From: Escherichia coli
GTDB taxonomy: Bacteria; Pseudomonadota; Gammaproteobacteria; Enterobacterales; Enterobacteriaceae
DNA length: 64,000 nucleotides
Assembly: GCF_041886205.1 (NCBI RefSeq)
Contig: NZ_CP169029.1
Reading direction: 5' to 3' (one strand)
How positions within the stretch are numbered: position 1 is the first letter of the stretch; each line of letters begins with the position of its first letter. The notes under the pieces are model-generated. The model ran no database searches. It was not told the origin of the DNA and saw only the letters and a list, made by a program, of their open reading frames with translations. The position numbers were made by a program, and so were the translations under genes. This document shows positions 1 to 64,000 of the stretch, piece after piece.

Positions 1-2
1 AC

Positions 3-269
3 AAGCGCGGTCATGGTGACGAGATTTGGCCCGCGGTGAAACCGGTGTACGAAAAAATGGCGGACATTGTCGCCCGGCATATTGAAGGGCAGGGCATTAC
101 TGATTTATGGCTGGCGGGCGGCTCTTGTATGCAACCGGGCGTGGCGGAACTGTTTCGCAAACAATTCCCGGCGTTAAAGGTGCATTTACCGCAGCACAGT
201 TTGTTTATGACCCCGCTGGCGATCGCCAGTAGTGGGCGAGAGAAAGCGGAGGGGCTATATGCAAAATGA
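3..269 (+). CDS. eutJ: Ethanolamine utilization protein EutJ, C-terminal part (5' end lies outside the window)
   Basis: Open frame from window start with no stop until 269; overlaps eutG start; synteny with eut operon. Confidence 0.75.
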   Translation, partial: KRGHGDEIWPAVKPVYEKMADIVARHIEGQGITDLWLAGGSCMQPGVAELFRKQFPALKVHLPQHSLFMTPLAIASSGREKAEGLYAK

Positions 270-1446
270 ATTGCAGACCGCGCTCTTTCAGGCGTTCGAT
301 ACCCTGAATCTGCAACGGGTAAAAACATTTAGCGTTCCACCGGTGACGCTTTGCGGTCCGGGCGCGGTGAGCAGTTGCGGGCAGCAAGCGCAAACGCGTG
401 GGCTGAAACATCTGTTCGTGATGGCAGACAGCTTTTTGCATCAGGCGGGGATGACCGCCGGGCTGACGCGTAGCCTGGCCGTTAAAGGCATCGCCATGAC
501 GCTCTGGCCGTGTCCGGTGGGCGAACCGTGCATTACTGACGTGTGTGCAGCCGTGGCGCAGTTGCGTGAATCAGGCTGTGACGGGGTGATTGCGTTTGGC
601 GGCGGCTCGGTGCTGGATGCAGCAAAAGCCGTGGCGTTGCTGGTGACGAACCCCGATAGCACGCTGGCGGAAATGTCAGAAACCAGCGTTCTGCAACCGC
701 GCCTGCCGTTGATTGCCATTCCAACGACCGCCGGAACCGGCTCTGAAACCACCAACGTAACGGTGATTATCGACGCGGTGAGCGGGCGCAAGCAGGTGTT
801 AGCCCATGCCTCGCTGATGCCGGATGTGGCGATTCTCGACGCCGCATTGACCGAAGGTGTGCCGTCGCATGTCACGGCGATGACCGGTATTGACGCGTTA
901 ACCCATGCCATTGAAGCGTACAGCGCGCTGAACGCCACACCGTTTACTGACAGTCTGGCGATTGGCGCTATTGCGATGATTGGCAAATCGCTGCCGAAAG
1001 CGGTGGGCTACGGTCATGACCTTGCCGCGCGCGAGAGCATGTTACTGGCTTCATGTATGGCGGGAATGGCGTTTTCCAGTGCGGGGCTTGGGTTGTGCCA
1101 CGCGATGGCGCATCAGCCAGGGGCGGCGCTGCATATTCCACACGGTCTGGCGAACGCCATGTTGCTGCCAACGGTGATGGAATTTAACCGGATGGTTTGT
1201 CGCGAACGGTTTAGTCAGATTGGTCGGGCACTGCGAACTAAAAAATCCGACGATCGTGACGCTATTAACGCGGTAAGTGAGCTGATTGCGGAAGTTGGGA
1301 TTGGTAAACGACTGGGCGATGTTGGCGCGACATCTGCGCATTACGGTGCATGGGCGCAGGCCGCGCAGGAAGATATTTGTCTGCGCAGCAACCCGCGTAC
1401 CGCCAGCCTGGAACAGATTGTCGGACTGTACGCGGCGGCGCAATAA
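259..1446 (+). CDS. eutG: Ethanolamine utilization alcohol dehydrogenase EutG (iron-containing ADH family)
   Basis: ORF track 232..1446; start moved to internal ATG (MQNELQTALFQ) preceded by GAGGGG SD; 395 aa as expected. Confidence 0.9.
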   Translation: MQNELQTALFQAFDTLNLQRVKTFSVPPVTLCGPGAVSSCGQQAQTRGLKHLFVMADSFLHQAGMTAGLTRSLAVKGIAMTLWPCPVGEPCITDVCAAVAQLRESGCDGVIAFGGGSVLDAAKAVALLVTNPDSTLAEMSETSVLQPRLPLIAIPTTAGTGSETTNVTVIIDAVSGRKQVLAHASLMPDVAILDAALTEGVPSHVTAMTGIDALTHAIEAYSALNATPFTDSLAIGAIAMIGKSLPKAVGYGHDLAARESMLLASCMAGMAFSSAGLGLCHAMAHQPGAALHIPHGLANAMLLPTVMEFNRMVCRERFSQIGRALRTKKSDDRDAINAVSELIAEVGIGKRLGDVGATSAHYGAWAQAAQEDICLRSNPRTASLEQIVGLYAAAQ

Positions 1447-1448
1447 AT

Positions 1449-1731
<283 letters not shown>

Positions 1732-1762
1732 AATAAATAACAACTAACAGGGAGTAAAGGCG

Positions 1763-2989
1763 ATGGGAATTAACGAAATCATCATGTACATCATGATGTT
1801 CTTTATGCTGATAGCTGCCGTAGACAGGATCCTGTCGCAGTTCGGCGGTTCTGCTCGTTTCCTCGGTAAGTTCGGTAAAAGTATCGAAGGATCAGGCGGT
1901 CAGTTCGAAGAAGGCTTTATGGCAATGGGCGCTCTGGGTCTGGCGATGGTCGGTATGACCGCGCTGGCACCGGTACTGGCTCACGTACTCGGGCCGGTAA
2001 TTATCCCGGTTTACGAAATGCTCGGCGCAAACCCGTCAATGTTCGCCGGAACGCTGCTGGCGTGCGATATGGGCGGCTTCTTCCTCGCCAAAGAGCTGGC
2101 GGGCGGCGACGTAGCAGCGTGGCTATACTCTGGGTTAATTCTCGGGTCGATGATGGGGCCAACGATTGTGTTTTCCATTCCGGTGGCGCTCGGCATTATC
2201 GAACCTTCTGACCGTCGTTATCTGGCGCTCGGCGTGCTGGCGGGCATTGTGACCATTCCGATTGGCTGTATTGCTGGTGGTCTGGTTGCTATGTACTCCG
2301 GTGTGCAGATCAATGGTCAGCCGGTGGAATTCACCTTTGCGCTGATCCTGATGAACATGATCCCGGTACTTATCGTTGCGGTGCTGGTGGCGCTGGGGCT
2401 GAAATTCATCCCGGAAAAAATGATCAACGGCTTCCAGATCTTCGCCAAATTCCTCGTTGCATTGATCACCCTCGGTCTTGCTGCCGCGGTAGTGAAATTC
2501 CTCCTTGGCTGGGAACTGATCCCCGGTCTGGACCCTATCTTTATGGCTCCTGGCGATAAACCCGGTGAAGTGATGCGCGCCATTGAAGTTATCGGTTCTA
2601 TCTCCTGCGTGCTGTTAGGGGCGTATCCAATGGTGCTGCTGCTGACTCGCTGGTTTGAAAAACCGCTGATGAGCGTCGGTAAACTACTGAATATGAACAA
2701 CATTGCGGCAGCCGGCATGGTGGCAACGCTTGCCAACAACATCCCGATGTTTGGCATGATGAAGCAGATGGATACCCGCGGCAAAGTCATCAACTGCGCC
2801 TTCGCCGTTTCCGCTGCTTTCGCCCTGGGTGACCACTTAGGCTTCGCCGCTGCCAACATGAACGCCATGATCTTCCCGATGATTGTCGGCAAGTTGATCG
2901 GCGGCGTAACGGCGATTGGCGTGGCGATGATGCTGGTGCCAAAAGAAGACGCGACCACGACTAAAACCGAAGCGGAGGCACAATCGTGA
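1763..2989 (+). CDS. eutH: Ethanolamine permease EutH
   Basis: 408-aa hydrophobic multi-pass membrane protein; SD GGAG upstream; synteny. Confidence 0.9.
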   Translation: MGINEIIMYIMMFFMLIAAVDRILSQFGGSARFLGKFGKSIEGSGGQFEEGFMAMGALGLAMVGMTALAPVLAHVLGPVIIPVYEMLGANPSMFAGTLLACDMGGFFLAKELAGGDVAAWLYSGLILGSMMGPTIVFSIPVALGIIEPSDRRYLALGVLAGIVTIPIGCIAGGLVAMYSGVQINGQPVEFTFALILMNMIPVLIVAVLVALGLKFIPEKMINGFQIFAKFLVALITLGLAAAVVKFLLGWELIPGLDPIFMAPGDKPGEVMRAIEVIGSISCVLLGAYPMVLLLTRWFEKPLMSVGKLLNMNNIAAAGMVATLANNIPMFGMMKQMDTRGKVINCAFAVSAAFALGDHLGFAAANMNAMIFPMIVGKLIGGVTAIGVAMMLVPKEDATTTKTEAEAQS

Positions 2990-4389
2990 ACACTCGCCAG
3001 CTATTGAGCGTCGGTATCGATATCGGCACCACCACCACCCAGGTGATTTTCTCCCACCTGGAACTGGTTAACCGTGCGGCGGTGTCGCAGGTGCCGCGCT
3101 ACGAATTCATCAAACGCGAAATTAGCTGGCAAAGCCCGGTGTACTTTACCCCTGTCGATAAACAGGGTGGTTTAAAAGAAGCGGAACTGAAATCGCTGAT
3201 TTTAGAGCAATATCAGGCTGCGGGCATTGCGCCGGAAAGCGTTGATTCTGGTGCCATCATCATCACCGGTGAAAGCGCGAAAACCCGCAATGCTCGCCCG
3301 GCGGTGATGGCGCTCTCTCAATCGCTGGGGGATTTTGTCGTTGCCAGCGCCGGGCCGCACCTCGAATCCGTGATCGCCGGTCACGGAGCCGGGGCACAAA
3401 CCCTTTCTGAACAACGGCTGTGTCGGGTACTGAATATCGACATCGGCGGTGGCACCGCGAACTACGCCCTGTTCGATGCCGGAAAAATCAGCGGCACCGC
3501 CTGCCTCAACGTCGGTGGTCGCCTGCTGGAAACCGACAGCCAGGGGCGCGTGGTTTACGCTCATAAACCGGGGCAGATGATTGTGGATGAGTGCTTCGGT
3601 GCAGGCACTGACGCCCGTTCGCTGACCGGCGCGCAGCTGGTGCAGGTTACCCGGCGGATGGCGGCGCTGATTGTCGAAGTGATTGACGGAACGCTTTCGC
3701 CGCTCGCGCAGGCATTGATGCAAACCGGTTTGCTGCCCGCAGGTGTTACGCCCGAAATCATTACGCTTTCTGGCGGCGTGGGCGAATGTTATCGCCACCA
3801 GCCCGCCGACCCGTTCTGTTTTGCCGATATTGGCCCACTTCTGGCAACGGCGCTGCATGACCATCCGCGCCTGCGTGAGATGAATGTGCAGTTTCCAGCG
3901 CAAACCGTACGCGCCACGGTGATTGGCGCGGGTGCACATACCCTTTCGCTCTCTGGCAGCACAATCTGGCTGGAGGGCGTACAACTGCCGCTGCGCAATT
4001 TGCCGGTGGCGATCCCAATTGATGAAACGGATCTGGTGTGTGCCTGGCAACAGGCGCTGATTCAGCTGGATCTTGATCCTAAAACTGACGCGTACGTGCT
4101 GGCGCTTCCCGCCTCGCTGCCTGTGCGTTACGCCGCGGTACTGACGGTCATCAACGCGCTGGTCGATTTCGTCGCGCGTTTTCCGAATCCGCATCCCCTG
4201 CTGGTGGTGGCCGGGCAGGACTTTGGTAAAGCTCTGGGCATGTTGTTGCGCCCACAGCTACAACAACTCCCGTTGGCAGTCATTGACGAAGTGATTGTCC
4301 GCGCGGGGGACTATATCGACATTGGTACGCCTCTTTTTGGCGGATCGGTTGTGCCGGTGACGGTGAAATCACTCGCATTTCCTTCCTGA
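2986..4389 (+). CDS. eutA: Ethanolamine ammonia-lyase reactivating factor EutA
   Basis: 467 aa; ATGA overlap with eutH stop; synteny. Confidence 0.9.
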   Translation: MNTRQLLSVGIDIGTTTTQVIFSHLELVNRAAVSQVPRYEFIKREISWQSPVYFTPVDKQGGLKEAELKSLILEQYQAAGIAPESVDSGAIIITGESAKTRNARPAVMALSQSLGDFVVASAGPHLESVIAGHGAGAQTLSEQRLCRVLNIDIGGGTANYALFDAGKISGTACLNVGGRLLETDSQGRVVYAHKPGQMIVDECFGAGTDARSLTGAQLVQVTRRMAALIVEVIDGTLSPLAQALMQTGLLPAGVTPEIITLSGGVGECYRHQPADPFCFADIGPLLATALHDHPRLREMNVQFPAQTVRATVIGAGAHTLSLSGSTIWLEGVQLPLRNLPVAIPIDETDLVCAWQQALIQLDLDPKTDAYVLALPASLPVRYAAVLTVINALVDFVARFPNPHPLLVVAGQDFGKALGMLLRPQLQQLPLAVIDEVIVRAGDYIDIGTPLFGGSVVPVTVKSLAFPS

Positions 4390-4400
4390 GGGAACGACTT

Positions 4401-5762
4401 ATGAAACTAAAGACCACATTGTTCGGCAATGTATATCAGTTTAAGGATGTAAAAGAGGTGCTGGCTAAAGCCAACGAACTGCGTTCGGGGGATGTGCTGG
4501 CGGGCGTTGCAGCGGCAAGCTCACAGGAGCGCGTGGCGGCAAAGCAGGTGTTGTCGGAAATGACCGTAGCGGACATCCGCAATAATCCGGTAATTGCCTA
4601 TGAAGATGACTGCGTGACGCGGCTGATTCAGGACGATGTTAACGAAACGGCCTACAACCAGATTAAAAACTGGAGCATCAGCGAACTGCGTGAGTATGTG
4701 CTGAGCGATGAAACCAGCGTGGACGACATTGCCTTTACCCGCAAAGGGCTGACCTCGGAAGTGGTCGCGGCGGTAGCGAAGATTTGCTCCAACGCGGACC
4801 TGATCTACGGCGCGAAGAAAATGCCGGTAATCAAAAAGGCCAATACCACCATCGGTATTCCGGGCACCTTTAGCGCCCGTTTGCAGCCAAATGACACCCG
4901 TGACGACGTGCAAAGTATCGCCGCGCAAATCTACGAAGGGCTTTCCTTCGGGGTGGGTGATGCGGTGATCGGCGTTAACCCGGTGACAGACGACGTGGAA
5001 AACTTAAGCCGCGTGTTGGACACCATTTATGGCGTGATCGACAAATTCAACATCCCAACTCAGGGCTGCGTACTGGCGCACGTCACCACCCAGATCGAAG
5101 CGATTCGTCGCGGCGCACCAGGCGGGCTGATTTTCCAGAGTATCTGTGGCAGCGAAAAAGGGCTGAAAGAGTTTGGCGTGGAACTGGCGATGCTCGATGA
5201 AGCACGCGCAGTGGGCGCGGAGTTCAACCGTATCGCCGGGGAAAACTGCCTCTACTTCGAAACCGGGCAGGGTTCTGCGCTATCCGCTGGCGCTAACTTC
5301 GGCGCAGACCAGGTGACGATGGAAGCACGTAACTATGGGCTGGCGCGTCATTACGATCCGTTTATCGTCAACACCGTGGTCGGCTTTATTGGGCCGGAGT
5401 ATCTCTACAACGATCGCCAGATTATCCGTGCGGGCTTAGAAGATCACTTTATGGGCAAGCTGAGCGGCATCTCTATGGGCTGTGACTGCTGCTACACCAA
5501 CCACGCTGACGCTGACCAGAACCTCAACGAAAACCTGATGATCCTGCTCGCCACCGCAGGCTGCAACTACATCATGGGGATGCCGCTGGGCGATGACATC
5601 ATGCTCAACTATCAGACCACCGCATTCCACGACACTGCCACTGTGCGTCAGTTACTCAACCTGCGCCCGTCACCGGAGTTTGAACGCTGGCTGGAAAGCA
5701 TGGGCATTATGGCAAACGGTCGCCTGACCAAACGGGCGGGCGATCCGTCACTGTTCTTCTGA
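4401..5762 (+). CDS. eutB: Ethanolamine ammonia-lyase large subunit EutB
   Basis: 453 aa; recognised sequence; follows eutA after an 11-bp gap. Confidence 0.93.
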   Translation: MKLKTTLFGNVYQFKDVKEVLAKANELRSGDVLAGVAAASSQERVAAKQVLSEMTVADIRNNPVIAYEDDCVTRLIQDDVNETAYNQIKNWSISELREYVLSDETSVDDIAFTRKGLTSEVVAAVAKICSNADLIYGAKKMPVIKKANTTIGIPGTFSARLQPNDTRDDVQSIAAQIYEGLSFGVGDAVIGVNPVTDDVENLSRVLDTIYGVIDKFNIPTQGCVLAHVTTQIEAIRRGAPGGLIFQSICGSEKGLKEFGVELAMLDEARAVGAEFNRIAGENCLYFETGQGSALSAGANFGADQVTMEARNYGLARHYDPFIVNTVVGFIGPEYLYNDRQIIRAGLEDHFMGKLSGISMGCDCCYTNHADADQNLNENLMILLATAGCNYIMGMPLGDDIMLNYQTTAFHDTATVRQLLNLRPSPEFERWLESMGIMANGRLTKRAGDPSLFF

Positions 5763-5782
5763 TGACGCGGAGATAACACATC

Positions 5783-6667
5783 ATGGATCAAAAACAGATT
5801 GAAGAAATTGTACGCAGCGTGATGGCGTCAATGGGACAAGCGGCCCCCGCGCCGTCAGAAGCAAAGTGCGCCACCACCTGTGCGGCACCGGTGACCTCGG
5901 AAAGCTGCGCGCTGGATTTAGGCTCTGCGGAAGCAAAAGCGTGGATTGGCGTTGAAAACCCGCATCGCGCAGACGTATTAACAGAACTGCGCCGCAGCAC
6001 CGTGGCCCGCGTTTGTACCGGTCGTGCCGGTCCGCGTCCACGTACTCAGGCGCTGCTGCGTTTCCTGGCCGATCACTCTCGTTCGAAAGATACCGTACTG
6101 AAAGAAGTGCCGGAAGAGTGGGTGAAAGCACAAGGCTTGTTGGAAGTCCGCTCCGAAATTAGCGACAAAAATCTCTACCTGACTCGCCCGGATATGGGCC
6201 GCCGCCTGTGTGCAGAAGCTGTTGAAGCGCTGAAAGCACAGTGTGTTGCTAATCCGGACGTACAGGTCGTTATTTCTGATGGCCTGTCAACTGATGCGAT
6301 CACCGTGAACTACGAAGAGATCCTGCCACCGCTGATGGCGGGCCTGAAACAGGCCGGGCTGAAAGTCGGCACGCCATTCTTTGTTCGTTATGGTCGCGTG
6401 AAGATTGAAGATCAGATCGGTGAGATCCTCGGCGCGAAAGTAGTGATCCTGTTAGTGGGCGAACGCCCGGGATTAGGGCAGTCAGAAAGCCTCTCCTGCT
6501 ACGCCGTTTACTCACCGCGTATGGCGACCACCGTTGAGGCCGATCGCACCTGCATCTCAAACATTCACCAGGGCGGCACGCCGCCGGTTGAAGCCGCAGC
6601 GGTAATTGTGGATTTGGCGAAACGAATGCTGGAGCAGAAAGCATCCGGCATCAACATGACCCGATAA
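5783..6667 (+). CDS. eutC: Ethanolamine ammonia-lyase small subunit EutC
   Basis: 294 aa; N-terminus [13 protein letters not shown]; synteny. Confidence 0.9.
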
Positions 6668-6676
6668 GGAGGCATC

Positions 6677-7336
6677 ATGCCAGCTTTAGATTTGATTCGA
6701 CCGTCGGTAACCGCCATGCGGGTGATTGCCTCCGTTAACGCCGAATTTGCGCGTGAACTAAAATTGCCGCCGCATATTCGTAGCCTTGGGCTGATTTCTG
6801 CCGACTCCGATGACGTCACCTACATTGCCGCTGACGAAGCGACCAAACAGGCGATGGTCGAAGTGGTGTATGGCCGCTCGCTGTATGCGGGAGCTGCACA
6901 CGGACCGTCACCGACTGCCGGTGAAGTGCTGATTATACTGGGTGGGCCAAACCCGGCGGAAGTGCGTGCCGGTCTGGATGCGATGGTTGCACATATTGAA
7001 AATGGCGCTGCTTTCCAGTGGGCTAATGACGCAGAAAACACCGCATTCCTGGCACATGTAGTTTCGCGTACCGGTTCTTATCTCTCATCAACCGCCGGGA
7101 TCACGCTTGGCGATCCGATGGCGTATCTGGTGGCACCGCCGCTGGAAGCGACCTACGGCATTGATGCAGCGTTGAAATCTGCCGACGTACAGCTGGTGAC
7201 CTATGTCCCGCCACCGTCTGAAACCAACTACTCGGCAGCATTTTTAACCGGTAGCCAGGCCGCGTGTAAAGCAGCCTGTAACGCCTTTACCGATGCAGTG
7301 CTGGAAATCGCGCGTAATCCAATCCAGCGTGCGTAA
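6677..7336 (+). CDS. eutL: Bacterial microcompartment shell protein EutL
   Basis: 219 aa; synteny within eut operon. Confidence 0.9.
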
Positions 7337-7348
7337 CGGAGGTTGCCG

Positions 7349-7849
7349 ATGATCAATGCACTGGGATTGCTGGAAGTGGACGGCATGGTCGCCGCGATAG
7401 ATGCAGCGGATGCCATGCTCAAAGCAGCTAACGTTCGTCTGCTCAGTCACGAAGTGCTTGACCCTGGTCGCTTAACGCTGGTGGTGGAAGGCGATCTGGC
7501 GGCGTGTCGTGCGGCGCTGGACGCAGGTTGTGCTGCCGCGATGCGTACCGGGCGTGTCATCAGCCGCAAGGAGATCGGTCGGCCAGACGATGACACCCAG
7601 TGGCTGGTTACTGGCTTTAACCGCCAGCCGAAGCAACCCGTAAAGGAACCCGACGCGCCAGTTATCGTCGCCGAATCTGCTGACGAGTTGTTGGCGCTGT
7701 TAACATCAGTACGTCAGGGAATGACGGCAGGAGAAGTGGCTGCCCACTTTGGCTGGCCGCTGGAAAAAGCCAGAAATGCGCTCGAACAGCTCTTTTCTGC
7801 CGGGACGTTACGTAAACGCAGTAGTCGTTATCGTCTCAAGCCCCATTAA
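7349..7849 (+). CDS. eutK: Bacterial microcompartment shell protein EutK (BMC domain plus C-terminal nucleic-acid-binding-like tail)
   Basis: ORF track 7343..7849 (TTG); ATG at 7349 gives 166 aa with ACGGAGG SD. Confidence 0.85.
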   Translation: MINALGLLEVDGMVAAIDAADAMLKAANVRLLSHEVLDPGRLTLVVEGDLAACRAALDAGCAAAMRTGRVISRKEIGRPDDDTQWLVTGFNRQPKQPVKEPDAPVIVAESADELLALLTSVRQGMTAGEVAAHFGWPLEKARNALEQLFSAGTLRKRSSRYRLKPH

Positions 7850-7894
7850 CCTGTCGGAGGTGCCGGGTGTCCTACAACACCCGGCATTAACATC

Positions 7895-8947
7895 ATGAAA
7901 AAGACCCGTACAGCCAATTTGCACCATCTTTATCATGAACCCTTACCCGAAAACCTGAAGCTCACGCCGAAGGTCGAAGTGGATAATGTTCATCAACGAC
8001 AGACAACGGATGTCTATGAACATGCTTTAACGATTACCGCCTGGCAGCAGATTTACGATCAGCTGCATCCGGGCAAGTTTCATGGTGAATTTACGGAAAT
8101 TCTACTCGATGATATTCAGGTTTTTCGTGAATACACCGGTCTGGCGCTGCGTCAGTCGTGCCTGGTCTGGCCGAACTCGTTCTGGTTTGGCATTCCGGCG
8201 ACGCGCGGTGAGCAGGGATTTATCGGTTCGCAATGTCTGGGAAGCGCGGAAATCGCCACCCGCCCTGGTGGCACTGAATTTGAACTGAGCACGCCGGATG
8301 ATTACACGATCCTGAGCGTGGTGCTTTCTGAAGATGTCATCACCCGGCAGGCTAACTTTTTGCATAACCCGGATCGGGTATTACATATGCTGCGTAGCCA
8401 GTCGGCGCTGGAAGTGAAAGAGCAGCATAAAGCCGCGCTGTGGGGCTTTGTCCAACAGGCGCTGGCGACGTTTTGCGAGAACCCGGAAAATCTCCATCAG
8501 CCTGCAGTGCGAAAAGTGCTGGGGGATAATTTGCTAATGGCGATGGGGGCGATGCTGGAAGACGCGCAACCAATGGTGACGGCGGAAAGCATCAGCCATC
8601 AGAGCTACCGTAGATTACTTTCCCGCGCCCGTGAATATGTGCTGGAAAATATGTCTGAGCCGGTGACGGTGCTGGACTTGTGTAATCAACTGCATGTCAG
8701 TCGCCGCACGCTACAAAACGCGTTTCACGCTATTTTAGGCATTGGCCCAAACGCGTGGCTGAAACGCATTCGCCTGAACGCCGTACGCCGCGAACTGATA
8801 AGCCCGTGGTCGCAAAGCACAACGGTAAAAGACGCCGCCATGCAGTGGGGATTCTGGCATCTGGGGCAATTTGCCACGGATTACCAGCAGCTGTTTGCCG
8901 AGAAGCCGTCGTTGACGTTGCATCAGCGGATGCGGGAATGGGGGTGA
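7895..8947 (+). CDS. eutR: AraC-family transcriptional activator of the eut operon, EutR
   Basis: 350 aa; C-terminal AraC-type HTH region; synteny. Confidence 0.9.
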
Positions 8948-8952
8948 GGGAG

Positions 8953-9855
<903 letters not shown>

Positions 9856-10725
9856 TTATCGCTTTTTCGAATGTGCTTTCTGGTTGTCGAACCAGTGGAA
9901 ATAACTGATCACGCCTTCAGCAATCGCTGTGGCGATTTTCTGACGAAACGCCGCCGTGCCTAACAGCCGCTCTTCTTCCGGGTTGGTGATAAACGAGGTT
10001 TCCACCAGCACCGAAGGAACCGACGGCGATTTCAACACCACAAACGCGGCTTGTTCGGTGTTGCGGCTGTGCAGTTTATGCACCGGCTTAATCTTCTTCA
10101 GAATATGCGAGCCAAGCGTCAGGCTGTTTTTAATAGTATCGGTTTGCACCAGATCAAACAGCACTTGCTGCAATAGGTGATCCTTGTCAGTCGCCTTTTT
10201 ACCGGCAACTTCATCGGCGCGGTTTTCGCGTTCAGACAGGTATTTCGCCATTGCGCTACTTGCCCCACGGTTAGAGAGGGCAAATACCGAAGCACCGGCA
10301 GCTTTCGGGTTGGTAAAGCCATCGGCATGAATTGACATAAACAGATCTGCGCCATGTTTATGGGCGATTTCAACGCGATCGTAAAGTGGGATAAACGTAT
10401 CGCCAGAACGCGTTAAACGCGCATCAATCCCATGATTACGCAAAATGGAACGGACGTTTTTAGCAATCGCCAGCACCACATGTTTTTCTTTCGAACCGTT
10501 GCGTCCAATCGCTCCGGTATCAATTCCGCCGTGGCCTGGATCGAGAACAACGACACGTTTGCCGCCAGATTTTTTGGCTTTCGGCTTGCTGTGTCCGTTG
10601 CTGGTTTTTAAAGGTTCGTCTTTGGCGATGGCTTGCGACATTCCTGACAACGTCAGGGCAGCCAAACCGGCTTTCAGCACCTGGCGGCGCGAAGTGAGTG
10701 TTTTTAGTGGTTTAAAAGTGCTCAT
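9856..10725 (-). CDS. amiA: N-acetylmuramoyl-L-alanine amidase AmiA (Tat-signal periplasmic amidase)
   Basis: 289 aa; twin-arginine-like signal (SRRQVLKAGLAAL); amidase_3 motifs. Confidence 0.9.
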   Translation of the reverse strand: MSTFKPLKTLTSRRQVLKAGLAALTLSGMSQAIAKDEPLKTSNGHSKPKAKKSGGKRVVVLDPGHGGIDTGAIGRNGSKEKHVVLAIAKNVRSILRNHGIDARLTRSGDTFIPLYDRVEIAHKHGADLFMSIHADGFTNPKAAGASVFALSNRGASSAMAKYLSERENRADEVAGKKATDKDHLLQQVLFDLVQTDTIKNSLTLGSHILKKIKPVHKLHSRNTEQAAFVVLKSPSVPSVLVETSFITNPEEERLLGTAAFRQKIATAIAEGVISYFHWFDNQKAHSKKR

Positions 10726-10938
10726 ACGGCCTGAGTTGTAATAATAAAGTTCCAGATGTTATATCGTATCGCGTAATCCGTTACGACGGTTTGATGTTGA
10801 GAATTGTTTTACTTTTCATTTCAATAGTTGACAACTCCCCATTATGCCACTTTTTCAACCGATTTTCGTCAGATATTGGCTAATTCGACCGTTCACGCCA
10901 TAATCAGCCTTTTAACCCGCAAAAAGGTAACGAATACC

Positions 10939-11364
10939 ATGGAGATACGCGTATTTCGCCAGGAAGATTTCGAAGAGGTCATCACCCTTTGGGAGCGTTG
11001 CGACTTGCTGCGTCCGTGGAACGATCCGGAAATGGACATCGAGCGTAAGATGATCCATGACGTCAGTTTGTTTCTGGTCGCTGAGGTGAACGGTGAAGTG
11101 GTCGGAACGGTGATGGGTGGTTATGACGGGCATCGCGGGTCTGCTTATTATCTTGGCGTGCATCCTGAGTTTCGTGGGCGTGGGATTGCCAATGCGTTGC
11201 TTAACCGGCTGGAGAAAAAGCTGATTGCTCGCGGCTGTCCGAAAATTCAGATCAATGTGCCGGAAGATAACGACATGGTGCTCGGAATGTATGAACGCCT
11301 GGGATATGAACACGCCGACGTGCTGAGTCTGGGTAAGCGTTTGATTGAAGATGAAGAGTACTGA
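10939..11364 (+). CDS. ypeA: GNAT-family acetyltransferase YpeA
   Basis: ORF track 10828..11364; internal ATG ([14 protein letters not shown]) gives 141 aa; GNAT motif [10 protein letters not shown]. Confidence 0.8.
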
Positions 11365-11800
11365 GTTCCATCCTGTCCATTATGATGCGCACGGTCGCCT
11401 GCGTTTACCCTTGCTCTTCTGGCTTGTGCTATTGCTTCAGGCGCGAACCTGGGTGCTGTTTGTCATTGCCGGTGCGTCGCGCGAGCAGGGTACTGCGCTG
11501 CTAAATCTGTTTTATCCCGATCACGATAATTTCTGGCTGGGGCTGATTCCTGGCATTCCGGCGGTGCTGGCGTTTTTGTTGAGCGGTCGGCGGGCTACGT
11601 TTCCTCGCACCTGGCGTGTACTCTATTTTCTGTTGCTGTTGGCGCAGGTGGTTTTACTTTGCTGGCAACCGTGGCTGTGGCTGAACGGTGAATCCGTTAG
11701 CGGTATCGGTCTGGCGCTGGTAGTGGCGGATATTGTGGCGTTAATCTGGCTGCTGACCAATCGACGTTTACGCGCTTGTTTTAATGAAGAAAAAGAATAA
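11351..11800 (+). CDS. yfeZ: Inner membrane protein YfeZ
   Basis: ORF track 11345..11800; ATG at 11351 gives 149 aa; hydrophobic; overlaps ypeA 3' end. Confidence 0.75.
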
Positions 11801-11860
11801 CGGCACTTTTTGGTGAATTTGCACTCCAAGCAACGTTATTGAATAACCAAAGGAAGTGAC

Positions 11861-12436
11861 ATGAAATCGCTGCGTTTAATGTTATGCGCTATGCCGTTGA
11901 TGCTGACCGGCTGTTCCACGATGTCGTCAGTTAACTGGTCTGCCGCTAATCCGTGGAACTGGTTTGGATCGTCCACCAAAGTGAGCGAGCAGGGCGTTGG
12001 TGAATTAACGGCGTCCACACCACTGCAAGAACAAGCCATTGCCGATGCGCTTGATGGCGATTATCGCCTGCGCAGCGGAATGAAAACCGCGAACGGCAAC
12101 GTGGTGCGCTTTTTTGAAGTGATGAAGGGCGACAACGTGGCGATGGTGATTAACGGCGATCAAGGCACGATCAGTCGCATTGACGTGCTGGATAGCGATA
12201 TTCCTGCTGACACCGGTGTTAAAATCGGTACATCGTTTAGCGACCTTTACAGCAAAGCATTTGGCAATTGCCAAAAAGCTGATGGTGATGATAACCGTGC
12301 CGTCGAATGTAAAGCCGAAGGCAGTCAACATATTAGCTACCAGTTCAGCGGGGAATGGCGTGGTCCTGAAGGGTTAATGCCTTCGGACGATACCCTGAAA
12401 AACTGGAAAGTCAGTAAAATTATCTGGCGGCGTTAA
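11861..12436 (+). CDS. yfeY: Predicted outer-membrane lipoprotein YfeY
   Basis: 191 aa; lipobox LTGC at N-terminus; synteny. Confidence 0.8.
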   Translation: MKSLRLMLCAMPLMLTGCSTMSSVNWSAANPWNWFGSSTKVSEQGVGELTASTPLQEQAIADALDGDYRLRSGMKTANGNVVRFFEVMKGDNVAMVINGDQGTISRIDVLDSDIPADTGVKIGTSFSDLYSKAFGNCQKADGDDNRAVECKAEGSQHISYQFSGEWRGPEGLMPSDDTLKNWKVSKIIWRR

Positions 12437-12447
12437 TTTGCGTCTGA

Positions 12448-13431
<984 letters not shown>

Positions 13432-13449
13432 GCGTTTCTGATTCGATGA

Positions 13450-13490
13450 TGAAAGGCCAGGCAGTAACATTACTGACTGGCCTTTTTATT
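13450..13490. terminator. Bidirectional intrinsic terminator between convergent yfeX and yfeW
   Basis: Hairpin AGGCCAG...CTGGCCT flanked by A- and T-tracts. Confidence 0.6.
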
Positions 13491-14790
13491 ACTGCTTTAA
13501 CGCCGCATACACCTGATCAACCACCCAACCATAAGTTGCAATCGGCAGCTGACCGCTTACGAACATATTGGGATTTTTTTGTGGATCGGCAACTGGCGAA
13601 TGTGGCTTGTTGCTTAACATCACAATCGCCATATGATTCACCGGATCGATAACGGTCACCGTTCCAGTCCAGCCAGTGTGACCGTAGGTTTGCGGGCTTG
13701 CCAGCGTGCCAAACGTCGGCGTCATGGTGGCATTACCATTCACGCGCCAGCCGAGGCCAAAAGTGGCGTCTTCCTTAGAGCTGGTGGTGAACATCTTCAC
13801 CGTTTCCGCACTGAACAACTGCACATCGCCATAGCCGCCGCCGTTCAGCATCGTTTGCATTAACACCGCAATATCGCCGGTATTGGAAAACAAACCTGCG
13901 TGCCCGGAAACACCGCCCATCGAATAAAAGGCTTTTTCATCGTGCACCTGACCCCAGAGAGTTGAGGTGCGGATATTCGGGAAGTGGATCACGCCATCGC
14001 GGGTATTGCCGTTCAGTTCCGTAGCAGCGATTTGCTGCGGTTTAAAGCCTTTCAGCAGCGGATTAAACACCGTATGCGTCAGACCGAGCGGGCGATAAAT
14101 CGACTCTTCAACATAGCGGTCAAGCGGCTGACCGGTGACCGACTCGACGATAAATCCAAGCAGCATATAATCGACATCGCTGTAGATATGCTTGCTGCCG
14201 GGCTGATACTCCAGCGGCGTGCGCTTGATCATCTCCAGCGTCTGGCCTTTATCCTGGGAATATAACGCGCCCGCGACCGCTTTATTCGGATATTGTGGGT
14301 CCGCCGGGAAACCGCCGCTGTGATGCAGCAGGTCAGAAATCCGCAGGGTGTTTTTGCCTTTGATGGTGTCATTTGGACTATCGGCAAATCCCGGAATATA
14401 TTTCGCAATCCGATCGTCAGGATGCAGCTTGCCTTCGCTCATTAGCTTTTGCAGAGCAAAGTTTGTGGCGTACATCTTGGTATTGGAAGCCAGGTCATAC
14501 AGCGTCCCGGTGGTGGCTTTGACAGGCTGTTCCATCAATACGCTGCCATCGTACTTTTTCGCCGCTCCCCAGGCTTTGCGATACACAATCTGATTATCTT
14601 TTATAATCAGCAGGTTTACGCCGGGATAACCGGCGTCCACTTGCTGGCTAATCCAGCGATCCATCTGGTTAAGCCGTTCGACGTTGAACCCTGCTTTCTC
14701 TGGCGAACTTTCTGTCAGAACAGGGAATTTTGCGGCGCTGACGCTACAACTAACAGCCAGCAGAGAAAGATAGAGCATTGTCCGTTTCAT
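13489..14790 (-). CDS. yfeW: Penicillin-binding protein 4B (class C beta-lactamase fold) YfeW
   Basis: ORF track 13489..14877; start moved to the ATG encoding MKRTMLYLSLLAV (signal peptide); SxxK motif present (SNTK). Confidence 0.8.
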   Translation of the reverse strand: MKRTMLYLSLLAVSCSVSAAKFPVLTESSPEKAGFNVERLNQMDRWISQQVDAGYPGVNLLIIKDNQIVYRKAWGAAKKYDGSVLMEQPVKATTGTLYDLASNTKMYATNFALQKLMSEGKLHPDDRIAKYIPGFADSPNDTIKGKNTLRISDLLHHSGGFPADPQYPNKAVAGALYSQDKGQTLEMIKRTPLEYQPGSKHIYSDVDYMLLGFIVESVTGQPLDRYVEESIYRPLGLTHTVFNPLLKGFKPQQIAATELNGNTRDGVIHFPNIRTSTLWGQVHDEKAFYSMGGVSGHAGLFSNTGDIAVLMQTMLNGGGYGDVQLFSAETVKMFTTSSKEDATFGLGWRVNGNATMTPTFGTLASPQTYGHTGWTGTVTVIDPVNHMAIVMLSNKPHSPVADPQKNPNMFVSGQLPIATYGWVVDQVYAALKQ

Positions 14791-14794
14791 GATA

Positions 14795-16219
<1,425 letters not shown>

Positions 16220-16222
16220 GGG

Positions 16223-17119
16223 TTATTCCTTGTCTAAAACCTGACGAATAAAGCCGCCGTGTTGATCCAGGCGTTTTTTAGCTTCTGCGGCATCGAGATT
16301 TTTCAGCACCATCACAATGGCCGTTTTACAGTTGCGCTCGCAGGCAATTAACGCCGCTTCCGCTTGTTCGGCATTACATCCGGTGGCGTTTTTAACGATA
16401 TTGACCTGGCGCACATGCAGTTTTTCGTTGGTGGCGACCACATCGACCATCAGGTTGCCGAACACTTTGCCAGATTTAATCATCAGCCCGGTGGAGAGCA
16501 TATTGAGCACCAGTTTCTGCGCTGTACCTGCTTTCATCCGCGAAGAACCGGTAACCACTTCGGCACCTACAATCGGTGTAATGGCAAACTCTGCGGTGGT
16601 TGAAACGGCGCTCCCCGGATTACAGGAAATTCCCACTGTGCGGCAGCCGAGCTGGCGTGCGTATTCCAGTCCGGCAATTACATACGGCGTGCGACCACTG
16701 GCCGCAATACCAACCACCACATCCTGTGCCGTTAAATTAATATTTTTCAGATCGTTAACACCACCTTCCCGGCTATCTTCAGCGCCTTCCACCGCGTGCT
16801 GAATGGCATATTCGCCTCCAGCAATCAAACCAACCACCAGACCCGGTTTAACGCCGTAGGTGGGCGGACATTCGCTGGCATCCAGAATCCCCAGACGACC
16901 GGATGTTCCCGCACCGAGATAAATCAGACGACCGCCGCCGCTGACCTGGGCGTGGATAACATCGATCGCCGCGGCGATATCCGGCAGGACGCGCTCAACG
17001 GCAAGCGGTACGGTTTTATCTTCATCGTTGATAATCCGGCACATTTCCAGCGTCGATACGCGGTCAATTTCAGCCGAGGCGGTGTTCGAGCCTTCAGTAA
17101 TCATCTTTTCTAGTTGCAT
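16223..17119 (-). CDS. murQ: N-acetylmuramic acid 6-phosphate etherase MurQ (SIS domain)
   Basis: 298 aa; recognised sequence. Confidence 0.9.
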
Positions 17120-17222
17120 CGGTGGTGACCTTACTATTTACGATCAAATAATTGCAGATGTATGGAATCATATATCCCGAATTGACAGACTTAAAGGAAT
17201 CATTGAGTCTACACTCGCAGAG

Positions 17223-17238
17223 TGTGAAGAGCGTCATA
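17223..17238. promoter_or_regulatory. CRP-like site (TGTGA-N6-TCATA) in the murQ/murR divergent control region
   Basis: Match to CRP half-site consensus; murQP is known to be CRP-dependent and MurR-repressed; exact site not verified. Confidence 0.4.
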
Positions 17239-17282
17239 AGAACTTAAGCTGAATTTTTGCTGCCAGCCCAGGAGAGTGGAAG

Positions 17283-18140
17283 ATGTTGTACCTGACGAAA
17301 ATACGCAATGCGGAAAGTGAATTTACCGGGAACGAGCAAAAAATTGCTGACTTTCTGCGGGCCAACGTGAGTGAGCTGAAATCCGTCTCTTCGCGCAAGA
17401 TGGCGAAACAGCTCGGCATCAGTCAGTCGAGCATTGTGAAATTTGCCCAGAAGCTCGGCGCGCAAGGATTTACTGAATTGCGTATGGCGTTAATTGGCGA
17501 ATACAGTGCCAGCCGGGAGAAAACGAATGCCACGGCGCTGCACCTGCACAGTTCGATTACCAGTGATGATTCGCTGGAAGTGATTGCCCGCAAACTGAAT
17601 CGCGAAAAAGAGCTGGCGCTGGAGCAAACCTGTGCGTTGTTCGACTACGCGCGGCTGCAAAAAATCATTGAGGTCATCAGTAAAGCACCGTTTATCCAGA
17701 TAACTGGCCTGGGCGGGTCGGCGCTGGTGGGGCGCGATCTGTCGTTCAAACTGATGAAAATTGGCTATCGCGTGGCCTGCGAAGCCGACACGCACGTACA
17801 AGCCATCGTTTCCCAGGCGTTGAAAAAAGGCGATGTACAAATCGCTATCTCTTACAGCGGCAGTAAAAAAGAGATTGTCTTGTGCGCAGAAGCGGCACGA
17901 AAGCAGGGGGCAACGGTGATTGCCATTACTTCTCTGGCTGACTCTCCGCTGCGGCGGCTGGCGCATTTCACGCTCGATACCGTTTCCGGTGAAACCGAAT
18001 GGCGTAGCTCGTCGATGTCTACCCGCACGGCGCAAAATTCTGTTACCGATTTACTGTTTGTTGGTCTTGTGCAACTCAATGATGTGGAGTCATTGAAAAT
18101 GATTCAGCGCAGCAGTGAGCTAACACAACGCCTGAAATGA
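17283..18140 (+). CDS. murR: RpiR/MurR-family transcriptional repressor MurR (HTH plus SIS domain)
   Basis: 285 aa; divergent from murQ. Confidence 0.88.
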
Positions 18141-18268
18141 TGCATAAAGCAGCGACTGGATTGAGATTTTCCTGAATTAGTGAGCTGATCCGCAGCAATA
18201 TTTTGTTTATCCTGTATTTTCAGAGGGAATGGAGTGTAACGCTCTGTATTAACAAGGAGAGCATTAAA

Positions 18269-19060
18269 ATGGGTAAACTCACGGGCAAGACAGCACTGAT
18301 TACGGGCGCATTGCAGGGAATTGGCGAAGGAATTGCCAGAACTTTTGCGCGTCATGGCGCAAACCTAATCTTGCTGGATATCTCCCCTGAGATCGAAAAG
18401 CTGGCGGATGAACTGTGTGGTCGTGGTCATCGCTGTACGGCGGTTGTCGCCGATGTGCGTGACCCGGCGTCGGTAGCCGCAGCTATTAAGTGCGCGAAGG
18501 AAAAAGAAGGGCGCATTGATATCCTGGTGAATAACGCAGGCGTTTGTCGTCTGGGCAGTTTCCTCGATATGAGCGATGAAGATCGCGATTTCCATATTGA
18601 TATCAATATTAAAGGCGTATGGAACGTCACGAAGGCGGTGCTGCCGGAGATGATTGCGCGCAAAGATGGTCGCATTGTGATGATGTCTTCAGTCACTGGT
18701 GATATGGTGGCCGATCCGGGTGAAACGGCGTACGCCTTAACGAAAGCGGCGATTGTTGGCCTGACAAAATCGCTGGCGGTGGAGTACGCGCAATCCGGTA
18801 TTCGCGTTAACGCCATCTGCCCGGGATACGTCCGCACGCCAATGGCGGAAAGCATTGCCCGCCAGTCGAACCCGGAAGATCCAGAGTCGGTGCTGACTGA
18901 TATGGCAAAAGCAATCCCGCTGCGTCGCCTCGCCGATCCGCTGGAAGTCGGCGAACTGGCGGCCTTCCTCGCATCGGATGAATCCAGCTATTTAACCGGT
19001 ACACAGAATGTGATTGATGGCGGCAGCACACTGCCGGAGACGGTCAGCGTCGGTATCTGA
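18269..19060 (+). CDS. ucpA: Short-chain dehydrogenase/reductase UcpA
   Basis: ORF track 18203..19060; ATG at 18269 with AAGGAGA SD gives 263 aa; TGxxxGxG Rossmann motif. Confidence 0.82.
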   Translation: MGKLTGKTALITGALQGIGEGIARTFARHGANLILLDISPEIEKLADELCGRGHRCTAVVADVRDPASVAAAIKCAKEKEGRIDILVNNAGVCRLGSFLDMSDEDRDFHIDINIKGVWNVTKAVLPEMIARKDGRIVMMSSVTGDMVADPGETAYALTKAAIVGLTKSLAVEYAQSGIRVNAICPGYVRTPMAESIARQSNPEDPESVLTDMAKAIPLRRLADPLEVGELAAFLASDESSYLTGTQNVIDGGSTLPETVSVGI

Positions 19061-19069
19061 TTCACCTCT

Positions 19070-19105
19070 GTTTCCTCCCTGCATGTGTGGGGAGGATTTC
19101 GTCTT
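19070..19105 (+). terminator. Probable intrinsic terminator after ucpA
   Basis: Inverted repeat CCTCCC...GGGAGG followed by a T-rich tract. Confidence 0.45.
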
Positions 19106-19217
19106 ATTCCCTTTTCAACTTCCAAATCACCAAACGGTATATAAAACCGTTACTCCTTTCACGTCCGTTATAAATATGATGGCTATTAGAAAGTCATTAA
19201 ATTTATAAGGGTGCGCA

Positions 19218-20234
19218 ATGGCCGTTAACTTACTGAAAAAGAACTCACTCGCGCTGGTCGCTTCTCTGCTGCTGGCGGGCCATGTACAGGCAACGGAACT
19301 GCTGAACAGTTCTTATGACGTCTCCCGCGAGCTGTTTGCCGCCCTGAACCCGCCGTTTGAACAGCAATGGGCCAAAGATAACGGCGGCGACAAACTGACG
19401 ATAAAACAATCTCATGCCGGGTCATCAAAACAGGCGCTGGCAATTTTGCAGGGCTTAAAAGCCGACGTTGTCACTTATAACCAGGTGACCGACGTACAAA
19501 TTCTGCACGACAAAGGCAAGCTTATCCCGGCTGACTGGCAGTCGCGCCTGCCGAATAATAGCTCGCCGTTCTACTCCACCATGGGCTTCCTGGTGCGTAA
19601 GGGCAACCCGAAGAATATCCACGACTGGAACGACCTGGTGCGCTCCGACGTGAAGCTGATTTTCCCGAACCCGAAAACGTCGGGTAACGCGCGTTACACC
19701 TATTTAGCCGCGTGGGGCGCAGCGGATAAAGCTGACGGTGGCGATAAAGCCAAAACCGAACAGTTTATGACTCAGTTCCTGAAAAACGTTGAAGTGTTCG
19801 ATACCGGCGGTCGTGGCGCGACCACCACTTTTGCCGAGCGCGGCCTGGGCGATGTGCTGATCAGCTTCGAGTCGGAAGTGAACAACATCCGTAAACAGTA
19901 TGAAGCGCAGGGCTTTGAAGTGGTGATTCCGAAAACCAACATTCTGGCGGAATTCCCGGTGGCGTGGGTCGATAAAAACGTGCAGGCCAATGGTACGGAA
20001 AAAGCAGCAAAAGCCTACCTGAACTGGCTCTACAGCCCGCAGGCGCAGACCATCATCACCGACTATTACTACCGCGTAAATAACCCGGAAGTCATGGACA
20101 AACTGAAAGATAAATTCCCGCAGACCGAACTGTTCCGCGTGGAAGACAAATTTGGCTCATGGCCGGAAGTGATGAAAACCCACTTCACCAGCGGCGGCGA
20201 GTTAGACAAGCTGTTAGCAGCGGGGCGTAAGTAA
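19218..20234 (+). CDS. cysP: Thiosulfate/sulfate-binding periplasmic protein CysP
   Basis: 338 aa; signal peptide; first gene of cysPUWA. Confidence 0.92.
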
Positions 20235-21067
20235 TGTTTGCAGTTTCTTCAAGACGCGTGCTGCCGGGCTTTACTTTAAGCCTTGGCACCAGTCTGCTGT
20301 TTGTGTGCCTGATATTGCTGCTGCCGCTCTCTGCGCTGGTGATGCAGCTTTCTGAGATGAGCTGGGCGCAGTACTGGGAGGTGATCACCAACCCGCAGGT
20401 GGTCGCGGCCTACAAAGTGACGCTGCTGTCGGCGTTTGTGGCATCAATTTTTAACGGCGTTTTCGGCCTGCTGATGGCGTGGATTTTAACCCGTTATCGC
20501 TTTCCGGGCCGCACGCTGCTTGATGCGCTGATGGATTTACCCTTTGCGCTGCCAACGGCAGTCGCCGGTTTAACGCTGGCCTCGCTCTTTTCCGTGAACG
20601 GTTTTTACGGTGAATGGCTGGCGAAGTTTGATATCAAAGTCACCTATACCTGGCTTGGTATTGCGGTGGCGATGGCTTTTACCAGTATTCCGTTTGTGGT
20701 GCGTACCGTGCAGCCGGTGCTGGAAGAGTTAGGCCCGGAATATGAAGAAGCGGCAGAAACGCTTGGCGCAACGCGCTGGCAGAGTTTCTGCAAAGTGGTG
20801 CTGCCGGAACTTTCTCCGGCGCTGGTGGCGGGCGTGGCGCTGTCGTTTACCCGTAGTCTTGGTGAGTTTGGCGCGGTGATATTTATCGCCGGGAACATCG
20901 CCTGGAAGACGGAAGTGACGTCGCTGATGATTTTTGTGCGCTTGCAGGAGTTTGATTACCCGGCGGCGAGCGCGATTGCTTCGGTGATCCTCGCGGCATC
21001 ACTGCTGCTGCTGTTCTCAATTAACACTCTGCAAAGTCGCTTTGGTCGGCGTGTGGTAGGTCATTAA
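20234..21067 (+). CDS. cysU: Sulfate/thiosulfate ABC transporter permease CysU (CysT)
   Basis: 277 aa; TAATG overlap with cysP. Confidence 0.92.
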   Translation: MFAVSSRRVLPGFTLSLGTSLLFVCLILLLPLSALVMQLSEMSWAQYWEVITNPQVVAAYKVTLLSAFVASIFNGVFGLLMAWILTRYRFPGRTLLDALMDLPFALPTAVAGLTLASLFSVNGFYGEWLAKFDIKVTYTWLGIAVAMAFTSIPFVVRTVQPVLEELGPEYEEAAETLGATRWQSFCKVVLPELSPALVAGVALSFTRSLGEFGAVIFIAGNIAWKTEVTSLMIFVRLQEFDYPAASAIASVILAASLLLLFSINTLQSRFGRRVVGH

Positions 21068-21942
21068 TGGCGGAAGTTACCCAATTGAAGCGTTATGACG
21101 CGCGCCCGATTAACTGGGGCAAATGGTTTCTGATTGGCACCGGGATGCTGGTTTCGGCGTTCATCCTGCTGGTGCCGATGATTTACATCTTCGTGCAGGC
21201 ATTCAGCAAGGGGCTGATGCCGGTTTTACAGAATCTGGCCGATCCGGACATGCTGCACGCCATCTGGCTGACGGTGATGATCGCGCTGATTGCCGTACCG
21301 GTAAACCTGGTGTTCGGCATTCTGCTGGCCTGGCTGGTGACGCGCTTTAACTTCCCTGGACGCCAGTTACTGCTGACGCTACTGGACATTCCGTTTGCCG
21401 TATCGCCGGTGGTTGCCGGTCTGGTGTATCTGCTGTTCTACGGCTCTAACGGCCCGCTGGGCGGCTGGCTGGATGAACATAATCTGCAAATTATGTTCTC
21501 CTGGCCCGGAATGGTGCTGGTCACCATCTTTGTGACGTGTCCGTTTGTGGTGCGCGAGCTGGTGCCGGTGATGTTAAGCCAGGGCAGCCAGGAAGACGAA
21601 GCGGCGATTTTGCTTGGCGCGTCTGGCTGGCAGATGTTCCGTCGCGTCACATTGCCGAATATTCGCTGGGCGCTGCTTTATGGCGTGGTGCTGACCAACG
21701 CCCGCGCGATTGGCGAGTTTGGTGCAGTGTCGGTGGTTTCCGGCTCGATTCGCGGCGAAACACTTTCGCTGCCGTTACAGATTGAATTGCTGGAGCAGGA
21801 CTACAACACCGTCGGCTCCTTTACCGCCGCCGCGCTGTTGACGCTGATGGCGATTATCACCCTGTTTTTAAAGAGTATGTTGCAGTGGCGCCTGGAGAAT
21901 CAGGAAAAACGCGCGCAGCAGGAGGAGCATCATGAGCATTGA
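21067..21942 (+). CDS. cysW: Sulfate/thiosulfate ABC transporter permease CysW
   Basis: 291 aa; TAATG overlap with cysU. Confidence 0.92.
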
Positions 21943-23029
21943 GATTGCCAATATCAAGAAGTCTTTTGGTCGCACCCAGGTGCTGAATGATATCTCACTG
22001 GATATTCCTTCTGGTCAGATGGTCGCGCTGCTGGGGCCGTCCGGTTCCGGAAAAACCACGCTGCTGCGCATTATTGCCGGGCTGGAGCATCAAACCAGCG
22101 GGCATATTCGCTTCCACGGTACCGACGTGAGCCGCCTGCACGCACGCGATCGTAAAGTCGGTTTCGTGTTCCAGCATTACGCGCTGTTCCGTCATATGAC
22201 GGTGTTCGACAATATCGCTTTTGGCCTGACGGTGCTGCCACGTCGCGAGCGCCCGAATGCCGCAGCCATCAAAGCGAAAGTGACAAAATTGCTGGAGATG
22301 GTCCAGCTTGCCCATCTGGCGGATCGTTATCCGGCACAGCTTTCCGGCGGCCAGAAACAGCGCGTGGCGCTGGCGCGCGCGCTGGCTGTTGAACCGCAAA
22401 TTCTCCTGCTTGATGAACCGTTTGGCGCGCTGGATGCGCAGGTGCGTAAAGAGCTGCGTCGCTGGCTGCGTCAACTGCATGAAGAGCTGAAATTCACCAG
22501 CGTGTTCGTGACCCACGACCAGGAAGAAGCGACCGAAGTAGCTGATCGTGTAGTGGTGATGAGCCAGGGCAATATCGAGCAGGCTGATGCGCCGGACCAG
22601 GTATGGCGCGAACCAGCGACCCGATTTGTGCTCGAATTTATGGGCGAAGTGAACCGCCTGCAGGGAACCATTCGCGGCGGGCAGTTCCATGTTGGCGCAC
22701 ATCGCTGGCCGCTGGGGTATACGCCTGCGTATCAGGGGCCGGTGGATCTCTTCCTGCGCCCGTGGGAAGTGGATATCAGCCGCCGTACCAGTCTCGATTC
22801 GCCGCTGCCGGTACAGGTACTGGAAGCCAGCCCGAAAGGTCATTACACCCAATTAGTCGTGCAGCCGCTGGGGTGGTACAACGAACCGCTGACGGTTGTG
22901 ATGCATGGCGACGATGCCCCGCAGCGTGGCGAGCGTTTATTCGTTGGTCTGCAACATGCGCGGCTGTATAACGGCGACGAGCGTATCGAAACCCGCGATG
23001 AGGAACTTGCTCTCGCACAAAGCGCCTGA
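21932..23029 (+). CDS. cysA: Sulfate/thiosulfate ABC transporter ATP-binding protein CysA
   Basis: 365 aa; Walker [10 protein letters not shown], signature LSGGQKQR; 11-nt overlap with cysW. Confidence 0.93.
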
Positions 23030-23050
23030 TAGGTTGAGTGAATGTTAAAC

Positions 23051-23083
23051 GCCCGGAGGCGCTTCCCGCGATCCGGGCTTTTT
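23051..23083 (+). terminator. Intrinsic terminator after cysA
   Basis: GC-rich hairpin GCCCGG...CCGGGC followed by TTTTT. Confidence 0.55.
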
Positions 23084-23100
23084 AATGGCAAGGTTTGTAA

Positions 23101-23140
23101 CCTGTAGACCTGATAAGACGCGCAAGCGTCGCATCAGGCA
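23101..23140. repeat. REP element between cysA and cysM
   Basis: Palindrome cctgtagacctgataagacgcg...cgtcgcatcaggca, typical REP. Confidence 0.8.
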
Positions 23141-23162
23141 ACACCACGTATGGATAGAGATC

Positions 23163-24074
23163 GTGAGTACATTAGAACAAACAATAGGCAATACGCCTCT
23201 GGTAAAGTTGCAGCGAATGGGGCCGAATAACGGCAGTGAAGTGTGGTTGAAACTGGAAGGCAATAACCCGGCAGGTTCGGTGAAAGATCGTGCGGCACTT
23301 TCGATGATCGTCGAGGCGGAAAAGCGCGGGGAAATTAAACCGGGTAATGTGTTAATCGAAGCCACCAGTGGTAACACCGGCATTGCGCTGGCAATGATTG
23401 CCGCGCTTAAAGGCTATCGCATGAAATTGCTGATGCCCGACAACATGAGCCAGGAACGCCGTGCGGCGATGCGTGCTTATGGTGCGGAACTGATTCTTGT
23501 CACCAAAGAGCAGGGCATGGAAGGTGCGCGCGATCTGGCGCTGGAGATGGCGAATCGTGGTGAAGGAAAGCTGCTCGATCAGTTCAATAATCCCGATAAC
23601 CCTTACGCCCATTACACCACCACCGGGCCGGAAATCTGGCAGCAGACTGGCGGGCGCATTACCCATTTTGTCTCCAGCATGGGAACAACCGGCACTATCA
23701 CCGGCGTGTCACGCTTTATGCGCGAACAATCCAAACCGGTGACCATTGTTGGCCTGCAGCCGGAAGAAGGCAGCAGTATTCCGGGCATTCGCCGCTGGCC
23801 TGCGGAATATCTGCCGGGGATTTTCAATGCTTCTCTGGTGGATGAGGTGCTGGATATTCATCAGCGCGATGCGGAAAACACCATGCGCGAACTGGCTGTG
23901 CGGGAAGGAATATTCTGTGGCGTCAGCTCCGGCGGCGCGGTTGCCGGAGCACTGCGGGTGGCAAAAGCTAACCCTGGTGCGGTGGTGGTAGCGATCATCT
24001 GCGATCGTGGCGATCGCTACCTTTCCACCGGGGTGTTTGGGGAAGAGCATTTTAGTCAGGGGGCGGGGATTTAA
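23163..24074 (+). CDS. cysM: Cysteine synthase B (O-acetylserine sulfhydrylase B) CysM
   Basis: ORF track 23085..24074; GTG at 23163 gives 303 aa starting (V)STLEQTIGNTPLVKL; PLP-enzyme motifs. Confidence 0.9.
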   Translation: MSTLEQTIGNTPLVKLQRMGPNNGSEVWLKLEGNNPAGSVKDRAALSMIVEAEKRGEIKPGNVLIEATSGNTGIALAMIAALKGYRMKLLMPDNMSQERRAAMRAYGAELILVTKEQGMEGARDLALEMANRGEGKLLDQFNNPDNPYAHYTTTGPEIWQQTGGRITHFVSSMGTTGTITGVSRFMREQSKPVTIVGLQPEEGSSIPGIRRWPAEYLPGIFNASLVDEVLDIHQRDAENTMRELAVREGIFCGVSSGGAVAGALRVAKANPGAVVVAIICDRGDRYLSTGVFGEEHFSQGAGI

Positions 24075-24076
24075 GA

Positions 24077-24445
24077 TTATTGCGCAGGCACTGTTTTATC
24101 CGTCTGCGCAATTAACGCATGTAAAAAAAGCTGTGCATTCTCATCGCTCTTACCGGGCATCTTCACGATATACGGCTTCCCGGTAATCGATGATGACGAA
24201 GCAACCTTGTCAATAAACTGCTCGGCAGTGTCAATGCGGTTACGGGTATTGCTGAGCTTCAGACGCAGGTGGGAAACCGCTTCATCGCAGGTATGTTCAT
24301 CGCCGTTGCGCACAAATATCAAATCCTTTTTCTGTGCTAATCCCTCCAGCATGGCGTTGATGCGGGCTTCTTCATGGGCAGTTAACTTCGCGTAAGCGGG
24401 GAGTGTCATTAGTAGTGTAATGACCAGACAAATGATTTTCTTCAT
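24077..24445 (-). CDS. yfeK: Secreted protein of unknown function YfeK
   Basis: 122 aa; N-terminal signal peptide; position between cysM and pdxK. Confidence 0.7.
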
Positions 24446-24470
24446 TGAATTACCTTATCCTTGTTTTGTG

Positions 24471-24536
<66 letters not shown>

Positions 24537-24549
24537 GAGAAAAAATTAA

Positions 24550-25401
24550 ATGAGTAGTTTGTTGTTGTTTAACGATAAGAGCAGGGCACTGCAGGCGGAT
24601 ATCGTCGCCGTGCAGTCGCAGGTAGTGTACGGCAGCGTAGGCAACAGCATTGCCGTGCCTGCTATCAAACAGAACGGCCTGAATGTCTTTGCCGTGCCGA
24701 CGGTATTGCTGAGCAATACGCCGCATTATGACACTTTCTACGGTGGTGCGATTCCGGATGAATGGTTTAGCGGCTATTTGCGTGCACTTCAGGAGCGTGA
24801 TGCGCTGCGCCAACTTCGTGCTGTAACCACGGGCTATATGGGAACGGCATCGCAAATCAAAATCCTTGCCGAGTGGCTGACTGCGCTACGCAAAGACCAT
24901 CCTGACCTATTGATCATGGTCGATCCGGTGATTGGCGATATTGATAGCGGAATTTATGTCAAACCTGACCTTCCCGAGGCGTATCGACAATATTTACTGC
25001 CGCTGGCGCAGGGAATTACCCCCAATATCTTTGAGCTGGAAATCCTGACCGGTAAAAATTGCCGCGATCTCGACAGTGCCATTGCTGCCGCAAAAAGTCT
25101 GCTTTCAGACACATTAAAATGGGTGGTGATTACCAGCGCCTCCGGTAATGAAGAAAATCAGGAGATGCAGGTTGTGGTGGTCACTGCCGACAGCGTGAAT
25201 GTCATTTCCCATTCACGGGTAAAAACCGACCTGAAAGGGACTGGCGACCTGTTTTGTGCTCAGCTTATCAGTGGTTTGCTGAAAGGGAAGGCATTAAACG
25301 ATGCGGTGCACCGCGCGGGGTTGCGCGTACTGGAAGTGATGCGCTACACCCAGCAGCATGAGAGCGATGAATTGATTTTGCCGCTGCTGGCGGAAGCATA
25401 A
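24550..25401 (+). CDS. pdxK: Pyridoxal/pyridoxine/pyridoxamine kinase PdxK
   Basis: 283 aa; recognised sequence. Confidence 0.9.
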
Positions 25402-25430
25402 AAAAATGGCGCCGATGGGCGCCATTTTTC
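25402..25430. terminator. Bidirectional intrinsic terminator between convergent pdxK and crr
   Basis: Perfect hairpin AAATGGCGCC-GATG-GGCGCCATTT flanked by A6 and T5. Confidence 0.75.
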
Positions 25431-25443
25431 ACTGCGGCAAGAA

Positions 25444-25953
25444 TTACTTCTTGATGCGGATAACCGGGGTTTCACCCACAGTCACGCTACCGGACAGTTT
25501 GATCAGTTCTTTGATTTCGTCCATGTTGGAGATAACAACCGGAGTCAGGGTAGACTTGGCTTTCTCTTCCAGCAGCGGCAGATCAAATTCAATGACAGTA
25601 TCGCCAACTTTCACGCGCTGACCTTCTTCAGCAATACGCTTGAAGCCTTCGCCTTTCAGTTCAACGGTGTCGATACCGAAGTGGACGAACAGTTCAACGC
25701 CGCTATCAGATTCGATAGAGAATGCGTGGTTGGTTTCAAAGATTTTACCAATGGTGCCGTCTACAGGCGCGACCATTTTGTTACCCGTTGGTTTGATAGC
25801 AATACCATCACCAACGATTTTTTCCGCAAAAACGACATCCGGCACGTCTTCGATATTGACGATCTCGCCAGAGAGCGGAGCAATGATCTCAATAGTTCCG
25901 GTATCCTTCTTGTCGTCGGAAACCAGAGATTTCAGTTTATCGAACAAACCCAT
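25444..25953 (-). CDS. crr: PTS glucose-specific EIIA component (EIIA-Glc) Crr
   Basis: 169 aa; recognised sequence. Confidence 0.97.
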
Positions 25954-25993
25954 GATCTTCTCCTAAGCAGTAAATTGGGCCGCATCTCGTGGA

Positions 25994-27721
25994 TTAGCAG
26001 ATTGTTTTTTCTTCAATGAACTTGTTAACCAGCGTCATTAACTCGTCCGTTGTCGGTTGAGCAAGAGCCTGCTCTGCTAACACCTTCGCATCTTCGAAGT
26101 TCGTGTTACGGATAATCTTCTTAATGCGCGGGATAGAAATGGCGCTCATAGAGAATTCGTCCAGACCCATCCCCAGCAACAGAAGTGTAGCACGTTCATC
26201 GCCAGCAAGCTCACCACACATGCCAGTCCATTTGCCTTCAGCATGAGAAGCATCAATAACTTGCTTGATCAAGTTCAGCACGGACGGTGACATTGGCTGG
26301 TAAAGGTGTGAAATCATATCATTACCACGGTCAACTGCCAGAGTGTACTGCGTTAAATCATTGGTGCCGATACTAAAGAAATCAACTTCTTTGGCTAAAT
26401 GACGTGCAATTGTTGCGGCAGCCGGTGTTTCCACCATTACGCCGATTTCAATTGACTCGTCAAACGCTTTACCTTCGTCGCGCAGTTCCTGTTTGTAGAT
26501 TTCAATCTCTTTGCGCAGTGTACGCACTTCTTCAACAGAGATGATCATCGGGAACATAATGCGCAATTTACCGAAAGCCGAGGCACGCAGGATAGCGCGG
26601 AGCTGATCGCGCAGGATCTCTTTACGATCCATCGCGATACGGATAGCGCGCCAGCCGAGGAACGGGTTCTCTTCTTTCGGGAAGTTCATGTATGGCAGCT
26701 CTTTGTCGCCGCCGATGTCCATGGTACGAACGATAACCGCCTGCGAGCCACACGCTTCAGCCACTGCTTTGTAAGCAGCAAACTGTTCTTCTTCAGTGGG
26801 CAGCGCGTCGCGGTCCATGAACAGGAACTCAGTACGATACAGACCAACGCCTTCAGCGCCGTTACGCTCTGCACCTTCAACGTCACGAACCGTACCAATG
26901 TTAGCGCACACTTCTACCTGGTGACCGTCCAGCGTAATAGCTGGCAGATCTTTCAGTTTAGCAAGCTCTGCTTTTTCAGAAGCCACTTGCTCCTGAACAG
27001 CGCGCATTTTATCAATAACTTCGTTGGTTGGATTGACGTAAACCTGATTATTTACGGCATCCAGAATCAGATAGTCGTCATTTTTCACCTGAGAGGTGAC
27101 GCTACCGGTACCCACGATAGCAGGCAGTTCCAGAGAACGCGCCATGATAGAGGTGTGGGAAGTACGGCCACCCGCGTCGGTGATGAAACCCAGCACCTTC
27201 TTCAGGTTCAGCTGTGCGGTTTCGGACGGCGTCAGGTCAGCGGCAACCAGAATGACTTCATCCTGAATGGCGCTCAGGTCGATAATCTTCAGGCCCAGGA
27301 TGTTGCGCAGCAGGCGCTTACCGATATCACGTACGTCAGCCGCACGTTCTTTCAGGTATTCATCATCCAGCTCTTCCAGGGCAGAAGCCTGACCTTCGAT
27401 AACTTCATGAGCAGCTGCGTCAGCTGTCATGTGCTTATCTTTAATCAGGGCTATGATTTCCTGCTCCAGCTCCTCATCTTCGAGCAGCATAATATGCCCT
27501 TCAAAGATGGCTTCTTTTTCTTCACCGAACGTTTCACCAGCTTTCGTTTTGATCGTTTCCAGCTGGGCTGATGCCTTGGCACGACCGCTCAGAAAACGTT
27601 CAACTTCCTGATCAACCTGGTCGGCAGAAATTTTTTTCCGGTCAATGACAATTTCGTCTTCTTTCAGAAGCAGAGCTTTACCGAAAGCGATACCCGGGGA
27701 TGCTAAAATGCCTGAAATCAT
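25994..27721 (-). CDS. ptsI: PTS Enzyme I (PEP-protein phosphotransferase) PtsI
   Basis: 575 aa; recognised sequence. Confidence 0.97.
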
Positions 27722-27765
27722 AACCCTACCTTACTTGTGACTGATTTTTAAAAGAACCCGGGAAA

Positions 27766-28023
27766 TTACTCGAGTTCCGCCATCAGTTTAACCAGATGTT
27801 CAACCGCTTTCTGCTCGTCTTCGCCTTCTGCGGAGATAGTCACAACGGTACCTTGAGTCAGGCCCAGAGTCTGCAGTTTAAACAGGCTTTTCGCGCTGGC
27901 GCTTTTGCCGTTGGAAGTCACAGTAATTTCAGAAGTGAAGCCCTTAGCTTCTTTTACAAACTGGGCAGCAGGGCGGGTGTGCAGACCGTTCGGAGCGGTA
28001 ATGGTAACTTCTTGCTGGAACAT
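27766..28023 (-). CDS. ptsH: Phosphocarrier protein HPr
   Basis: 85 aa; sequence [23 protein letters not shown] matches HPr. Confidence 0.97.
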
Positions 28024-28355
28024 TGTATTTCCCCAACTTATAGGTTTAGTGTTGTGGAACTAAAGTCTAGTCTGGCGGTTCGACTTTAGCCTGGATAGTT
28101 AGCGCCAGTTTTTAACAGACGCGACGCACGAAGAGCGCAATACAGTCCATTGCTGGCGGGTGTTGACCGCTGACGTTTCGTACGTCATTAAACATTATGC
28201 CGCTAAAGGAAGAATTGAACCAAATCATAAAATCGATTCAGCTTTGGCTTTTCCTGTAACGATTAATTTCGCGCATCAAAATAATTAGTCTGGTTAAATA
28301 CCAGTTCCGACAGGCTGAATCAATGCCAGGAGGGGCGAAAGTTTGAAGCAGGCCA

Positions 28356-28386
28356 CAAAAAAGCACCTGAAAAGGTGCTTTTTTAC
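28356..28386. terminator. Intrinsic terminator downstream of cysK (hairpin AGCACC...GGTGCT with flanking A/T tracts)
   Basis: Inverted repeat flanked by A6 and T6. Confidence 0.65.
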
Positions 28387-28406
28387 GCATTTTTAACAAG
28401 CTGGCA

Positions 28407-29378
28407 TTACTGTTGCAACTCTTTCTCAGTGAAGAGATCGGCAAACAATGCGGTGCTTAAATAACGCTCACCCGATGATGGTAGAATAACCACAATATTC
28501 TTGTTGGTAAAGCTTTCATCTTCTTGTAGTTTCAACGCTGCGGCAACAGCTGCTCCAGAAGAGATACCTGCAAGAATACCTTCTTCTTCCATTAGACGAC
28601 GGGCGGTAGAAATGGCTTCTTCATTGGTGATGCCAATGACTTTATCGACCAGCTTGAGATCGAGGTTAGCCGGGATAAAACCAGCGCCAATACCCTGAAT
28701 TTTATGCGGGCCAGGTTTAATCTCTTCACCTGCCAGCGCCTGGGCGATAACTGGAGAATCGGTTGGCTCAACGGCGACAGAGATAAGATCGGTCTTGCCT
28801 TTAGTGCCTTTAATGTAGCGGCTAACGCCAGTCAGCGTACCGCCAGTCCCAACGCCAGCAATAAATACATCAACCTGACCGTCGGTATCTTCCCAGATCT
28901 CCGGACCGGTGGTTTTTTCGTGAATTTCAGGGTTTGCCGGATTGCTGAATTGTTGCAGCAGCAGGTATTTATCTGGATTGCTGGCGACAATTTCTTCTGC
29001 TTTTTGGATTGCGCCTTTCATGCCTTTAGCACCTTCGGTCAGCACCAGGTTTGCACCTAACGCTTTCAGCAGCTTGCGGCGTTCAATACTCATGGTTTCT
29101 GGCATGGTCAGGGTAAGTTTGTAACCGCGAGCGGCAGCGACATAGGCCAGTGCAATCCCGGTATTACCGCTGGTTGGTTCAACCAGTTCAACGCCTGGTT
29201 TAAGCACGCCGCGCTTTTCGGCATCCCAAATCATGTTGGCACCGATACGGCACTTAACGCTGAAGCTGGGGTTACGAGATTCCACCTTCGCCAGAATGCG
29301 TCCGTTACCGATGCGATTCAGGCGAACCAGCGGCGTGTGACCGATAGTCAGCGAGTTATCTTCAAAAATCTTACTCAT
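28407..29378 (-). CDS. cysK: Cysteine synthase A (O-acetylserine sulfhydrylase A) CysK
   Basis: 323 aa; recognised sequence. Confidence 0.95.
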
Positions 29379-29562
29379 GGCCTGTCCTTAACTGTATGAA
29401 ATTGGGATACAACAGGTAGCATACCCGCTCAGAGAATATGCGGAAGTAAGGATTTAGCATATCTATATGCAGAAGGGAAATAATGACATGCAAGATGGAA
29501 TAAGGGGCGGCATAAGCCACCCCTGTTTCACACAAGCGGTTTACAAAATAACCGGTAGATTG

Positions 29563-30324
29563 TTACCGCCACATCGCGTGTTTATCGCGATAGCAATCGA
29601 CCCACATCGCCGTCGCGCCACAAACGGCAACGGGCATGATGAACAGATTAAGCAGAGGGATCATCGTAAACAGGCTGGTTAAAGCACCAAACTGCATATT
29701 GGTGATTTTGCGTGTGCGCAGGGCGGTGCGCATCTCTTTAAACGGCACTTTGTGGTTATCGAAGGGGTAATCGCAATACTGGATGGCTAACATCCAGGCG
29801 CTAAACAGGAACCACAGTACCGGCGCGACGGTTTGCCCAATACCAGGGATGAAGTAAAGAATTAGTAATACAATTGCGCGCGGCAGATACCAGGCAAATT
29901 TTTGCCATTCGCGTTTCATGATTCGCGGCACATCTTTCATGATACCGAAAATCCCGGTATCTGGCGGTGTAGCGCCAGTCAATCGTGCTTCCAGTTGTTC
30001 AGCCAATAAACCGTTAAACGGAGCGGCAATCCAGTTAGCAATCGTGGAGAAGAAATAGCCAAACACTAACAGCACAGAGATGACAGCCAGAGGCCACAAC
30101 AGATAGCTCAGCCATTGTAACCAGTCCGGAACATAACTCATGAGAGTCGGGATCCAGACATCGAGTTGCGTAAAGAGCCACCAGAATGCGCCCCCCATCA
30201 ACAAAATATTGACCAGCAGCGGTAAAATAACGAAACGCCGAATCCCAGGTTGCGAGACGAGCTTCCAGCCTTGCGCAAAATAGTAAAAACCGCTGCGTGG
30301 GGCAGATGTGAATGATGAAACCAT
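29563..30324 (-). CDS. cysZ: Sulfate transporter CysZ
   Basis: 253 aa; polytopic membrane protein; synteny. Confidence 0.88.
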
Positions 30325-30553
30325 AATCAGGATGAGCTCCTTTTGACCAATCCCAGGAAAATTCTGCGTATTTTACCGGGTAATTGCGCAATGGACAGTT
30401 AGGATATGTTCGAAAAAACAGCAAAAAGCACGATTTCATCTATCTTTGTGCTGTGAAAGTTAATAGTGCACTTGCACTTGAGGTAATCGGCAAATACTCT
30501 TAGTGAGTAAATGTTTGCCGTGGTGGCAAGGTGTTAGAACAACAGAGAATATA

Positions 30554-31540
30554 ATGATGCAGGATTTGCGTCTGATATTAATCATTGTTGGCGCGATCGC
30601 CATAATCGCTTTACTGGTACATGGTTTCTGGACCAGCCGTAAAGAACGATCTTCTATGTTCCGCGATCGGCCATTAAAACGAATGAAGTCAAAACGTGAC
30701 GACGATTCTTATGACGAGGATGTCGAAGATGATGAGGGCGTTGGTGAGGTTCGAGTTCACCGCGTGAATCATGCCCCGGCTAACGCCCAGGAGCATGAGG
30801 CTGCTCGTCCGTCGCCGCAACACCAGTACCAACCGCCTTATGCGTCTGCCCAGCCGCGTCAACCGGTCCAGCAGCCGCCTGAAGCGCAGGTACCGCCGCA
30901 ACATGCTCCGCGTCCAGCGCAGCCGGTGCAGCAGCCTGCCTATCAGCCGCAGCCTGAACAGCCGTTGCAGCAGCCAGTTTCGCCACAGGTCGCATCAGCG
31001 CCGCAGCCAGTGCATTCAGCACCGCAACCGGCACAACAGGCTTTCCAGCCTGCAGAACCTGTAGCGGCACCACAGCCTGAGCCTGTAGCGGAACCGGCTC
31101 CAGTTATGGATAAACCGAAGCGCAAAGAAGCGGTGGTTATCATGAACGTCGCGGCGCATCACGGTAGCGAGCTAAACGGTGAACTGCTTCTTAACAGCAT
31201 TCAACAAGCGGGCTTCATTTTTGGCGATATGAATATTTACCATCGTCATCTTAGCCCGGATGGCAGCGGCCCGGCGTTATTTAGCCTGGCGAATATGGTG
31301 AAACCGGGAACCTTTGATCCTGAAATGAAGGATTTCACTACTCCGGGTGTCACTATCTTTATGCAGGTACCGTCTTACGGTGACGAGCTGCAGAACTTCA
31401 AGCTGATGCTGCAATCTGCGCAGCATATTGCCGATGAAGTCGGCGGTGTAGTGCTTGACGATCAGCGCCGTATGATGACTCCGCAGAAATTGCGCGAGTA
31501 CCAGGACATCATCCGCGAAGTCAAAGACGCCAACGCCTGA
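30554..31540 (+). CDS. zipA: Cell division protein ZipA (N-terminal TM anchor, P/Q-rich linker, FtsZ-binding domain)
   Basis: ORF track 30503..31540; ATG-ATG at 30554 gives 328 aa ([17 protein letters not shown]); long P/Q-rich linker. Confidence 0.9.
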
Positions 31541-31570
31541 TACACTTAAGGCAAATTAACTCCTCTTCGA

Positions 31571-31593
31571 ACCCCCGCTTGTCGGGGGTTTTT
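31571..31593 (+). terminator. Intrinsic terminator after zipA
   Basis: Hairpin ACCCCCG-CTTGT-CGGGGGT then TTTTT. Confidence 0.65.
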
Positions 31594-31601
31594 AGCATTG
31601 A

Positions 31602-33626
<2,025 letters not shown>

Positions 33627-33627
33627 G

Positions 33628-33846
33628 ATGGAAAAAGAGCAGCTGATTGAAATAGCCAATACGATAATGCCGTTTGGCAAATACAAAGGGCGTCGCTTAA
33701 TCGACCTGCCGGAGGAGTATCTGCTGTGGTTTGCCCGCAAAGATGAGTTCCCGGCAGGGAAGCTCGGTGAGCTAATGCAAATCACGCTGCTGATTAAAAC
33801 CGAGGGGCTGACGCAACTGGTCCAGCCCCTGAAGCGTCCGCTTTAA
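33628..33846 (+). CDS. ypeB: Small protein YpeB (DUF3820-like)
   Basis: ORF track 33535..33846; ATG at 33628 one nt after the ligA stop gives 72 aa. Confidence 0.7.
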   Translation: MEKEQLIEIANTIMPFGKYKGRRLIDLPEEYLLWFARKDEFPAGKLGELMQITLLIKTEGLTQLVQPLKRPL

Positions 33847-34841
33847 GCTTTATCGGCGCTGCTTTCCTGCTGCGCCTGTAACTGTTCGGTCTGGCGTTTA
33901 TATCGACGCGCCAGCACCGCACAGACCATCAATTGGATCTGATGGAAAATCATCAGGGGCAGCACCATCATACCGATCACCGATGTGGGGAACAGAATGT
34001 TTGCCATCGGGATGCCATTTGCCAGACTCTTTTTCGAACCACAAAAGACGATAGTAATTTCATCTGCTTTATTGAAGCCCAGTCGGCGTGCCATAAAGAC
34101 GTTAACTACAATCACGATAGCCAGAAGAACGCAGCTGACCACCACGATAAACAGCAATGATCCCCAGCCAACTTTATGCCAGATACCATTAACGACGGCT
34201 TCGCTGAACGCTGTATAAACCACCAACAGAATGGACGTCTGGTCAGTTTTCGCAATCCATTTTTTATTGCGCGACACCCAGTCACCAATCCACGGCCGGG
34301 AAAGATGCCCCAACACAAACGGCAGCAGCAGTTGCAGCATAATTTTACCGACCTGCTCAAGGCTGCCCCCTGCACCGTGAACATTCATCACCAGACCAAC
34401 CAGCAATGGTGAAAGGAAAATCCCCAGCAGGCTGGATGCTGACGCAGAACAAACCGCCGCCGCGACGTTACCGCCCGCCATTGACGTGAAGGCGATTGCA
34501 GACTGCACGGTAGCCGGGAGAATGCACAAGTAGAGAAAACCGGAGTAGAGCATCGGGTCGACATTTACCGGTTTCCACCAGGCAAACAGTACACCCAGAA
34601 TCGGAAACAGCACGAAGGTGCTGCACATTACCCACAAATGCAGTCGCCAGTGACCACCGCCAGCAATAATCGCCTCACGCGACAACTTCGCGCCGTGCAT
34701 AAAGAACAGCAGGGCAATAGCTGCGGTGGTCAGATTTTCAAAGAAGGGGACGAAATCGCCTCTGGCCGGAAAGAAAGAGGCCAGCAACACCACCGTGATC
34801 AGGGTTAAGGTGAAAGGATCGAGGATACGAAAAAGTTTCAT
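33843..34841 (-). CDS. yfeH: Bile acid:sodium symporter-family membrane transporter YfeH
   Basis: 332 aa; polytopic; 3' end overlaps ypeB by 4 nt (convergent). Confidence 0.8.
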   Translation of the reverse strand: MKLFRILDPFTLTLITVVLLASFFPARGDFVPFFENLTTAAIALLFFMHGAKLSREAIIAGGGHWRLHLWVMCSTFVLFPILGVLFAWWKPVNVDPMLYSGFLYLCILPATVQSAIAFTSMAGGNVAAAVCSASASSLLGIFLSPLLVGLVMNVHGAGGSLEQVGKIMLQLLLPFVLGHLSRPWIGDWVSRNKKWIAKTDQTSILLVVYTAFSEAVVNGIWHKVGWGSLLFIVVVSCVLLAIVIVVNVFMARRLGFNKADEITIVFCGSKKSLANGIPMANILFPTSVIGMMVLPLMIFHQIQLMVCAVLARRYKRQTEQLQAQQESSADKA

Positions 34842-34930
34842 AAAGACTCCAGATGATCGATGGTTCTATTGTGCTTCTTCCAGTTTGAGAAATAAAATTG
34901 ATTTATTGCATCCATTCATGAAGAAAACAG

Positions 34931-35857
34931 ATGAATTATTCTTTAAAACAATTAAAGGTTTTCGTCACAGTAGCGCAGGAGAAAAGTTTTAGTCGTGCAG
35001 GAGAGCGTATCGGCTTGAGCCAGTCGGCAGTAAGTCACAGTGTGAAGGAGCTGGAAAATCATACTGGTGTTCGCCTGCTGGACAGAACCACGCGTGAAGT
35101 GGTGCTTACAGATGCAGGGCAGCAGTTGGCTTTGCGTCTTGAGCGACTGCTGGATGAACTTAACAGCACGTTGCGCGATACCGGGCGTATGGGGCAACAA
35201 CTGAGCGGAAAAGTTCGGGTCGCTGCCAGCCAGACCATTTCCGCGCATCTTATTCCGCAATGCATTGCTGAAAGCCATCGCCGCTATCCAGATATTCAGT
35301 TTGTCCTGCACGATCGTCCGCAGCAGTGGGTGATGGAAAGTATTCGCCAGGGAGATGTCGACTTTGGCATCGTCATCGATCCAGGCCCAGTGGGCGATCT
35401 GCAATGTGAAGCGATTCTTTCCGAGCCTTTCTTTCTGCTTTGCCATCGCGATAGCGCTTTGGCCGTGGAAGATTATGTACCCTGGCAGGCATTGCAGGGA
35501 GCGAAATTGGTGTTGCAGGATTACGCGTCAGGCAGCCGACCGCTGATTGACGCAGCGCTGGCGCGCAATGGTATTCAGGCGAATATTGTGCAGGAGATTG
35601 GACATCCGGCGACGCTGTTCCCGATGGTAGCCGCAGGCATCGGCATCAGTATTCTTCCCGCACTGGCGCTACCATTGCCTGAAGGTAGCCCACTGGTGGT
35701 AAAGCGCATTACGCCGGTTGTTGAACGCCAGTTGATGCTGGTGCGCAGGAAGAACCGTTCACTTTCCACCGCCGCTGAAGCGTTATGGGACGTGGTACGA
35801 GACCAGGGCAATGCGCTAATGGCTGGTCGGGAAGGGGATCCGTTGTATCAGATATAG
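34931..35857 (+). CDS. yfeR: LysR-family transcriptional regulator YfeR
   Basis: 308 aa; N-terminal LysR HTH. Confidence 0.82.
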
Positions 35858-36189
35858 ATATCGATATGAGTCGTTTTTTCAACAGGATTTAGAAGGGATA
35901 CATTCAGAGACAAACGCTGCTCTTTCTCCTGCGCCTTTTCTGCCTGCTGTTTCTGCAACTGCGCCAGTTGTGTTTCCAGTAGGGTGATTTGCTGTTGAAT
36001 CAATTCGGCCTGTTTTTGCTTGTCTTCAGCACTGCCGCTAGTGTCTACAATCTCTTTAATTTGTTGAGTGAGTTTGATGATTTGCTGACTTATCCGCGCG
36101 ATTTGTGAAGCAACATCGCTACCTTGTGATGCCCTGTTACTACTCTGTGTTTGTATGGAAGGAATTGAAGTTGAAGAGATAGTGGCCAT
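35848..36189 (-). CDS. FlxA-like small glutamine-rich coiled-coil protein (hypothetical)
   Basis: 113-aa ORF with GAGGA SD 7 nt upstream of ATG; Q/K/L/I-rich heptad pattern resembling FlxA-family proteins; sigma-28-like promoter upstream; 3' end overlaps yfeR by 10 nt. Confidence 0.55.
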
Positions 36190-36217
36190 TGTTCAGTCCT
36201 CGTCACTGTACGAGGTA

Positions 36218-36244
36218 ATATCGGTAGAAGAACAAGGAACTTGA
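36218..36244 (-). promoter_or_regulatory. Putative sigma-28 (FliA) promoter for the FlxA-like ORF: TCAAGTTC-N11-ACCGATAT
   Basis: 6/8 and 6/8 matches to TAAAGTTT-N11-GCCGATAA with the correct 11-nt spacer, about 30 nt upstream of the ATG. Confidence 0.35.
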
Positions 36245-36269
36245 GAAGAAAAATCAATCTTACAAATCG

Positions 36270-36308
36270 CAGATAGCAAAAAAGCGCCTTTAGGGCGCTT
36301 TTTTACAT
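36270..36308. terminator. Bidirectional intrinsic terminator ending the tRNA operon
   Basis: Hairpin GCGCC-TTTA-GGGCGC flanked by A6 and T6 immediately 3' of tRNA-Lys. Confidence 0.7.
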
Positions 36309-36384
36309 TGGTGGGTCGTGCAGGATTCGAACCTGCGACCAATTGATTAAAAGTCAACTGCTCTACCAACTGAGCTAACGACCC
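36309..36384 (-). tRNA. lysV: tRNA-Lys (anticodon UUU)
   Basis: 76-nt match to the tRNA-Lys sequence, including CCA. Confidence 0.95.
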
Positions 36385-36388
36385 GAAG

Positions 36389-36464
36389 TGGTGGGTGATG
36401 ACGGGATCGAACCGCCGACCCCCTCCTTGTAAGGGAGGTGCTCTCCCAGCTGAGCTAATCACCC
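36389..36464 (-). tRNA. valY: tRNA-Val (anticodon UAC)
   Basis: 76-nt tRNA-Val sequence; one of three identical tandem copies. Confidence 0.93.
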
Positions 36465-36510
36465 ACTTCGGTACTTCACATTTTTACAAGAAATTTAGCT
36501 GGCGAAAAAG

Positions 36511-36586
36511 TGGTGGGTGATGACGGGATCGAACCGCCGACCCCCTCCTTGTAAGGGAGGTGCTCTCCCAGCTGAGCTAATCACCC
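36511..36586 (-). tRNA. valX: tRNA-Val (anticodon UAC)
   Basis: Identical copy. Confidence 0.93.
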
Positions 36587-36630
36587 ACTTCTCAATTTCT
36601 TGCTACACGGCGGAGACTACATAAAGTAGT

Positions 36631-36706
36631 TGGTGGGTGATGACGGGATCGAACCGCCGACCCCCTCCTTGTAAGGGAGGTGCTCTCCCAGCTGAGCTAA
36701 TCACCC
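36631..36706 (-). tRNA. valU: tRNA-Val (anticodon UAC)
   Basis: Identical copy; promoter-proximal. Confidence 0.93.
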
Positions 36707-36723
36707 CCGCTGTGTGGAGTCGC

Positions 36724-36751
36724 ATTATAGGGAGAGTTCAAAATGAGTCAA
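36724..36751 (-). promoter_or_regulatory. Sigma-70 promoter of the valU-valX-valY-lysV operon (TTGACT-N16-TATAAT) with GC-rich discriminator
   Basis: Near-consensus -35 and -10 hexamers about 17 nt upstream of the first tRNA. Confidence 0.6.
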
Positions 36752-36964
36752 CGCATTTTCTAAAGAAATTGTTCGTTCGTCGTAAATTTAAGCAAGATGA
36801 TCGCAAAACAGACCGTGTTGCGCAATTTGTCAACGAAAACAATAATGCGTAAGGTAGAAACCCGAACTACATTGAGGAATCAGGCGGGAGTGATAGAATA
36901 TCGCCCACTCAATTTTTCCAGGATTTGCCGGTTGTCGGCATCTTTCTAAACGTAAGGCCATTTC

Positions 36965-38380
36965 ATGAAAATCAAAACTCGCTTCGCGCCAAGCCCAACA
37001 GGCTATCTGCACGTTGGCGGCGCGCGTACTGCTCTTTACTCCTGGCTTTTTGCACGTAACCACGGCGGTGAGTTCGTGCTGCGTATTGAAGACACCGATC
37101 TTGAGCGTTCCACGCCGGAAGCTATCGAAGCCATTATGGATGGCATGAACTGGCTGAGCCTGGAGTGGGATGAAGGTCCGTACTACCAGACCAAACGTTT
37201 TGATCGCTACAACGCGGTGATCGATCAGATGCTGGAAGAGGGCACTGCTTATAAATGCTATTGCTCTAAAGAGCGCCTGGAAGCGCTGCGCGAAGAGCAA
37301 ATGGCGAAAGGTGAGAAGCCGCGTTATGACGGTCGCTGCCGCCACAGCCATGAGCATCACGCTGATGATGAACCGTGCGTTGTACGTTTTGCTAACCCGC
37401 AGGAAGGTTCTGTTGTTTTTGACGATCAGATCCGTGGTCCGATCGAGTTCAGCAACCAAGAGCTGGACGATCTTATTATCCGCCGTACCGATGGTTCCCC
37501 AACCTATAACTTCTGTGTGGTTGTCGATGACTGGGATATGGAAATCACCCACGTTATCCGTGGCGAAGACCATATCAACAACACGCCACGCCAGATCAAC
37601 ATTCTTAAGGCCCTGAAAGCGCCGGTGCCGGTTTACGCGCACGTTTCTATGATCAACGGCGATGACGGTAAAAAACTGTCCAAACGTCACGGGGCGGTCA
37701 GCGTAATGCAGTATCGTGATGACGGTTATTTGCCAGAAGCACTGCTGAACTATCTGGTGCGTCTGGGCTGGTCCCACGGCGATCAGGAAATCTTCACTCG
37801 TGAAGAGATGATCAAATACTTCACCCTGAATGCCGTCAGCAAATCTGCCAGTGCGTTCAACACCGACAAGCTGCTGTGGCTGAACCATCACTACATTAAC
37901 GCGCTGCCGCCGGAGTATGTTGCTACTCATTTACAGTGGCACATTGAGCAGGAAAATATCGATACCCGTAACGGCCCGCAGCTGGCTGATCTGGTGAAAT
38001 TGCTGGGCGAACGCTGCAAGACGCTGAAAGAGATGGCACAGAGCTGCCGTTATTTCTACGAAGATTTTGCTGAGTTCGATGCCGACGCCGCGAAAAAACA
38101 TCTGCGTCCGGTAGCGCGTCAGCCGCTGGAAGTAGTTCGTGACAAACTGGCCGCGATTACTGACTGGACCGCTGAAAACGTTCATCACGCTATTCAGGCG
38201 ACGGCGGATGAGCTGGAAGTGGGTATGGGTAAAGTTGGTATGCCGCTGCGTGTCGCCGTAACCGGTGCGGGGCAGTCTCCGGCACTGGATGTTACCGTTC
38301 ACGCAATTGGTAGGACCCGCAGTATCGAGCGTATCAACAAAGCGCTGGCTTTTATTGCTGAACGCGAAAATCAGCAGTAA
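36965..38380 (+). CDS. gltX: Glutamate--tRNA ligase (GluRS)
   Basis: 471 aa; class I HIGH motif (HVGGAR) and KMSKS-like KLSKR. Confidence 0.96.
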
Positions 38381-38395
38381 TTAGCGCATAAAAGA

Positions 38396-38430
38396 TAAAC
38401 GGCAGGAGATAATATCCTGCCGTTTTTTAT
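38396..38430. terminator. Bidirectional intrinsic terminator between convergent gltX and yfeD
   Basis: Hairpin CGGCAGGA...TCCTGCCG followed by T6. Confidence 0.7.
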
Positions 38431-38823
38431 TTATGCTGATTCGTCAATATCGAGACGGGCGAGGAAATTGCGAATTCCTTCACGTGACAAAAATTGCGCG
38501 ACTTTTTCCTGCTCAATGTCTGTCATATTATCTATCGCGTTGATGATTTGTCGATACGCCGGGGCGCGTGCTCCAGGAGCGTATTCAGCAATTCTCTCTT
38601 CAGCTTCCATCAACATCGGTGTGTTATGGAAGGCTGGCGTGTTCTGAATAAACTCGCAAACTTGCGTATCGACCAGAATAAGTCTGGCACGACCGCCTTT
38701 CACGCCGGGAAATTTTTCCGTTTTCCAGCCTTTTTCTCTGATCCAACGGTTAACAGTTTGTTTAGCCACACCGAGGCATTCAGCCAGTTCTTCGGTGGTC
38801 ATTTTATTGCGTAATCTTTTCAT
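38431..38823 (-). CDS. yfeD: Putative DNA-binding protein YfeD (DUF1323)
   Basis: 130 aa; paralogous to adjacent yfeC (shared motif QTVNRWIRE / QTINKWVRKEGW). Confidence 0.78.
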   Translation of the reverse strand: MKRLRNKMTTEELAECLGVAKQTVNRWIREKGWKTEKFPGVKGGRARLILVDTQVCEFIQNTPAFHNTPMLMEAEERIAEYAPGARAPAYRQIINAIDNMTDIEQEKVAQFLSREGIRNFLARLDIDESA

Positions 38824-38824
38824 A

Positions 38825-39169
38825 TTATTTGCTATCGCGAATCCCTAAGCGTTGTAACAATCCGATAATCCCTTCCCGCAGAAGCAAGGATGTAAACTGT
38901 TTTTGTTCAACTGGCGTCATCTCTTTCGCCAGTGTCACCAGCAATACTTCAAGCGGCGCATCACCAGAAAGGGCAGGCGCTTCTCCCTGACCTTCTGGAC
39001 GTTCAGCATTACGAATATATTCACGAACCTGTTCATTGACGTGAACCAGTCGGGCTTTGCCACCCTGGACGCCTGGTTTTGGTGACGTCGTCCAGCCTTC
39101 CTTGCGTACCCATTTATTAATGGTCTGGCGGCTATAGCCGGTCAGTCTGGCAAGTTCATCTGGCGTCAT
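38825..39169 (-). CDS. yfeC: Putative DNA-binding protein YfeC (DUF1323)
   Basis: ORF track 38825..39184; internal ATG gives 114 aa (MTPDELARLTGY); start choice uncertain. Confidence 0.72.
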   Translation of the reverse strand: MTPDELARLTGYSRQTINKWVRKEGWTTSPKPGVQGGKARLVHVNEQVREYIRNAERPEGQGEAPALSGDAPLEVLLVTLAKEMTPVEQKQFTSLLLREGIIGLLQRLGIRDSK

Positions 39170-39344
39170 CCTCTCCTTGAACATAACAATTCCCTGAATG
39201 TATGTGGGTCTATTAGTAGTTCATTTTATAACACCACTTTACAGGAAACCGTGACATGAATAACTACTGAATGCGAGCGGTTTTCCAAAATTGTTCATTT
39301 GCCTGATTTTTCAGCGATTGAAACTACACGCTGCAATTTGCCGT

Positions 39345-39373
39345 TGACACATTCGGGCGGAATTCATATGATG
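39345..39373 (+). promoter_or_regulatory. Sigma-70 promoter for tRNA-Ala (TTGACA-N17-TATGAT) with GC-rich discriminator
   Basis: Consensus -35 and near-consensus -10 about 30 nt upstream of the tRNA. Confidence 0.6.
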
Positions 39374-39404
39374 CCGCCCGTCAACTCGACAAGCTTTACG
39401 TGAC

Positions 39405-39480
<76 letters not shown>

Positions 39481-39490
39481 AATTTCCAAC

Positions 39491-39518
39491 CCTCGCTGCA
39501 AAGCGGGGGTTTTTTGTC
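39491..39518 (+). terminator. Intrinsic terminator after tRNA-Ala
   Basis: Hairpin CCCTCGCT-GCAA-AGCGGGGG followed by T6. Confidence 0.65.
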
Positions 39519-39687
39519 TCTGCTTTTTGCCGCTTTTGTAATACAGTCTACGTCCGGGTTAGCGCCGCCTGGTGAAAGCATCATTGGATGAAAAATCGGC
39601 AACAGGCTGGCCCCTGTTTGCTTCGCGATGCGAATAAACTTATTATTTGTGTGCCTGAAAACCCCGATCAGTGAGAGTAGTGTACTC

Positions 39688-41877
39688 ATGTTTGTGGAGC
39701 ATAACCTGATAAAAAATATCAAGATATTCACACTAGCGTTTACGCTCACCGTGGTACTTATTCAGCTATCCCGTTTTATTTCGCCACTTGCCATTATCCA
39801 TTCCAGTTATATCTTTCTGGCGTGGATGCCACTGTGCGTAATGCTGTCAATCTTGTTTATCTTTGGCTGGCGCGGTGTCGTTCCCGTTTTATGCGGGATG
39901 TTTTGCACCAATCTGTGGAACTTTCATCTCTCTTTTTTACAGACTGCGGTCATGCTCGGTAGCCAGACGTTTGTCGTGTTGTGTGCCTGCGCAATATTAC
40001 GCTGGCAGCTGGGGACGCGTTGGCGTTATGGATTGACCAGCCGATATGTCTGGCAACGTCTGTTCTGGCTTGGTTTGGTGACGCCGATCGGCATCAAATG
40101 CAGCATGTATCTTGTGGGGAGCTTCTTTGATTTCCCGCTAAAGATATCCACCTTTTTCGGCGATGCGGATGCCATTTTCACGGTTGTTGATTTACTAAGC
40201 CTTTTCACCGCTGTGCTGATTTACAACATGCTTTTCTACTATCTCACTCGCATGATTGTAAGTCCCCACTTTGCGCAGATATTGTGGCGCAGGGATATCG
40301 CGCCGTCGTTGGGCAAAGAGAAACGCGCATTTACCTTAAGCTGGCTGGCAGCGTTAAGCGTGCTGCTACTTCTGTTGTGCACACCTTATGAAAACGACTT
40401 TATTGCCGGTTACCTGGTACCCGTTTTCTTCATCATCTTTACCCTCGGGGTCGGTAAGCTTCGCTATCCGTTTTTAAATCTCACCTGGGCTGTTTCAACG
40501 CTTTGCCTTCTGAATTACAACCAGAACTTTTTGCAAGGGGTGGAAACCGAATATTCGCTGGCATTTATTCTCGCGGTGCTGATTTCCTTTAGCGTTTGCC
40601 TGCTCTATATGGTGCGCATTTATCATCGCAGTGAATGGCTTAATCGCCGCTGGCATTTGCAGGCGCTGACAGATCCGTTAACGCTCCTACCCAACTTTCG
40701 TGCGTTGGAACAAGCGCCGGAGCAAGAGGCGGGCAAGAGTTTTTGCTGCCTGCGCATTGATAATCTTGAGTTTATGAGTCGTCATTACGGCTTAATGATG
40801 CGCGTTCACTGTATCCGCTCAATTTGCCGTACGCTGCTGCCGTTGATGCAGGAAAACGAAAAGTTATATCAATTGCCTGGTAGTGAACTGCTGTTAGTGC
40901 TGAGCGGGCCGGAAACGGAAGGGCGACTCCAGCATATGGTTAACATCCTGAATAGTCGGCAAATTCACTGGAACAATACCGGGCTGGATATGGGCTATGG
41001 TGCTGCCTGGGGGCGTTTTGATGGAAATCAGGAAACCCTGCAACCCTTGTTGGGGCAGTTAAGCTGGCTGGCGGAGCAATCCTGCGCACAACATCATGTG
41101 CTGGCGCTGGATAGCAGAGAGGAGATGGTTTCCGGGCAGACCACTAAACAAGTGCTATTGCTGAATACCATTCGCGCGGCGTTAGATCAGGGGGATTTGC
41201 TGCTCTACGCCCAGCCCATTCGCAACAAAGAGGGTGAAGGTTATGATGAGATCCTCGCGCGACTGAAATATGACGGCGGCATTATGACCCCGGATAAGTT
41301 TCTGCCCCTTATTGCTCAGTTTAACCTTAGCGCGCGTTTTGATTTGCAAGTGCTGGAATCCCTGTTGAAGTGGCTTGCAACACACCCTTGCGACAAAAAA
41401 GGTCCACGCTTTTCAGTCAATTTAATGCCGCTCACGCTGCTGCAAAAGAATATTGCCGGGCGGATTATTCGTCTATTTAAGCGTTATCACATCTCCCCGC
41501 AGGCGGTCATTCTTGAGATCACCGAGGAGCAGGCGTTTTCTAACGCAGAAAGCAGCATGTACAACATCGAGCAGCTGCATAAGTTTGGTTTCCGGATTGC
41601 GATTGATGACTTTGGCACCGGCTATGCCAACTACGAACGGTTAAAGCGTTTGCAGGCTGATATCATCAAAATTGATGGCGTCTTTGTGAAAGATATCGTC
41701 ACGAACACGCTGGATGCGATGATTGTGAGATCAATTACCGATCTGGCGAAAGCGAAGTCATTGAGTGTGGTCGCGGAGTTTGTCGAGACGCAACAGCAGC
41801 AGGCGCTATTGCATAAGCTCGGGGTGCAATATCTGCAAGGGTATTTGATTGGTCGCCCGCAGCCATTAGCTGATTAA
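39688..41877 (+). CDS. pdeA: Membrane-anchored GGDEF/EAL-domain c-di-GMP phosphodiesterase YfeA/PdeA
   Basis: ORF track 39628..41877; ATG at 39688 gives 729 aa; N-terminal TM segments, C-terminal EAL domain (EVTE ... DDFGTGYA). Confidence 0.82.
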   Translation: MFVEHNLIKNIKIFTLAFTLTVVLIQLSRFISPLAIIHSSYIFLAWMPLCVMLSILFIFGWRGVVPVLCGMFCTNLWNFHLSFLQTAVMLGSQTFVVLCACAILRWQLGTRWRYGLTSRYVWQRLFWLGLVTPIGIKCSMYLVGSFFDFPLKISTFFGDADAIFTVVDLLSLFTAVLIYNMLFYYLTRMIVSPHFAQILWRRDIAPSLGKEKRAFTLSWLAALSVLLLLLCTPYENDFIAGYLVPVFFIIFTLGVGKLRYPFLNLTWAVSTLCLLNYNQNFLQGVETEYSLAFILAVLISFSVCLLYMVRIYHRSEWLNRRWHLQALTDPLTLLPNFRALEQAPEQEAGKSFCCLRIDNLEFMSRHYGLMMRVHCIRSICRTLLPLMQENEKLYQLPGSELLLVLSGPETEGRLQHMVNILNSRQIHWNNTGLDMGYGAAWGRFDGNQETLQPLLGQLSWLAEQSCAQHHVLALDSREEMVSGQTTKQVLLLNTIRAALDQGDLLLYAQPIRNKEGEGYDEILARLKYDGGIMTPDKFLPLIAQFNLSARFDLQVLESLLKWLATHPCDKKGPRFSVNLMPLTLLQKNIAGRIIRLFKRYHISPQAVILEITEEQAFSNAESSMYNIEQLHKFGFRIAIDDFGTGYANYERLKRLQADIIKIDGVFVKDIVTNTLDAMIVRSITDLAKAKSLSVVAEFVETQQQQALLHKLGVQYLQGYLIGRPQPLAD

Positions 41878-41884
41878 CAGGCGT

Positions 41885-41917
41885 AAAAAAGCCGGGGAAT
41901 TATCCCCGGCTTTTTTA
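41885..41917. terminator. Bidirectional intrinsic terminator between convergent pdeA and nupC
   Basis: Hairpin GCCGGGG-AATTATC-CCCGGC flanked by A6 and T6. Confidence 0.75.
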
Positions 41918-41926
41918 TGTATGGTC

Positions 41927-43129
41927 TTACAGCACCAGTGCTGCGATTGACGCCGACAGCACACTCACCAGGGTAGAGCCGTAAACCAGTTTCAGACCGA
42001 AGCGAGAAACCACGTTACCTTGCTCTTCATTCAGGCCTTTAACTGCACCTGCGATAATCCCGATTGAAGAGAAGTTAGCGAAGGAAACCAGGAACACAGA
42101 GATGATGCCTTCAGCACGCGGAGAGAGCGTGGAAGCAATTTTCTGCAGATCCATCATCGCAACGAACTCGTTGGAAACCAGTTTGGTCGCCATGATACTG
42201 CCCACTTGCAGTGCTTCACTGGAAGGAACACCCATCACCCATGCAATCGGATAGAAGATGTAGCCCAGGATGCCCTGGAAGGAGATGCTGTAGCCAAACC
42301 AGCCAGTCACAGTAGCAAACAGTGCGTTCAGTGCGGCGATCAGGGCGATAAAGCCGATCAGCATCGCGGCAACGATAATGGCAACCTTGAAACCTGCCAG
42401 AATGTATTCACCCAGCATTTCGAAGAAGCTCTGACCTTCGTGCAGGTTGGACATCTGAATGTTTTCTTCACTGGCATCAACACGGTAAGGGTTGATCAGC
42501 GACAGCACGATAAAGGTGCTGAACATGTTCAGTACCAGCGCCGCAACGACATATTTCGGCTCCAGCATGGTCATGTATGCACCAACGATGGACATAGATA
42601 CGGTGGACATCGCCGTTGCTGCCATGGTGTACATACGATTGCGGGAGATTTTGCCGAGGATGTCTTTATAGGCAATAAAGTTTTCAGACTGACCCAGAAT
42701 CAGGGAGCTGACGGCGTTAAAGGATTCCAGTTTGCCCATGCCGTTGACTTTGGAGAGCAGGAAACCAATTGCGCGGATAATCACCGGCAACACGCGAATG
42801 TGCTGGAGAATACCGATCAGTGCAGAGATAAAGACGATTGGGCACAGCACTTTCAGGAAGAAGAATGCCAGGCCTTGATCATTCATGCTACCAAAGACGA
42901 AGTTAGTCCCTTCGTTGGCAAATCCGAGCAGTTTTTCGAACATTTCGGAGAAGCCTTTCACGAAGCCTAAACCAACGTCGGAGTTCAGGAAGAACCACGC
43001 CAGTAACACTTCGATAACAAGCAGTTGAATAACATAACGGATACGAATTTTTTTGCGGTCGCTGCTTACCAGCAGTGCGAGAATCGCAACAACGGCAAGT
43101 GCCAGTACAAAATGAAGGACGCGGTCCAT
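41927..43129 (-). CDS. nupC: Nucleoside:H+ symporter NupC (CNT family)
   Basis: ORF track 41927..43168; ATG at 43129 gives 400 aa ([17 protein letters not shown]). Confidence 0.9.
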
Positions 43130-43395
43130 ATTTGCTCCAAATATGAGGCAGGTTAAATTTCCGTGCACATTCTATGTAACATGGTTAAGGAAAACGAGAT
43201 CTGACACACACTATAATGACGTCCTGTGACAAGCTTCAAAAATAGTGATCTGTCATACATTTCTGCTATGTTGTGTATGGGAGCTGAAAGTTATGTAAAT
43301 GTGCTAACATTAAACATAACCATAACATTCAAGTCATCAATCTTTTCGTAGTCATAATCCTGGTCTATCAAAGAAATCACCACAACCCATTTAAA

Positions 43396-43414
43396 TGAAT
43401 TTGATAATCATTCT
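43396..43414. promoter_or_regulatory. Fur box-like site upstream of mntH (TGAATTTGATAATCATTCT)
   Basis: Resembles GATAATGATAATCATTATC consensus; mntH is known to be Fur-regulated. Confidence 0.5.
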
Positions 43415-43430
43415 CGTTTGGCATAGCATG

Positions 43431-43452
43431 AAACATAGCAAAGGCTATGTTT
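43431..43452. promoter_or_regulatory. MntR operator: perfect palindrome AAACATAGC-AAAG-GCTATGTTT overlapping the mntH promoter
   Basis: 9-bp perfect inverted repeat 13 nt upstream of the mntH ATG; matches the MntR box as I recall it. Confidence 0.6.
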
Positions 43453-43455
43453 TAG

Positions 43456-44703
<1,248 letters not shown>

Positions 44704-44730
44704 TTGAATGAGCGTCGCATCTGGCACTAT

Positions 44731-44820
<90 letters not shown>

Positions 44821-44843
44821 TTGTGCTCCATTGGCGAATGTGT

Positions 44844-45170
44844 TTAATGGCGGTGTCCATGTCCGCGGCCTTTTCCGCGATGATCGTCACGATCGCGCCA
44901 GCCTTCACGATAGCCACGCTCATACGTTTTACGCTTATCCCAGCCACGATGGTAGCCATTATCATGACGCCACCAGCGGTTTTTACGCCATTCATAATTG
45001 CGATGCCAGTAATCACGATCTCGCCAGTGACCACCGTCCCAGTAATTACCGTAATGATCGCGATCGCCAATTTGTAATTTGATTGATGGCAGTAGGGTGA
45101 TTTCACCTGCGTTTGCCGCAAGCGGGGTAAATGCCATCAGGGCGGCCGCCAGAAACAGTGACCTGAACAT
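44844..45170 (-). CDS. ypeC: Secreted R/W/H/D/Y-rich low-complexity protein YpeC (DUF2502)
   Basis: 108 aa; signal peptide [21 protein letters not shown], then an unusual Arg/Trp/His/Asp-rich region. Confidence 0.75.
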
Positions 45171-45284
45171 TGTTATTCTCCTTCACGATCGAAGCCGTCA
45201 GCGGCCTGTTAACGCAATATTACGGGGAGGTAAAGCCCCGTATCATCGCCATAACTCTTAAATCATAAAGGAGAGCATTTTTTG

Positions 45285-46541
45285 CTAAACGTTATCGTGG
45301 GGTGGCTGTTGCTTCGGACGATTGACCATCATCATCGGCTTACCTGCTAATAACAGCCATGCCGGAAGCATGACGATACAGAGCAGCGGTAGCAATGTGG
45401 TATTGGGTACAACGACTGCCGCCATAAAAAGACTTAACCAGCCATCGCGTGTTACCACCAGCACGATGCCGAGAATAGCGCAAGAAACGGTTATTGCCGC
45501 TGGTACGGCGGGAACGTGCTCATGCAGCATCAACCCTAATGCCACGCCGACAAACACTGCCGGGAAGATTCGCCCACCGCGAAAGCCACTGGCGGCAGCA
45601 ACGACCAGGGCGGCAAGTTTAATTACCGCCAGCAAAAAGTAATCGCTGGTGCTGAAAGCCTGATTTGCCACCATCTGCTGCATCTCATCCAGCCCTTTAA
45701 ACAGCGAAACCGGCCCACCAATAACCCCCAGAATACCGAGAATAAATCCGCCAATACCCAGCACGAGCACCGGATTTTTCATTTGATGCATCATCGCGTG
45801 CAACCGTGGTAAGCACCATACGGCGACCATCCCTGCTGCGATGGCAATCGCCGCGACAATTGCACCGCTGAGAATATCGGTCATTTGCATCTGTCCGTAA
45901 TGCGCAATGGGCAGTGAAAAATGGGGATGGAAAAATAATCCGGTAGTTAGTGCACCAGCTGCTGCCGCCATTAACGGCGCAAAGAGACGATCCCATAGCG
46001 GAACTTCACTACTGCCATTTAAGGTTTGCGAAAATATCAACGCCGCCGCAACAGGAGTGCCAAACAGTGCGCCGATGGTTCCGGCAGAGGCTAAAATAGT
46101 CCACTCCATTCGGTTGATGCGCGGTAACAGACGAGCGCCAATGGCAACCGCAAGGGCGATATTGACGGTCATGATCGGATGTTCCGGCCCCAGGCTGACG
46201 CCGCCAGCAAGACCGAGAATTAATGCTACGATAAGTCCAGGTAGCGCAGAGGGCGGAACCGGTGCGCCGATCAGCGGTTCACAGGCGGGGTCTGGTCCGG
46301 CATGACCCTGGCTGAAACGGATAACCAACCCCACCGCAATACCCGTTAGCGTTAATACACCGATGATCCAGAGGGGTGAATCCTGGGCTATCCCCAGAGT
46401 TCCCGGCAGTCGTTGCCAGAGCAAATTCTGTAATACCGAGGCGATTTTCATCACCACAATCAGAATAAGACTGGACGCAATCCCAATTGCCACGGCGGGG
46501 AGCGATAATAACAACATGGTTCTGGCTCGCGGATGGAGCAT
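45285..46541 (-). CDS. yfeO: ClC-like ion channel family membrane protein YfeO
   Basis: 418 aa; polytopic; synteny. Confidence 0.8.
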
Positions 46542-46744
46542 GTTCTATTCCTTATGCGGGGTCAGATACTTAGTTTGCCCAGCTTGCAAAAAGGCATCGC
46601 TGCAATTGGTGCTGAAACGATAAAGTAATTGTGTGACCCAGATCGATATTTACAGGGAGCCTGCCTTTCCGGCGTTGTTGTTATGCCCCCAGGTATTTAC
46701 AGTGTGAGAAAGAATTATTTTGACTTTAGCGGAGCAGTTGAAGA

Positions 46745-47710
46745 ATGACAAAGTATGCATTAGTCGGTGATGTGGGCGGCACCAACGCACGTCTTGCTCT
46801 GTGTGATATTGCCAGTGGTGAAATCTCGCAGGCTAAGACCTATTCAGGGCTTGATTACCCCAGCCTCGAAGCGGTCATTCGCGTTTATCTTGAAGAACAT
46901 AAGGTCGAGGTGAAAGACGGCTGTATTGCCATCGCTTGCCCAATTACCGGTGACTGGGTGGCGATGACCAACCATACCTGGGCGTTCTCAATTGCCGAAA
47001 TGAAAAAGAATCTCGGTTTTAGCCATCTGGAAATTATTAACGATTTTACCGCTGTATCGATGGCGATCCCGATGCTGAAAAAAGAGCATCTGATTCAGTT
47101 TGGTGGCGCAGAACCGGTCGAAGGTAAGCCTATTGCGGTTTACGGTGCCGGAACGGGGCTTGGGGTTGCGCATCTGGTCCATGTCGATAAGCGTTGGGTA
47201 AGCTTGCCAGGCGAAGGCGGTCACGTTGATTTTGCGCCGAATAGTGAAGAAGAGGCCATTATCCTCGAAATATTGCGTGCGGAAATTGGTCATGTTTCGG
47301 CGGAGCGCGTGCTTTCTGGCCCTGGGCTGGTGAATTTGTATCGCGCAATTGTGAAAGCTGACAACCGCCTGCCAGAAAATCTCAAGCCAAAAGATATTAC
47401 CGAACGCGCGCTGGCTGACAGCTGCACCGATTGCCGCCGCGCATTGTCGCTGTTTTGCGTCATTATGGGCCGTTTTGGCGGCAATCTGGCGCTCAATCTC
47501 GGGACATTTGGCGGCGTGTTTATTGCGGGCGGTATCGTGCCGCGCTTCCTTGAGTTCTTCAAAGCCTCCGGTTTCCGTGCCGCATTTGAAGATAAAGGGC
47601 GCTTTAAAGAATATGTCCATGATATTCCGGTGTATCTCATCGTCCATGACAATCCGGGCCTTCTCGGTTCCGGTGCACATTTACGCCAGACCTTAGGTCA
47701 CATTCTGTAA
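46745..47710 (+). CDS. glk: Glucokinase Glk
   Basis: 321 aa; N-terminus [21 protein letters not shown] (ROK-like ATP-binding motif). Confidence 0.95.
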
Positions 47711-47721
47711 ATCCTTCCTTT

Positions 47722-47756
47722 TATATCGGGAGGTAACTCTCCCGATAATCTTTTAA
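47722..47756 (+). terminator. Probable intrinsic terminator after glk
   Basis: Hairpin TATCGGGAG-GTAA-CTCTCCCGATA followed by a T-rich tract. Confidence 0.55.
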
Positions 47757-47928
47757 ATCATACAGTTTATTCAATTTTTCTTTGTGTCCCCTCACAAGGC
47801 CGACCTGCGTCACACTTCCGTACAGCGGGATTAATTCTCCAGTAAATGCATTATTTGTCTGGTAACGGCGATTTGTTTTGCACGTTCATAATTTCACTCG
47901 TCAACTATCACTGAACGAGGAATTAACG

Positions 47929-48255
47929 ATGAGTAAGAAACTGATTGCCTTATGTGCCTGCCCGATGGGCCTGGCTCACACCTTTATGGCCGCTCAGGCG
48001 CTGGAAGAAGCGGCGGTAGAAGCCGGTTATGAAGTGAAAATTGAAACCCAGGGCGCGGACGGTATCCAGAATCGCCTGACGGCGCAGGATATCGCCGAAG
48101 CGACCATCATCATCCACTCCGTGGCAGTAACCCCGGAAGATAACGAACGTTTCGAATCACGCGATGTTTATGAAATCACTTTGCAGGACGCAATTAAAAA
48201 CGCTGCGGGCATCATCAAAGAAATCGAAGAGATGATTGCCTCTGAACAACAGTAA
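47929..48255 (+). CDS. fryB: PTS fructose-like EIIB component FryB
   Basis: ORF track 47878..48255; ATG at 47929 gives 108 aa; active-site Cys in LCACPMGLAHT. Confidence 0.82.
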   Translation: MSKKLIALCACPMGLAHTFMAAQALEEAAVEAGYEVKIETQGADGIQNRLTAQDIAEATIIIHSVAVTPEDNERFESRDVYEITLQDAIKNAAGIIKEIEEMIASEQQ

Positions 48256-48276
48256 TATTCGACAGGGATAATTGTT

Positions 48277-49524
48277 ATGGCCATTAAAAAACGCAGTGCA
48301 ACCGTTGTGCCAGGCGCATCCGGTGCGGCAGCGGCAGTTAAGAATCCGCAGGCCTCTAAAACCAGCTTCTGGGGTGAACTCCCGCAGCATGTGATGTCAG
48401 GGATTTCACGCATGGTGCCGACCTTAATTATGGGCGGTGTGATCCTCGCTTTCAGCCAGCTGATTGCTTATAGCTGGCTTAAAATTCCTGCTGATATCGG
48501 CATCATGGATGCTCTTAATAGCGGGAAATTCTCCGGTTTCGACCTCTCCTTACTGAAATTTGCCTGGTTGTCGCAGTCCTTCGGCGGCGTGTTGTTTGGT
48601 TTTGCCATTCCGATGTTTGCTGCTTTTGTGGCGAACTCTATCGGTGGCAAACTGGCGTTCCCGGCTGGTTTTATCGGCGGCTTGATGTCTACCCAGCCGA
48701 CGCAACTGCTGAACTTCGATCCCAGCACTATGCAATGGGCGACCTCTTCGCCGGTGCCGTCCACCTTTATTGGTGCGCTGATTATATCTATCGTTGCTGG
48801 TTACCTTGTGAAATGGATGAACCAGAAAATCCAGTTACCGGATTTCCTGTTAGCGTTCAAAACCACATTTTTGCTACCGATTCTTTCCGCCATTTTTGTC
48901 ATGCTGGCGATGTACTACGTCATCACCCCCTTTGGTGGCTGGATCAACGGCGGTATCCGTACTGTGCTGACTGCCGCAGGTGAGAAGGGCGCGCTGATGT
49001 ACGCAATGGGGATCGCCGCGGCGACAGCAATCGACCTTGGTGGCCCGATCAACAAAGCCGCAGGTTTCGTTGCCTTCAGCTTTACCACTGACCACGTATT
49101 ACCGGTCACCGCTCGTTCTATCGCTATTGTTATTCCGCCGATTGGTCTGGGTCTGGCGACCATTATCGACCGCCGTTTAACCGGCAAACGTCTGTTCAGT
49201 GCTCAGCTTTATCCGCAGGGTAAAACCGCTATGTTCCTGGCGTTTATGGGGATTAGTGAGGGTGCGATTCCGTTTGCACTGGAAAGCCCCATCACCGCCA
49301 TTCCGTCCTATATGGTTGGCGCGATTGTCGGCTCAACCGCAGCTGTCTGGCTGGGCGCAGTGCAATGGTTCCCGGAGTCCGCTATCTGGGCATGGCCACT
49401 GGTCACTAACCTCGGCGTCTACATGGCGGGGATCGCGCTGGGGGCAGTCATTACTGCGCTGATGGTGGTGTTCCTGCGTCTGATGATGTTCCGTAAAGGC
49501 AAATTGTTAATCGATAGCCTGTAA
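48277..49524 (+). CDS. fryC: PTS fructose-like EIIC component FryC
   Basis: 415 aa; polytopic. Confidence 0.82.
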
Positions 49525-49538
49525 GAAGGAAAATCCAG

Positions 49539-50624
49539 ATGACATTACTCGCTTCGCTGCGTGACTGGCTTAAGGCGCAACAACTGGATGCGGTGCTTCT
49601 CTCCTCACGGCAGAACAAACAGCCGCATCTGGGGATCTCCACCGGATCAGGCTATGTGCTGATTAGCCGTGAAAGTGCGCACATTCTGGTGGACTCGCGC
49701 TATTACGCGGATGTAGAAGCCCGCACGCAAGGTTACCAGCTGCATTTGCTTGACGCGACGCACACGCTTACAACCATCGCCAGGCAAATCATTGCCGATG
49801 AGCAGTTGCAAACGCTCGGTTTTGAAGGCCAGCAGGTGAGTTGGGAAATCGCGCACCGCTGGCAGTCTGAACTCAATGCGAAACTGGTTAGCGCCACGCC
49901 GGATGTGCTGCGGCAAATCAAAACGCCAGAGGAGGTGGAGAAAATCCGCCTTGCCTGTGGGATTGCCGATCGCGGTGCAGAGCATATTCGCCGCTTTATT
50001 CAGGCGGGGATGAGCGAGCGCGAGATAGCCGCTGAACTGGAGTGGTTTATGCGCCAGCAGGGCGCAGAAAAAGCCTCTTTTGACACCATTGTTGCCAGTG
50101 GCTGGCGTGGGGCGCTGCCGCACGGCAAAGCCAGCGACAAGATTGTTGCAGCGGGCGAGTTTGTCACTCTCGATTTCGGTGCGCTCTATCAGGGCTACTG
50201 CTCTGATATGACGCGCACCTTGCTGGTGAATGGCGAAGGGGTAAGTGCCGAATCTCACCCGCTGTTTAACGTCTATCAGATTGTTTTGCAGGCACAGCTC
50301 GCGGCAATCTCCGCGATTCGCCCCGGCGTGCGCTGCCAGCAGGTTGACGACGCCGCGCGCCGGGTTATTACCGAGACAGGTTTTAGCGACTATTTTGGTC
50401 ATAACACCGGTCATGCTATCGGCATTGAAGTCCATGAAGATCCGCGTTTTTCACCGCGGGACACCACGACGCTACAGCCAGGCATGTTACTGACCGTGGA
50501 GCCGGGGATTTATTTGCCAGGGCAGGGGGGCGTGCGCATCGAAGATGTTGTGCTGGTTACCCCGCAAGGCGCAGAAGTGCTCTACGCCATGCCGAAAACA
50601 GTGTTGCTCACGGGAGAGGCATAA
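49539..50624 (+). CDS. ypdF: Xaa-Pro aminopeptidase YpdF (M24 family)
   Basis: 361 aa; M24 metal-binding residues. Confidence 0.82.
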
Positions 50625-51661
50625 TGGATTTATCGCTATTAAAAGCGTTGAGCGAGGCAGATGCGATCGCCTCCTCGGAACAGGAAGTGCGGCAGATCCT
50701 GCTGGAAGAAGCGGATCGCCTGCACAAAGAAGTGCGATTTGATGGTCTGGGATCGGTGCTGATCCGCCTCAATGAATCGACAGGTCCGAAAGTGATGATC
50801 TGTGCGCATATGGACGAAGTTGGATTTATGGTGCGCAGCATCTCCCGCGAAGGGGCAATTGATGTGCTGCCGGTTGGCAACGTGCGCATGGCTGCCCGCC
50901 AGCTGCAGCCTGTGCGCATCACCACCCGTGAAGAGTGCAAAATTCCCGGTCTGCTTGATGGCGACCGGCAGGGGAATGATGTCAGCGCCATGCGCGTGGA
51001 TATTGGCGCGCGCTCGTATGACGAAGTGATGCAGGCGGGAATCCGTCCAGGCGATCGCGTCACCTTTGATACTACTTTTCAGGTTCTCCCTCACCAGCGG
51101 GTGATAGGGAAAGCCTTTGATGATCGCCTCGGTTGCTATCTGCTGGTGACGTTACTACGTAAGCTGCACGACGCCGAACTGCCTGCGGAAGTGTGGCTGG
51201 TGGCCAGCTCCAGCGAAGAGGTGGGTTTACGCGGCGGGCAAACTGCCACCCGCGCGGTGTCGCCGGACGTCGCCATTGTGCTTGATACCGCCTGCTGGGC
51301 GAAAAACTTTGATTATGGCGCAGCTAACCATCGCCAGATTGGTAACGGGCCGATGCTGGTGTTAAGCGATAAATCGCTGATTGCGCCGCCAAAACTCACC
51401 GCGTGGATTGAAACCGTGGCGGCAGAAATTGGCGTGCCGTTGCAGGCGGATATGTTCAGCAACGGCGGCACGGACGGCGGAGCGGTGCACTTAACCGGTA
51501 CTGGCATACCAACAGTGGTAATGGGGCCTGCCACCCGCCACGGACATTGCGCCGCATCGATTGCCGATTGCCGTGACATTTTGCAGATGCAGCAACTTTT
51601 ATCTGCCCTTATTCAACGTCTTACGCGTGAGACGGTTGTTCAACTGACGGATTTCAGATGA
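50624..51661 (+). CDS. ypdE: Broad-specificity aminopeptidase YpdE (M42 family)
   Basis: 345 aa; TAATG overlap with ypdF. Confidence 0.82.
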
Positions 51662-51685
51662 TCTCCTGATTAACCCGGAGCGGTT

Positions 51686-54181
51686 ATGTTAACGATTCAA
51701 TTTCTCTGTCCTTTGCCTAACGGTCTACATGCTCGTCCGGCGTGGGAACTTAAAGAGCAGTGCAGCCAGTGGCAAAGCGAAATCACTTTTATTAACCATC
51801 GCCAGAACGCAAAGGCCGATGCCAAAAGCTCGCTGGCGCTGATTGGCACCGGCACCCTATTTAATGACAGTTGCAGCCTGAACATTAGCGGCAGCGATGA
51901 AGAGCAGGCGCGGCGCGTGCTGGAAGAGTATATCCAGGTGCGCTTTATCGACAGCGACAGCGTTCAGCCAACGCAGGCAGAACTGACGGCGCATCCGCTG
52001 CCGCGTTCATTAAGCCGCCTTAACCCGGATTTACTGTACGGCAACGTGCTGGCAAGCGGCGTCGGCGTGGGTACACTGACCCTGTTACAAAGCGACAGCC
52101 TCGACAGTTACCGGGCGATCCCGGCCAGTGCGCAAGACTCTACCCGTCTGGAGCACAGCCTGGCAACGCTTGCCGAGCAACTGAACCAGCAGTTGCGTGA
52201 GCGTGACGGCGAAAGCAAAACTATCCTCAGCGCCCATTTATCGCTGATTCAGGATGATGAGTTCGCGGGCAATATCCGTCGCCTGATGGCAGAACAGCAT
52301 CAGGGGCTGGGGGCGGCGATCATCAGCAATATGGAGCAGGTTTGCGACAAGCTTTCTGCCTCTGCCAGCGATTATCTGCGCGAACGTGTTAGCGACATTC
52401 GCGATATCAGCGAACAGTTGCTGCATATCACCTGGCCGGAACTGAAGCCGCGCAACAAGCTGGTGCTGGAAAAACCGACTATTCTGGTGGCCGAGGATTT
52501 AACCCCAAGCCAGTTTTTGAGCCTCGATTTAAAAAATCTTGCAGGCATGATTCTGGAGAAAACTGGGCGCACCTCGCATACCCTGATTCTGGCCCGTGCC
52601 TCGGCGATCCCGGTACTGAGCGGCCTGCCGCTGGATGCGATTGCCCGTTATGCCGGGCAACCGGCGGTGCTTGACGCCCAGTGCGGCGTGCTGGCGATTA
52701 ACCCGAATGACGCGGTGAGCGGTTATTATCAGGTTGCGCAGACGCTGGCGGATAAACGTCAGCAACAACAGGCGCAGGCCGCCGCGCAGCTGGCCTATTC
52801 CCGTGATAACAAGCGCATTGATATCGCAGCGAATATCGGCACCGCTCTGGAAGCACCAGGCGCGTTTGCCAACGGCGCGGAAGGCGTCGGGCTGTTCCGT
52901 ACCGAAATGCTCTATATGGATCGCGAAAGCGCGCCGGACGAGCAGGAGCAATTTGAAGCCTACCAGCAGGTGCTACTGGCAGCGGGCGACAAGCCGATTA
53001 TCTTCCGCACAATGGACATCGGAGGCGATAAAAGCATTCCTTATCTGAATATTCCCCAGGAAGAGAACCCGTTCCTCGGCTATCGCGCGGTACGTATTTA
53101 CCCGGAATTTGCTGGCCTGTTCCGCACTCAACTGCGGGCCATTTTGCGCGCCGCCAGTTTCGGCAACGCCCAGTTGATGATCCCGATGGTCCACAGCCTC
53201 GATCAGATCTTATGGGTGAAGGGCGAGATCCAAAAAGCGATCGTTGAGCTTAAGCGCGATGGCCTGCGTCATGCAGAGACGATTACTCTGGGTATCATGG
53301 TGGAAGTGCCGTCGGTGTGCTACATCATCGACCACTTCTGCGATGAGGTCGATTTCTTCAGTATCGGTTCTAACGACATGACCCAGTATCTGTATGCGGT
53401 CGATCGTAATAACCCGCGCGTATCGCCGCTATATAACCCGATTACGCCATCGTTCCTGCGCATGTTGCAGCAGATTGTTACCACTGCGCATCAGCGGGGC
53501 AAATGGGTAGGCATTTGCGGTGAACTGGGCGGTGAAAGCCGTTATCTGCCGCTACTGCTTGGGCTGGGCCTGGATGAGCTGAGTATGAGTAGCCCGCGCA
53601 TTCCGGCAGTGAAAAGCCAGCTTCGTCAACTGGATAGCGAGGCGTGTCGGGAACTGGCGCGTCAGGCATGTGAATGCCGCAGTGCGCAGGAAATTGAAGC
53701 GTTACTCACCGCCTTTACGCCGGAAGAAGACGTTCGCCCACTGCTGGCGCTGGAGAATATCTTTGTTGATCAGGATTTTAGCAATAAAGAGCAGGCGATC
53801 CAGTTCCTGTGCGGCAACCTCGGAGTTAACGGGCGTACTGAACATCCGTTTGAGCTGGAAGAAGATGTCTGGCAGCGGGAAGAGATTGTCACTACCGGCG
53901 TTGGTTTTGGCGTGGCGATCCCGCACACCAAATCTCAGTGGATCCGTCATTCCAGTATCAGCATTGCCCGGCTGGTGAAACCGGTTGACTGGCAGTCAGA
54001 GATGGGCGAAGTCGAACTGGTGATCATGCTGACGTTGGGTGCTAACGAAGGGATGAACCATGTGAAAGTCTTCTCGCAGCTGGCGCGTAAACTGGTGAAT
54101 AAACACTTCCGCCAGTCGTTGTTTGCCGCGCAAGATGCACAAAGCATCCTGACGCTGCTGGAAACGGAATTAACCTTCTGA
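51686..54181 (+). CDS. fryA: PTS multiphosphoryl transfer protein FryA (HPr-like, Enzyme I-like and EIIA-like domains)
   Basis: 831 aa; internal region paralogous to PtsI (GLFRTE, GSNDMTQY motifs). Confidence 0.85.
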   Translation: MLTIQFLCPLPNGLHARPAWELKEQCSQWQSEITFINHRQNAKADAKSSLALIGTGTLFNDSCSLNISGSDEEQARRVLEEYIQVRFIDSDSVQPTQAELTAHPLPRSLSRLNPDLLYGNVLASGVGVGTLTLLQSDSLDSYRAIPASAQDSTRLEHSLATLAEQLNQQLRERDGESKTILSAHLSLIQDDEFAGNIRRLMAEQHQGLGAAIISNMEQVCDKLSASASDYLRERVSDIRDISEQLLHITWPELKPRNKLVLEKPTILVAEDLTPSQFLSLDLKNLAGMILEKTGRTSHTLILARASAIPVLSGLPLDAIARYAGQPAVLDAQCGVLAINPNDAVSGYYQVAQTLADKRQQQQAQAAAQLAYSRDNKRIDIAANIGTALEAPGAFANGAEGVGLFRTEMLYMDRESAPDEQEQFEAYQQVLLAAGDKPIIFRTMDIGGDKSIPYLNIPQEENPFLGYRAVRIYPEFAGLFRTQLRAILRAASFGNAQLMIPMVHSLDQILWVKGEIQKAIVELKRDGLRHAETITLGIMVEVPSVCYIIDHFCDEVDFFSIGSNDMTQYLYAVDRNNPRVSPLYNPITPSFLRMLQQIVTTAHQRGKWVGICGELGGESRYLPLLLGLGLDELSMSSPRIPAVKSQLRQLDSEACRELARQACECRSAQEIEALLTAFTPEEDVRPLLALENIFVDQDFSNKEQAIQFLCGNLGVNGRTEHPFELEEDVWQREEIVTTGVGFGVAIPHTKSQWIRHSSISIARLVKPVDWQSEMGEVELVIMLTLGANEGMNHVKVFSQLARKLVNKHFRQSLFAAQDAQSILTLLETELTF

Positions 54182-54183
54182 CG

Positions 54184-55041
54184 TTAGCCCTGAAAACGGG
54201 CGCTGTACTCTCCCGGCGTCAGACCAAACTGACGCCGGAAAACGCGACAAAAATAGTCGCTGTCCGGAAAGCCGCAACGCTGCGCCACTTCATGAATTGA
54301 CAGATGATATTTCTGCAAAATCATCCTCGCCTTCGCCATTCGCACCCAACGCACATACTCGATAAAACGCATCGTTCCATGCTGAGCAAACAGTTTTGAC
54401 AGATGATTGGGCGTGATATTAAAAAACTGTGCCACGCTCTCGCGGGTGAGCGGCTGGGCATAATTATCCTGAACCCAGTTACAAATGCTGTGATAAAGAA
54501 AATCGCCGCGCGGCTGCGAATTACCCGGCGGCATATTCACCACGTTGCGGCAAAGATGCAGCAAACTTAATACCAGCGGCTGAATGATATTCTGCTCCAG
54601 CGGCGAACGGCTAAGATGGGTGAGGGCAGTAAGCATTGCTTCACCTTCGCCGCGTTGCAGGCTGGGAAGTTGGATCTGGCGAGCAGGATGCAACAACGAC
54701 GTGGTGCGGCTATCGTAAAACGATAACCCAAGCCAGGTCGGTGCGAACACCAGACTTAACAGCATCACCGGTTTGTTGTTGATCGGTAAATTAGCCGCGC
54801 GTGCCGGAATAAACAGCATTTCTCCTTCCACCATTCGCTGCTGCTTTGCTTCCAGCAGGTTGCCGTATTCGCCGCGTAGCACGATATCCAGACGGGGAAA
54901 ATCAATACATAAACTGCCCACCGGTAATGAGGCAGGCTGGCTGGCAAACCAGACGCGCCCCAGTAGTTGCGGGTTAAGCACCAGGCCGCTGAACAGATCG
55001 GCGAAAAATTGTTGATCGGCGGGCAAGCCTGGTGCTTTCAT
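54184..55041 (-). CDS. ypdC: AraC-family transcriptional regulator YpdC
   Basis: 285 aa; C-terminal AraC HTH. Confidence 0.8.
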   Translation of the reverse strand: MKAPGLPADQQFFADLFSGLVLNPQLLGRVWFASQPASLPVGSLCIDFPRLDIVLRGEYGNLLEAKQQRMVEGEMLFIPARAANLPINNKPVMLLSLVFAPTWLGLSFYDSRTTSLLHPARQIQLPSLQRGEGEAMLTALTHLSRSPLEQNIIQPLVLSLLHLCRNVVNMPPGNSQPRGDFLYHSICNWVQDNYAQPLTRESVAQFFNITPNHLSKLFAQHGTMRFIEYVRWVRMAKARMILQKYHLSIHEVAQRCGFPDSDYFCRVFRRQFGLTPGEYSARFQG

Positions 55042-55053
55042 GAAAGTTCCCGA

Positions 55054-55788
55054 TTAAAGATGCATTAACTGGCGGAATTCTTTAACTTTGCTGCGGCTGA
55101 CTGGCACTTCAAAATCCAGATCTTTCAGCCGCAGAATATAGGTGTTATTAAACCACGGTTCGATTTCGCGGATTTTGTTCAGATTGACACAAAATGAGCG
55201 ATGGCAGCGGAAAAAATGCGACGGCGGCAGCTTGCTGCAAAACTCGGTAATGTTCATCGGCATTACGTAGGATTCACGCCGCGTATAAACAAAGGTCATT
55301 TTCTCGTGCGCTTCGGCGTAATAGATATCGTTAATTGGCGTGACGATGATTCGCTCATCTTTCACCAGATTAATGGTGTCATTCTCACGCGTTACCGTCG
55401 CGGCAGGCGTACTGCTGGTCTGCTGTTGTTGCCAGGCCGCTTCCAGTTTTTGCAGCATCCCGGTAATGCGTGACTCCTGATACGGTTTGAGAATGTAGTC
55501 AAACGCCTCCAGTTCAAAAGCTTCCACCGCATGTTCTTTCCACGCGGTGATGAACACAATAAACGGTTTATGGGCGAACTGGCTGATGTTTTGCGCCAGC
55601 AACACACCATCCAGCGACGGAATATTGATATCCAGAAAAATGGCGTCGACGCGGTTATGCTGCAAAAACTTCAACACGTCCAGACCGTCGTCAAAGGTGC
55701 CGACAATCTCCATCTGGCTGTGCTCTTTAATTAGCCAGCTCAGTTCCTGTTGTGCCAGGAATTCGTCTTCAACAATGATGACTTTCAC
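55054..55788 (-). CDS. ypdB: LytTR-family response regulator YpdB
   Basis: ORF track 55054..55806 (TTG); GTG at 55788 with GGAGTG SD gives 244 aa; receiver domain with C-terminal LytTR. Confidence 0.8.
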   Translation of the reverse strand: MKVIIVEDEFLAQQELSWLIKEHSQMEIVGTFDDGLDVLKFLQHNRVDAIFLDINIPSLDGVLLAQNISQFAHKPFIVFITAWKEHAVEAFELEAFDYILKPYQESRITGMLQKLEAAWQQQQTSSTPAATVTRENDTINLVKDERIIVTPINDIYYAEAHEKMTFVYTRRESYVMPMNITEFCSKLPPSHFFRCHRSFCVNLNKIREIEPWFNNTYILRLKDLDFEVPVSRSKVKEFRQLMHL

Positions 55789-55802
55789 AATATCACTCCG
55801 GC

Positions 55803-57500
55803 TCAAAGCAATAACGTAGCCTGTGAGGCGACTGGGGTGCGTTGGTTAGGAATGTAAAACGCAATTTCCGTTCCTGGTTCCAGGCGGCGGATATGCAGCC
55901 CCTCGCCATACAATAACTTCACGCGATGATGGACATTCAGCAGGCCAATTTTATTGCCCGGCATTTCATTCGCTTCGACCCGCTCAATCACCTTTGGATC
56001 GATGCCGTGCCCGGTATCTCGCACCGCAATGCGTACCCGATTACCGCACTCTGCAACGCTGATGGTGACAACGCCTTTACCTTTACAAGGCTGAATACCG
56101 TGGACAATGGCGTTCTCCACCAACGGCTGGATCAGCAGGCTGGGAATGCAGCAATTCACCTCTTCATCAATATCATAGATAACCGTCAGCTTGTCGCCAA
56201 AGCGGGCCTGCTCAATGGCAATATAGTCTTTAATTTGATACAGCTCTTTTTTGATATCGATTTGCTCATCGTCTTTTAATTCAATGTTATAGCGCAGATA
56301 ACGCGACAGATTAAAGATCAGCTGGCGAGCGGTATCCGGATTCAGACGGATCGACGATGAAATAGCGTTCAGAGCGTTAAACAGAAAATGGGGATTAATT
56401 TTGCTTTGCAGGGCGCGAAGCTCTGCCTTATTTGCCATTTCACGTAGCTGCTCGGCGCGTGAAACCTCCAGTTGCGTGGAGATGATTTGCGACAGACCGA
56501 CCGCCATTTCCTGTAATGACGAGGTTATCTGATGTGCGTGGCAGTAGTAAATTTTCAGCGTTCCGGTCACGACCCCTTTCTCCCACAATGGGATCACCAG
56601 CATGGAATGAATCTCTGGTGTGCGGTGGGCTTCATCATTGTTTTTAATGATGATTTTTCCGTAATTCATCGCCTGACGGGTAGTCGGGCTAATGAAGTCA
56701 TCGCCATTCTGATAGTTATGTTCACCCACGCCAACATAGGCCAGCACATGATCGGTATTGGTAATCGCCACCGCATCGGCGTGAATGTCATCGCGAATAA
56801 TTTCACAAACTTTGCGTAATGACTCGCTATTGACATGGCGAAACAGAGGTAGCGTTTTGTTGGCGATATCCAGCGCCAGCTTGGCCTGCCGCGCGGCGCT
56901 GGCCTCTTTTTCGCCCTCAACGCTTTGTACCAGCAACACAATAAAGCCGATACAGACGCTGCCGAGGATCATTGGAATGCCGATTTTAGAGACGATATCG
57001 ATCCCCAACGCGGTAGTTGGTGCCCAGACAATCACCAGAATCATGGTCAACGTTTCGCACAACATGCCGCCGAGAATACCGACGCGCCAGCGCTGCGCTT
57101 TGGGGATTTTCAGGTTGATCCAGCCCGATATACAACCCGCCAGAATGCTGGTGATAAAGCAGGGGATCGCCGTCACGCCGCCGATATCAATTAAATAACG
57201 GTGAATACCCGCAATCACGCCGGTAATGATGCCCACCCACGGGCCAAACAGAATCCCGCCTGACATCACCGCGATAATACGAACGTTCACCAGCGAGCCT
57301 TCTACGGGAACGCCGGACCAGGTGCTGAACAGGGCAAACAGCGAGAAAATGGCGGTAACGGCGAGCAGCTCTTTCGGTGAGTGTGCCGACTTGTGCAACA
57401 GTTCGCGAAACAGGCGGATACGGATGAGAAAGAACAGGCAGATAAGCATTAACGCTGCCCGATCGAAGACCGCCAGCAGCATGTTGAATATTTCGTGCAC
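55803..57500 (-). CDS. ypdA: Sensor histidine kinase YpdA (LytS-type: 5TM-Lyt, GAF, HATPase)
   Basis: 565 aa; GTG start per ORF track; partner of ypdB. Confidence 0.82.
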
Positions 57501-57876
57501 GGGTGACTCTGAATAAGGATTAAACCTCTATGATAGGTAACCTGAAGGCTGATGACCAGCAGGCCGTTTTTGAGGAAAAACCACAATTTTAAAAGGGGAT
57601 TGAAAGATAAATGGTGTATTAGCAATGCATCTCTTGATAATGCCCATCTGGTTGGTAAATTTATTGAAATTATAATGTTAATAAAATGAGTGGTTATTTT
57701 CTTGTTGTCGTAGATAAATTTCCTGTTTTTAAAGTGGAGTTCCTCATTTAAAGCCATTGATAAAAATGTTCTAAAACGCTGGACAGACAGAAATTAATCA
57801 GGCTATTTTCAAAACAGCCACCATCGTGGCAGCGTCGCTCGGACGGTCCGGGCGCTAACGTTAATCTGAGGAAATT

Positions 57877-59115
57877 ATGGCTGACACTCGCCCTGAACGT
57901 CGCTTTACGCGCATTGATCGTCTCCCGCCCTACGTTTTTAACATTACCGCTGAACTGAAAATGGCTGCGCGTCGGCGCGGTGAAGATATTATCGATTTCA
58001 GTATGGGTAACCCGGACGGTGCGACTCCGCCGCACATCGTCGAAAAATTATGTACGGTGGCCCAGCGCCCGGACACGCATGGTTACTCCACGTCACGCGG
58101 CATTCCGCGGTTACGTCGCGCCATTTCCCGCTGGTATCAGGAACGCTACGACGTTGAGATCGACCCGGAATCAGAAGCCATCGTCACCATTGGTTCGAAA
58201 GAGGGGCTGGCACACCTGATGCTGGCGACGCTGGATCATGGTGACACGGTGCTGGTGCCGAATCCAAGTTACCCGATCCATATTTATGGCGCGGTGATTG
58301 CCGGGGCGCAGGTACGCTCAGTGCCGCTGGTGGAAGGTGTCGATTTCTTCAACGAACTGGAGCGAGCCATTCGTGAAAGTTATCCGAAACCGAAGATGAT
58401 GATCCTCGGCTTCCCGTCAAACCCAACCGCGCAATGCGTGGAACTGGAGTTCTTCGAAAAAGTAGTGGCGCTGGCGAAACGCTACGATGTGCTGGTGGTC
58501 CATGACCTGGCCTATGCCGATATCGTCTACGATGGCTGGAAAGCGCCGTCAATTATGCAGGTACCGGGTGCACGCGATGTGGCAGTCGAGTTCTTTACGC
58601 TGTCGAAAAGCTACAACATGGCGGGCTGGCGTATCGGCTTTATGGTTGGCAACAAAACGCTGGTCAGCGCCCTGGCTCGTATTAAAAGCTATCACGATTA
58701 CGGCACCTTTACGCCGTTGCAGGTGGCGGCGATTGCGGCGCTGGAGGGCGATCAACAGTGCGTGCGCGACATTGCCGAACAGTACAAACGCCGCCGTGAT
58801 GTATTGGTTAAAGGGCTGCATGAAGCGGGCTGGATGGTTGAAATGCCGAAGGCTTCGATGTATGTCTGGGCGAAAATCCCGGAACCATATGCGGCCATGG
58901 GATCGCTGGAATTTGCCAAGAAGCTCCTTAACGAAGCGAAGGTTTGTGTCTCGCCGGGGATTGGCTTTGGCGACTATGGTGATACGCATGTTCGCTTTGC
59001 ACTGATTGAAAACCGCGACCGTATTCGTCAGGCCATCAGAGGGATTAAAGCGATGTTCCGTGCCGACGGTTTACTACCCGCCAGCAGCAAACATATTCAC
59101 GAAAACGCGGAATAA
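57877..59115 (+). CDS. alaC: Glutamate-pyruvate aminotransferase AlaC (YfdZ)
   Basis: 412 aa; PLP aminotransferase class I motifs ([10 protein letters not shown]). Confidence 0.88.
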
Positions 59116-59133
59116 ACACCGTCGTCAGAAATG

Positions 59134-59163
59134 CAAACAGGAGCCTGATGGCTCCTGTTTTTC
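59134..59163. terminator. Bidirectional intrinsic terminator between alaC and ypdK
   Basis: Hairpin ACAGGAGCC-TGAT-GGCTCCTGT followed by T5. Confidence 0.7.
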
Positions 59164-59179
59164 ATTGCACAGTTTGCTT

Positions 59180-59251
59180 TTAGATCATCAGGGCAAAAGT
59201 ACCGGCCCAAACGATGACCATAAAAGAAATGCCCATAAAGAAATATTTCAC
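59180..59251 (-). CDS. ypdK: Small hydrophobic membrane protein YpdK (23 aa)
   Basis: GTG start with GGAGAG SD 7 nt upstream; peptide (M)KYFFMGISFMVIVWAGTFALMI matches YpdK as I recall it; too short for the ORF track. Confidence 0.5.
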   Translation of the reverse strand: MKYFFMGISFMVIVWAGTFALMI

Positions 59252-59606
59252 TTTACATCTCTCCGCGTAATTACTGTTACGCCTGAATGACTTCATTACA
59301 CCTGATACAGTGAGTTGACACCGGGCAAAGCGACCTTAAAAGCCCTGTATTTTACCGTGGGCATCACCCCAGAATTCTGAGCTAAACTGCTCGAGACGGC
59401 GCTAATGTACGCCTAAAACTGAAACGAGACAAGAGGCATTTTCTTATTTACTTTTAGTAACTTACAAGTGTCTCATATCGGCGACAGTTTAATTTCTGAC
59501 GGTAATAATTAGATATTCAGCGAAGGAAAAAACCTTAAGAAAAAAGCCATAAAAACCATGAGGTTATTATGGCCGATTTGAGGAGGGAAAGAGTAAGAGC
59601 AGTTTG

Positions 59607-60527
59607 TTAAATGTACAACGACGATTCTCCCACCGGGCGCGTTTTAAAGCGACGGTGGATCCAGAGGTACTGCTCCGGTGCGCGCATGATCTCTTTCTCG
59701 ATAATCTTGTTCATATAGGCAGCGGCTTGATTTTCATCTGTCGGGTAGCCTTCCATCTCTGGGGTGATGAACAAACGATATCCGCTGTAATCCGCTTTTC
59801 TTACCATCGTTACGGTCAACATGGCTGCGCCAGAGAGACGGGAGAGAACATAGGTGCCATTGGTTGTGGCGACATTTTCCACCGCAAAGAACGGCGCGAA
59901 GGAGCTGCCTTTACGACCATAATCCTGATCGGGAGCAAACCATACCGCTTCACCTTTCTTCAGTGCACCGACAATGCCGCGCAGATTATTTCTGCCGATC
60001 ATCGCTTTGTTAGAGCGCATGCGCCCACGGGTCTGCACCCATTCCATCAGCTGATTATTATGTGGACGATAGGTAGCCATCATTGGTTGGCACAGTCCCA
60101 TCACGCGGCCGCCCAGTTCCAGCGACATAAAATGGACGCCGACAACCATTACGCCGCGATTTTGCATTTGTGCGCGTTTAAGGTTATCCAACCCTTCAAC
60201 ATCAAACCATTTACGTACGCGACTGTCGGGCCAGAACCATGCCATGCCGGTTTCTACCAGCGCCATGCCGAGTGAACGAAAGTTTTCGGCAATCATCTTC
60301 TCGCGTTCTTCCGCAGAATGCTGCGGGAAACAAAGTTCCAGGTTTTTACGGGCGATAGATTCACGACGTTTCAGGAATGGTCGCGCCATTGCGCCAATAC
60401 GCGTGCCGAGAAAGCAGAGAACAGGATAAGGAAGCTGTACCCAAAGCCAGAGTACACCAAGCCCAAACCATGTGAGCCAGTAGCGAGGATGTAGAAACTC
60501 GCGGGAAAATTTGCATTGTGGAAACAT
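59607..60527 (-). CDS. lpxP: Lipid A biosynthesis palmitoleoyltransferase LpxP (cold-induced)
   Basis: ORF track 59607..60593; ATG at 60527 gives 306 aa (MFPQCKFSREFLHPRYWLTWFG). Confidence 0.85.
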   Translation of the reverse strand: MFPQCKFSREFLHPRYWLTWFGLGVLWLWVQLPYPVLCFLGTRIGAMARPFLKRRESIARKNLELCFPQHSAEEREKMIAENFRSLGMALVETGMAWFWPDSRVRKWFDVEGLDNLKRAQMQNRGVMVVGVHFMSLELGGRVMGLCQPMMATYRPHNNQLMEWVQTRGRMRSNKAMIGRNNLRGIVGALKKGEAVWFAPDQDYGRKGSSFAPFFAVENVATTNGTYVLSRLSGAAMLTVTMVRKADYSGYRLFITPEMEGYPTDENQAAAYMNKIIEKEIMRAPEQYLWIHRRFKTRPVGESSLYI

Positions 60528-60879
60528 AGTTACCTTCTGTAGATACGAATTGTTGTATCGCAGAAGATTCCATGTCGACAGCGGTACACTCAATTGGTTG
60601 GGCCATCATGTACGACAATGGTTCCTGTAAAGAGTGTAAAGACTAGTCAGGACATAACCACGAGGAGCATGAATGCGGTATCTGTACTTTATCACTCGCT
60701 GACTGCTTTCAGCTACTGATTATTAATCGTGCAAAGTAAATATTTTTCCGTACACAACAGTCTTGCATTTAACATGCTGTTTTCATTGATGCTTAGCAAA
60801 AATTGCCAGAGGTTAAGGATTGTCTTACTATTAAAGTGACTGAAGTTACAGGTTTTTTAGCGCGGCAGGAGGTTGAGCT

Positions 60880-61122
60880 ATGATTTATTTATGGATGTTT
60901 CTCGCCCTGTGTATTGTCTGCGTAAGCGGCTACATCGGTCAGGTACTGAACGTGGTATCGGCGGTCTCTTCTTTCTTCGGCATGGTGATCCTCGCTGCAC
61001 TCATTTATTACTTCACCATGTGGTTAACTGGCGGTAATGAACTGGTGACGGGGATATTTATGTTTCTTGCCCCGGCTTGTGGCTTGATGATTCGCTTTAT
61101 GGTGGGGTATGGCAGGCGATAG
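60880..61122 (+). CDS. yfdY: Small inner membrane protein YfdY
   Basis: 80 aa; two hydrophobic segments; synteny. Confidence 0.7.
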   Translation: MIYLWMFLALCIVCVSGYIGQVLNVVSAVSSFFGMVILAALIYYFTMWLTGGNELVTGIFMFLAPACGLMIRFMVGYGRR

Positions 61123-61198
61123 TGGGTCAGGATGGCTCATTTGGGCAGGTGTTCACATCAGCATCAGACATGATTGTTCACCTACCATGTGACAGACG

Positions 61199-61474
61199 CT
61201 ATCGCACAGGATGAATAAAATAATTCGCCTTTGTCGGATAAGTAGGCGTGATTTCTTCTGTGAGGTTTAATGGTGGCGCATCTTCTCTCATCTTAAACAA
61301 AATCGCCTGTGATGGCTGAAGTTTTGTAGAGTGTGTGGTCGTCATCGCTGATGTTTTTTCAGTCTCTTTATAGCTCCTCTCACTTACACCACCAGAAATG
61401 GAAAATGCAAAAACATTGCATGCCATAATAGAGACCAATAAAAATAAGCTGAAAAGTATTAAGTTTACTTTCAT
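61199..61474 (-). CDS. ypdI: Small secreted/lipoprotein-like protein YpdI
   Basis: 91 aa; signal peptide with Cys (SIMAC); synteny. Confidence 0.7.
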   Translation of the reverse strand: MKVNLILFSLFLLVSIMACNVFAFSISGGVSERSYKETEKTSAMTTTHSTKLQPSQAILFKMREDAPPLNLTEEITPTYPTKANYFIHPVR

Positions 61475-61615
61475 AGAAAGTTATCCTGAAAATGGTTCAC
61501 TGAGAACCTACGATGTTATGGCTGTATTTACATATAATTAATCAATATTTACATCGATATAATAAATGACATCTCTTTGTGGTACATAAGAATAGTTCTC
61601 TGCGACAGGAAGCAG

Positions 61616-61633
61616 ATTCCTACAATTGTAAGA
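61616..61633. promoter_or_regulatory. EvgA box-like inverted repeat (TTCCTACA-AT-TGTAAGAC) in the ypdI/yfdX divergent region
   Basis: Near match to the EvgA consensus TTCPyTACA-N2-TGTAPuGAA; yfdX is a known EvgA target. Confidence 0.5.
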
Positions 61634-61769
61634 CTAAAATACTTCTTGCGATAATAACTACAACTGTAAGATAACCCTTTCAAAATGACCGTTGCTCTCT
61701 GATTTCTCATTTCATGCTCACCCAATATGATGGCGGCGTTTTCTAAAACTGTTAAAGAATGAGGTAAGT

Positions 61770-62402
61770 ATGAAACGTTTAATTATGGCTACGATGGTCA
61801 CAGCAATTCTGGCATCTTCAACTGTATGGGCTGCTGATAATGCACCGGTAGCGGCACAACAGCAAACTCAGCAAGTTCAGCAAACCCAGAAAACGGCAGC
61901 AGCAGAGCGTATCTCTGAACAAGGTTTATATGCGATGCGTGACGTGCAGGTAGCGCGCCTGGCTCTGTTTCATGGCGATCCAGAAAAGGCAAAAGAACTG
62001 ACCAATGAAGCTTCCGCTTTGCTGTCAGATGACAGTACCGAATGGGCAAAGTTCGCTAAGCCAGGTAAAAAGACCAATCTCAATGATGACCAATATATTG
62101 TCATTAATGCATCTGTCGGAATTTCTGAGAGTTATGTAGCAACTCCCGAAAAAGAAGCCGCGATAAAAATTGCCAATGAAAAAATGGCGAAAGGGGATAA
62201 AAAGGGCGCAATGGAAGAGCTTCGCCTGGCCGGTGTTGGCGTAATGGAAAACCAATATCTGATGCCACTTAAACAGACTCGTAATGCACTTGCTGATGCG
62301 CAGAAACTGCTTGATAAAAAGCAATACTACGAGGCAAACCTGGCGCTTAAAGGTGCGGAAGATGGAATCATCGTCGATAGCGAAGCACTGTTTGTGAACT
62401 AA
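61770..62402 (+). CDS. yfdX: Periplasmic protein YfdX (EvgA-regulated)
   Basis: 210 aa; signal peptide; Q-rich stretch after signal; synteny. Confidence 0.8.
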
Positions 62403-62454
62403 TGCTGACAGGCAGTATATTGAGGTAAAGGATTTAACTCCCTCCAGCCGACAA

Positions 62455-62495
62455 TTTTTTATGACCACAATACGACAGGTTGTGGTCATAAAATT
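62455..62495 (+). terminator. Probable intrinsic terminator after yfdX
   Basis: 10-bp perfect inverted repeat ATGACCACAA...TTGTGGTCAT flanked by T and A tracts. Confidence 0.5.
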
Positions 62496-62645
62496 ATTTG
62501 GCGCTCGCGGTGCTATAAACTCGCATTTTATATTCCTCAAAGTAAACCGCAATAATCCCGTGTCATCACAAATCATTTATTATGTTATGTTTTATGGTAC
62601 GCTTTAAAAAGCGTAATCATACCCTTGCTTGTAAATCACCGGCGC

Positions 62646-62663
62646 TTCTTACAGTTGTAAGAA
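62646..62663. promoter_or_regulatory. EvgA box, consensus-perfect inverted repeat (TTCTTACA-GT-TGTAAGAA) upstream of frc
   Basis: Exact match to the EvgA consensus about 250 nt upstream of the frc ATG. Confidence 0.6.
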
Positions 62664-62914
62664 TAACATCACAAATGTCGCGACTCTCTCTGATTACCAC
62701 GAATCAATATTTATCATATTCTTCTTTTCGTCCTCACTACTTACCATGCAGAAAGGAATTGGAAGTGGCGATGAAATGATTTTCAGCACTTGATACAGGA
62801 TTTTAAAAATATCTAGTGCAGCTACGACGATATTTTGCGGGTTATTTATAGAAGATATTACGCCTTAAATAAACGCTAAATTAACACATATTTAATTAAC
62901 TAATAGGTATTGCT

Positions 62915-64000
62915 ATGTCAACTCCACTTCAAGGAATTAAAGTTCTCGATTTCACCGGTGTGCAATCTGGCCCATCTTGTACTCAAATGCTGGCCTGGTT
63001 TGGCGCTGACGTTATTAAAATTGAACGTCCCGGCGTTGGTGACGTAACGCGTCACCAGCTGCGAGATATTCCTGATATCGATGCGCTTTACTTCACCATG
63101 CTTAACAGTAACAAACGTTCTATTGAGTTAAATACCAAAACAGCGGAAGGCAAAGAGGTAATGGAAAAGCTGATCCGCGAAGCTGATATCTTAGTCGAGA
63201 ACTTTCATCCAGGGGCCATTGATCACATGGGCTTCACCTGGGAGCATATTCAAGAAATCAATCCACGTCTGATTTTTGGTTCGATCAAAGGGTTTGATGA
63301 GTGTTCGCCTTATGTGAATGTAAAAGCCTATGAAAACGTTGCTCAGGCAGCGGGTGGCGCGGCATCCACTACGGGTTTTTGGGATGGTCCGCCGCTGGTA
63401 AGCGCTGCAGCGTTGGGTGACAGCAACACCGGAATGCATTTGCTGATCGGTTTACTTGCTGCTTTGCTGCATCGCGAAAAAACGGGGCGTGGGCAACGAG
63501 TCACCATGTCAATGCAGGATGCCGTATTGAACCTTTGCCGCGTGAAATTACGTGACCAGCAGCGTCTCGATAAATTGGGTTATCTGGAAGAATACCCGCA
63601 GTATCCGAATGGTATATTTGGTGATGCAGTTCCCCGCGGTGGTAATGCAGGTGGTGGCGGTCAGCCTGGCTGGATCCTGAAATGTAAAGGCTGGGAAACC
63701 GATCCTAACGCCTATATTTATTTCACTATTCAGGAGCAAAACTGGGAAAACACCTGTAAAGCCATCGGCAAACCAGAATGGATTACCGATCCGGCATACA
63801 GTACAGCCCATGCACGACAGCCACATATTTTCGATATTTTTGCTGAAATCGAAAAATACACTGTCACTATTGATAAACATGAAGCGGTGGCCTATTTGAC
63901 TCAGTTTGATATTCCTTGTGCACCGGTTTTAAGTATGAAAGAAATTTCACTTGATCCCTCTTTGCGCCAAAGTGGCAGTGTTGTTGAAGTGGAACAACCG
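62915..64000 (+). CDS. frc: Formyl-CoA:oxalate CoA-transferase Frc (YfdW), N-terminal ~362 codons (3' end outside the window)
   Basis: Open frame to window end; N-terminus [37 protein letters not shown] typical of family III CoA-transferases; start coordinate +/-1. Confidence 0.85.

Follow-up and report, generated by a model that had tools for sequence, protein, structure and literature searches.

Positions 4380-4410 of the window, by which we mean the whole 64,000-nucleotide stretch of Escherichia coli DNA analyzed here, are with high confidence the native, unoccupied eutA/eutB junction of the 17-gene enterobacterial eut operon. The sequence and the open reading frame (ORF) coordinates put the eutA stop codon TGA at 4387-4389 and the eutB ATG at 4401, and the ORFs and family matches agree with the boundaries given in the earlier note (eutA ending at 4389, eutB starting at 4401). 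Between the genes lies an 11-nt spacer (GGGAACGACTT, 4390-4400). The same note had placed a Shine-Dalgarno sequence between the two genes; we do observe a Shine-Dalgarno-like GAGGGA, but it overlaps the eutA TGA and does not lie wholly between them. Its match to the consensus and its spacing suggest that GAGGGA (4388-4393) would act as the eutB ribosome-binding site. With the genes 11 nt apart and this putative site overlapping the eutA stop codon, eutA and eutB would be carried on one transcript, starting upstream of eutS, and we predict that eutB translation is probably coupled to eutA termination.

With respect to gene content, the window holds 8 complete genes of the 17; the nine upstream genes (eutS to eutJ) lie outside it, as does the main promoter. 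All eight encoded proteins, from eutG to eutR, are full length and match their profiles over the entire length or close to it, and the order eutG-eutH-eutA-eutB-eutC-eutL-eutK-eutR, with all genes on the same strand and junctions that are short or overlap, is that of the enterobacterial long eut operon (EUT1), which bears out the earlier reading of the arrangement as intact. The nearest complete genome is that of strain 6EVA, with 3 mismatches in 14,400 nt and, over the window as a whole, approximately 25 substitutions, a 1-bp gap, and a 115-bp tRNA-Ala repeat unit; in this genome, eutS to eutJ and the EutR-dependent promoter are present and unflagged, and eutA and eutB coding sequences are annotated at matching coordinates. 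6EVA and MG1655 have the same annotated eutB protein (WP_000769961.1). From its sequence, it is plausible that the eut operon is functional in the window strain. The REP/BIME-like array in the eutG-eutH spacer gives two Rfam naRNA4 matches and has one unit fewer in MG1655 than in the window.

Table 1. Features of the eut region, in window coordinates
Feature	Position	Strand	Evidence or remark
eutJ 3' end	1-269	+	Cut by window start; coordinates transferred from 6EVA annotation
eutG, ethanol dehydrogenase	259-1446	+	NCBIfam NF011998, 1-395/395, 890 bits; annotated in 6EVA
REP/BIME-like tandem array, eutG-eutH spacer	1448-1732	.	2.8 copies of 100-bp unit, Tandem Repeats Finder
eutH, ethanolamine permease	1763-2989	+	NCBIfam NF011665, 1-408/408
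eutA, ethanolamine ammonia-lyase reactivase	2986-4389	+	NCBIfam NF007991, 1-467/467, 1070 bits
Block under nucleotide-level constraint	4305-4497	+	Core 4305-4432 nearly invariant; 4433-4497 weaker
Predicted 7-bp hairpin, UUUCCUU-ccu-GAGGGAA	4378-4394	+	RNAalifold consensus, 37 distinct sequences
Putative unoccupied attB, single CTTCCTGA copy	4382-4389	.	Junctions compared with MG1655 (L001) and strain 30EVA1 (L003)
Shine-Dalgarno-like GAGGGA, eutB	4388-4393	+	7-9 nt before ATG; overlaps eutA stop codon
eutB, ethanolamine ammonia-lyase large subunit	4401-5762	+	NCBIfam NF011649, 665 bits
eutC, ethanolamine ammonia-lyase small subunit	5783-6667	+	NCBIfam NF003971
eutL, microcompartment shell protein	6677-7336	+	NCBIfam NF011934
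eutK, microcompartment shell protein	7349-7849	+	NCBIfam NF012010, 1-166/166; start from 6EVA annotation
eutR, AraC-type operon activator	7895-8947	+	NCBIfam NF007522, 1-350/350

In K-12 MG1655, eutA and eutB are not adjacent but split by the 6.79-kb CPZ-55. The annotation of NC_000913.3 places a "cryptic prophage CPZ-55" at 2558691-2565480, flanked by the eutB start (2558679) and the eutA stop (2565481), and the eutA/CPZ-55/eutB layout is the same in another MG1655 record, so the earlier note was correct in placing this prophage in the eutA-eutB interval. Comparison of the junctions shows that CPZ-55 is inserted directly after the eutA TGA and ends 11 nt before the eutB start, with an 8-bp duplication, CTTCCTGA, at both of its ends; this duplication has been described before, in a study that found CPZ-55 in 8% of 638 strains (PMC6379469). 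The window matches MG1655 on either side of the insert, with nothing in between: neither an integrase gene (intZ) nor cargo is found in the 11 nt that separate the two genes, and a search for an integrase or island remnant at 4380-4410 came back empty. Two direct copies of CTTCCTGA were not found in the window, where the sequence occurs once, at 4382-4389; this single copy therefore marks an empty attachment site. The window also differs from MG1655 in its sequence, with 95.7-99.2% identity over aligned blocks and further structural differences elsewhere, and the statement that it is not MG1655 stands. The missing CPZ-55 is in itself insufficient to exclude K-12, because a W3110 stock is eut+ (PMC11334477); on our alignments, it is the sequence divergence that excludes it.

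CPZ-55 is not the only element found at this position. In strain 30EVA1, the same insertion point and the same 8-bp core are used by another island, 10 kb long, whose integrase is of the IntZ type, and the IntZ-like genes that are not part of a full CPZ-55 share 80-90% identity with IntZ. Window positions 4250-4389 are 100% identical to the attL side in both MG1655 and 30EVA1, and positions 4382-4550 are 98.8-99.4% identical to the attR side in the two. These comparisons suggest that the window junction is an attB for IntZ-type tyrosine integrases, with CTTCCTGA at 4382-4389 as the putative crossover core. Since at least two different cargo sets occur there, the site is a hot spot, and it has been called a "prophage insertion hot spot" in the literature (PMC6652756). 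Among the CPZ-55 proteins, only IntZ and the small-terminase-like YffO have PHROGs matches, and we found no link in the literature that describes CPZ-55 as a phage satellite. In K-12, CPZ-55 is transcribed opposite to the eut genes and cuts eutBCLKR off from the operon promoter.

We observe the uninterrupted eutA-eutB junction in 4,964 of 5,426 complete E. coli genomes (approximately 91%), while full CPZ-55 is present in 213 genomes, mostly K-12 derivatives, and only an intZ-like gene, without full CPZ-55, in about 200 more. Outside E. coli, all 39 enterobacterial loci examined (35 species loci from eight named genera and 4 contigs chosen through EutA) have an uninterrupted junction. The 40 nt upstream of the eutB ATG are identical in 35/35 species loci, and the 11-nt spacer, which could be measured cleanly in 33 of these, is also present in all four contigs chosen through EutA. 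Because the uninterrupted junction is the majority state in E. coli and universal among the 39 outgroup loci, the parsimonious reading of these sequences is that it is ancestral, as the earlier note had proposed. It is the ordinary, common state of E. coli and is already known in the literature. The sequence of the window would also be compatible with an IntZ-type element that was once present in its lineage and was later excised precisely, since site-specific excision is scarless; the site is occupied in approximately 8% of E. coli genomes, indicating repeated use, and within K-12 the prophage is present in BW25113, whereas a laboratory stock of W3110 is eut+ (PMC11334477). However, the site is empty in 6EVA, in 91% of E. 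coli genomes, and in all 39 outgroup loci, and the window has neither a remnant nor a second core copy, so that parsimony favors a site that was never occupied and makes such a secondary loss very improbable.

The most conserved stretch of the eutP-to-hemF region, silent sites included, is a block at the eutA/eutB boundary that spans the last 27 eutA sense codons and the stop codon, the spacer, and the first 32 eutB codons. Across the 35 species loci, identity within this block is 97.5-99.5%, against a background of 0.78-0.90, and third-position identity in its core reaches 0.964, compared to 0.63-0.67 elsewhere. The block was confirmed in the contigs chosen independently through EutA, its edges (approximately 4304 and 4497) are constant in all lineages, and its synonymous conservation spans at least eight enterobacterial genera. 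In the two lineages L044 and L046, whose EutA is approximately 78% identical, it is kept weakly (86-89% identity versus 73-83% in the flanks). When polymorphism within E. coli was compared between the block and flanking controls, one of the controls varied as little as the block did. Separately, a second conserved patch is seen at the eutB/eutC junction.

We tentatively suggest, at somewhat less than even confidence, that these approximately 130-190 nt form an undescribed cis-acting nucleotide element that controls EutB production, that the element is the reason for the IntZ landing site, and that it is split by CPZ-55. Such an element would act in the mRNA, on eutB translation or transcript processing, and possible routes include the coupling or gating of eutB translation, mRNA processing, and the binding of a protein or sRNA. 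Its extreme conservation would explain why mobile elements land there. The hairpin predicted at 4378-4394 would enclose both the eutA stop codon and the eutB Shine-Dalgarno sequence, thus sequestering the latter; since it is invariant, covariation speaks neither for nor against it. Almost nothing varies in the block, and consequently there is almost no covariation, with only the pair 4329/4341 showing two double changes in the RNAalifold analysis of 37 distinct sequences. Plus-strand folding of 4305-4495 is no better than that of shuffled sequences (z = −0.25), and long-range pairing of the block with the eutB/eutC-junction patch is no better than in controls. Searches with the covariance models of Rfam 15 gave no match at the junction when the whole window was scanned at gathering thresholds and none in 4100-6000 at E ≤ 10. 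The searchable literature yielded nothing relevant on an element, sRNA, internal promoter, or synonymous constraint at eutA/eutB, and CsrA has been reported to bind the eutS leader, not the eutA/eutB region.

The conservation could also stem from an overlapping antisense gene or antisense RNA. On the minus strand, AGGAAGGA precedes an ATG at 4378-4376, which starts a frame of 32 codons running to 4280; the six-frame list includes it within 4280-4429 (−). By their coordinates, the third codon positions of eutA are second codon positions of this frame, so that a synonymous substitution in eutA would change the peptide encoded on the opposite strand. The minus strand of 4305-4495 folds slightly better than shuffled sequences (z = −1.63), and a terminator scan of 4100-4700 gave two weak terminator-like hairpins on this strand, at 4487-4460. 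Against this, the same interval has no promoter-like site, sigma-70-like promoters included, on either strand; the final 8 codons (4280-4304) of the frame fall beyond the edge of the block and vary freely; its ATG is destroyed in L044 and L046; its peptide is without recognizable features; and the conserved eutB part (4401-4497) is left unaccounted for. Alternative-frame ORFs across the block are otherwise TTG-started or short. Taken together, these observations make an antisense gene or RNA unlikely.

Homogenization of the block across genera by mobile-element recombination or gene conversion, instead of host selection, has a precedent in prophage e14, which replaces the 3' end of icd, and would fit an att core near the block center, but we regard it as highly improbable, given that the 8-bp core is all that the islands have in common with the chromosome (19 bp with gaps allowed), that the block is absent from phage and true plasmid records, and that its boundaries are the same in all lineages, with no tract-to-tract variation. 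The phage collection gave a single match, to an unannotated 4.9-kb fragment of Salmonella, while those in the plasmid collection lie under eutA/eutB annotation or in records of 4.8-5.4 Mb; the search thus found only chromosomal eut loci, and gene conversion from a mobile element was therefore rejected.

For an annotator, the junction indicates that the strain is not K-12 and that the architecture of its eut operon is normal, which according to published work is needed to use ethanolamine as a nitrogen source in the gut. An uninterrupted eut operon is required for ethanolamine use, and K-12 BW25113 regains growth on ethanolamine as nitrogen source once the prophage has been removed scarlessly (PMC11334477); BW25113 itself shows no eutB induction and no microcompartments (PMC7617246). 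Ethanolamine growth and microcompartment data for other eut+ E. coli are found in the same two studies (PMC11334477, PMC7617246). The junction is itself a finding of little weight, and the invariant block may matter more. If the block is regulatory, a well-studied, virulence-associated pathway would gain a post-transcriptional control point and the mobile elements' choice of site would be explained; the K-12 defect would then involve a lost cis-element in addition to transcriptional polarity.

Compared to the eut locus of K-12 MG1655 (CPZ-55, b2442-b2450), the window has the same flanking genes, eutH-eutA on one side and eutB-eutC-eutL-eutK-eutR-hemF-amiA on the other, and has the eutA stop, the 11-nt eutB leader, and the CTTCCTGA core in common with it, whereas it lacks the 6.79-kb insert, has one copy of the core instead of two, and shows 1-4.3% nucleotide divergence. 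The 17-gene eutSPQTDMNEJGHABCLKR operon (EUT1) of Salmonella enterica and most E. coli has the same order from eutG to eutR and the same 11-nt eutA-eutB spacer, in near-identical sequence (the S. enterica contig has 99.2% identity over 4305-4432), while the eutG-eutH spacer of the window differs from it in its expanded REP array.

P4-type integrases target tRNA genes and e14 targets icd, in both cases by insertion at a 3' end that regenerates the stop codon. As in these elements, the integrase of the IntZ islands adjoins the att site and the target gene, eutA, is left intact; in contrast to them, the shared core at the IntZ site is only 8 bp long and the target lies inside an operon, so that insertion is polar on eutBCLKR. 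In viruses, FRESCo-type analyses are reported to find regions where excess synonymous constraint marks embedded cis-elements (PMC4376164). The eut block differs from such viral regions in having no assignable structure, overlapping ORF, or RNA family, and resembles them in the sharp, lineage-independent drop in synonymous variation that runs across a gene boundary.

The eutA-eutB junction of the window, read directly from the sequence (4380-4410, tccttccTGAgggaacgacttATGaaacta), has a spacer of 11 nt, and the flanking ORFs match EutG, EutH, EutC, EutL, EutK and EutR in NCBIfam, all essentially full length. A GAGGGA motif (4388-4393), 7-9 nt ahead of the eutB ATG, overlaps the stop codon of eutA. 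Sequence reading, ORF list and NCBIfam matches agree with the coordinates and description in the earlier note, whose observation is confirmed and interpretation supported overall; the uninterrupted junction is itself an ordinary, already known feature.

Features at the eutA-eutB junction and elsewhere in the window, with block conservation
Feature	Position	Strand	Third-position identity (sites)	Details
eutA ORF	2986..4389	+		467 aa; six-frame ORF list; NCBIfam EutA equivalog 1-467/467, 1070 bits
eutB ORF	4401..5762	+		453 aa; six-frame ORF list; EutB model, 665 bits
Block	4305-4497			last 27 sense codons + stop of eutA, 11-nt spacer, first 32 codons of eutB
Core of block	4305-4432		0.964 (38)
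Remainder of block	4433-4497		0.862 (22)
Rest of eutA			0.628 (439)
Rest of eutB			0.665 (398)
S. enterica contig (L043)				block 99.2%; flanks 83% / 89%
L045 (EutA 79% identical)				block 97.7%; flanks 72% / 83%
L044				block 89%; flanks 73-83%
L046				block 86%; flanks 73-79%
eutB stop/eutC start patch	5690-5820		0.92	60-nt bins 0.98 and 0.935
REP/BIME-like array	1448-1732			2.8 tandem copies of 100-bp unit
Rfam naRNA4 matches	1501-1582, 1601-1682			within the array
tRNA-Ala(GGC)	39405-39480			single gene
407-bp segment	35859-36265			adjoins tRNA-Val/Lys cluster
FlxA-like ORF	35848..36189	-		113 aa
fryA/ptsP-like phosphotransferase gene	51686-54181			intact 831-aa ORF

In MG1655 (NC_000913.3), the feature 'cryptic prophage CPZ-55' is annotated at 2558691-2565480, between the eutB start codon (2558679) and the eutA stop (2565481), with intZ and yffL to yffS on the opposite strand; a second MG1655 record has the identical layout, and the prophage thus lies where the earlier note had placed it. 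Its left junction reads CATTTCCTTCCTGA followed by ATGCGG and its right junction GATTCTTCCTGA followed by GGGAACGACTTATG, indicating that CPZ-55 sits directly after the eutA TGA, flanked by the 8-bp direct repeat CTTCCTGA, with a gapped 19-of-23 similarity extending leftwards. This reading agrees with the 8-bp duplication and conserved short intergenic sequence reported for the site (PMC6379469). The core occurs once in the window, at 4382-4389, indicating that the window junction is an unoccupied attachment site. Among the nine CPZ-55 proteins (L001, an MG1655 record, 3230-10011), only IntZ (integrase) and YffO (small terminase subunit-like) have PHROGs matches, and the element bears more resemblance to a degraded satellite or island than to a phage; the literature search returned no paper classifying it as either.

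A 2-kb query spanning the junction matches 5,423 of 5,426 complete E. coli genomes, and the junction is in one piece in 4,964 of the 5,426 (91.5%) with both this and a 191-nt query. CPZ-55 is found at a coverage of at least 80% in 213 genomes, most of which are K-12 laboratory derivatives; approximately 200 more match its integrase end only, at 80-90% identity. Among the latter is strain 30EVA1, whose 10-kb island (L003 9719-20013) differs from CPZ-55: it bears IS1, murI, gadC, a decarboxylase pseudogene and an intZ homologue and lies at exactly the insertion point of CPZ-55, with the same 8-bp core. In another of them, strain 102651, IS903B truncates eutA. The cargo genes of 102651 are as in 30EVA1, in rearranged order. 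The contents of these two strains indicate diverse cargo among IntZ-type islands at eutA/eutB, and the site is thus a recurrent landing site, which has been described as a 'prophage insertion hot spot' (PMC6652756).

With respect to the ancestral state, each species was represented by one genome and scanned with a degenerate DNA pattern covering eutB codons 6-17, which recovered 35 loci in Citrobacter, Klebsiella, Salmonella, Escherichia, Yokenella, Pluralibacter, Pseudocitrobacter and Intestinirhabdus. In every locus the eutA 3' end plus spacer makes up the 40 nt directly ahead of the eutB ATG, and a clean 11-nt spacer was measured in 33, the EutA alignment of the remaining two being split farther upstream, away from the junction. 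The same spacer is present in all four contigs picked independently via EutA homologues (77-90% identity). Since all 35 species loci and these four contigs are uninterrupted, the adjacent arrangement is by parsimony ancestral, as the earlier note proposed. Secondary loss of an insertion by precise excision is compatible with the sequence of the empty site, but nothing requires it.

The best match to the 2-kb query is the human faecal isolate 6EVA (100%), which differs from the whole window by approximately 25 substitutions, a 1-bp gap and one 115-bp repeat unit. MG1655 is 95.7-99.2% identical in aligned blocks and shows several structural differences, in keeping with the claim that the window is not MG1655. 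Absence of CPZ-55 alone does not exclude K-12, since the W3110 stock used in PMC11334477 is eut+; it is sequence divergence that excludes it, and on that evidence the window is E. coli, not K-12. The eutG-eutH spacer measures 316 bp in the window versus 216 bp in MG1655, which has one REP/BIME-like unit fewer. Both 6EVA and MG1655 have two tRNA-Ala(GGC) copies, 115 bp apart, indicating that the window lacks one repeat unit. The 407-bp segment, which holds most of the FlxA-like ORF, stands in place of the 4.56-kb xapR-xapB-xapA-yfeN segment of MG1655, and at ~24080, between yfeK and cysM, the window is without ~960 bp containing yfeS of MG1655. IS copies near crr and nupC in the MG1655 variant record are not in the window. 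The 6EVA annotation gives the fryA/ptsP-like gene a frameshift, possibly the result of a sequencing error in that genome record.

The earlier note judged the operon likely functional. All eut genes within the window are intact; the window begins inside eutJ, and the nine eut genes and main promoter beyond it are intact in 6EVA. BW25113, a CPZ-55 carrier, shows no eutB induction and no microcompartments (PMC7617246), and after scarless excision of the prophage the ability to grow with ethanolamine as the nitrogen source is regained (PMC11334477).

Alignment of the 35 species loci from eight genera revealed near-invariance from ~4305 to ~4432, less strict on to ~4497 (the block), with invariant runs at 4347-4358, 4360-4385 and 4387-4405 and the 40 nt ahead of eutB identical in 34 of 35 loci. 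Three 60-nt bins covering 4321-4500 show 97.5-99.5% cross-species identity against an eutP-to-hemF background of 0.67-0.95, the only comparable bin being the eutB/eutC junction (0.98); no other part of the eutP-hemF region is as highly conserved as the block. Third-codon-position identity, calculated against the window for 37 loci with an overall identity below 95%, is likewise elevated, with an excess of invariant third positions (Fisher test, p = 2e-8), and block boundaries are alike in all lineages. The scan pattern fixed amino acids only, at 4416-4450, so silent-site invariance is not an artefact of the scan; the pattern could, however, hide lineages without the block, which the independently picked contigs address. 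Their identities indicate strong constraint within the Escherichia-Salmonella-Citrobacter-Klebsiella group that weakens farther out. A second, smaller high-identity patch at the eutB stop and eutC start has no special complementarity to the block. In E. coli EA2 (NZ_CP069710.1 1623119-1623345), 36 bp near the 5' end of eutB are duplicated in tandem and in frame; the duplication is bounded by two native GTGCTGGC repeats and falls within the weaker half of the block.

The sense strand of the block folds no better than shuffled sequence (z = -0.25) and the antisense strand marginally better (z = -1.63); the block has no Rfam match, even at E <= 10, and no sigma-70-like promoter, and covariation is nearly absent because it hardly varies. 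RNAalifold predicts a 7-bp hairpin (UUUCCUU-ccu-GAGGGAA, 4378-4394) that would bury the eutA stop codon and the eutB Shine-Dalgarno sequence; such a hairpin would fit a scheme in which ribosomes completing eutA open up eutB for initiation. Our best guess is that the block may be a cis-acting mRNA element governing eutB translation or transcript processing. Alternatively, an antisense 32-codon frame, with its ATG at 4378-4376 preceded by AGGAAGGA, would turn eutA silent positions into second codon positions and hence account for their invariance. Against this frame, conservation does not extend to its 3' part, L044 and L046 have lost its ATG, and it leaves the conserved part of eutB unexplained. 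Homogenisation across lineages by mobile elements is unlikely, since the islands have only 8 bp in common with the site and phage and plasmid searches found the block in neither. Searches of the available literature, itself incomplete, found no description of the block, which may be both functional and undescribed. Such extreme conservation would also make the block an attractive attB, as with tRNA genes.

What the first reader, a model, noticed from the sequence alone, without database searches (positions are those of the whole stretch)
17120..17282. murQ/murR divergent control region with a CRP-like site
The 163-bp divergent intergenic region contains TGTGA-AGAGCG-TCATA (17223-17238), about 45 bp upstream of the murR ATG. 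That fits the catabolite control reported for the MurNAc utilisation operon, though I cannot place the MurR operators with confidence.
Basis: partly seen in the sequence, partly recalled or inferred. Interest (0 to 1): 0.15.

Follow-up and report, generated by a model that had tools for sequence, protein, structure and literature searches.

The report
Known CRP site of murQ promoter
The motif is real and is almost certainly the already-published cAMP-CRP (catabolite) activator site of the E. coli cell-wall-sugar (MurNAc) operon murQP, sitting 71.5 bp upstream of a mapped murQ start and inside the leader of the repressor gene murR, so it is an ordinary, known control element.

Summary
TGTGA-AGAGCG-TCATA lies at 17223-17238 in the 163-bp murQ/murR divergent spacer of an E. 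coli chromosome, and the site is identical in K-12.

- **Sequence alone is only suggestive.** The core matches 9 of 10 positions, about 0.9% chance per upstream region. An approximate PWM rates it weak.
- **Conservation is strong.** One such site occurs in all 15 murR-upstream regions examined, from Escherichia, Citrobacter, Salmonella arizonae, Pluralibacter, Enterobacter, Lelliottia and Huaxiibacter. The half-sites are fixed, the spacer is free, and the distance to two GGAAT-N5-ATTCC-like repeats is fixed. I take those repeats as the MurR operators: O1 at 17164-17178 and O2 at 17196-17210.
- **Mapped 5' ends fit class I.** A published genome-wide map places a murQ start at 17159, so CRP is centred at -71.5. 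It places a murR start at 17217, so CRP is at +14.5.

This matches the reported activation of murQ by cAMP-CAP and the interference with murR. The site serves the murQ promoter, not murR. The finding is already known and of low interest.

Side finding: 1,047 of 5,426 complete E. coli genomes, including Nissle, APEC O1 and ST131, lack murR and the right CRP half-site.

The parts
17120..17282 (.). 163-bp divergent murQ-murR intergenic control region
   Evidence: ORFs and RefSeq annotation. It differs from K-12 at only 3 positions: 17189, 17250 and 17257.
17220..17241 (.). cAMP-CRP binding site. The 22-bp footprint is GAGTGTGAAGAGCGTCATAAGA, the core TGTGA-N6-TCATA is at 17223-17238, and the centre is 17230.5.
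   Evidence: Sequence. It is the only CRP-like site in the spacer. The half-sites are invariant and the spacer is free in 15 genomes. It lies at -71.5 from the murQ start and +14.5 from the murR start.
17164..17178 (.). Proposed MurR operator O1, GGAATCATATATCCC (GGAAT-N5-ATTCC-like). It overlaps the murQ -10 element.
   Evidence: The block TGGAATCATATAT is invariant in alignment A1. It is a perfect inverted repeat in S. arizonae and in phylogroup B2 E. coli. It lies 59.5 bp from the CRP centre in E. coli and 58.5-60.5 bp in all relatives. The literature reports two adjacent opposite repeats in this spacer. Binding was not tested here.
17196..17210 (.). Proposed MurR operator O2, GGAATCATTGAGTCT. 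It lies 32 bp from O1 and 27.5 bp from the CRP centre.
   Evidence: GGAATCAT is directly repeated at 17164 and 17196. The block GAATCATTGAGTCT is invariant in A1. The geometry is conserved.
17167..17172 (-). -10 hexamer TATGAT of the proximal murQ promoter. The -35 is weak (TTAAGT, 17194->17189).
   Evidence: It lies at -13 to -8 from the mapped start at 17159. The orthologous S. arizonae promoter TTGAAA-16-TATGAT scores 10/12.
17159..17159 (-). Mapped murQ transcription start (5' UTR 40 nt)
   Evidence: Kim et al. 2012, Table S1: NC_000913.2 position 2543755, 7 reads. The 51-nt upstream sequence matches the window's minus strand 17209->17159.
17182..17210 (+). murR promoter: -35 TTGACA (17182-17187), 17-bp spacer, -10 GAGTCT (17205-17210, inside O2)
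   Evidence: The elements are placed from the mapped murR start at 17217. The hexamer assignment is inferred.
17217..17217 (+). Mapped murR transcription start (5' UTR 66 nt). The CRP site is centred at +14.5.
   Evidence: Kim et al. 2012, Table S1: position 2543697, 14 reads.
17235..17235 (-). Second, distal leftward (murQ-direction) 5' end, inside the right half of the CRP site. It faces the murR start, giving a 19-nt overlap.
   Evidence: Kim et al. 2012, Table S1: position 2543679, 8 reads, UTR 116 nt. The evidence is weak.
17125..17152 (+). Promoter-like GTGACC-16-AATAAT, a possible additional rightward promoter next to murQ. Its status is unknown.
   Evidence: Consensus scan only, 9/12. 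No mapped start was found for it.
16223..17119 (-). murQ (MurNAc-6-P etherase), first gene of the regulated murQP operon. murP is at 14795-16219.
17283..18140 (+). murR (RpiR-family repressor with HTH_6 and SIS domains)

Best explanation
The motif is the cAMP-CRP (CAP) binding site of the E. coli murQP promoter.

**Activation of murQ.** A CRP dimer bound at 17220-17241 is centred 71.5 bp upstream of the proximal murQ transcription start at 17159 on the minus strand. It activates that weak-(-35) promoter as a class I activator, through contact with the RNA polymerase alpha C-terminal domain.

**Repression by MurR.** The MurR tetramer binds two repeats. O1 (17164-17178) lies over the -10 element. 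O2 (17196-17210) lies over the -37 to -51 region, where the polymerase alpha subunit and the -35 contacts would sit. MurR thereby represses murQP until MurNAc-6-P releases it.

**Effect on murR.** murR is transcribed rightward from 17217, with its -35 between O1 and O2 and its -10 inside O2. MurR therefore autoregulates. Bound CRP sits at +14.5 in the murR leader, where it can hinder murR transcription as a roadblock.

**What is shown and what is inferred.**
- Shown here: the sequence, its uniqueness in the spacer, its conservation and fixed geometry, and its position relative to published 5' ends.
- Taken from the literature: CRP and MurR control of murQP, two MurR repeats in this spacer, and MurNAc-6-P as inducer.
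- Inferred: which bases form O1 and O2, the hexamer assignments, and the class I contact.
For: 1. The sequence and gene context are confirmed, and the site is identical in K-12 MG1655.
2. It is the only CRP-like sequence in the spacer and the adjoining 60 bp of murR.
3. Phylogenetic footprint: in the Escherichia/Citrobacter alignment, 9 of the 10 core positions are invariant while the flanks diverge. One site with at most 1 mismatch is present upstream of murR in all 15 genomes examined. These include genera whose MurR is only 53-55% identical and whose flanks do not align. The half-sites are fixed and the 6-bp spacers all differ. The chance per region is about 0.009.
4. Geometry: the CRP centre lies 58.5-60.5 bp from O1, 25.5-27.5 bp from O2, and mostly 111.5-118.5 bp from the first ATG of the divergent catabolic operon. 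Its distance to the murR ATG ranges from 52.5 to 107.5 bp.
5. Kim et al. 2012 mapped 5' ends at K-12 positions 2543755 (murQ) and 2543697 (murR). These correspond to window 17159 and 17217 and put the site at -71.5 and +14.5.
6. The -10 TATGAT lies where that start predicts, and the S. arizonae ortholog scores 10/12.
7. Literature: MurR binds two neighbouring opposite repeats in this spacer and represses murQP and itself. murP is listed as regulated by 'CRP, MurR' with a citation of Jaeger & Mayer 2008, whose title names catabolite activator protein. My recollection of that abstract, which I could not verify, is a class I CAP site upstream of the murQ promoter and a CAP roadblock for murR.
Against: - The primary paper could not be read, so its mapped CAP position and transcription starts were not compared directly.
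- The three genome-wide 5' ends rest on only 7-14 reads each.
- By an approximate weight matrix the site is weak (5.2 bits; 36% of shuffled spacers reach that score), and the right half-site TCATA departs from TCACA.
- My recollection that the published promoters are 'face-to-face' fits the pair 17217(+)/17235(-) better than the pair 17217(+)/17159(-). The latter are back-to-back.
Confidence: 0.88

Rival explanations
1. The CRP site mainly serves murR rather than murQ. It would act as a class II-like activator, or as an occluding repressor, of a murR-proximal promoter just downstream of the site.
For: A -10-like TATGCT/TATCCT, with an extended-(-10) TG in most relatives, is conserved 30-32 bp right of the CRP centre. 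It occurs in K-12, other Escherichia, Citrobacter and S. arizonae. In Citrobacter and S. arizonae it is followed by a third perfect repeat, TGGAATnnnnnATTCCA.
Against: - The implied start would put CRP at about -37 to -39, not -41.5.
- The window strain has TTTGCT at this position and K-12 lacks the TG.
- No 5' end is mapped there, and the mapped murR start at 17217 lies upstream of the site.
- The distance to the murR ATG is not conserved, whereas the distance to the catabolic operon is.
Confidence: 0.07
2. The experimentally defined CAP site is a different sequence. It would lie upstream of the distal leftward start at 17235, within the first codons of murR, and the 17223-17238 motif would be incidental.
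For: The 17217(+)/17235(-) pair is face-to-face with 19 nt of complementary 5' ends. That resembles my recollection of the published description. A class I site for a start at 17235 would lie near 17297-17328.
Against: No sequence with 4 or fewer mismatches out of 10 to the CRP core lies between 17239 and 17340. The 17223-17238 site is deeply conserved with fixed geometry and lies exactly at -71.5 from the other mapped murQ start.
Confidence: 0.03
3. The motif is a chance TGTGA-containing sequence with no regulatory role.
For: Window-wide, the count of matches with at most 1 mismatch equals the expectation. The approximate PWM score is low.
Against: The site is conserved in every lineage examined at a fixed distance from the operators, while its spacer and flanks change. 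Both matches with at most 1 mismatch in the window fall in promoter regions of operons known to respond to CRP, murQ and nupC. CRP control of this operon is published.
Confidence: 0.02

Closest known systems
E. coli K-12 murQ promoter CAP site and MurR operators (Jaeger & Mayer 2008, J Bacteriol 190:6598; summarised in PMC9177960)
   Same: Same locus and same genes. The CRP motif, O1 and the right arm of O2 are identical in sequence to K-12. Control of murQP by CRP and MurR, and two MurR repeats in this spacer, are reported.
   Different: Three single-base differences elsewhere in the spacer: 17189 A vs G, 17250 T vs G, and 17257 T vs A. I could not check the published coordinates.
Class I CRP-dependent promoters, e.g. 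lacP1 at -61.5 and malT at -70.5 (own knowledge)
   Same: A single CRP dimer upstream of a promoter with a weak -35, centred on the class I face at -71.5.
   Different: The right half-site is imperfect (TCATA, or TCAAA in all relatives). A repressor operator (O2) fills the DNA between CRP and the -35. The same dimer sits in the leader of the divergent regulator gene.
Vibrio cholerae murQP promoter (Walker et al. 2023, eLife, PMC10328515)
   Same: The same operon function (MurNAc uptake and catabolism), and the promoter requires CRP.
   Different: In V. cholerae the CRP site is at -41.5 (class II) and overlaps a HapR site. No divergent murR with an O1/O2 arrangement is described there.
RpiR/AlsR-family repressor operators, bound by tetramers at paired inverted repeats
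   Same: Two inverted repeats 32 bp (three helical turns) apart, consistent with a tetramer bridging two sites. The repressor has HTH_6 and SIS domains.
   Different: The half-site GGAAT-N5-ATTCC is my inference from comparative data. It is not a published consensus that I could verify.

Membership tests
cAMP-CRP binding site | 22-bp dyad with core TGTGA-N6-TCACA | tested here: met
   TGTGA-AGAGCG-TCATA matches 9 of 10 core positions. The flanks are poor and the approximate PWM gives only 5.2 bits.
cAMP-CRP binding site | Conservation of the half-sites, but not the spacer, in orthologous regulatory regions | tested here: met
   All 15 genomes carry TGTGA-N6-TCA[A/T]A, with eight different spacers.
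cAMP-CRP binding site | Physical binding by cAMP-CRP and crp/cya-dependent expression | not testable with these tools
   Reported for this operon in the literature. The primary data could not be read.
Class I CRP-dependent promoter | Site centred near -61.5, -71.5, -82.5 or -92.5 from the transcription start | tested here: met
   The centre at 17230.5 is -71.5 from the murQ start at 17159 (K-12 2543755) mapped by Kim et al. 2012, with 7 reads.
Class I CRP-dependent promoter | Core promoter with a recognisable -10 and a weak -35 | tested here: met
   -10 TATGAT matches 5/6 at -13 to -8. The -35 TTAAGT matches 3/6. The S. arizonae ortholog is TTGAAA-16-TATGAT.
Class II CRP-dependent promoter (site at -41.5) | Site overlapping the -35, centred about -41.5 from a start | tested here: not met
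   No mapped start lies 41.5 bp from the centre; the starts are at -71.5, +14.5 and +4.5. The scan candidate TTCACA-18-AATGAT has no mapped start, and its -10 is not conserved in S. arizonae or C. sedlakii.
MurR (RpiR family) operator pair | Two adjacent inverted repeats in the murR-murQ spacer, overlapping the promoters | tested here: met
   O1 is at 17164-17178 and O2 at 17196-17210, 32 bp apart. They are the best-conserved blocks of the spacer and overlap the murQ -10 and the murR -10. As a loose pattern the repeat is not enriched in the window: 30 matches found against 28 expected.
MurR (RpiR family) operator pair | Binding by MurR, relieved by MurNAc-6-P | not testable with these tools
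   Shown for the whole spacer fragment by gel shift in PMC9177960, not for the individual repeats.
Structured RNA leader / known RNA family in the spacer | Match to an Rfam model | tested here: not met
   No match with E <= 1 in 16900-17500.

The most novel reading that the evidence does not exclude
One CRP dimer may act as a three-way switch in this 163-bp spacer. It would activate the proximal murQ promoter from -71.5. It would sit on a distal leftward start at 17235 (+4.5) and silence it. It would also block the rightward murR transcript at +14.5. Carbon limitation would then raise the catabolic operon and lower its repressor at the same time. The fixed O1-O2-CRP spacing across genera would reflect selection on this combined module.
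Probability: 0.3. Interest if true: 0.25.

Novelty: already known. Interest (0 to 1): 0.1.

Why it matters
The site links cell-wall sugar (MurNAc) catabolism and peptidoglycan recycling to carbon status through cAMP-CRP. This has been published for E. coli K-12 since 2008, so the finding adds no new biology.

This check adds three things:
- An annotation-grade placement of the CRP site, of the probable MurR operators, and of three mapped 5' ends in window coordinates.
- Evidence that the CRP/O1/O2 module keeps the same geometry across several enterobacterial genera.
- The population-level observation that phylogroup B2 E. coli has lost the repressor gene and the right half of the CRP site.

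Tried and rejected
**Literature and data that were unavailable or unhelpful**
- The primary paper (Jaeger & Mayer 2008) is not held under its PubMed id or PMC id.
- The supplement of PMC9177960 with the annotated spacer is not held. The same applies to the sigma-S paper's start-site file, Thomason 2015, the Cappable-seq table, which is cut before 2.5 Mb, the CRP ChIP-exo supplements and Mendoza-Vargas 2009.
- Several searches and paper look-ups for the published position gave nothing.

**Readings I abandoned**
- My first reading of the MurR repeats was GATgTATG..CATAtATC centred at 17166.5 and AGACT..AGTCT centred at 17198.5. I replaced it with GGAAT-N5-ATTCC, centred at 17171 and 17203, because relatives carry perfect versions of the latter.
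- A class II reading used the scan hit TTCACA-18-AATGAT. I rejected it because it has no mapped start and its -10 is not conserved.
- I rejected a -61.5 placement because no -10-like hexamer lies at 17176-17181.

**Measures that were not decisive**
It ranks the site low, although its top hits fall in the cysK-ptsH and nupC-mntH spacers.
- The loose MurR pattern is not enriched in the window.
- No inverted repeat was reported by the repeat finder at its thresholds.
- There was no Rfam match.

Full report
**What is there**

The flanking ORFs are a 298-aa gene on the minus strand (16223-17119) and a 285-aa gene on the plus strand (17283-18140). The 2.4 kb around them is 100% identical to E. coli strain 6EVA, where the genes are annotated murP, murQ, murR and ucpA. 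Pfam gives HTH_6 plus SIS domains for MurR and SIS-type domains for MurQ. The spacer 17120-17282 is 163 bp. K-12 MG1655 has the same CRP motif. In the spacer it differs from the window only at 17189, 17250 and 17257. The coordinate conversions are K-12 (NC_000913.3) = 2562892 - w and NC_000913.2 = 2560914 - w.

**Is it more than chance?**

- The core TGTGA-N6-TCACA with at most one mismatch occurs twice in the 64-kb window, against 1.95 expected from shuffles. The motif class is therefore not enriched window-wide.
- For one short regulatory region the chance is small. In 20,000 shuffles of the 280 bp upstream of murR, 0.9% contained such a match.
It gives the site only 5.2 bits, which ranks 116th of 63,979 positions and is reached by 36% of shuffled spacers.
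- The matrix's best hits fall in the cysK-ptsH spacer (28339-28360) and the nupC-mntH spacer. Both are regions of known CRP control (own knowledge), so the matrix is not meaningless. The murQ site is simply a weak match.
- No second candidate exists in the spacer. Nothing with 4 or fewer mismatches out of 10 lies between 17239 and 17340.

Sequence alone is therefore only suggestive.

**Comparative evidence**

A scan of one genome per species with MurR returned 22 loci. tblastn showed murQ directly divergent from murR in Escherichia and two Citrobacter genomes. In S. enterica arizonae, another Citrobacter and Enterobacter chuandaensis, murQ lies about 1.9 kb away.

In the Escherichia/Citrobacter alignment the spacer has diverged strongly but three blocks are invariant:
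- TGGAATCATATAT at 17162-17174;
- GAATCATTGAGTCT at 17197-17210;
- GAGTGTGA.G....TCA.A at 17220-17238.

Every murR-upstream region of the 15 genomes examined contains exactly one CRP core with one mismatch. This includes Pluralibacter, Enterobacter chuandaensis, Lelliottia and Huaxiibacter, where MurR is only 53-55% identical and the flanks are about 30% G+C and unalignable. The core always reads TGTGA-N6-TCA[A/T]A, with eight different spacers.

The geometry is fixed on the catabolic side and free on the murR side:
- The CRP centre lies 58.5-60.5 bp from a first GGAAT-N5-ATTCC-like repeat.
- It lies 25.5-27.5 bp from a second such repeat.
- It lies mostly 111.5-118.5 bp from the first ATG of the divergent catabolic operon.
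- Its distance to the murR ATG ranges from 52.5 to 107.5 bp.

The site is therefore positioned for the catabolic promoter, not for murR.

**The MurR operators**

[quoted passage not shown] It thereby represses murQP and itself, and MurNAc-6-P is the inducer (PMC9177960).

The two conserved blocks fit this description:
- O1 is GGAATCATATATCCC at 17164-17178.
- O2 is GGAATCATTGAGTCT at 17196-17210.

The two sites share the octamer GGAATCAT, 32 bp apart. O1 is a perfect inverted repeat in S. arizonae (GGAATCATATATTCC) and in phylogroup B2 E. coli (GGGATCATATATCCC). As a loose pattern the repeat is not enriched in the window. The assignment therefore rests on conservation and position, not on statistics or binding data.

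**Transcription starts**

Table S1 of Kim et al. 2012 (PMC3415461) lists three 5' ends in this spacer:

| NC_000913.2 position | Strand in K-12 | Gene | Reads | 5' UTR | Window position |
|---|---|---|---|---|---|
| 2543755 | + | murQ | 7 | 40 nt | 17159 (-) |
| 2543679 | + | murQ | 8 | 116 nt | 17235 (-) |
| 2543697 | - | murR | 14 | 66 nt | 17217 (+) |

The printed 51-nt upstream sequences match the window.

Relative to the start at 17159:
- The CRP centre (17230.5) is at -71.5, a canonical class I position.
- TATGAT (17172->17167, inside O1) lies at -13 to -8.
- The -35 is weak (TTAAGT).
- O2 covers -37 to -51.

The orthologous S. arizonae promoter reads TTGAAA-16-TATGAT and scores 10/12.

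Relative to the murR start at 17217:
- A perfect TTGACA (17182-17187) lies 17 bp upstream of GAGTCT (17205-17210, inside O2).
- The CRP site is centred at +14.5.

**Mechanism**

cAMP-CRP at -71.5 activates the proximal murQ promoter (class I). MurR on O1 and O2 occludes the -10 and the region between CRP and the -35. MurR on O2 also covers the murR -10, giving autoregulation. CRP in the early murR leader can block murR transcription.

This agrees with the literature at the level I could access. murP is listed as regulated by 'CRP, MurR' with a citation of Jaeger & Mayer 2008, and the title of that paper names catabolite activator protein. It also agrees with my unverified recollection of its abstract: a class I CAP site upstream of the murQ promoter, and CAP acting as a roadblock for murR.

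One loose end remains. I recall the promoters being described as face-to-face. The pair 17217(+)/17235(-) is face-to-face with a 19-nt overlap, whereas 17217(+)/17159(-) is back-to-back. murQ is said to have multiple reported promoters, which fits two leftward starts. A class I site for the start at 17235 would have to lie in the first codons of murR, and nothing CRP-like is there. The CRP assignment does not depend on resolving this point.

**Comparison with known systems**

This is the known K-12 murQ CAP site, so the novelty is nil. It works like class I promoters such as lacP1 and malT (own knowledge). It differs from V. cholerae murQP, where CRP sits at -41.5 and shares its site with HapR. 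There is no Rfam match in the region.

**Population note**

Across 5,426 complete E. coli genomes the site falls into three haplotypes:
- The K-12-type 40-mer around the site is present in 4,258 genomes.
- A variant with a TCAAA right half and an 8-bp longer spacer is present in 120 genomes.
- In 1,047 genomes (19.3%) murR is deleted and murQ abuts ucpA. These include Nissle, APEC O1 and O25b:H4-ST131, which are phylogroup B2 by own knowledge.

In the deletion haplotype O1, O2 and TGTGA are kept at the same spacing, but the right half-site reads TGAAA.

**Verdict**

The feature is already known and of low interest.

Noticed in passing
L026 3601-3879 (E. coli H22) and L028 (ERP001), corresponding to window 17211-18110: In 1,047 of 5,426 complete E. 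coli genomes (19.3%) murR is deleted and murQ lies next to ucpA. These include Nissle, APEC O1 and O25b:H4-ST131. O1 (now a perfect repeat, GGGATCATATATCCC), O2 and the TGTGA half-site remain at the same spacing, but the right CRP half-site reads TGAAA. In H22 pbp4b/yfeW is also reduced to an 87-bp remnant. These strains should express murQP without its repressor. I found no paper describing this in the held library.
   Followed up: partly
L007 2459-2483; L009 and L010 2460-2483: Citrobacter and S. enterica arizonae carry a third, perfect MurR-type repeat (TGGAATnnnnnATTCCA) just upstream of the murR ATG. It is preceded by a conserved extended-(-10)-like TGnTAT(G/C)CT about 31 bp right of the CRP centre. 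Escherichia lacks this repeat (a 30-column gap in alignment A1). This suggests that the murR promoter was relocated in E. coli.
   Followed up: partly
window 17257 (also 17189, 17250): The window strain has T where K-12 and all relatives have the A of TATGCT, giving TTTGCT. It also has A at 17189 where K-12 has G, which makes the -35 region of the murQ promoter read TTAAGT rather than TTAAGC. Only 14 genomes are at least 99% identical over the 2.4-kb region.
   Followed up: no
window 17235 (minus strand): A second leftward 5' end (8 reads, Kim et al. 2012) lies inside the right half of the CRP site and faces the murR start at 17217. The two transcripts would share 19 complementary nucleotides.
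   Followed up: partly
window 43130-43464: The only other CRP core with at most 1 mismatch in the window is TGTGACAAGCTTCAAA at 43225-43240. It lies with a cluster of weight-matrix hits (43139-43312) in the nupC-mntH divergent spacer. nupC is a known CRP/CytR target (own knowledge).
   Followed up: partly
window 28339-28360: The best hit of the approximate CRP matrix in the whole window (AAGTTTGAAGCAGGCCACAAAA, 15.7 bits) lies in the cysK-ptsH spacer, 316-337 bp upstream of the ptsH ATG. ptsHI is known to respond to CRP (own knowledge).
   Followed up: no
L009 1213-2298 (minus) and 597-1376 (minus): In S. arizonae, Citrobacter Res13 and more distant genera, the operon divergent from murR does not start with murQ. 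It starts with a 361-aa protein that carries a signal-peptide-like N-terminus and has no Pfam or NCBIfam match, followed by a DUF2057 protein and then murQ. The CRP/O1/O2 module sits upstream of that first gene.
   Followed up: partly
window 17133-17150: A short inverted repeat, TATTT-ACGATC-AAATA, overlaps the promoter-like AATAAT next to murQ. It is conserved within Escherichia only, not in Citrobacter, and its role is unknown.
   Followed up: no

Follow-up and report, generated by a model that had tools for sequence, protein, structure and literature searches.

The 2-bp junction between cysM and yfeK in Escherichia coli is probably ancestral, and the yfeS gene of K-12 an acquired insertion

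The genes cysM and yfeK of Escherichia coli converge. In the stretch of DNA analysed here (the window, 64 kb in length), they lie within the E. coli neighbourhood cysPUWAM / yfeK / pdxK / crr / ptsI, and only two base pairs separate their stop codons (Table 1). This tight junction had been read in the first-pass annotation from stop codons at 24074 and 24077, and both the sequence and the list of open reading frames (ORFs) bear it out. E. coli PT62 has an identical sequence and the same RefSeq annotation, with a cysM of 912 bp and a yfeK of 369 bp placed 2 bp apart. On the basis of the PT62 annotation, cysM probably starts at the GTG at 23163 rather than at the ATG at 23085 given in the ORF list. 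Over 24 kb, E. coli strain wlxctx60 matches the window at 100% identity. No more than 9 of the 5426 complete genomes of E. coli are at least 99% identical to the window over that length, so that it appears to come from a lineage that is uncommon in the species.

Table 1. Features at and around the cysM-yfeK junction (window coordinates)
Feature	Position	Strand	Description	Source
cysM	23163..24074	+	cysteine synthase B, 303 aa; last gene of cysPUWAM	ORF list, PT62 RefSeq annotation
cysM stop codon	24072..24074	+	TAA	
Spacer between convergent stop codons	24075..24076		GA, 2 bp	sequence, ORF list
Empty insertion site	24075..24082		GATTATTG (= CAATAATC in yfeK sense), 8 bp	K-12 BLASTN, boundary inspection
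yfeK stop codon	24077..24079	-	TAA (plus-strand coordinates)	
Inverted repeat	24079..24112		ATTGCGCAG (24079-24087) and CTGCGCAAT (24104-24112), inside the last 12 yfeK codons	
A7 run	24122..24128		A6G in most strains	
yfeK	24445..24077	-	122 aa, DUF5329 family	ORF list
Putative sigma-E-type promoter motif	24479..24506	-	GAAACTT-N16-TCAAA, upstream of yfeK	motif search
pdxK	24550..25401	+	conserved flank, far side of yfeK	
pdxK/crr bidirectional terminator	25399..25430		AAAAAAATGGCGCC-GATG-GGCGCCATTTTT	

In E. coli K-12 MG1655, the order of genes is pdxK, yfeK, yfeS, cysM (the last three being b2419-b2421). The flanking genes, their order and their orientation (ptsI-crr-pdxK-yfeK ... cysM-cysA) are those of the window, and both flanks align with it at 97% DNA identity; at the protein level, CysM is 98.7% and YfeK 95% identical between the two. 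The difference lies in the interval itself: 955 bp separate the yfeK and cysM stop codons in K-12, compared with 2 bp in the window, and they contain two REP elements and yfeS, which encodes a WGR-domain protein of 244 amino acids. The gene of about 244 codons that the first-pass annotation placed between yfeK and cysM in K-12 is thus indeed there, and the same annotation was right that yfeS is absent here. The alignment of the two intervals contains no shared 2-bp junction, and in pairwise BLASTN it breaks between the cysM stop codon and the CGCAGG of the yfeK tail. When K-12 YfeS is compared with the whole 64-kb window by TBLASTN, no match is better than E = 2.3, and BLASTN with the K-12 yfeS segment finds nothing in the window but REP copies at other positions; by neither search was yfeS (Pfam family PF05406) found within the 64 kb, either as an open or as a degraded frame. 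Relocation of yfeS within the window is ruled out, the matches being to REP sequences only.

Read in the sense of yfeK, the empty allele is ...GTGCCTGCG-CAATAATC-TTAAATCCCC..., and the K-12 allele is ...GTGCCTGCG-GAAGGAAATTAATCC-GCTTTGG...(Shine-Dalgarno, yfeS, two REPs)...GATGCT-ATTAATCC-TTAAATCCCC.... In K-12, about 955 bp replace CAATAATC, which comprises the last codon, the stop codon and the spacer of yfeK; the edges of this empty site are ambiguous by a few bases. The segment brings three new yfeK codons with a stop codon, a Shine-Dalgarno region, yfeS and the REP pair. YfeK of K-12 has 124 residues and ends ...KTVPAEGN-stop, whereas that of the window has 122 and ends ...KTVPAQ-stop, and the tails EGN-stop and Q-stop distinguish the yfeS-carrying from the empty allele. 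An 8-bp direct repeat, ATTAATCC, is found at both edges of the yfeS segment in K-12, in E. coli EC0026B and in a metagenome-assembled genome (MAG) of Pseudocitrobacter; the chance expectation for an 8-mer shared between two 50-nt neighbourhoods is roughly 3%. This repeat could be a target duplication, a microhomology, or what is left, in diverged form, of the original stop region of yfeK. The sole ORF of the segment is yfeS, with its WGR domain and no transposase domain, and no terminal inverted repeats link the two ends, the only palindromes being those of the internal REP elements. A reading of the segment as a MITE, an insertion sequence or an integron cassette was rejected, as it has no terminal inverted repeats and, on inspection, no core sites of the GTTRRRY type at its edges.

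The contiguous 72-bp junction without yfeS is present in 4024 of the 5426 complete E. coli genomes (74%), and the K-12-type 955-bp segment, covered to at least 80%, in 1381 (25.5%); on these counts, K-12 represents the minority state. The first-pass annotation had proposed a clean presence/absence polymorphism of yfeS. The polymorphism is confirmed, but it is not an entirely clean one, with about 955 bp standing in place of 8 bp. The genomes that carry yfeS fall into two allele classes: about 1220 are at least 99% identical to K-12, and about 180 reach 95-99% identity, among them EC0026B with a yfeS gene 97.3% identical to that of K-12. The remaining few genomes include cases of IS1 in yfeS and of IS150 in yfeK; a partial match in strain H30, considered as a third type of junction, proved to be IS150 inside the yfeK of a yfeS-carrying strain. 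The tight junction occurs in O157:H7, O145:H28 and O111:H8 strains, a uropathogenic strain (UPEC) and an O18 strain, and yfeS occurs in K-12 derivatives and in HS. REL606 is without the contiguous junction (its match ends at the end of cysM), as expected if it carries yfeS, and it is absent from the yfeS match tables.

The architecture of the window is identical to that of most RefSeq E. coli (PT62, H14, O157:H7 and O145:H28 among them), and its differences from other tight-junction strains are point substitutions only. PT62 is 100% identical over 1 kb, and 136 of the 4024 tight-junction genomes are at least 99% identical over the 72 bp. One such substitution is the run of seven A residues in yfeK, which gives Leu instead of the Pro encoded in most strains. 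Since thousands of public genomes already carry annotations of the two arrangements, the difference amounts to known, ordinary accessory-gene variation. The finding matters little beyond bookkeeping.

The polarity of the change can be judged from an outgroup scan with YfeK as the query, in which 22 loci were gathered at one genome per species (E. fergusonii, Salmonella and Klebsiella are not among them), annotated by TBLASTN and inspected at the junction. Escherichia sp. L005, whose cysM is about 90% identical in DNA to that of K-12, has a 2-bp junction, the tail ...KTVPAQ-stop and the GA spacer of the window and of other E. coli. Pseudocitrobacter faecalis likewise has a 2-bp junction and a PAQ-stop tail, with GT instead of GA as the spacer. 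The gap between the two genes is 1 bp in Enterobacteriaceae UBA5654 and 31-32 bp in Citrobacter amalonaticus and a Superficieibacter species, and in Escherichia sp. E1V33 the genes overlap by 12 bp. Outside E. coli, yfeS was found at only one of the 22 loci, that of the uncultured Pseudocitrobacter MAG, where the site, the boundaries and the new YfeK tail (...PAEGN-stop) are the same as in K-12.

The composition and divergence of yfeS set it apart from its surroundings. Its G+C content is 39%, compared with 46% for yfeK and 56% for cysM (46-57% across the flanks). Between K-12 and the Pseudocitrobacter MAG, yfeS DNA is 95.9% identical, whereas the flanking yfeK and cysM are 80.5% and 89.6% identical, and in a sliding-window plot of the two genomes the block of 96-100% identity coincides with yfeS. 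YfeS homologues within the enterobacterial cluster are at least 89% identical; the next relatives are at most 65% identical and come, where a source is named, from Paenibacillus, Lysinibacillus, Clostridium, Dysgonomonas and Bacteroidota. The low G+C content, the discordant divergence and the patchy phyletic distribution indicate that yfeS was acquired. It is likely that an enterobacterial lineage gained yfeS through horizontal transfer, and that homologous recombination in the flanks, which are conserved, then exchanged occupied and empty alleles between strains, and even between genera. Two possible vehicles were examined and rejected: the single apparent 'plasmid' copy from E. coli, 70% identical (NZ_CP098226.1), proved to be the chromosomal ptsI-cysA region in a copy full of frameshifts, and the phage matches are weak and from Listeria.

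The outgroups, the composition and the discordant divergence together make it very probable that the ancestral state is the 2-bp junction and that yfeS was inserted by horizontal acquisition. The opposite course is improbable: the ancestor of this strain, or that of E. coli, would have carried yfeS and lost it by a clean deletion that left the 2-bp junction. The 8-bp direct repeat could in principle mediate such a loss, and the 2.7% difference among the yfeS-carrying alleles of E. coli means that the occupied allele is not of very recent origin. Collapse of the repeat, however, would leave ...GCGGAAGGAAATTAATCCTTAAAT... and an EGN-stop tail, and no such sequence is found: the 78-nt collapse product is absent from the 5426 E. 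coli genomes, in which full-length matches reach at most 91% identity and represent the ordinary junction with a gap, and an exact-pattern scan of metagenome contigs for an empty site of the EGN-stop type gave one unrelated match, with no YfeK or CysM. The window instead has GCGCAATAATCTTAAAT, with the tail Q-stop, identical in kind to two outgroup genera. Low G+C content, patchy distribution and an identity of 95.9% between genera, against 80-90% in the flanks, likewise favour acquisition over loss.

With acquisition as the preferred reading, the window would show two convergent core genes in an uninterrupted arrangement that is probably ancestral. The tight junction is no strain-specific deletion, apparently nothing has been lost here, and the polarity seems to be the reverse of the K-12-centred view, the K-12 allele being derived and the allele of the window common. 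It follows for annotation that K-12 is not the reference state for yfeK-cysM, and that a missing yfeS should not be called a deletion when annotation is transferred. The explanation in full, an ancestral empty site, an acquired yfeS, exchange of alleles and a yfeK that forms a single-gene unit, is very likely to hold.

The same junction houses other cargo in other species. In Escherichia albertii, an insert of 1.8 kb holds two low-complexity ORFs on the cysM strand; in Citrobacter sedlakii, one of 3.8 kb holds ORFs of 628 and 654 amino acids, the latter with TPR-like matches; and in Superficieibacter electus, one of 0.5 kb holds a SnoaL-like/DUF4440 ORF. Each of these three inserts alters the last 2-5 residues of YfeK and ends at the cysM stop codon. 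The PADLOC models of defence systems match neither YfeS, nor YfeK, nor any of the five other cargo ORFs, and the idea that the junction carries anti-phage defence cargo was rejected for lack of a PADLOC match.

Four unrelated cargos at one junction, counting yfeS, raise the question of a dedicated integration hotspot, in which cassettes would be inserted in a hairpin- or sequence-specific manner at the yfeK tail and the window would be an unoccupied target. The left breakpoints fall within about 10 nt, in or beside an arm of the palindrome described below, and the yfeS segment has both the 8-bp direct repeat around it and REP elements at one end. Even so, such a hotspot is highly improbable: the yfeS segment has no integrase or transposase gene, terminal inverted repeats or attC-like core sites, the other cargos have no flanking direct repeats, and it is common for the DNA between core genes to vary. 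Where two conserved genes lie no more than 2 bp apart, any insertion that is tolerated would be confined by selection alone to the dispensable tail of YfeK, and for this reason the other cargos are not read as evidence of a dedicated mechanism. A narrower version, in which the palindrome is a preferred target of hairpin- or single-strand-dependent insertion, possibly linked to REP elements, deserves hardly any credence. Were it true, insertion targeted to a hairpin would explain both the 8-bp repeat and the independent cargos in E. albertii, C. sedlakii and S. electus, and the window would be a naive target site.

The palindrome in question is an inverted repeat inside the 3' coding end of yfeK, where the first-pass annotation had placed it, and its arms form nine perfect pairs (five of them G-C), or 11 with two G-U pairs in plus-strand RNA. 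The loop is between 12 nt (plus strand, with the G-U pairs) and 16 nt. A hairpin is possible on either strand, with folding energies of -16.3 kcal/mol for the plus strand and -13.5 kcal/mol for the minus strand. In a context of 46-47 nt, it folds better than shuffled sequences (z = -3.8 plus, -3.1 minus), whereas in a context of 76 nt it is no better than the shuffles (z = -0.6 and -0.9). A single 9-bp inverted repeat is unremarkable in itself, since about six perfect ones with a spacer of 3-20 nt are expected by chance per 64 kb, as calculated from first-order Markov (base-transition-matched) random sequences; 43 overlapping 9-mer matches were observed.

The arms of the repeat consist of the codons ATT-GCG-CAG (Ile-Ala-Gln) and CCT-GCG-CAA-TAA (Pro-Ala-Gln-stop). 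The repeat is kept in four other E. coli and in P. faecalis, contains a single mismatch in Escherichia sp. L005, and is missing from E1V33 and UBA5654. Intact in the window, it is degraded in K-12, because the boundary of the insertion cuts the second arm; the K-12 hairpin is down to 5-7 pairs, with -12.4 (plus) and -10.6 kcal/mol (minus). A palindrome that is conserved, and weaker in the yfeS-carrying allele, could have some role at the 3' end of yfeK. The conservation of the arms can be attributed to coding constraint, given their two Ala-Gln codon pairs, and the palindrome is probably a by-product of the yfeK codons that would form at most a 3' hairpin.

It had also been proposed that this repeat could act as the terminator of cysM, a proposal that does not hold up well. 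Such a function, whether for cysM alone or bidirectionally for cysM and yfeK, would fit a stable hairpin that beats the shuffles in the shorter context, that E. coli and P. faecalis have conserved, that is weaker in K-12 than in the empty allele, and that sits exactly where termination is needed. Of the features of an intrinsic terminator, however, the repeat has the G+C-rich stem but neither the short loop nor the 3' run of U residues: its loop exceeds the usual 3-8 nt, and neither strand has a U-tract, the plus strand continuing UUAACGCAUGUAAAAAAAG and the minus strand AAUAAUCUUAAAUCCCC (taken 3' of the stem for the U-run, UUAACGCAUG and AAUAAUCUUAAAUCC, respectively). A scan with a terminator consensus makes no call here, although it also misses the clear pdxK/crr terminator. 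The failure to fold better than shuffles in the longer context, the sufficiency of coding constraint to explain the arms, and the lack of the repeat in E1V33 and UBA5654 despite equally tight junctions add to the case against, and a functional terminator at this position seems unlikely.

The pdxK/crr terminator of the same window offers a comparison, as it is likewise a palindrome where two convergent genes meet. It is intergenic, with a 12-bp repeat arm whose G+C-rich core, GGCGCC, pairs over a loop of 4 nt, and with tracts of A and T beside it; the cysM/yfeK palindrome, in contrast, is part of coding sequence, its loop is long, and it has no T tracts. An Rfam scan of positions 22500-25600 for known RNAs gave only a sub-threshold match to the REP-derived naRNA4, at 23108-23140.

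Since the 2 bp between the stop codons cannot accommodate a terminator, the cysM and yfeK transcripts would have to overlap at their 3' ends. Termination at the junction is most likely Rho-dependent or inefficient. The RNA 3' of the yfeK stop codon, which is antisense to cysM, contains 39% C and 18% G in its first 100 nt, and such a C-rich, G-poor composition would suit the loading of Rho. The junction is a natural case of convergent genes without room for a terminator, and as such can be used for studies of overlapping transcript 3' ends.

In K-12, yfeK and yfeS are reported to form one operon of the sigma-E regulon (PMC2685091, PMC11502571). The motif upstream of yfeK in the window was scored as agreeing with the sigma-E consensus used here (-35 GGAACTT and -10 TCNAA, about 16 nt apart), and the stretch is identical in K-12; judged by this consensus, it is a putative sigma-E promoter of yfeK. 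In the empty allele, yfeK would thus be a single-gene transcription unit of the sigma-E type and not the first gene of yfeKS, and the 'yfeKS operon' of K-12 would correspond to a yfeK-only unit in most E. coli. Over-expressed yfeK arrests growth, whereas over-expressed yfeS does not (PMC2685091), and a yfeS deletion mutant of K-12 is sensitive to boric acid (PMC11502571). Phenotypes of yfeS such as the latter concern an accessory gene that is missing from three quarters of strains. YfeK itself matches the Pfam family PF17263 (DUF5329) with E = 2e-31 and 108.6 bits (cut-off 27) over positions 2-94 of the 95 in the model, and on inspection its N-terminus looks like a signal peptide.

The yfeS segment is flanked by an 8-bp direct repeat, ATTAATCC, in all three of the yfeS+ alleles examined, those of K-12 (L003), a Pseudocitrobacter MAG (L007) and EC0026B (L026). 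These alleles show no terminal inverted repeats at the segment, and neither E. coli genomes nor a pattern scan of metagenomes gave a match to the collapsed form of the ATTAATCC site. The junction between yfeK and cysM also receives other cargo: the insertions in E. albertii, Citrobacter sedlakii and Superficieibacter electus are mutually unrelated, and each ends at the cysM stop and alters the C-terminal few residues of YfeK (see table).

The PLSDB record NZ_CP098226.1 (L033), 50 kb long and labelled as an E. coli plasmid, duplicates the chromosomal ptsI-crr-pdxK-yfeK-yfeS-cysM-cysA region and is riddled with frameshifts there. An artefact of assembly or sequencing, not a plasmid-borne yfeS, is the probable explanation. 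In Escherichia sp. E1V33, where the cysM stop is TGA, the convergent yfeK and cysM frames share 12 bp, a junction even tighter than that of the window.

Locations of the features described, in the window or in the related locus named
Feature	Locus	Coordinates	Description
Direct repeat ATTAATCC, K-12 copies	L003	2713-2720 and 3665-3672	8 bp
E. albertii cargo	L011	4331-6149	yfeK/cysM junction; two ORFs, 280 and 175 aa
Citrobacter sedlakii cargo	L013	4364-8182	yfeK/cysM junction; ORFs of 628 and 654 aa, the latter TPR-like
Superficieibacter electus cargo	L009	4376-4891	yfeK/cysM junction; one SnoaL-like ORF, 140 aa
yfeK/cysM overlap, E1V33	L004	1417-1428	
REP element	window	23108-23140	cysA-cysM spacer; partial match to Rfam naRNA4 (REP-derived)
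C-rich, G-poor predicted RNA	window	23675-24076	minus strand
Inverted repeat GGTAGCGATC ... GATCGCTACC	window	23987-24021	cysM 3' end; perfect, 10 bp
yfeK A7 run	window	24122-24128	antisense view
Bidirectional terminator AAAAAAATGGCGCC-GATG-GGCGCCATTTTT	window	25399-25430	between the convergent genes pdxK and crr, which lie 42 bp apart

The element between pdxK and crr is a textbook bidirectional terminator; its A/T tracts merge into the stem, which is why the consensus terminator scan does not call it. Beyond the yfeK stop, the predicted RNA, antisense to the cysM 3' end, would be C-rich and G-poor over ∼270 nt (its first 100 nt contain 39% C and 18% G); Rho loading sites are associated with a composition of this kind. 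The inverted repeat within cysM lies ∼50 nt upstream of its stop codon. The naRNA4 match of the REP element is sub-threshold, scoring 34 bits where the gathering cut-off is 59.5.

The E. coli lineage of the window is rare: only nine of 5426 complete genomes reach at least 99% identity over its positions 12000-36000 (24 kb), the remainder being at ∼98.4% or less, and one strain from an Asiatic black bear, wlxctx60, is identical (100%) over this interval. The A7 run in yfeK, which is A6G in most E. coli, gives Leu (AQLFL) in the window's YfeK in place of Pro (AQPFL), and the annotation of E. coli strain 138 places a frameshift in yfeK at the same homopolymer.

Follow-up and report, generated by a model that had tools for sequence, protein, structure and literature searches.

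The minus-strand open reading frame at 35848-36189 of the window (the whole 64-kb stretch of E. coli DNA analysed here) in all likelihood encodes a working protein of the FlxA family (PF14282), orthologous to genes kept in synteny between lysV and yfeR and expressed through FliA (sigma-28) together with the flagellar programme. On sequence comparison, the ORF was confirmed as a real small gene of this known family. The reading proposed in the initial annotation is a correct account of a known kind of gene, and all that it says about the sequence itself proved true.

The coordinates of the features are presented in Table 1. The interval between the end of yfeR and the start of tRNA-Lys(UUU) is 451 bp long and contains only one substantial ORF, which is in agreement with the small gap of about 450 bp and the single 113-aa minus-strand ORF described initially. 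The Rfam search of the interval resulted in tRNAs only. The hairpin terminating the tRNA operon is common to both E. coli haplotypes, being identical in the xap-type strain, and its folding energy was determined to be -19.1 kcal/mol (z = -5.9) on the minus strand and -16.3 kcal/mol (z = -3.2) on the plus strand.

Table 1. Features of the yfeR-lysV interval and its flanks in the window.
Feature	Position	Strand	Basis or remark
yfeR, LysR-family regulator, left flank	34931..35857	+	ORF coordinates and annotation
FlxA-like CDS, 113 aa + stop	35848..36189	-	ORF list, Pfam, RefSeq, AlphaFold model, dN/dS
Convergent 3'-end overlap of the FlxA-like ORF and yfeR, 10 bp	35848..35857		
Haplotype-specific segment, 404 bp, ORF and promoter	35859..36262		Boundary alignments
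A6/T6 homopolymer near the ORF 3' end	35874..35879		P0001 and P0002 compared with the window sequence
Shine-Dalgarno GAGG	36198..36201	-	Direct reading; 8 nt upstream of ATG 36189-36187
Inverted repeat CCTCGT-ACAGTG-ACGAGG	36198..36215	-	3' arm covers the Shine-Dalgarno; 5' arm at about -5 to +1
Predicted sigma-28 start, +1 at about 36210	36209..36211	-	Inferred; leader of about 21 nt
FliA-type promoter	36217..36244	-	-35 TCAAGTTC 36244-36237; 11-nt spacer 36236-36226; -10 ACCGATAT 36225-36218
Bidirectional (symmetrical) terminator hairpin A6-GCGCC...GGCGC-T6 of the valU-valX-valY-lysV tRNA operon	36276..36306		
tRNA-Lys(UUU) lysV, right flank, last gene of the tRNA operon	36309..36384	-	

The product was matched to the Pfam FlxA family (PF14282) at residues 15-92 with 51.5 bits (E=1.2e-13), compared to the gathering cutoff of 26.3, and to K-12 FlxA with 42% identity over 74 aa (BLASTP, E 1e-11). 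The M(T/S)xI start, two helices and the (I/V)D(I/V)Y(I/V) C-terminus are common to both proteins. The C-terminal IDIY(I/V) tail was found, along with the common architecture, in 21 FlxA family members and in 61 of the 62 homologous loci, and the ORFs in these 62 loci are intact. The window protein contains 20 Gln (17.7%) and the peptides quoted in the initial annotation, whose assignment of a Q-rich, FlxA-like product was upheld by the PF14282 score, the homology with K-12 FlxA and the common tail. A word-indexed protein search gave 7 matches only, and an exhaustive phmmer search was required to see the FlxA-like family. For the locus scan, a 7-sequence alignment was suitable and a 21-sequence alignment was too divergent. 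No NCBIfam family was above the cutoff with the window protein, and exact-sequence cluster look-ups returned nothing.

The gene is already family-named in public databases. RefSeq WP_000201413.1, a 'FlxA-like family protein', lies on DNA 100% identical to the window, and among 60 listed records of genomes with the segment, 59 annotate a FlxA-like protein. The suggestion that the gene is absent from the reference annotation needs correction: K-12 is without the gene because the corresponding DNA is missing there, and RefSeq annotates it in the roughly 1300 genomes that possess it. Among the papers searched, neither the chromosomal FlxA-like gene nor the xap/flxA-like polymorphism was treated.

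The promoter was scored with a matrix built from 52 published FliA ChIP-seq sites (PMC4183435) in a full and a spacer-neutral version. The motif that had been read upstream of the ORF, TCAAGTTC-N11-ACCGATAT, reached 16.4-16.9 bits, which is mid-range among the true sites, and with 16.4 bits it outranked fliC, trg, aer and ycgR as scored in the leave-one-out test. With the spacer-neutral matrix it was the best FliA site of the 64-kb window on both strands, and of the shuffled 64-kb windows only 10% contained a site of at least 16.9 bits; with the full matrix it was outscored by another window site, 14404-14377, and the K-12 ChIP-seq table (PMC4183435) has no FliA site in the K-12 region estimated to match the window. 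The matrix scores by themselves are fallible. The cross-genus comparison strongly supports the reading of the motif as a sigma-28 promoter. The motif is situated 27 nt upstream of the ATG in the window, and of the 62 homologous loci, which come from about 20 Enterobacteriaceae genera, 60 have a site scoring 12 bits or more 25-33 nt before the ATG, against a chance expectation of about 0.005 per locus upstream window. The pattern retained in these 60 loci is TCAAG...-N11-GCCGATA. The E. coli alleles examined do not vary in the -35 box or in the spacer, and their -10 boxes differ at the first base only, A replacing the consensus G in the window and B-strain alleles, while the surrounding intergenic DNA varies. 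Both the arrangement of a class 3 promoter (-35 TAAAGTTT and -10 GCCGATAA-like boxes separated by an 11-nt spacer just upstream of a gene) and a phylogenetic footprint among the orthologues were thus observed.

The FliA dependence of the window gene is inferred from these comparisons. The K-12 datasets cannot contain the gene because K-12 lacks this DNA. The K-12 flxA gene is FliA-bound and FliA-dependent, its expression decreasing from 280 to 2 in the fliA deletion (PMC4183435). In sigma-28 open-complex structures the -10 octamer is placed at -15 to -8 relative to the start (PMC12784957). According to the proposed mechanism, FliA-RNA polymerase would recognise TCAAGTTC-N11-ACCGATAT and start near 36210, producing a transcript with a leader of about 21 nt and a free GAGG Shine-Dalgarno. 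A purine-rich Shine-Dalgarno is found in the equivalent position in the orthologues. With a FliA-driven start, synthesis of the protein would coincide with the expression of the late (class 3) genes for flagella and chemotaxis, only after the release of FliA by FlgM.

The 404-bp flxA-like cassette was detected at full length, with alleles 97-100% identical, in 1307 of 5426 complete E. coli genomes, O157:H7, O121 and the B lineage being among the carriers; part of the fli region is missing from the B lineage. The yfeR-yfeN junction of the xap form was present in 4074 genomes (75%). The two forms are mutually exclusive and jointly account for 99% of the genomes. In K-12-type strains, about 4.4 kb comprising yfeN-xapA-xapB-DUF1427-xapR occupies exactly the position of the cassette. 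Both the strain variability of the site and the presence of K-12 xapRBA-yfeN there, described initially as a cluster of about 4.5 kb, were verified by these genome counts and the boundary alignments, respectively. The usual gene order across the homologous loci is lysV-[xapRBA/yfeN optional]-flxA-like-yfeR. The flxA-like gene occupies the equivalent site in about 20 Enterobacteriaceae genera, and in some other genera xap/yfeN and the flxA-like gene are found side by side. The best 120 matches of a YfeR homologue search did not reach the yfeR loci of Salmonella or of the non-flagellate Klebsiella. Judged from this synteny, the flxA-like gene is an old syntenic chromosomal gene of enterics which is missing from most E. 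coli. Both E. coli forms would then be alternative deletion or recombination derivatives of an ancestral lysV-xapRBA-yfeN-flxA-like-yfeR arrangement and not products of a tRNA insertion. The lysV-yfeR interval provides a clean two-state E. coli marker, carrying either the flxA-like cassette or the xanthosine-utilisation genes with yfeN. Since the window haplotype is devoid of xapABR at the locus, this xanthosine-utilisation pathway is probably missing from it.

The dN/dS values of the ORF between genera, 0.06-0.18, show purifying selection. The changes within E. coli were mostly non-synonymous (2N:0S, 3N:0S, 5N:3S, 7N:4S), giving a dN/dS of about 0.5 on very few changes, and these counts are too small for significance. 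Disrupted copies exist as well, including an IS1203 insertion and frameshifted pseudogenes. Taken together with the absence of the gene from 75% of the genomes, the non-synonymous changes and the disrupted copies indicate that the selection in E. coli may be weak. The flxA-like gene of E. coli could accordingly be a real but decaying, dispensable remnant, FliA-wired by descent, contributing nothing and heading for loss, which is considered unlikely. Besides the absence from 4074 of the 5426 genomes, this explanation is favoured by the G to A change in the -10 box, by the D to G substitution in the conserved tail of O157:H7 and by variants in which one A fewer in the homopolymer near the ORF 3' end results in 159-aa products reading antisense into yfeR (P0001, P0002). 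However, the segment is retained at full length across diverged alleles in 1307 genomes, with the FlxA-like annotation in nearly all of the records listed, the -35 box and spacer do not vary among the E. coli alleles examined, all five E. coli alleles aligned have an intact ORF, and the purifying selection in other genera is strong. A functional, FliA-expressed gene is the preferred reading.

An explanation with a still lower probability is that the promoter mainly yields antisense RNA, the FliA transcript extending into yfeR and the yfeR mRNA running across the ORF to the lysV terminator. The expression of yfeR/yfeH would in this case be inversely coupled to the flagellar programme in an excludon-like manner, and the protein could still be made. 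The two genes overlap by 10 bp at their 3' ends, their convergent pairing persists at most of the 62 loci, and transcripts of yfeR would next meet a terminator at the symmetrical lysV hairpin. A simple scan of 34700-36320 found no intrinsic terminator between the 3' ends of the ORF and yfeR or shortly past them, but it also missed the obvious lysV hairpin, and therefore its negative results are weak. In addition, the purifying selection on the ORF acts at the protein level, the terminal motifs are conserved, and the ORF and yfeR are apart, or yfeR is absent, in the loci L035, L040, L045 and L046. These observations speak against antisense RNA as the main output.

It is also very improbable that the sigma-28-like motif is unused and the ORF is expressed by read-through from the strongly transcribed valU-lysV tRNA operon or from an unrecognised promoter, with the hairpin at the Shine-Dalgarno setting the translation. 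The ORF is on the same strand as the tRNA operon, only about 85 nt downstream of its terminator, formation of the hairpin CCTCGT/ACGAGG would require a transcript begun upstream of the sigma-28 start, and many FliA-like motifs of K-12 are unproductive (PMC4183435). However, the terminator of the tRNA operon is strong (z = -5.9), no sigma-70-like promoter was found in the yfeR-lysV interval, and the motif keeps its fixed distance in 60 of 62 loci, including genera with an opposite-strand xapA upstream instead of tRNAs. The hairpin is not conserved family-wide either.

The initial annotation had placed the Shine-Dalgarno in the 3' arm of this small hairpin, which proved right. The inverted repeat folds as a 6-bp hairpin of -8.6 kcal/mol with z = -0.86 compared to shuffles, and it is hence energetically ordinary. 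It is kept in E. coli and Pseudocitrobacter. No covariation was detected across the family (57 distinct leaders; permutation 1947/5000), and the family-wide energies of own-paired and cross-paired arms were similar, -4.03 and -3.97 kcal/mol, respectively. With the start predicted 8 nt past the -10 octamer (PMC12784957), the +1 falls on the last base of the 5' arm. A conserved translational control element was rejected on the basis of the ordinary energy, the lack of covariation and the start at the end of the 5' arm, and the hairpin is probably immaterial to the sigma-28 transcript. As a secondary possibility, the anti-Shine-Dalgarno arm just 5' of the start could limit translation to FliA-initiated transcripts in E. 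coli and its closest relatives, excluding tRNA-operon read-through.

The least probable origin, a small island gained by horizontal transfer or a remnant of a phage beside tRNA-Lys, comparable to the Qin prophage carrying K-12 flxA, is largely refuted: the segment is strain-variable and adjoins a tRNA, K-12 flxA is prophage-borne (PHROG 11044), and the cassette is very similar in E. coli and one Pseudocitrobacter MAG (dS 0.10 compared to 0.7-1.2 for the flanking genes), but the variable segment is only 404 bp, begins past the tRNA terminator and not within the tRNA, contains no integrase ORF or att-like direct repeats that could be found, and has its equivalent in the equivalent place in about 20 genera. 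A prophage-borne FlxA was rejected in parallel due to the chromosomal housekeeping context, the weak match to PHROG 11044 (E 2.4e-7 vs 1.8e-71 for K-12 FlxA) and the lack of a homologue in a tblastn search of 50,697 phage records.

The AlphaFold model of the protein has a disordered Ser/Thr-rich N-terminus (residues 1-21), a helix (22-49), a turn, a second helix (54 to about 95) and the IDIYI tail. The pLDDT values were 75-87 in the helices and below 50 for residues 1-21, and both termini are predicted to be disordered. The first 22 residues across the orthologues contain 46% Ser+Thr and 3.6% charged residues; the N-terminus resembles flagellar type III export signals in composition only, being predicted disordered, Ser/Thr-rich and uncharged. 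The PDB profile search resulted in designed or generic coiled coils only, and Foldseek gave nothing below E = 0.24 against the PDB. The type III stalk protein CdsO was dismissed as a structural relative, as a Foldseek E-value of 0.65 is meaningless for a simple helical hairpin.

As the searches yielded no relative, by structure or by sequence, whose function is known, the functional reading is conjecture. The predicted product combines a Ser/Thr-rich N-terminus, which is disordered and uncharged, with an antiparallel helical hairpin and a conserved hydrophobic (I/V)D(I/V)Y(I/V) tail. By analogy with K-12 FlxA, it would probably serve the flagellar programme as a non-essential accessory factor, which is a speculative assignment. 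Docking on a partner via the C-terminal strand, or export via the flagellar type III apparatus using the N-terminus, is the preferred guess, speculative as well and of low probability. The same low likelihood applies to the wider proposal that the chromosomal FlxA-like protein is an unrecognised, widely conserved late flagellar product with a real job, either as an exported small protein or as an adaptor docking on a flagellar or chemotaxis component by the (I/V)D(I/V)Y(I/V) strand. K-12 FlxA is FliA-dependent but is not known to take any obvious part in flagellar synthesis or motility. A job of the chromosomal protein would have been overlooked because K-12 is without the chromosomal gene and its prophage paralogue flxA is without a known motility role.

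The practical weight of the finding is small, the gene being family-named in RefSeq and the FlxA-FliA link being known since the work on K-12 flxA. The flagellar regulon as known from K-12 does not represent the species in full, as about a quarter of E. coli and many enteric genera have an extra, apparently FliA-wired gene. Within the family it is the chromosomal copy, and not the prophage copy studied in K-12, that is conserved, and the chromosomal copy therefore offers a better handle on the function of FlxA proteins.

In comparison with strain-variable tRNA-adjacent islands, the locus is similar in its presence or absence next to a tRNA and in its catabolic alternative (xapABR and yfeN). 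In contrast to such islands, it has no integrase or att repeats, its junction is past the tRNA terminator and its two forms are mutually exclusive, a pattern in keeping with alternative deletions or with the replacement of one allele by another through homologous recombination.

The window site shares the 8-nt boxes and the 11-nt gap of the class 3 FliA promoters of flgKL, modA, ycgR and fliD. Its -35 box, TCAAGTTC, resembles those of flgKL (TCAAGTCC) and modA (TCAACTTC), and its -10 box, ACCGATAT, those of ycgR/fliD (ACCGATAA) and modA (GCCGATAT). Its score is within the range of FliA-bound sites, with two mismatches to the class 3 consensus in each box. Unlike the class 3 flagellar genes, the gene downstream is without a known flagellar role.

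The closest known system is K-12 FlxA (b1566, Qin cryptic prophage, PHROG 11044), which belongs to the same Pfam family (PF14282) and has a similar length (110 vs 113 aa). Both proteins have a disordered N-terminus, two Gln-rich helices and the C-terminal IDIY(V/I) tail, and both genes are immediately preceded by a sigma-28 motif and have a short leader, the distance between the motif and the ATG being 22 nt in K-12 flxA and 27 nt in the window. However, the proteins are only 42% identical over the 74 aligned residues. K-12 flxA is a prophage cargo, at least 99% identical wherever present (1169 of 5426 genomes), whereas the window gene is chromosomal, occupies a fixed site with alleles 97-100% identical and has orthologues in about 20 genera.

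The interval between yfeR and lysV was found to contain a conserved coding gene of the FlxA family, preceded at a fixed distance by a sigma-28-type promoter and situated at a conserved chromosomal site. The gene order of the window, cysZ-zipA-ligA-ypeB-yfeH-yfeR, lysV-valY-valX-valU, gltX, yfeD and yfeC, is that of the E. coli chromosome, and the 451-bp interval holds a single substantial ORF. The initial annotation described the sequence of this interval accurately in every detail, and the peptides quoted there were located within the ORF. Its interpretation, a FlxA-like gene with a sigma-28-like promoter, was supported with three corrections, which concern the annotation status, insertion at the tRNA and the hairpin at the SD.

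Features of the yfeR-lysV interval (window coordinates)
Feature	Position	Strand	Description
yfeR	end 35857		
flxA-like ORF	35848..36189	-	113 aa, 20 Gln
Haplotype-specific segment	35859-36262		404 bp, from alignment with a K-12-type strain
ATG of flxA-like ORF	36189-36187	-	preceded by ACTGAACA
Inverted repeat CCTCGT-ACAGTG-ACGAGG	36215-36198	-	SD GAGG within 3' arm
Promoter -10	36225-36218	-	ACCGATAT, then TA before the inverted repeat
Promoter -35	36244-36237	-	TCAAGTTC, then 11-nt spacer
tRNA operon terminator	36276-36306	both	symmetrical A6-stem-T6, strong in either orientation (z = -5.9, z = -3.2)
tRNA-Lys(UUU) lysV	start 36309		

The ORF and yfeR are convergent with a 10-bp overlap. No terminator was detected between them with a weak scanner, and mutual antisense transcription is a possibility. 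Elsewhere in the window, the tRNA-Ala(GGC) gene is present in a single copy (39405-39480). In strains 6EVA (L001 9706-9896) and AR24.2b (L003), alaX and alaW form an identical tandem pair separated by 115 bp; it looks as if one copy was lost from the window through recombination between the repeats.

Membership in the FlxA family was confirmed by a match to Pfam PF14282 (E = 1.2e-13; score 51.5 bits, gathering threshold 26.3); no NCBIfam model matched the 113-aa protein above cutoff. The identity with K-12 FlxA (b1566) was 42% across 74 residues (E = 1e-11), and outside this local alignment both proteins share a C-terminal IDIY(I/V) tail. Identical DNA is annotated in RefSeq as 'FlxA-like family protein' (WP_000201413.1). 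The ORF is strain-variable, as had been proposed, and RefSeq annotates it wherever it is present. When 1.84 billion representatives were searched exhaustively with phmmer, 76 relatives were obtained at E <= 1e-3, mostly of 100-125 residues, and scanning GTDB r220 with a single genome for each species gave 62 homologous loci. The family proteins start with M-T-T-I-type residues, followed by about 20 Ser/Thr/Gly-rich residues with hardly any charge (Ser+Thr 46% and charged 3.6% in the first 22). Helix 1 (ASQI..I..QI.KLTQQLK), a short turn (G-S-x-E-E-K), helix 2 (QELIQ.QI.MLQAQLAQLQRQQAE) and a variable linker precede the C-terminal (I/V)D(I/V)Y(I/V), which was present in 61 of the 62 loci. The AlphaFold2 model, based on a 75-sequence alignment, comprised helices 22-49 and 54-100 (pLDDT 75-87) and disordered termini; a PDB profile search and Foldseek with the window protein retrieved generic helical hairpins only.

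Several further features were observed within the ORF. A 17-nt direct repeat (35978-35994 and 36071-36087, 82% identity) encodes the cores of both helices, QQIIKLT and QQITLLE, which hints that the helical hairpin derives from an internal duplication. In O157:H7 F6321 (L069 140-481), compared with window 35848-35880, the conserved IDIYI was changed to IGIYI and a nearby K to N. A homopolymer occupies 35874-35879 (T6 on the + strand, A6 in the ORF). The 159-aa protein versions in public assemblies (P0001, P0002) correspond to the loss of one A from it, and their frame runs on antisense across the yfeR 3' end, where it is open in the window too (ORF 35709..35882). These versions may be true slippage variants or homopolymer sequencing errors.

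The promoter was scored with a FliA position matrix built on 52 FliA ChIP-seq motifs (Table 2 of Fitzgerald et al. 2014, PMC4183435). The determined score of 16.4 bits was mid-range among bound sites scored leave-one-out and exceeded those of fliC, trg, aer, ycgR and fliL. When flxA was left out of the training set and the spacer columns were made neutral, the promoter was the top site on both strands of the 64 kb (16.9 bits, runner-up 14.75); a site of at least 16.9 bits occurred anywhere in 10% of shuffled windows. Two other sites, at 14377-14404 (-) and 23203-23230 (+), reached 17.6 and 15.9 bits under the full matrix, and 14.2 and 14.75 bits under the spacer-neutral one. The FliA ChIP-seq table published for K-12 (PMC4183435) lists nothing in the K-12 interval estimated to match the window, and the matrix score by itself over-predicts sites. 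No sigma-70-like promoter was detected in the yfeR-lysV interval.

The decisive evidence for the predicted sigma-28 promoter beyond a chance match is its comparative conservation. The ORFs were intact in all 62 loci (106-118 codons), which include Pseudocitrobacter, Kluyvera, Citrobacter, Pluralibacter, Enterobacter, Lelliottia, Leclercia, Buttiauxella, Yokenella, Trabulsiella, Atlantibacter, Siccibacter, Silvania, Cedecea and others. When the best matrix match within 150 nt upstream of the ATG was taken per locus, a TCAAG...-N11-GCCGATA(A/T/C) site of 12-21.6 bits was found 25-33 nt from the ATG in 60 of them; from the background frequency in the same loci, 0.005 sites scoring 12 bits or more would be expected per upstream window. 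The two loci that departed from this were a homologue from Burkholderiaceae and one whose box is deviant. Neither the -35 box nor the spacer varied among five diverged E. coli alleles, in contrast to the intergenic DNA nearby, and two Pseudocitrobacter sequences had the same -35 box. The first -10 base, 36225 (compared in L069-L072, L007 and L008), is A in the window and E. coli B alleles, and the consensus G in O157:H7, SCU-102, EC1, both Pseudocitrobacter and nearly all other loci; the A may slightly weaken the promoter in the window and B lineage.

The SD does lie in the 3' arm of a hairpin, as had been noted, whose 6-bp stem is retained in both E. coli and Pseudocitrobacter; the one change in it, C to U, leaves the pairing intact. 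Three findings speak against a regulatory role. The leader folded no better than shuffles (z = -0.86), and in a set of 57 distinct leaders the sequence following the -10 paired with its own SD region at -4.03 kcal/mol compared with -3.97 kcal/mol for the SD regions of other loci (1947 of 5000 permutations equally good), with no covarying pairing. The recurrent complementarity is explained by a pyrimidine-rich tract opposite a purine-rich SD. In sigma-28 open complexes the -10 octamer is at -15 to -8 (PMC12784957), and therefore the predicted +1 is at about 36210, the final base of the 5' arm, so that a FliA-initiated mRNA would be without this anti-SD sequence. Only RNAs begun upstream, for example by read-through of the tRNA operon, could form the hairpin; a role in such RNAs is not supported by these results, and the hairpin is probably irrelevant.

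Alignment of the interval, proposed in the initial annotation, fixed the boundaries of the xap indel: the shared flanks are the yfeR stop codon and, on the other side, 36263 through the lysV terminator. The expected K-12-type alternative was found at the same site as about 4.4 kb with yfeN, xapA, xapB, a DUF1427 ORF and xapR. Among 5426 complete E. coli genomes, 1307 had the flxA-like segment (single copy, chromosomal, 97-100% identical) and 4074 the yfeR-yfeN junction; the two forms make up 99% of the genomes and seem to exclude each other. Among the strains with the segment are the B lineage, O157:H7 and O121:H19. A few copies are frameshifted or interrupted by IS1203, which splits the ORF in CUVET18-1475 (L002 6587-8241). 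HH45 (L004 5634-7023) has a frameshifted pseudogene, separated from lysV by about 1.1 kb without annotation that contains a second, 68% identical cassette match. The site is tRNA-adjacent and strain-variable, as stated earlier; insertion at the tRNA did not hold, and a tRNA island was ruled out, since the segment had no integrase or att-like repeats and no homologues were found among 50,697 phage records.

Other genera carry the homologue at the same site, convergent with yfeR. It adjoins xapR-xapB-xapA in Citrobacter, Enterobacter and Atlantibacter, and yfeN in one Buttiauxella. The fullest order is lysV-xapRBA-yfeN-flxA-like-yfeR, from which each E. coli haplotype could be derived by a single deletion or allelic replacement. 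The dN/dS between genera was 0.06-0.18, indicating purifying selection; the few differences among E. coli alleles are mainly non-synonymous, which fits a dispensable gene. The dS of the ORF between E. coli and an uncultured Pseudocitrobacter MAG (L007 756-1097) was only 0.10, compared with 0.73 for yfeR, 1.23 for yfeH and 0.96 for ligA on the same contig, which suggests a recent inter-genus cassette exchange or a chimeric contig. For yfeR, dS was about 0.75 between E. coli and Pseudocitrobacter and > 1.9 with other genera; gltX, ligA and yfeH were roughly equidistant.

The K-12 flxA promoter (TAAAGATT-N11-GCCGATAG, 22 nt before the ATG) has the layout of the window gene; FliA binds there, and deletion of fliA lowers flxA expression from 280 to 2 (PMC4183435). 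Because of this and the conserved promoter, the window gene is very likely FliA-dependent. FliA-RNAP would transcribe it from about 36210 with a leader of about 21 nt and an accessible SD, and the protein would be synthesized alongside late flagellar and chemotaxis genes, after FlgM export. The uncharged, Ser/Thr-rich disordered N-terminus appears to resemble type III export signals in composition, and the C-terminal tail, hydrophobic and invariant, has the look of a docking strand; that the protein serves the flagellar programme as an accessory factor, either exported or binding a partner, is a speculative and rather unlikely proposal. K-12 FlxA is the closest relative, with family and promoter logic in common. 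K-12 FlxA is carried by a prophage (PHROG 11044) and shows at least 99% identity across 1169 carrier genomes; the window gene, unlike it, is an ancient chromosomal form.

Follow-up and report, generated by a model that had tools for sequence, protein, structure and literature searches.

A 366-codon open reading frame antisense to Escherichia coli gltX is very probably a shadow of gltX codon choice

The DNA analyzed here, called the window throughout, is a stretch of 64,000 nucleotides from an E. coli chromosome. Among 5,426 complete E. coli genomes, 5,425 match its region 36600-38400 (95-100% identity), with gltX and tRNA-Val genes annotated there, and the gene layout is that of the K-12 map (valU-valX-valY-lysV, gltX, yfeD, yfeC, alaW/X; Table 1). 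The gltX product carries the Pfam class I catalytic domain tRNA-synt_1c (E 2e-125) together with Anticodon_2. Opposite the first 322 codons of gltX lies a long antisense open reading frame (ORF), which continues past the gltX ATG for a further 135 nt (44 codons and a stop). The strand that encodes gltX is designated plus.

Table 1. Coordinates of the antisense frame, gltX and neighboring features, numbered along the window.
Feature	Position	Strand	Remarks
tRNA-Val(UAC), first gene of the divergent tRNA operon	36631..36706	-	tRNA search, Rfam
valU-valX-valY-lysV promoter-like site TTGACT-16-TATAAT, near consensus	36724..36751	-	Consensus scan; gene names from K-12
Antisense ORF, very probably a shadow ORF	36830..37930	-	From the ORF list; ATG 37930-37928, TGA 36832-36830, 366 aa
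135-nt tail of the antisense frame	36830..36964	-	Spans the promoter region and 5' UTR of gltX; stopped by an intergenic TCA (minus-strand TGA)
gltX promoter-like site TTGAGG-16-TAGAAT, TG upstream	36872..36899	+	Consensus scan only
gltX 5' UTR hairpin TGCCGG-TTG-TCGGCA	36926..36940	+	Kept in 25 Enterobacteriaceae sequences; one pair compensatory
gltX, glutamate--tRNA ligase (class I)	36965..38380	+	471 aa; real gene whose codon usage would create the antisense frame
Sense codon 323, TTA (Leu)	37931..37933	+	Sole TTA/CTA/TCA in gltX; minus-strand TAA, the upstream limit of the antisense frame
Terminator-like bidirectional hairpin between gltX and convergent yfeD	38397..38425	.	Perfect 11-bp stem, T-runs on both strands
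yfeD, convergent with gltX	38431..38823	-	Possible source of read-through antisense RNA

The surroundings of gltX include several points of strain variation. A gene for an FlxA-like protein (113 aa; 35848-36189, minus strand) lies between yfeR and lysV, where K-12 has xapR-xapB, and this segment next to the tRNA operon is strain-variable. On the other side of gltX, the window holds a single tRNA-Ala(GGC) gene (39405-39480) and is 115 nt shorter at that locus, whereas K-12 and strain 6EVA have a tandem pair (alaW, alaX) and three copies occur in one record. Recombination between tandem tRNA genes, changing their copy number, would fit this difference. Two-piece matches suggest that some strains differ in their tRNA-Val copies too, either in spacing or in number. 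Immediately upstream of gltX, conservation across 25 Enterobacteriaceae genera extends over the 5' UTR hairpin and the AACGTAAGGCCATTTCATG that follows it; farther upstream the sequence diverges fast.

The antisense frame is open from stop to stop, with a TAA (37933-37931) directly upstream of its ATG. Its codons are in exact register with those of gltX ((37928-36965) mod 3 = 0), sense position 1 facing antisense position 3, so that the only sense codons able to place a stop in the frame are TTA, CTA and TCA. These three are rare Leu and Ser codons that strongly codon-biased E. coli genes avoid. Among the 38 Leu and 19 Ser codons of gltX, TTA occurs once and CTA and TCA do not occur, CTG accounting for 30 of the 38 Leu codons. 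The first-pass annotation had described a 366-codon frame at 36830-37930 that extends 135 nt beyond the gltX start and into the promoter region, and both parts of this description hold: the frame is present in the ORF list, and 44 codons and a stop do cross the 5' UTR and the promoter region. The further statement that this is the longest antisense frame in the window is correct when frames are counted from a start codon. Measured from stop to stop, it gives way to a frame antisense to ptsI (26456..27568, plus strand), which has 371 stop-free codons in the ptsI codon register. Other antisense frames of 351 codons (3205-4257) and 321 codons (12523-13485), also measured from stop to stop, lie opposite other genes, and 10 of the 11 antisense ORFs of at least 200 aa in the window share the codon register of the gltX frame. 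Long in-register antisense frames are thus a general phenomenon in the window.

How far the antisense frame exceeds chance depends on the null model. Under the codon usage of 35 neighboring genes, 8.0 stops would be expected opposite gltX, the probability of one stop or none is 0.002, and that of a run of at least 322 codons is 0.008. Under the usage of ptsH, ptsI, crr and cysK the expectation falls to 5.3 stops, with corresponding probabilities of 0.026 and 0.049, so that the single stop-type codon of gltX stands at the low end even among biased genes. When the synonymous codons of gltX are permuted with its own codon counts retained, one stop is expected and a run of at least 322 codons appears in 61% of placements. 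Such a run is therefore a typical outcome under the codon counts of gltX itself, and these counts fully explain the openness of the frame. Moreover, the frame is the top case picked among approximately 55 genes, a choice that absorbs a probability of a few percent, and on that account it is no outlier. For the intergenic part, a run of 44 open codons has a chance probability of approximately 0.09 at the base composition found there.

The codon adaptation of gltX was scored with the CAI weights of Sharp and Li (1987). Its CAI of 0.565 is the second highest in the window, and the value obtained with Leu and Ser codons left out (0.576) is again the second highest, indicating a general bias that is not directed against antisense stops. 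The antisense frame itself has a CAI of 0.246, which is within the range of other shadow frames. Across the genes of the window, the relationship between CAI and the fraction of stop-type codons was weak and non-significant (Spearman -0.16, p=0.25) and was not used as support.

Signals for initiation and transcription were scored on the same strand as the frame. Anti-Shine-Dalgarno (SD) pairing in the 18 nt upstream of the antisense ATG amounts to -1.4 kcal/mol, compared with a median of -5.9 kcal/mol at the starts of 35 real genes in the window and of -2.7 kcal/mol over all ATG triplets. Among alternative in-frame starts, a GTG at 37891 scores best, with moderate SD pairing (-4.8 kcal/mol). 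A consensus scan found no minus-strand promoter-like site upstream of the ORF or inside gltX; the only minus-strand site that it returned is the one assigned to valU, which lies on the same strand as the frame, 79 nt downstream of the antisense stop. Codon-usage and RBS scoring had been suggested in the first-pass annotation as a check on the frame, and the CAI of 0.246 and the SD pairing of -1.4 kcal/mol both favor a non-coding reading.

To place the frame in its family, 80 gltX loci were taken from Enterobacteriaceae species representatives with GltX identities of 91-99%, of which 79 were analyzable, giving 80 sequences with the window included. The number of in-register stops per gltX ranges from 0 to 9 (mean approximately 2.4), the stops being scattered along the gene, and the antisense frame stays open across codons 1-322 in just 21 of the 80 sequences. 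Stop-type codons turn up in one orthologue or more at 30 different positions within this stretch. A break at codon 49 is common to many genera, TCA being present there in 29 sequences; in Salmonella the frame is broken either at codons 217, 260 and 304 or at codons 108 and 217, and in Escherichia sp. E1V33 it is stopped at codon 105. The intergenic extension likewise varies, from 0 to 123 codons among orthologues and from 0 to 6 in most genera. Where GltX identity to the window is approximately 95% (mean 94%), identity of the antisense frame is approximately 64-68% (mean 67%). Taken at the sequence level, these comparisons indicate that the antisense ORF is not conserved among gltX orthologues, and because its openness differs between genera, that openness is recent.

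Within E. coli, the first antisense codon is GTG and not ATG in K-12 and in five strains sampled across the identity range, the sense codon 322 being CAC in all of these and CAT in the window. The ATG of the antisense ORF is specific to the allele of the window. The E. coli comparison covered eight strains, with the window counted. The frame between its two stops is intact in the window, in K-12, in four of the five other sampled E. coli strains and in four of five Escherichia species representatives; the exceptional strain, E. coli CFSAN061770, carries extra antisense stops at codons 304 and 314.

Selection on an antisense protein would be expected to leave a trace in the variants that are silent in gltX. 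Twelve Escherichia sequences provided 134 distinct sense-synonymous single-base variants in codons 1-322, and 121 of these (90%) alter the antisense residue. Variants that are synonymous in the antisense frame numbered 11 in Escherichia, against 10.8 expected without selection (p=0.88), and 39 against 37.0 expected across the 80 sequences. By these counts, antisense residues change at the neutral rate and the antisense protein is not under selection. Variants introducing a stop into the antisense frame are depleted inside the ORF (2 observed, 7.8 expected), and equally so in the rest of gltX, which served as a control (1 observed, 5.7 expected); this matches the prediction from rare-codon avoidance. 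Stop-type codons are rarer inside the ORF, where they make up 3.2% of Leu and Ser codons, than outside, where they make up 5.0%.

Synonymous divergence is also lower inside the ORF than outside it (mean pS 0.50 versus 0.57). Antisense constraint was considered as a source of this deficit and rejected, as sliding windows confine it to gltX codons 1 to 40-60, and a tie to the ORF was rejected in turn, as lineages with a broken antisense frame show the deficit too when compared with each other. The pattern is best taken as a property of the 5' end of gltX and not of the ORF. Several features of this 5' end were recorded in their own right. At codons 1-45 (36965-37100), normalized codon entropy is 0.39-0.41 in 80 Enterobacteriaceae sequences, compared with approximately 0.6 elsewhere, and pS within Escherichia is 0.00-0.16, compared with approximately 0.3 elsewhere. 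Non-optimal codons are kept here (CTT28, TTT29, GAG36, ATT41 and GAT45), and the local CAI is not raised. A consensus fold of gltX from -65 to +136 shows little covariation (2 of 41 pairs).

The antisense translation has no match in Pfam at E<=1 and none among PDB sequences at E<=10, and the exact 366-aa product is absent from a collection of 15 billion proteins. A homology search of 5.8 billion predicted-protein clusters returned 14 sporadic matches at 49-68% identity, all of them from Enterobacteriaceae and all hypothetical or unnamed. In eight inspected E. coli records from RefSeq, of which seven are chromosomes and one is labelled a plasmid, neither the antisense ORF nor anything else on its strand opposite gltX is annotated. 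The predicted product is basic and hydrophobic (pI 10.1, GRAVY +0.12) and rich in Val, Arg, Phe and Ile, a composition that mirrors an acidic soluble protein.

Three of the records encountered in these searches deserve separate description. In the first (ENA ERZ15610034 NODE_1969), the antisense frame has been called as a 352-aa protein, P0001, from the GTG equivalent to 37891, and gltX has not been called; the gltX copy on this contig departs from the window sequence from approximately nt 1256, which suggests an indel or rearrangement. The second, P0014 (253 aa; ENA contig of 3,558 nt), has N-terminal amino-acid-permease Pfam domains, and near its C-terminus 48 residues (192-239) are 100% identical to residues 263-310 of the antisense frame. 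Its contig is probably a chimeric metagenome contig. The third, NZ_CP098226.1 (50 kb, labelled plasmid pZ0117EC0005-3), contains a 94.7%-identical copy of the xapR-tRNA-gltX-yfeDC-tRNA-Ala-pdeA region in which nearly all genes are frameshifted or have internal stops, and this copy probably stems from an error-rich assembly and not from a genuine gltX on a plasmid. The hypothetical proteins annotated on NZ_CP098226.1 were considered as possible antisense products and rejected, being same-strand fragments of the frameshift-ridden copy with no antisense annotation among them.

We consider it very probable that the antisense gltX frame is a shadow ORF, a by-product of gltX codon choice and not a gene, and we infer that no functional protein is translated from it. 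The first-pass annotation had likewise favored a shadow ORF produced by the codon bias of a highly expressed gene, a reading borne out by the codon register, the single stop-type codon, the CAI and the null model, which all agree. The lack of conservation, the neutral change of antisense residues and the absence of an SD or promoter-like site at the frame speak for it as well. Weighing against it are the low-end count of stop-type codons in gltX, the weak relationship between CAI and stop-type codon fraction, and the lower synonymous divergence and rarer stop-type codons inside the ORF. The proposed origin of the frame is simple. Under strong codon bias gltX would avoid TTA, CTA and TCA, retaining one among its 471 codons (the TTA at codon 323), and with a single stop-type codon the antisense frame stays open from codon 323 to the gltX start. 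Beyond that point the frame happens to run through 44 codons of 5' UTR and promoter region before reaching an intergenic TCA.

An alternative that concerns transcription, and not coding, is that gltX is traversed by a non-coding antisense RNA, which could stem from yfeC-yfeD read-through and would modulate expression of gltX or of the valU operon, the open frame being incidental. In its favor, the minus-strand genes yfeC and yfeD converge on gltX with only the 38397-38425 hairpin between them, a read-through transcript would head for the valU promoter on the same strand, and antisense transcription is described as widespread in E. coli (PMC2912661). Read-through from yfeC-yfeD is the one plausible source of such an RNA, and the hairpin would be the only barrier to minus-strand transcription entering gltX. 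That barrier, however, has a stem of 11 bp flanked on either side by T-runs and looks like a shared bidirectional terminator, effective both ways. Rfam matches in the region are limited to tRNAs, the consensus scan gave no antisense promoter-like site inside gltX, and a literature search found no report of an antisense transcript for E. coli gltX. On balance we regard an antisense RNA with such a role as unlikely, and even if it existed the ORF would still not be a gene.

A second alternative is a young, Escherichia-restricted overlapping protein-coding gene, expressed through low-level translation of an antisense transcript in the manner proposed for pop and ano of O157:H7. The stop-to-stop frame is indeed intact in K-12 and in most of the sampled E. 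coli strains and Escherichia representatives, the GTG at 37891 combines an SD pairing of -4.8 kcal/mol with the start of the metagenome call P0001, and translation of some long antisense ORFs is argued in PMC7103648, PMC9927249 and PMC8850804. Set against this are the neutral rate at which antisense residues change, the polymorphism of the start codon and N-terminus within E. coli, the stop at codon 105 in Escherichia sp. E1V33, the lack of a promoter-like site, the CAI of 0.246, and an openness that gltX codon counts account for in full. In addition, gltX is absent from the text and from 18 supplementary files of an E. coli overlapping-gene survey, and a literature search turned up no antisense transcript, ribosome footprints, protein or phenotype reported at E. 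coli gltX. An overlapping gene is accordingly very improbable in our judgment. Its most specific form seems less credible still: that the frame, most plausibly from the GTG at 37891, would be translated at a low level from yfeC-yfeD read-through RNA into a young, Escherichia-restricted, basic and hydrophobic protein, too recent for constraint to show. If translation were nonetheless true, a 1.1-kb overlapping gene would lie opposite an essential synthetase, and nothing here points that way.

The least probable reading, that the frame is a relic of a Rodin-Ohno bidirectional ancestral gene with a class II synthetase opposite a class I synthetase (a hypothesis argued in PMC4082485 and PMC3684856), can draw on the class I identity of GltX and on a frame that spans the codons of both signature motifs (HVGG, residues 16-19; KLSKR, residues 237-241), but it is effectively refuted for gltX by non-conservation within one bacterial family, with the frame broken at varying positions in close relatives, which argues for a recent and codon-driven rather than ancient openness, and with an antisense translation that matches no class II synthetase in Pfam (E<=1) and nothing in PDB (E<=10).

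The shadow ORF reading is of value chiefly as a negative result for annotation. For long frames opposite strongly codon-biased genes, length alone is insufficient for candidate-gene status. Quick discriminators are the codon register, the count of TTA, CTA and TCA in the sense gene, whether the frame is intact in relatives, and whether synonymous variants spare the antisense residues.

Three kinds of known or proposed antisense frames can be compared with that of gltX. First, Rodin-Ohno genes and the gltX frame are alike in lying antisense to a class I catalytic domain. The first-pass annotation had mentioned a literature on long antisense frames opposite class I synthetase genes, and the Rodin-Ohno literature does exist; it concerns, however, complementarity between class I and class II signature motifs in their ancestral consensus codons, and not long open frames of the present day (PMC4082485). 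The hypothesis neither predicts nor needs an open frame today, and the gltX frame has no detected class II similarity. Second, the antisense genes proposed in O157:H7, namely pop opposite ompA (PMC7103648), ano (PMC5960689) and three more (PMC9927249), resemble the gltX frame as long ORFs antisense to an annotated, well-expressed E. coli gene. Those candidates are reported to be backed by RNA-seq, ribosome profiling, mapped promoters and phenotypes, whereas the gltX frame fails the sequence-level tests of SD pairing, promoter, conservation and constraint. Finally, known shadow ORFs (frame -1; sas13 in OLGenie terms) share with the gltX frame the same register and stops limited to TTA, CTA and TCA. 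They are also alike in a length that follows from the gene's own codon counts, in being non-conserved and in having no initiation signals. We see no substantive difference between the two, and the window contains nine more such frames of at least 200 aa. The gltX frame stands at the long end of shadow ORFs because gltX is long (471 codons) and strongly biased, and because a 44-codon intergenic run is added to it.

Follow-up and report, generated by a model that had tools for sequence, protein, structure and literature searches.

Two groups of described elements come close to the locus considered here. The first is that of the bidirectional terminators, whose signature is a run of A followed by a hairpin and a run of T (Kingsford et al. 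2007, PMC1852404; the TransTermHP model). The second is made up of the insertion hot spots of IS186. The target of this element is 5'-GGGG(N6/N7)CCCC-3', and because the target is palindromic, IS186 can enter it in either orientation; in the K-12 genome such targets are rare (19 N6 and 35 N7 sites) and are hit repeatedly (Lee et al. 2016, PMC5009759). Hot spots with this motif have been reported in the lon promoter, in fimA and in menC (SaiSree et al. 2001, as related by the papers that cite it; PMC5009759).

The stretch of DNA that was analysed, called the window in what follows, is 64 kb of Escherichia coli sequence, and the element of interest in it is the short spacer between the convergent genes pdeA and nupC. 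This spacer is very probably both things at once, a single bidirectional Rho-independent terminator and a recurrent IS186 hot spot, and the window would carry its unoccupied, ancestral allele. Compared with the bidirectional terminators of the Kingsford type, the pdeA/nupC element likewise has a perfect GC-rich stem, a short loop, and an A tract and a T tract, all placed between two stop codons; there is no structural difference between them, and the function of the window's element is read from its sequence. It is worth adding that this element is split by IS186 in K-12, the source of most E. coli 3'-end maps. Compared with the hot spots in lon, fimA and menC, it shares the exact motif, the use of both orientations, a duplication of 10–12 bp and repeated independent hits. 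The pdeA/nupC target, however, is a shared terminator stem-loop, neither a promoter nor a coding sequence, and the cost of an insertion would be the loss of termination, as opposed to the inactivation of a gene at the other three sites.

The Probable Terminator Shared by pdeA and nupC

The names of the two genes were taken from the PGAP annotation of records that match the junction at 98–100% identity. pdeA (yfeA), at 39688–41877 on the + strand, is a gene for a MASE1/EAL cyclic-di-GMP phosphodiesterase, as indicated by the open reading frame, the PGAP annotation of the matching records, and the Pfam domains MASE1 and EAL in its homologues. nupC, at 41927–43129 on the − strand, codes for a nucleoside:H+ symporter of 400 aa (WP_000376337.1), an assignment based on the open reading frame and on the annotation of the matching records; in these records the two products appear as a bifunctional diguanylate cyclase/phosphodiesterase and a nucleoside permease, respectively. 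The stop codon of pdeA (TAA, 41875–41877, + strand) and that of nupC (41927–41929, TTA on the + strand and TAA on the − strand) enclose a convergent intergenic spacer of 49 bp at 41878–41926. The spacer reads CAGGCGT-AAAAAA-GCCGGGGA-ATTA-TCCCCGGC-TTTTTT-ATGTATGGTC, and it is identical in the strains VE-T9 and 6EVA and in the locus L016.

This spacer contains a stem-loop, GCCGGGGA-ATTA-TCCCCGGC, at 41891–41910, with a stem of 8 bp (5' arm 41891–41898, 3' arm 41903–41910) and a loop of 4 nt (41899–41902). The palindrome is perfect, seven of the eight stem pairs are G-C, and the hairpin starts 13 nt past the pdeA stop and 16 nt past the nupC stop. It is directly abutted on one side by an A6 tract (41885–41890), which, read on the − strand, gives the nupC transcript its U6 tract, and on the other side by a T6 tract (41911–41916), which on the + strand does the same for the pdeA transcript. 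The preliminary description had written the hairpin as GCCGGGG-AATTATC-CCCGGC; the sequence so given is the right one, but its division into 7-7-6 misplaces the arms, and the correct parse is 7-6-7, or 8-4-8 if the closing A-T pair is included. When folded as RNA, the 49-mer reaches −30.8 kcal/mol on the + strand (z −7.56) and −25.0 kcal/mol on the − strand (z −7.46), and none of 200 shuffled controls folds as well; the stem-loop alone contributes −16.1 (+) and −17.0 (−) kcal/mol. The sequence, the positions of the stop codons and the folding scores thus all confirm the strong hairpin with A and T tracts that had been noted in the 49-bp gap.

The outermost base of the stem, position 41891, is polymorphic. 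The window has G, while K-12 and O111 strains have A; the A variant turns the outer pair into an A·C mismatch, leaves a stem of 7 bp, and extends the A tract to A7.

Several computational signals around the hairpin were set aside. A simple terminator scan gave a 5-bp mis-parse on the − strand and nothing on the + strand, and it was not relied upon. A promoter-like TTAACA-18-AATTAT at 41874–41903 is at chance level only. In Rfam, no family was found for the pdeA/nupC hairpin, only sub-threshold, generic matches driven by the terminator hairpin at 41881–42039 (−) and 41831–41920 (+): these are Leu_leader, which at 28.7 bits falls well short of its cut-off of 50, and ar35, an alphaproteobacterial sRNA, and they reflect the generic shape of a terminator, not membership in either family.

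Given this anatomy, the hairpin most probably ends transcription that arrives from either gene. A transcript of either pdeA or nupC would fold into the common 8-bp GC-rich hairpin, followed at once by U6, and the hairpin together with U6 would release the RNA polymerase; neither gene would then be read antisense into the other, as judged from the anatomy and from the conservation described below. The bidirectional terminator proposed at the outset is in this way supported by a canonical anatomy on both strands and by conservation, with termination itself as the predicted outcome. There is a different way to look at such a hairpin. Ju et al. and Wang et al. (bioRxiv 10.1101/2022.10.23.513370) argue that many terminators of E. 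coli convergent gene pairs are weak when transcribed in one direction and act through the collision of polymerases, and by analogy the pdeA/nupC hairpin could mainly make polymerases pause or collide, or stabilize RNA 3' ends, with termination brought about by head-on polymerases or by Rho. We consider this unlikely. The collision-type elements are described as unlike intrinsic terminators, whereas the hairpin at this junction is canonical in every part, whichever way it is transcribed: its GC-rich stem is 8 bp long, at −16 to −17 kcal/mol, and an unbroken U6 comes right after it.

Conservation and Ancestry of the Spacer

Orthologous junctions in other species were reached through the orthologues of PdeA. 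Three of them are informative: Salmonella enterica has a spacer of 53 bp with A8-CCGGGGA-TAGC-TCCCCGG-T5, Citrobacter rodentium one of 66 bp with GCCGGGGA-GTAT-TCCCCGGC-T4, and the enterobacterial genome GCA_045626065 one of 45 bp with A4-GCCGGAGA-AAGCG-TCTCCGGC-T5. All three spacers, at 45–66 bp, hold one hairpin each and are free of insertion sequences. The L016 spacer, being identical to that of E. coli, is uninformative as an outgroup. Across the orthologous spacers the hairpin is kept together with a T tract, and usually with an A tract; the stems are conserved or compensated and the loops vary. In a small sample of four lineages there are two compensatory double changes, one of the outer G-C pair to A-T in Salmonella and one of the sixth G-C pair to A-T in GCA_045626065. 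In a MAFFT alignment the hairpin with the 5-nt loop came out displaced, and the alignment was set aside. Stems that are either conserved or changed on both sides, combined with loops that differ, are what one would expect if selection maintains the structure.

Because the outgroups are compact, carry a single hairpin and lack insertion sequences, the compact, empty spacer is best taken as the ancestral form. The preliminary description had regarded the uninserted state as ancestral, and the three outgroups bear this out.

Two-hairpin forms of the spacer do exist. An exact 24-mer scan for the hairpin among species representatives returned E. whittamii only, in which the spacer is 227 bp long (L007, 9232–9458) and has one copy of the hairpin beside each gene with two REP elements between them. 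In E. coli 2020CK-00188 there is a 142-bp spacer with two hairpins and a REP element between them (L008, 2001–2142), and some 13 E. coli genomes are alike. The flanks of these E. coli carriers are only ~95% identical to those of other E. coli, which points to an allele that has diverged or been imported. The two-hairpin form appears to have arisen by the insertion of a REP/BIME element, in the course of which some 20–28 bp of the hairpin were duplicated.

One could turn this order around and derive the 49-bp spacer from a longer, REP-containing spacer like that of E. whittamii, by a deletion between the two direct copies of the hairpin. The existence of the 227-bp form in E. whittamii and of the 142-bp form in about 13 E. 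coli genomes, both with a hairpin by each gene and REP sequence between, fits such a history; yet Salmonella, C. rodentium and GCA_045626065 all have short spacers with a single hairpin, which makes the deletion a very improbable origin. With the compact form as the older one, the two copies are best explained by a REP/BIME insertion that went along with a duplication of the hairpin. The spacer in the window has the hairpin only, with no REP consensus palindromes.

The Probable Terminator as a Target of IS186

The core of the hairpin, GGGG-AATTAT-CCCC (GGGGAATTATCCCC, 41894–41907), is an exact N6 target of IS186. It is unoccupied in the window and is the sole such motif there. One occurrence of GGGG(N6/7)CCCC in 64 kb is about what chance would give (1.1 expected), so that the case for a hot spot does not come from the motif count; it rests on the 941 insertions observed at this junction.

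These insertions emerged from a survey of complete E. coli genomes with a query of 1,049 bp that has the spacer in its middle, which finds matches in 5,424 of 5,426 genomes. The junction is uninterrupted in 4,460 of the 5,426 (82%). In the interrupted genomes, K-12 included, the match breaks at query positions 518–529, inside the hairpin. With queries that span the junction between IS186 and its flank, the element was found in the K-12-like orientation in 474 genomes, a count inflated by the laboratory derivatives of K-12, and in the opposite orientation in 467; together these make up ~17%. About 25 genomes have another junction state. ST2747 (L009, 4431–4720) is among them: a deletion of ~1.4 kb fuses pdeA, from about 41808, to the nupC–mntH intergenic region; the 3' end of pdeA, the terminator and the entire nupC are gone, the C-terminus of pdeA is altered, and no insertion sequence is left at the joint.

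The insertion in K-12 is long annotated. In the MG1655 record (NC_000913.3), 'insertion sequence:IS186C' and insL3 (b2394), the product of which is labelled 'putative IS186/IS421 transposase', lie between nupC (b2393) and pdeA (b2395). The copy of IS186 that the preliminary description placed beside nupC in MG1655 is thus real, with IS186C as its current label, and the alignment with K-12, whose matches split at the query positions given above, places it within the hairpin. At sequence level, the K-12 strain BZKR2G40 has a 1.34-kb insertion sequence within the hairpin loop, and the K-12 strain sequence runs ...CCGGGGAATTATCCC | ATAAGCGCTAACTTAAGGGTTG ... CAACCCTTAAGTTAGCGCTTAT | GGGAATTATCCCCGGC... 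across the two ends of the element. The segment GGGAATTATCCC, which occupies 41895–41906 in the window, flanks IS186 on both sides in filled genomes, and the target-site duplication amounts to 10–12 bp, depending on the assignment of the terminal C/G to the insertion sequence. IS186C with insL3 (b2394) of MG1655 is therefore the filled allele of exactly the site that the window has without IS186C. The K-12 stem differs from the window's in carrying the A variant at its outer base (AAAAAAACCGGGG), a variant also found in empty sites such as that of O111:H- 11128; the A variant accordingly predates the insertion.

How often the site has been entered can be judged from the variation around it. 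The breakpoint is identical in all six filled loci that were read, with GGGAATTATCCC on each side, and the IS186 copies in filled loci differ by 0–1 bases. The G and A variants of position 41891 each occur in both empty and filled sites. K-12 and 510016 combine the K-12-like orientation with the A variant; FCI23 has the same orientation with the G variant, in a flank haplotype ~70 SNPs away from K-12. O111:H8 7-54 and NDM_12_14482 have the opposite orientation with the A variant, and 14EC047 has it with the G variant. All four combinations of orientation and base are present, which calls for at least four independent insertions. Some flanks are nearly identical: K-12 and NDM_12_14482 have IS186 in opposite orientations and flanks that are 2 SNPs apart in 3.1 kb, and the empty O111:H- 11128 differs from the filled O111:H8 7-54 by 1 SNP in the 3.1-kb flank. 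We infer that IS186 entered this one nucleotide position independently at least four times, and fairly recently.

Close pairs of this kind also raise the question of the direction of change, since the window's site could in principle be a revertant, in which IS186 was once present and then left by a precise excision that restored the hairpin. Precise excision of IS186 is known at the lon promoter (PMC3861542), and the empty and filled O111 strains with almost the same flanks (11128 and 7-54, respectively) would fit with loss as well as with gain. A precise excision leaves no trace, so an excised site and a site that was never entered look alike in sequence. The window has no excision footprint, and the site is empty in 82% of the genomes and in all outgroups, which makes a site that was never entered the simpler reading and a reversion hardly probable.

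The wider claim that the window has no insertion sequence was upheld from three directions. With blastn, IS186 gives only chance matches of 13–26 nt in the window. Strain 6EVA runs collinear with the window (99.95% identity) save for one 115-bp indel, and its corresponding 64 kb has no transposase annotation. Three chunks of the window match 17, 157 and 24 of 72,556 plasmid records, against the hundreds expected of an enterobacterial insertion sequence; the matches come from chromosomes wrongly filed as plasmids, from segments of chromosomes and from megaplasmids that bear tRNA genes. For comparison, an IS186 end alone finds 751–792 plasmid places among E. coli records. An IS1A like that of VE-T9, a strain 100% identical to the window over 1 kb at the junction, was considered and rejected: it is absent from the window, and the BLAST match differs there.

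What an insertion does to the terminator follows from where it lands. The hairpin core is the published IS186 target, and the terminator itself is thus the insertion hot spot, destroyed for both genes when it is hit. The transposase of IS186 would prefer the GGGG-N6-CCCC core of the hairpin, leading to recurrent insertion at the terminator; IS186 in the loop would hold the two arms 1.3 kb apart and in this way remove the terminator from both pdeA and nupC. RNAs that run across the junctions of K-12 and 14EC047 fold no better than their shuffles (z −1.25 to +0.41), so that both genes appear to lose the hairpin upon insertion.

It is tempting to go one step further and to ask whether IS186 may favour convergent-gene terminator stems with a GGGG-N6-CCCC core as low-cost sites that couple its own expression to that of host genes. 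If this were true, with the terminator lost, transcription of nupC (in the K-12 orientation) or of pdeA (in the opposite one) would enter the transposase gene. Wherever a filled locus was read, insL points in the same direction as the gene just upstream of it, and the near 1:1 split of orientations is compatible with a coupling of IS186 to host transcription. At a convergent junction, however, co-directionality is automatic, and by itself it is no evidence for coupling; we regard the idea as a doubtful one. A literature search for IS186 paired with nupC or yfeA found no paper.

Other Features of the Window

A few observations were made at some distance from the junction. Upstream of pdeA, only one tRNA-Ala(GGC) gene is present in the window (39405–39480), while K-12 (alaX, alaW), 6EVA, VE-T9 and all other loci read have a tandem pair; one unit of 115 bp makes up the difference. 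The single gene may come from recombination between tandem copies or from a collapse in the assembly. In the eutG–eutH spacer (1448–1732) there is a tandem array of 2.8 copies of a 100-bp unit, with 96% identity between the copies. REP-like palindromes make up the unit, as in an array of the BIME type, and the number of copies seems to be lower in VE-T9. A variable region (34901–36266) separates yfeH from the tRNA-Lys/Val cluster. In the window it contains yfeR and an FlxA-like gene, an arrangement that only 1,196 of 5,426 genomes share when a 4-kb query has to match over 80% or more of its length. At the corresponding place VE-T9 has IS1A and a pseudogene of an MFS transporter, and another E. 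coli record has xapB. Finally, the annotation of 6EVA marks ptsP (fryA in K-12) as frameshifted (L005, 9706–12200, about 51800–54300 of the window), and within 39405–63886 the window and 6EVA differ by one single-base indel.

Conclusions

In having an intact, empty site, the window shows the usual and ancestral state, one that has been documented before. The polymorphism of the site, the target rule of IS186 and the existence of bidirectional terminators are all established. The sole addition of the present analysis is that a terminator shared by two genes is itself an IS186 hot spot, filled in ~17% of the genomes in both orientations and destroyed by the insertion. Beyond the correct annotation of the junction, the significance of this is small. 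It does bear on the use of K-12 as the reference: since K-12 has the derived, IS-disrupted form, its maps of the nupC and pdeA 3' ends are not transferable to strains with the empty site. And since the shared terminator has been filled in ~17% of the genomes by repeated independent insertions, the junction makes a convenient natural marker, and its filled sites a test case for convergent genes that have been stripped of their terminator.
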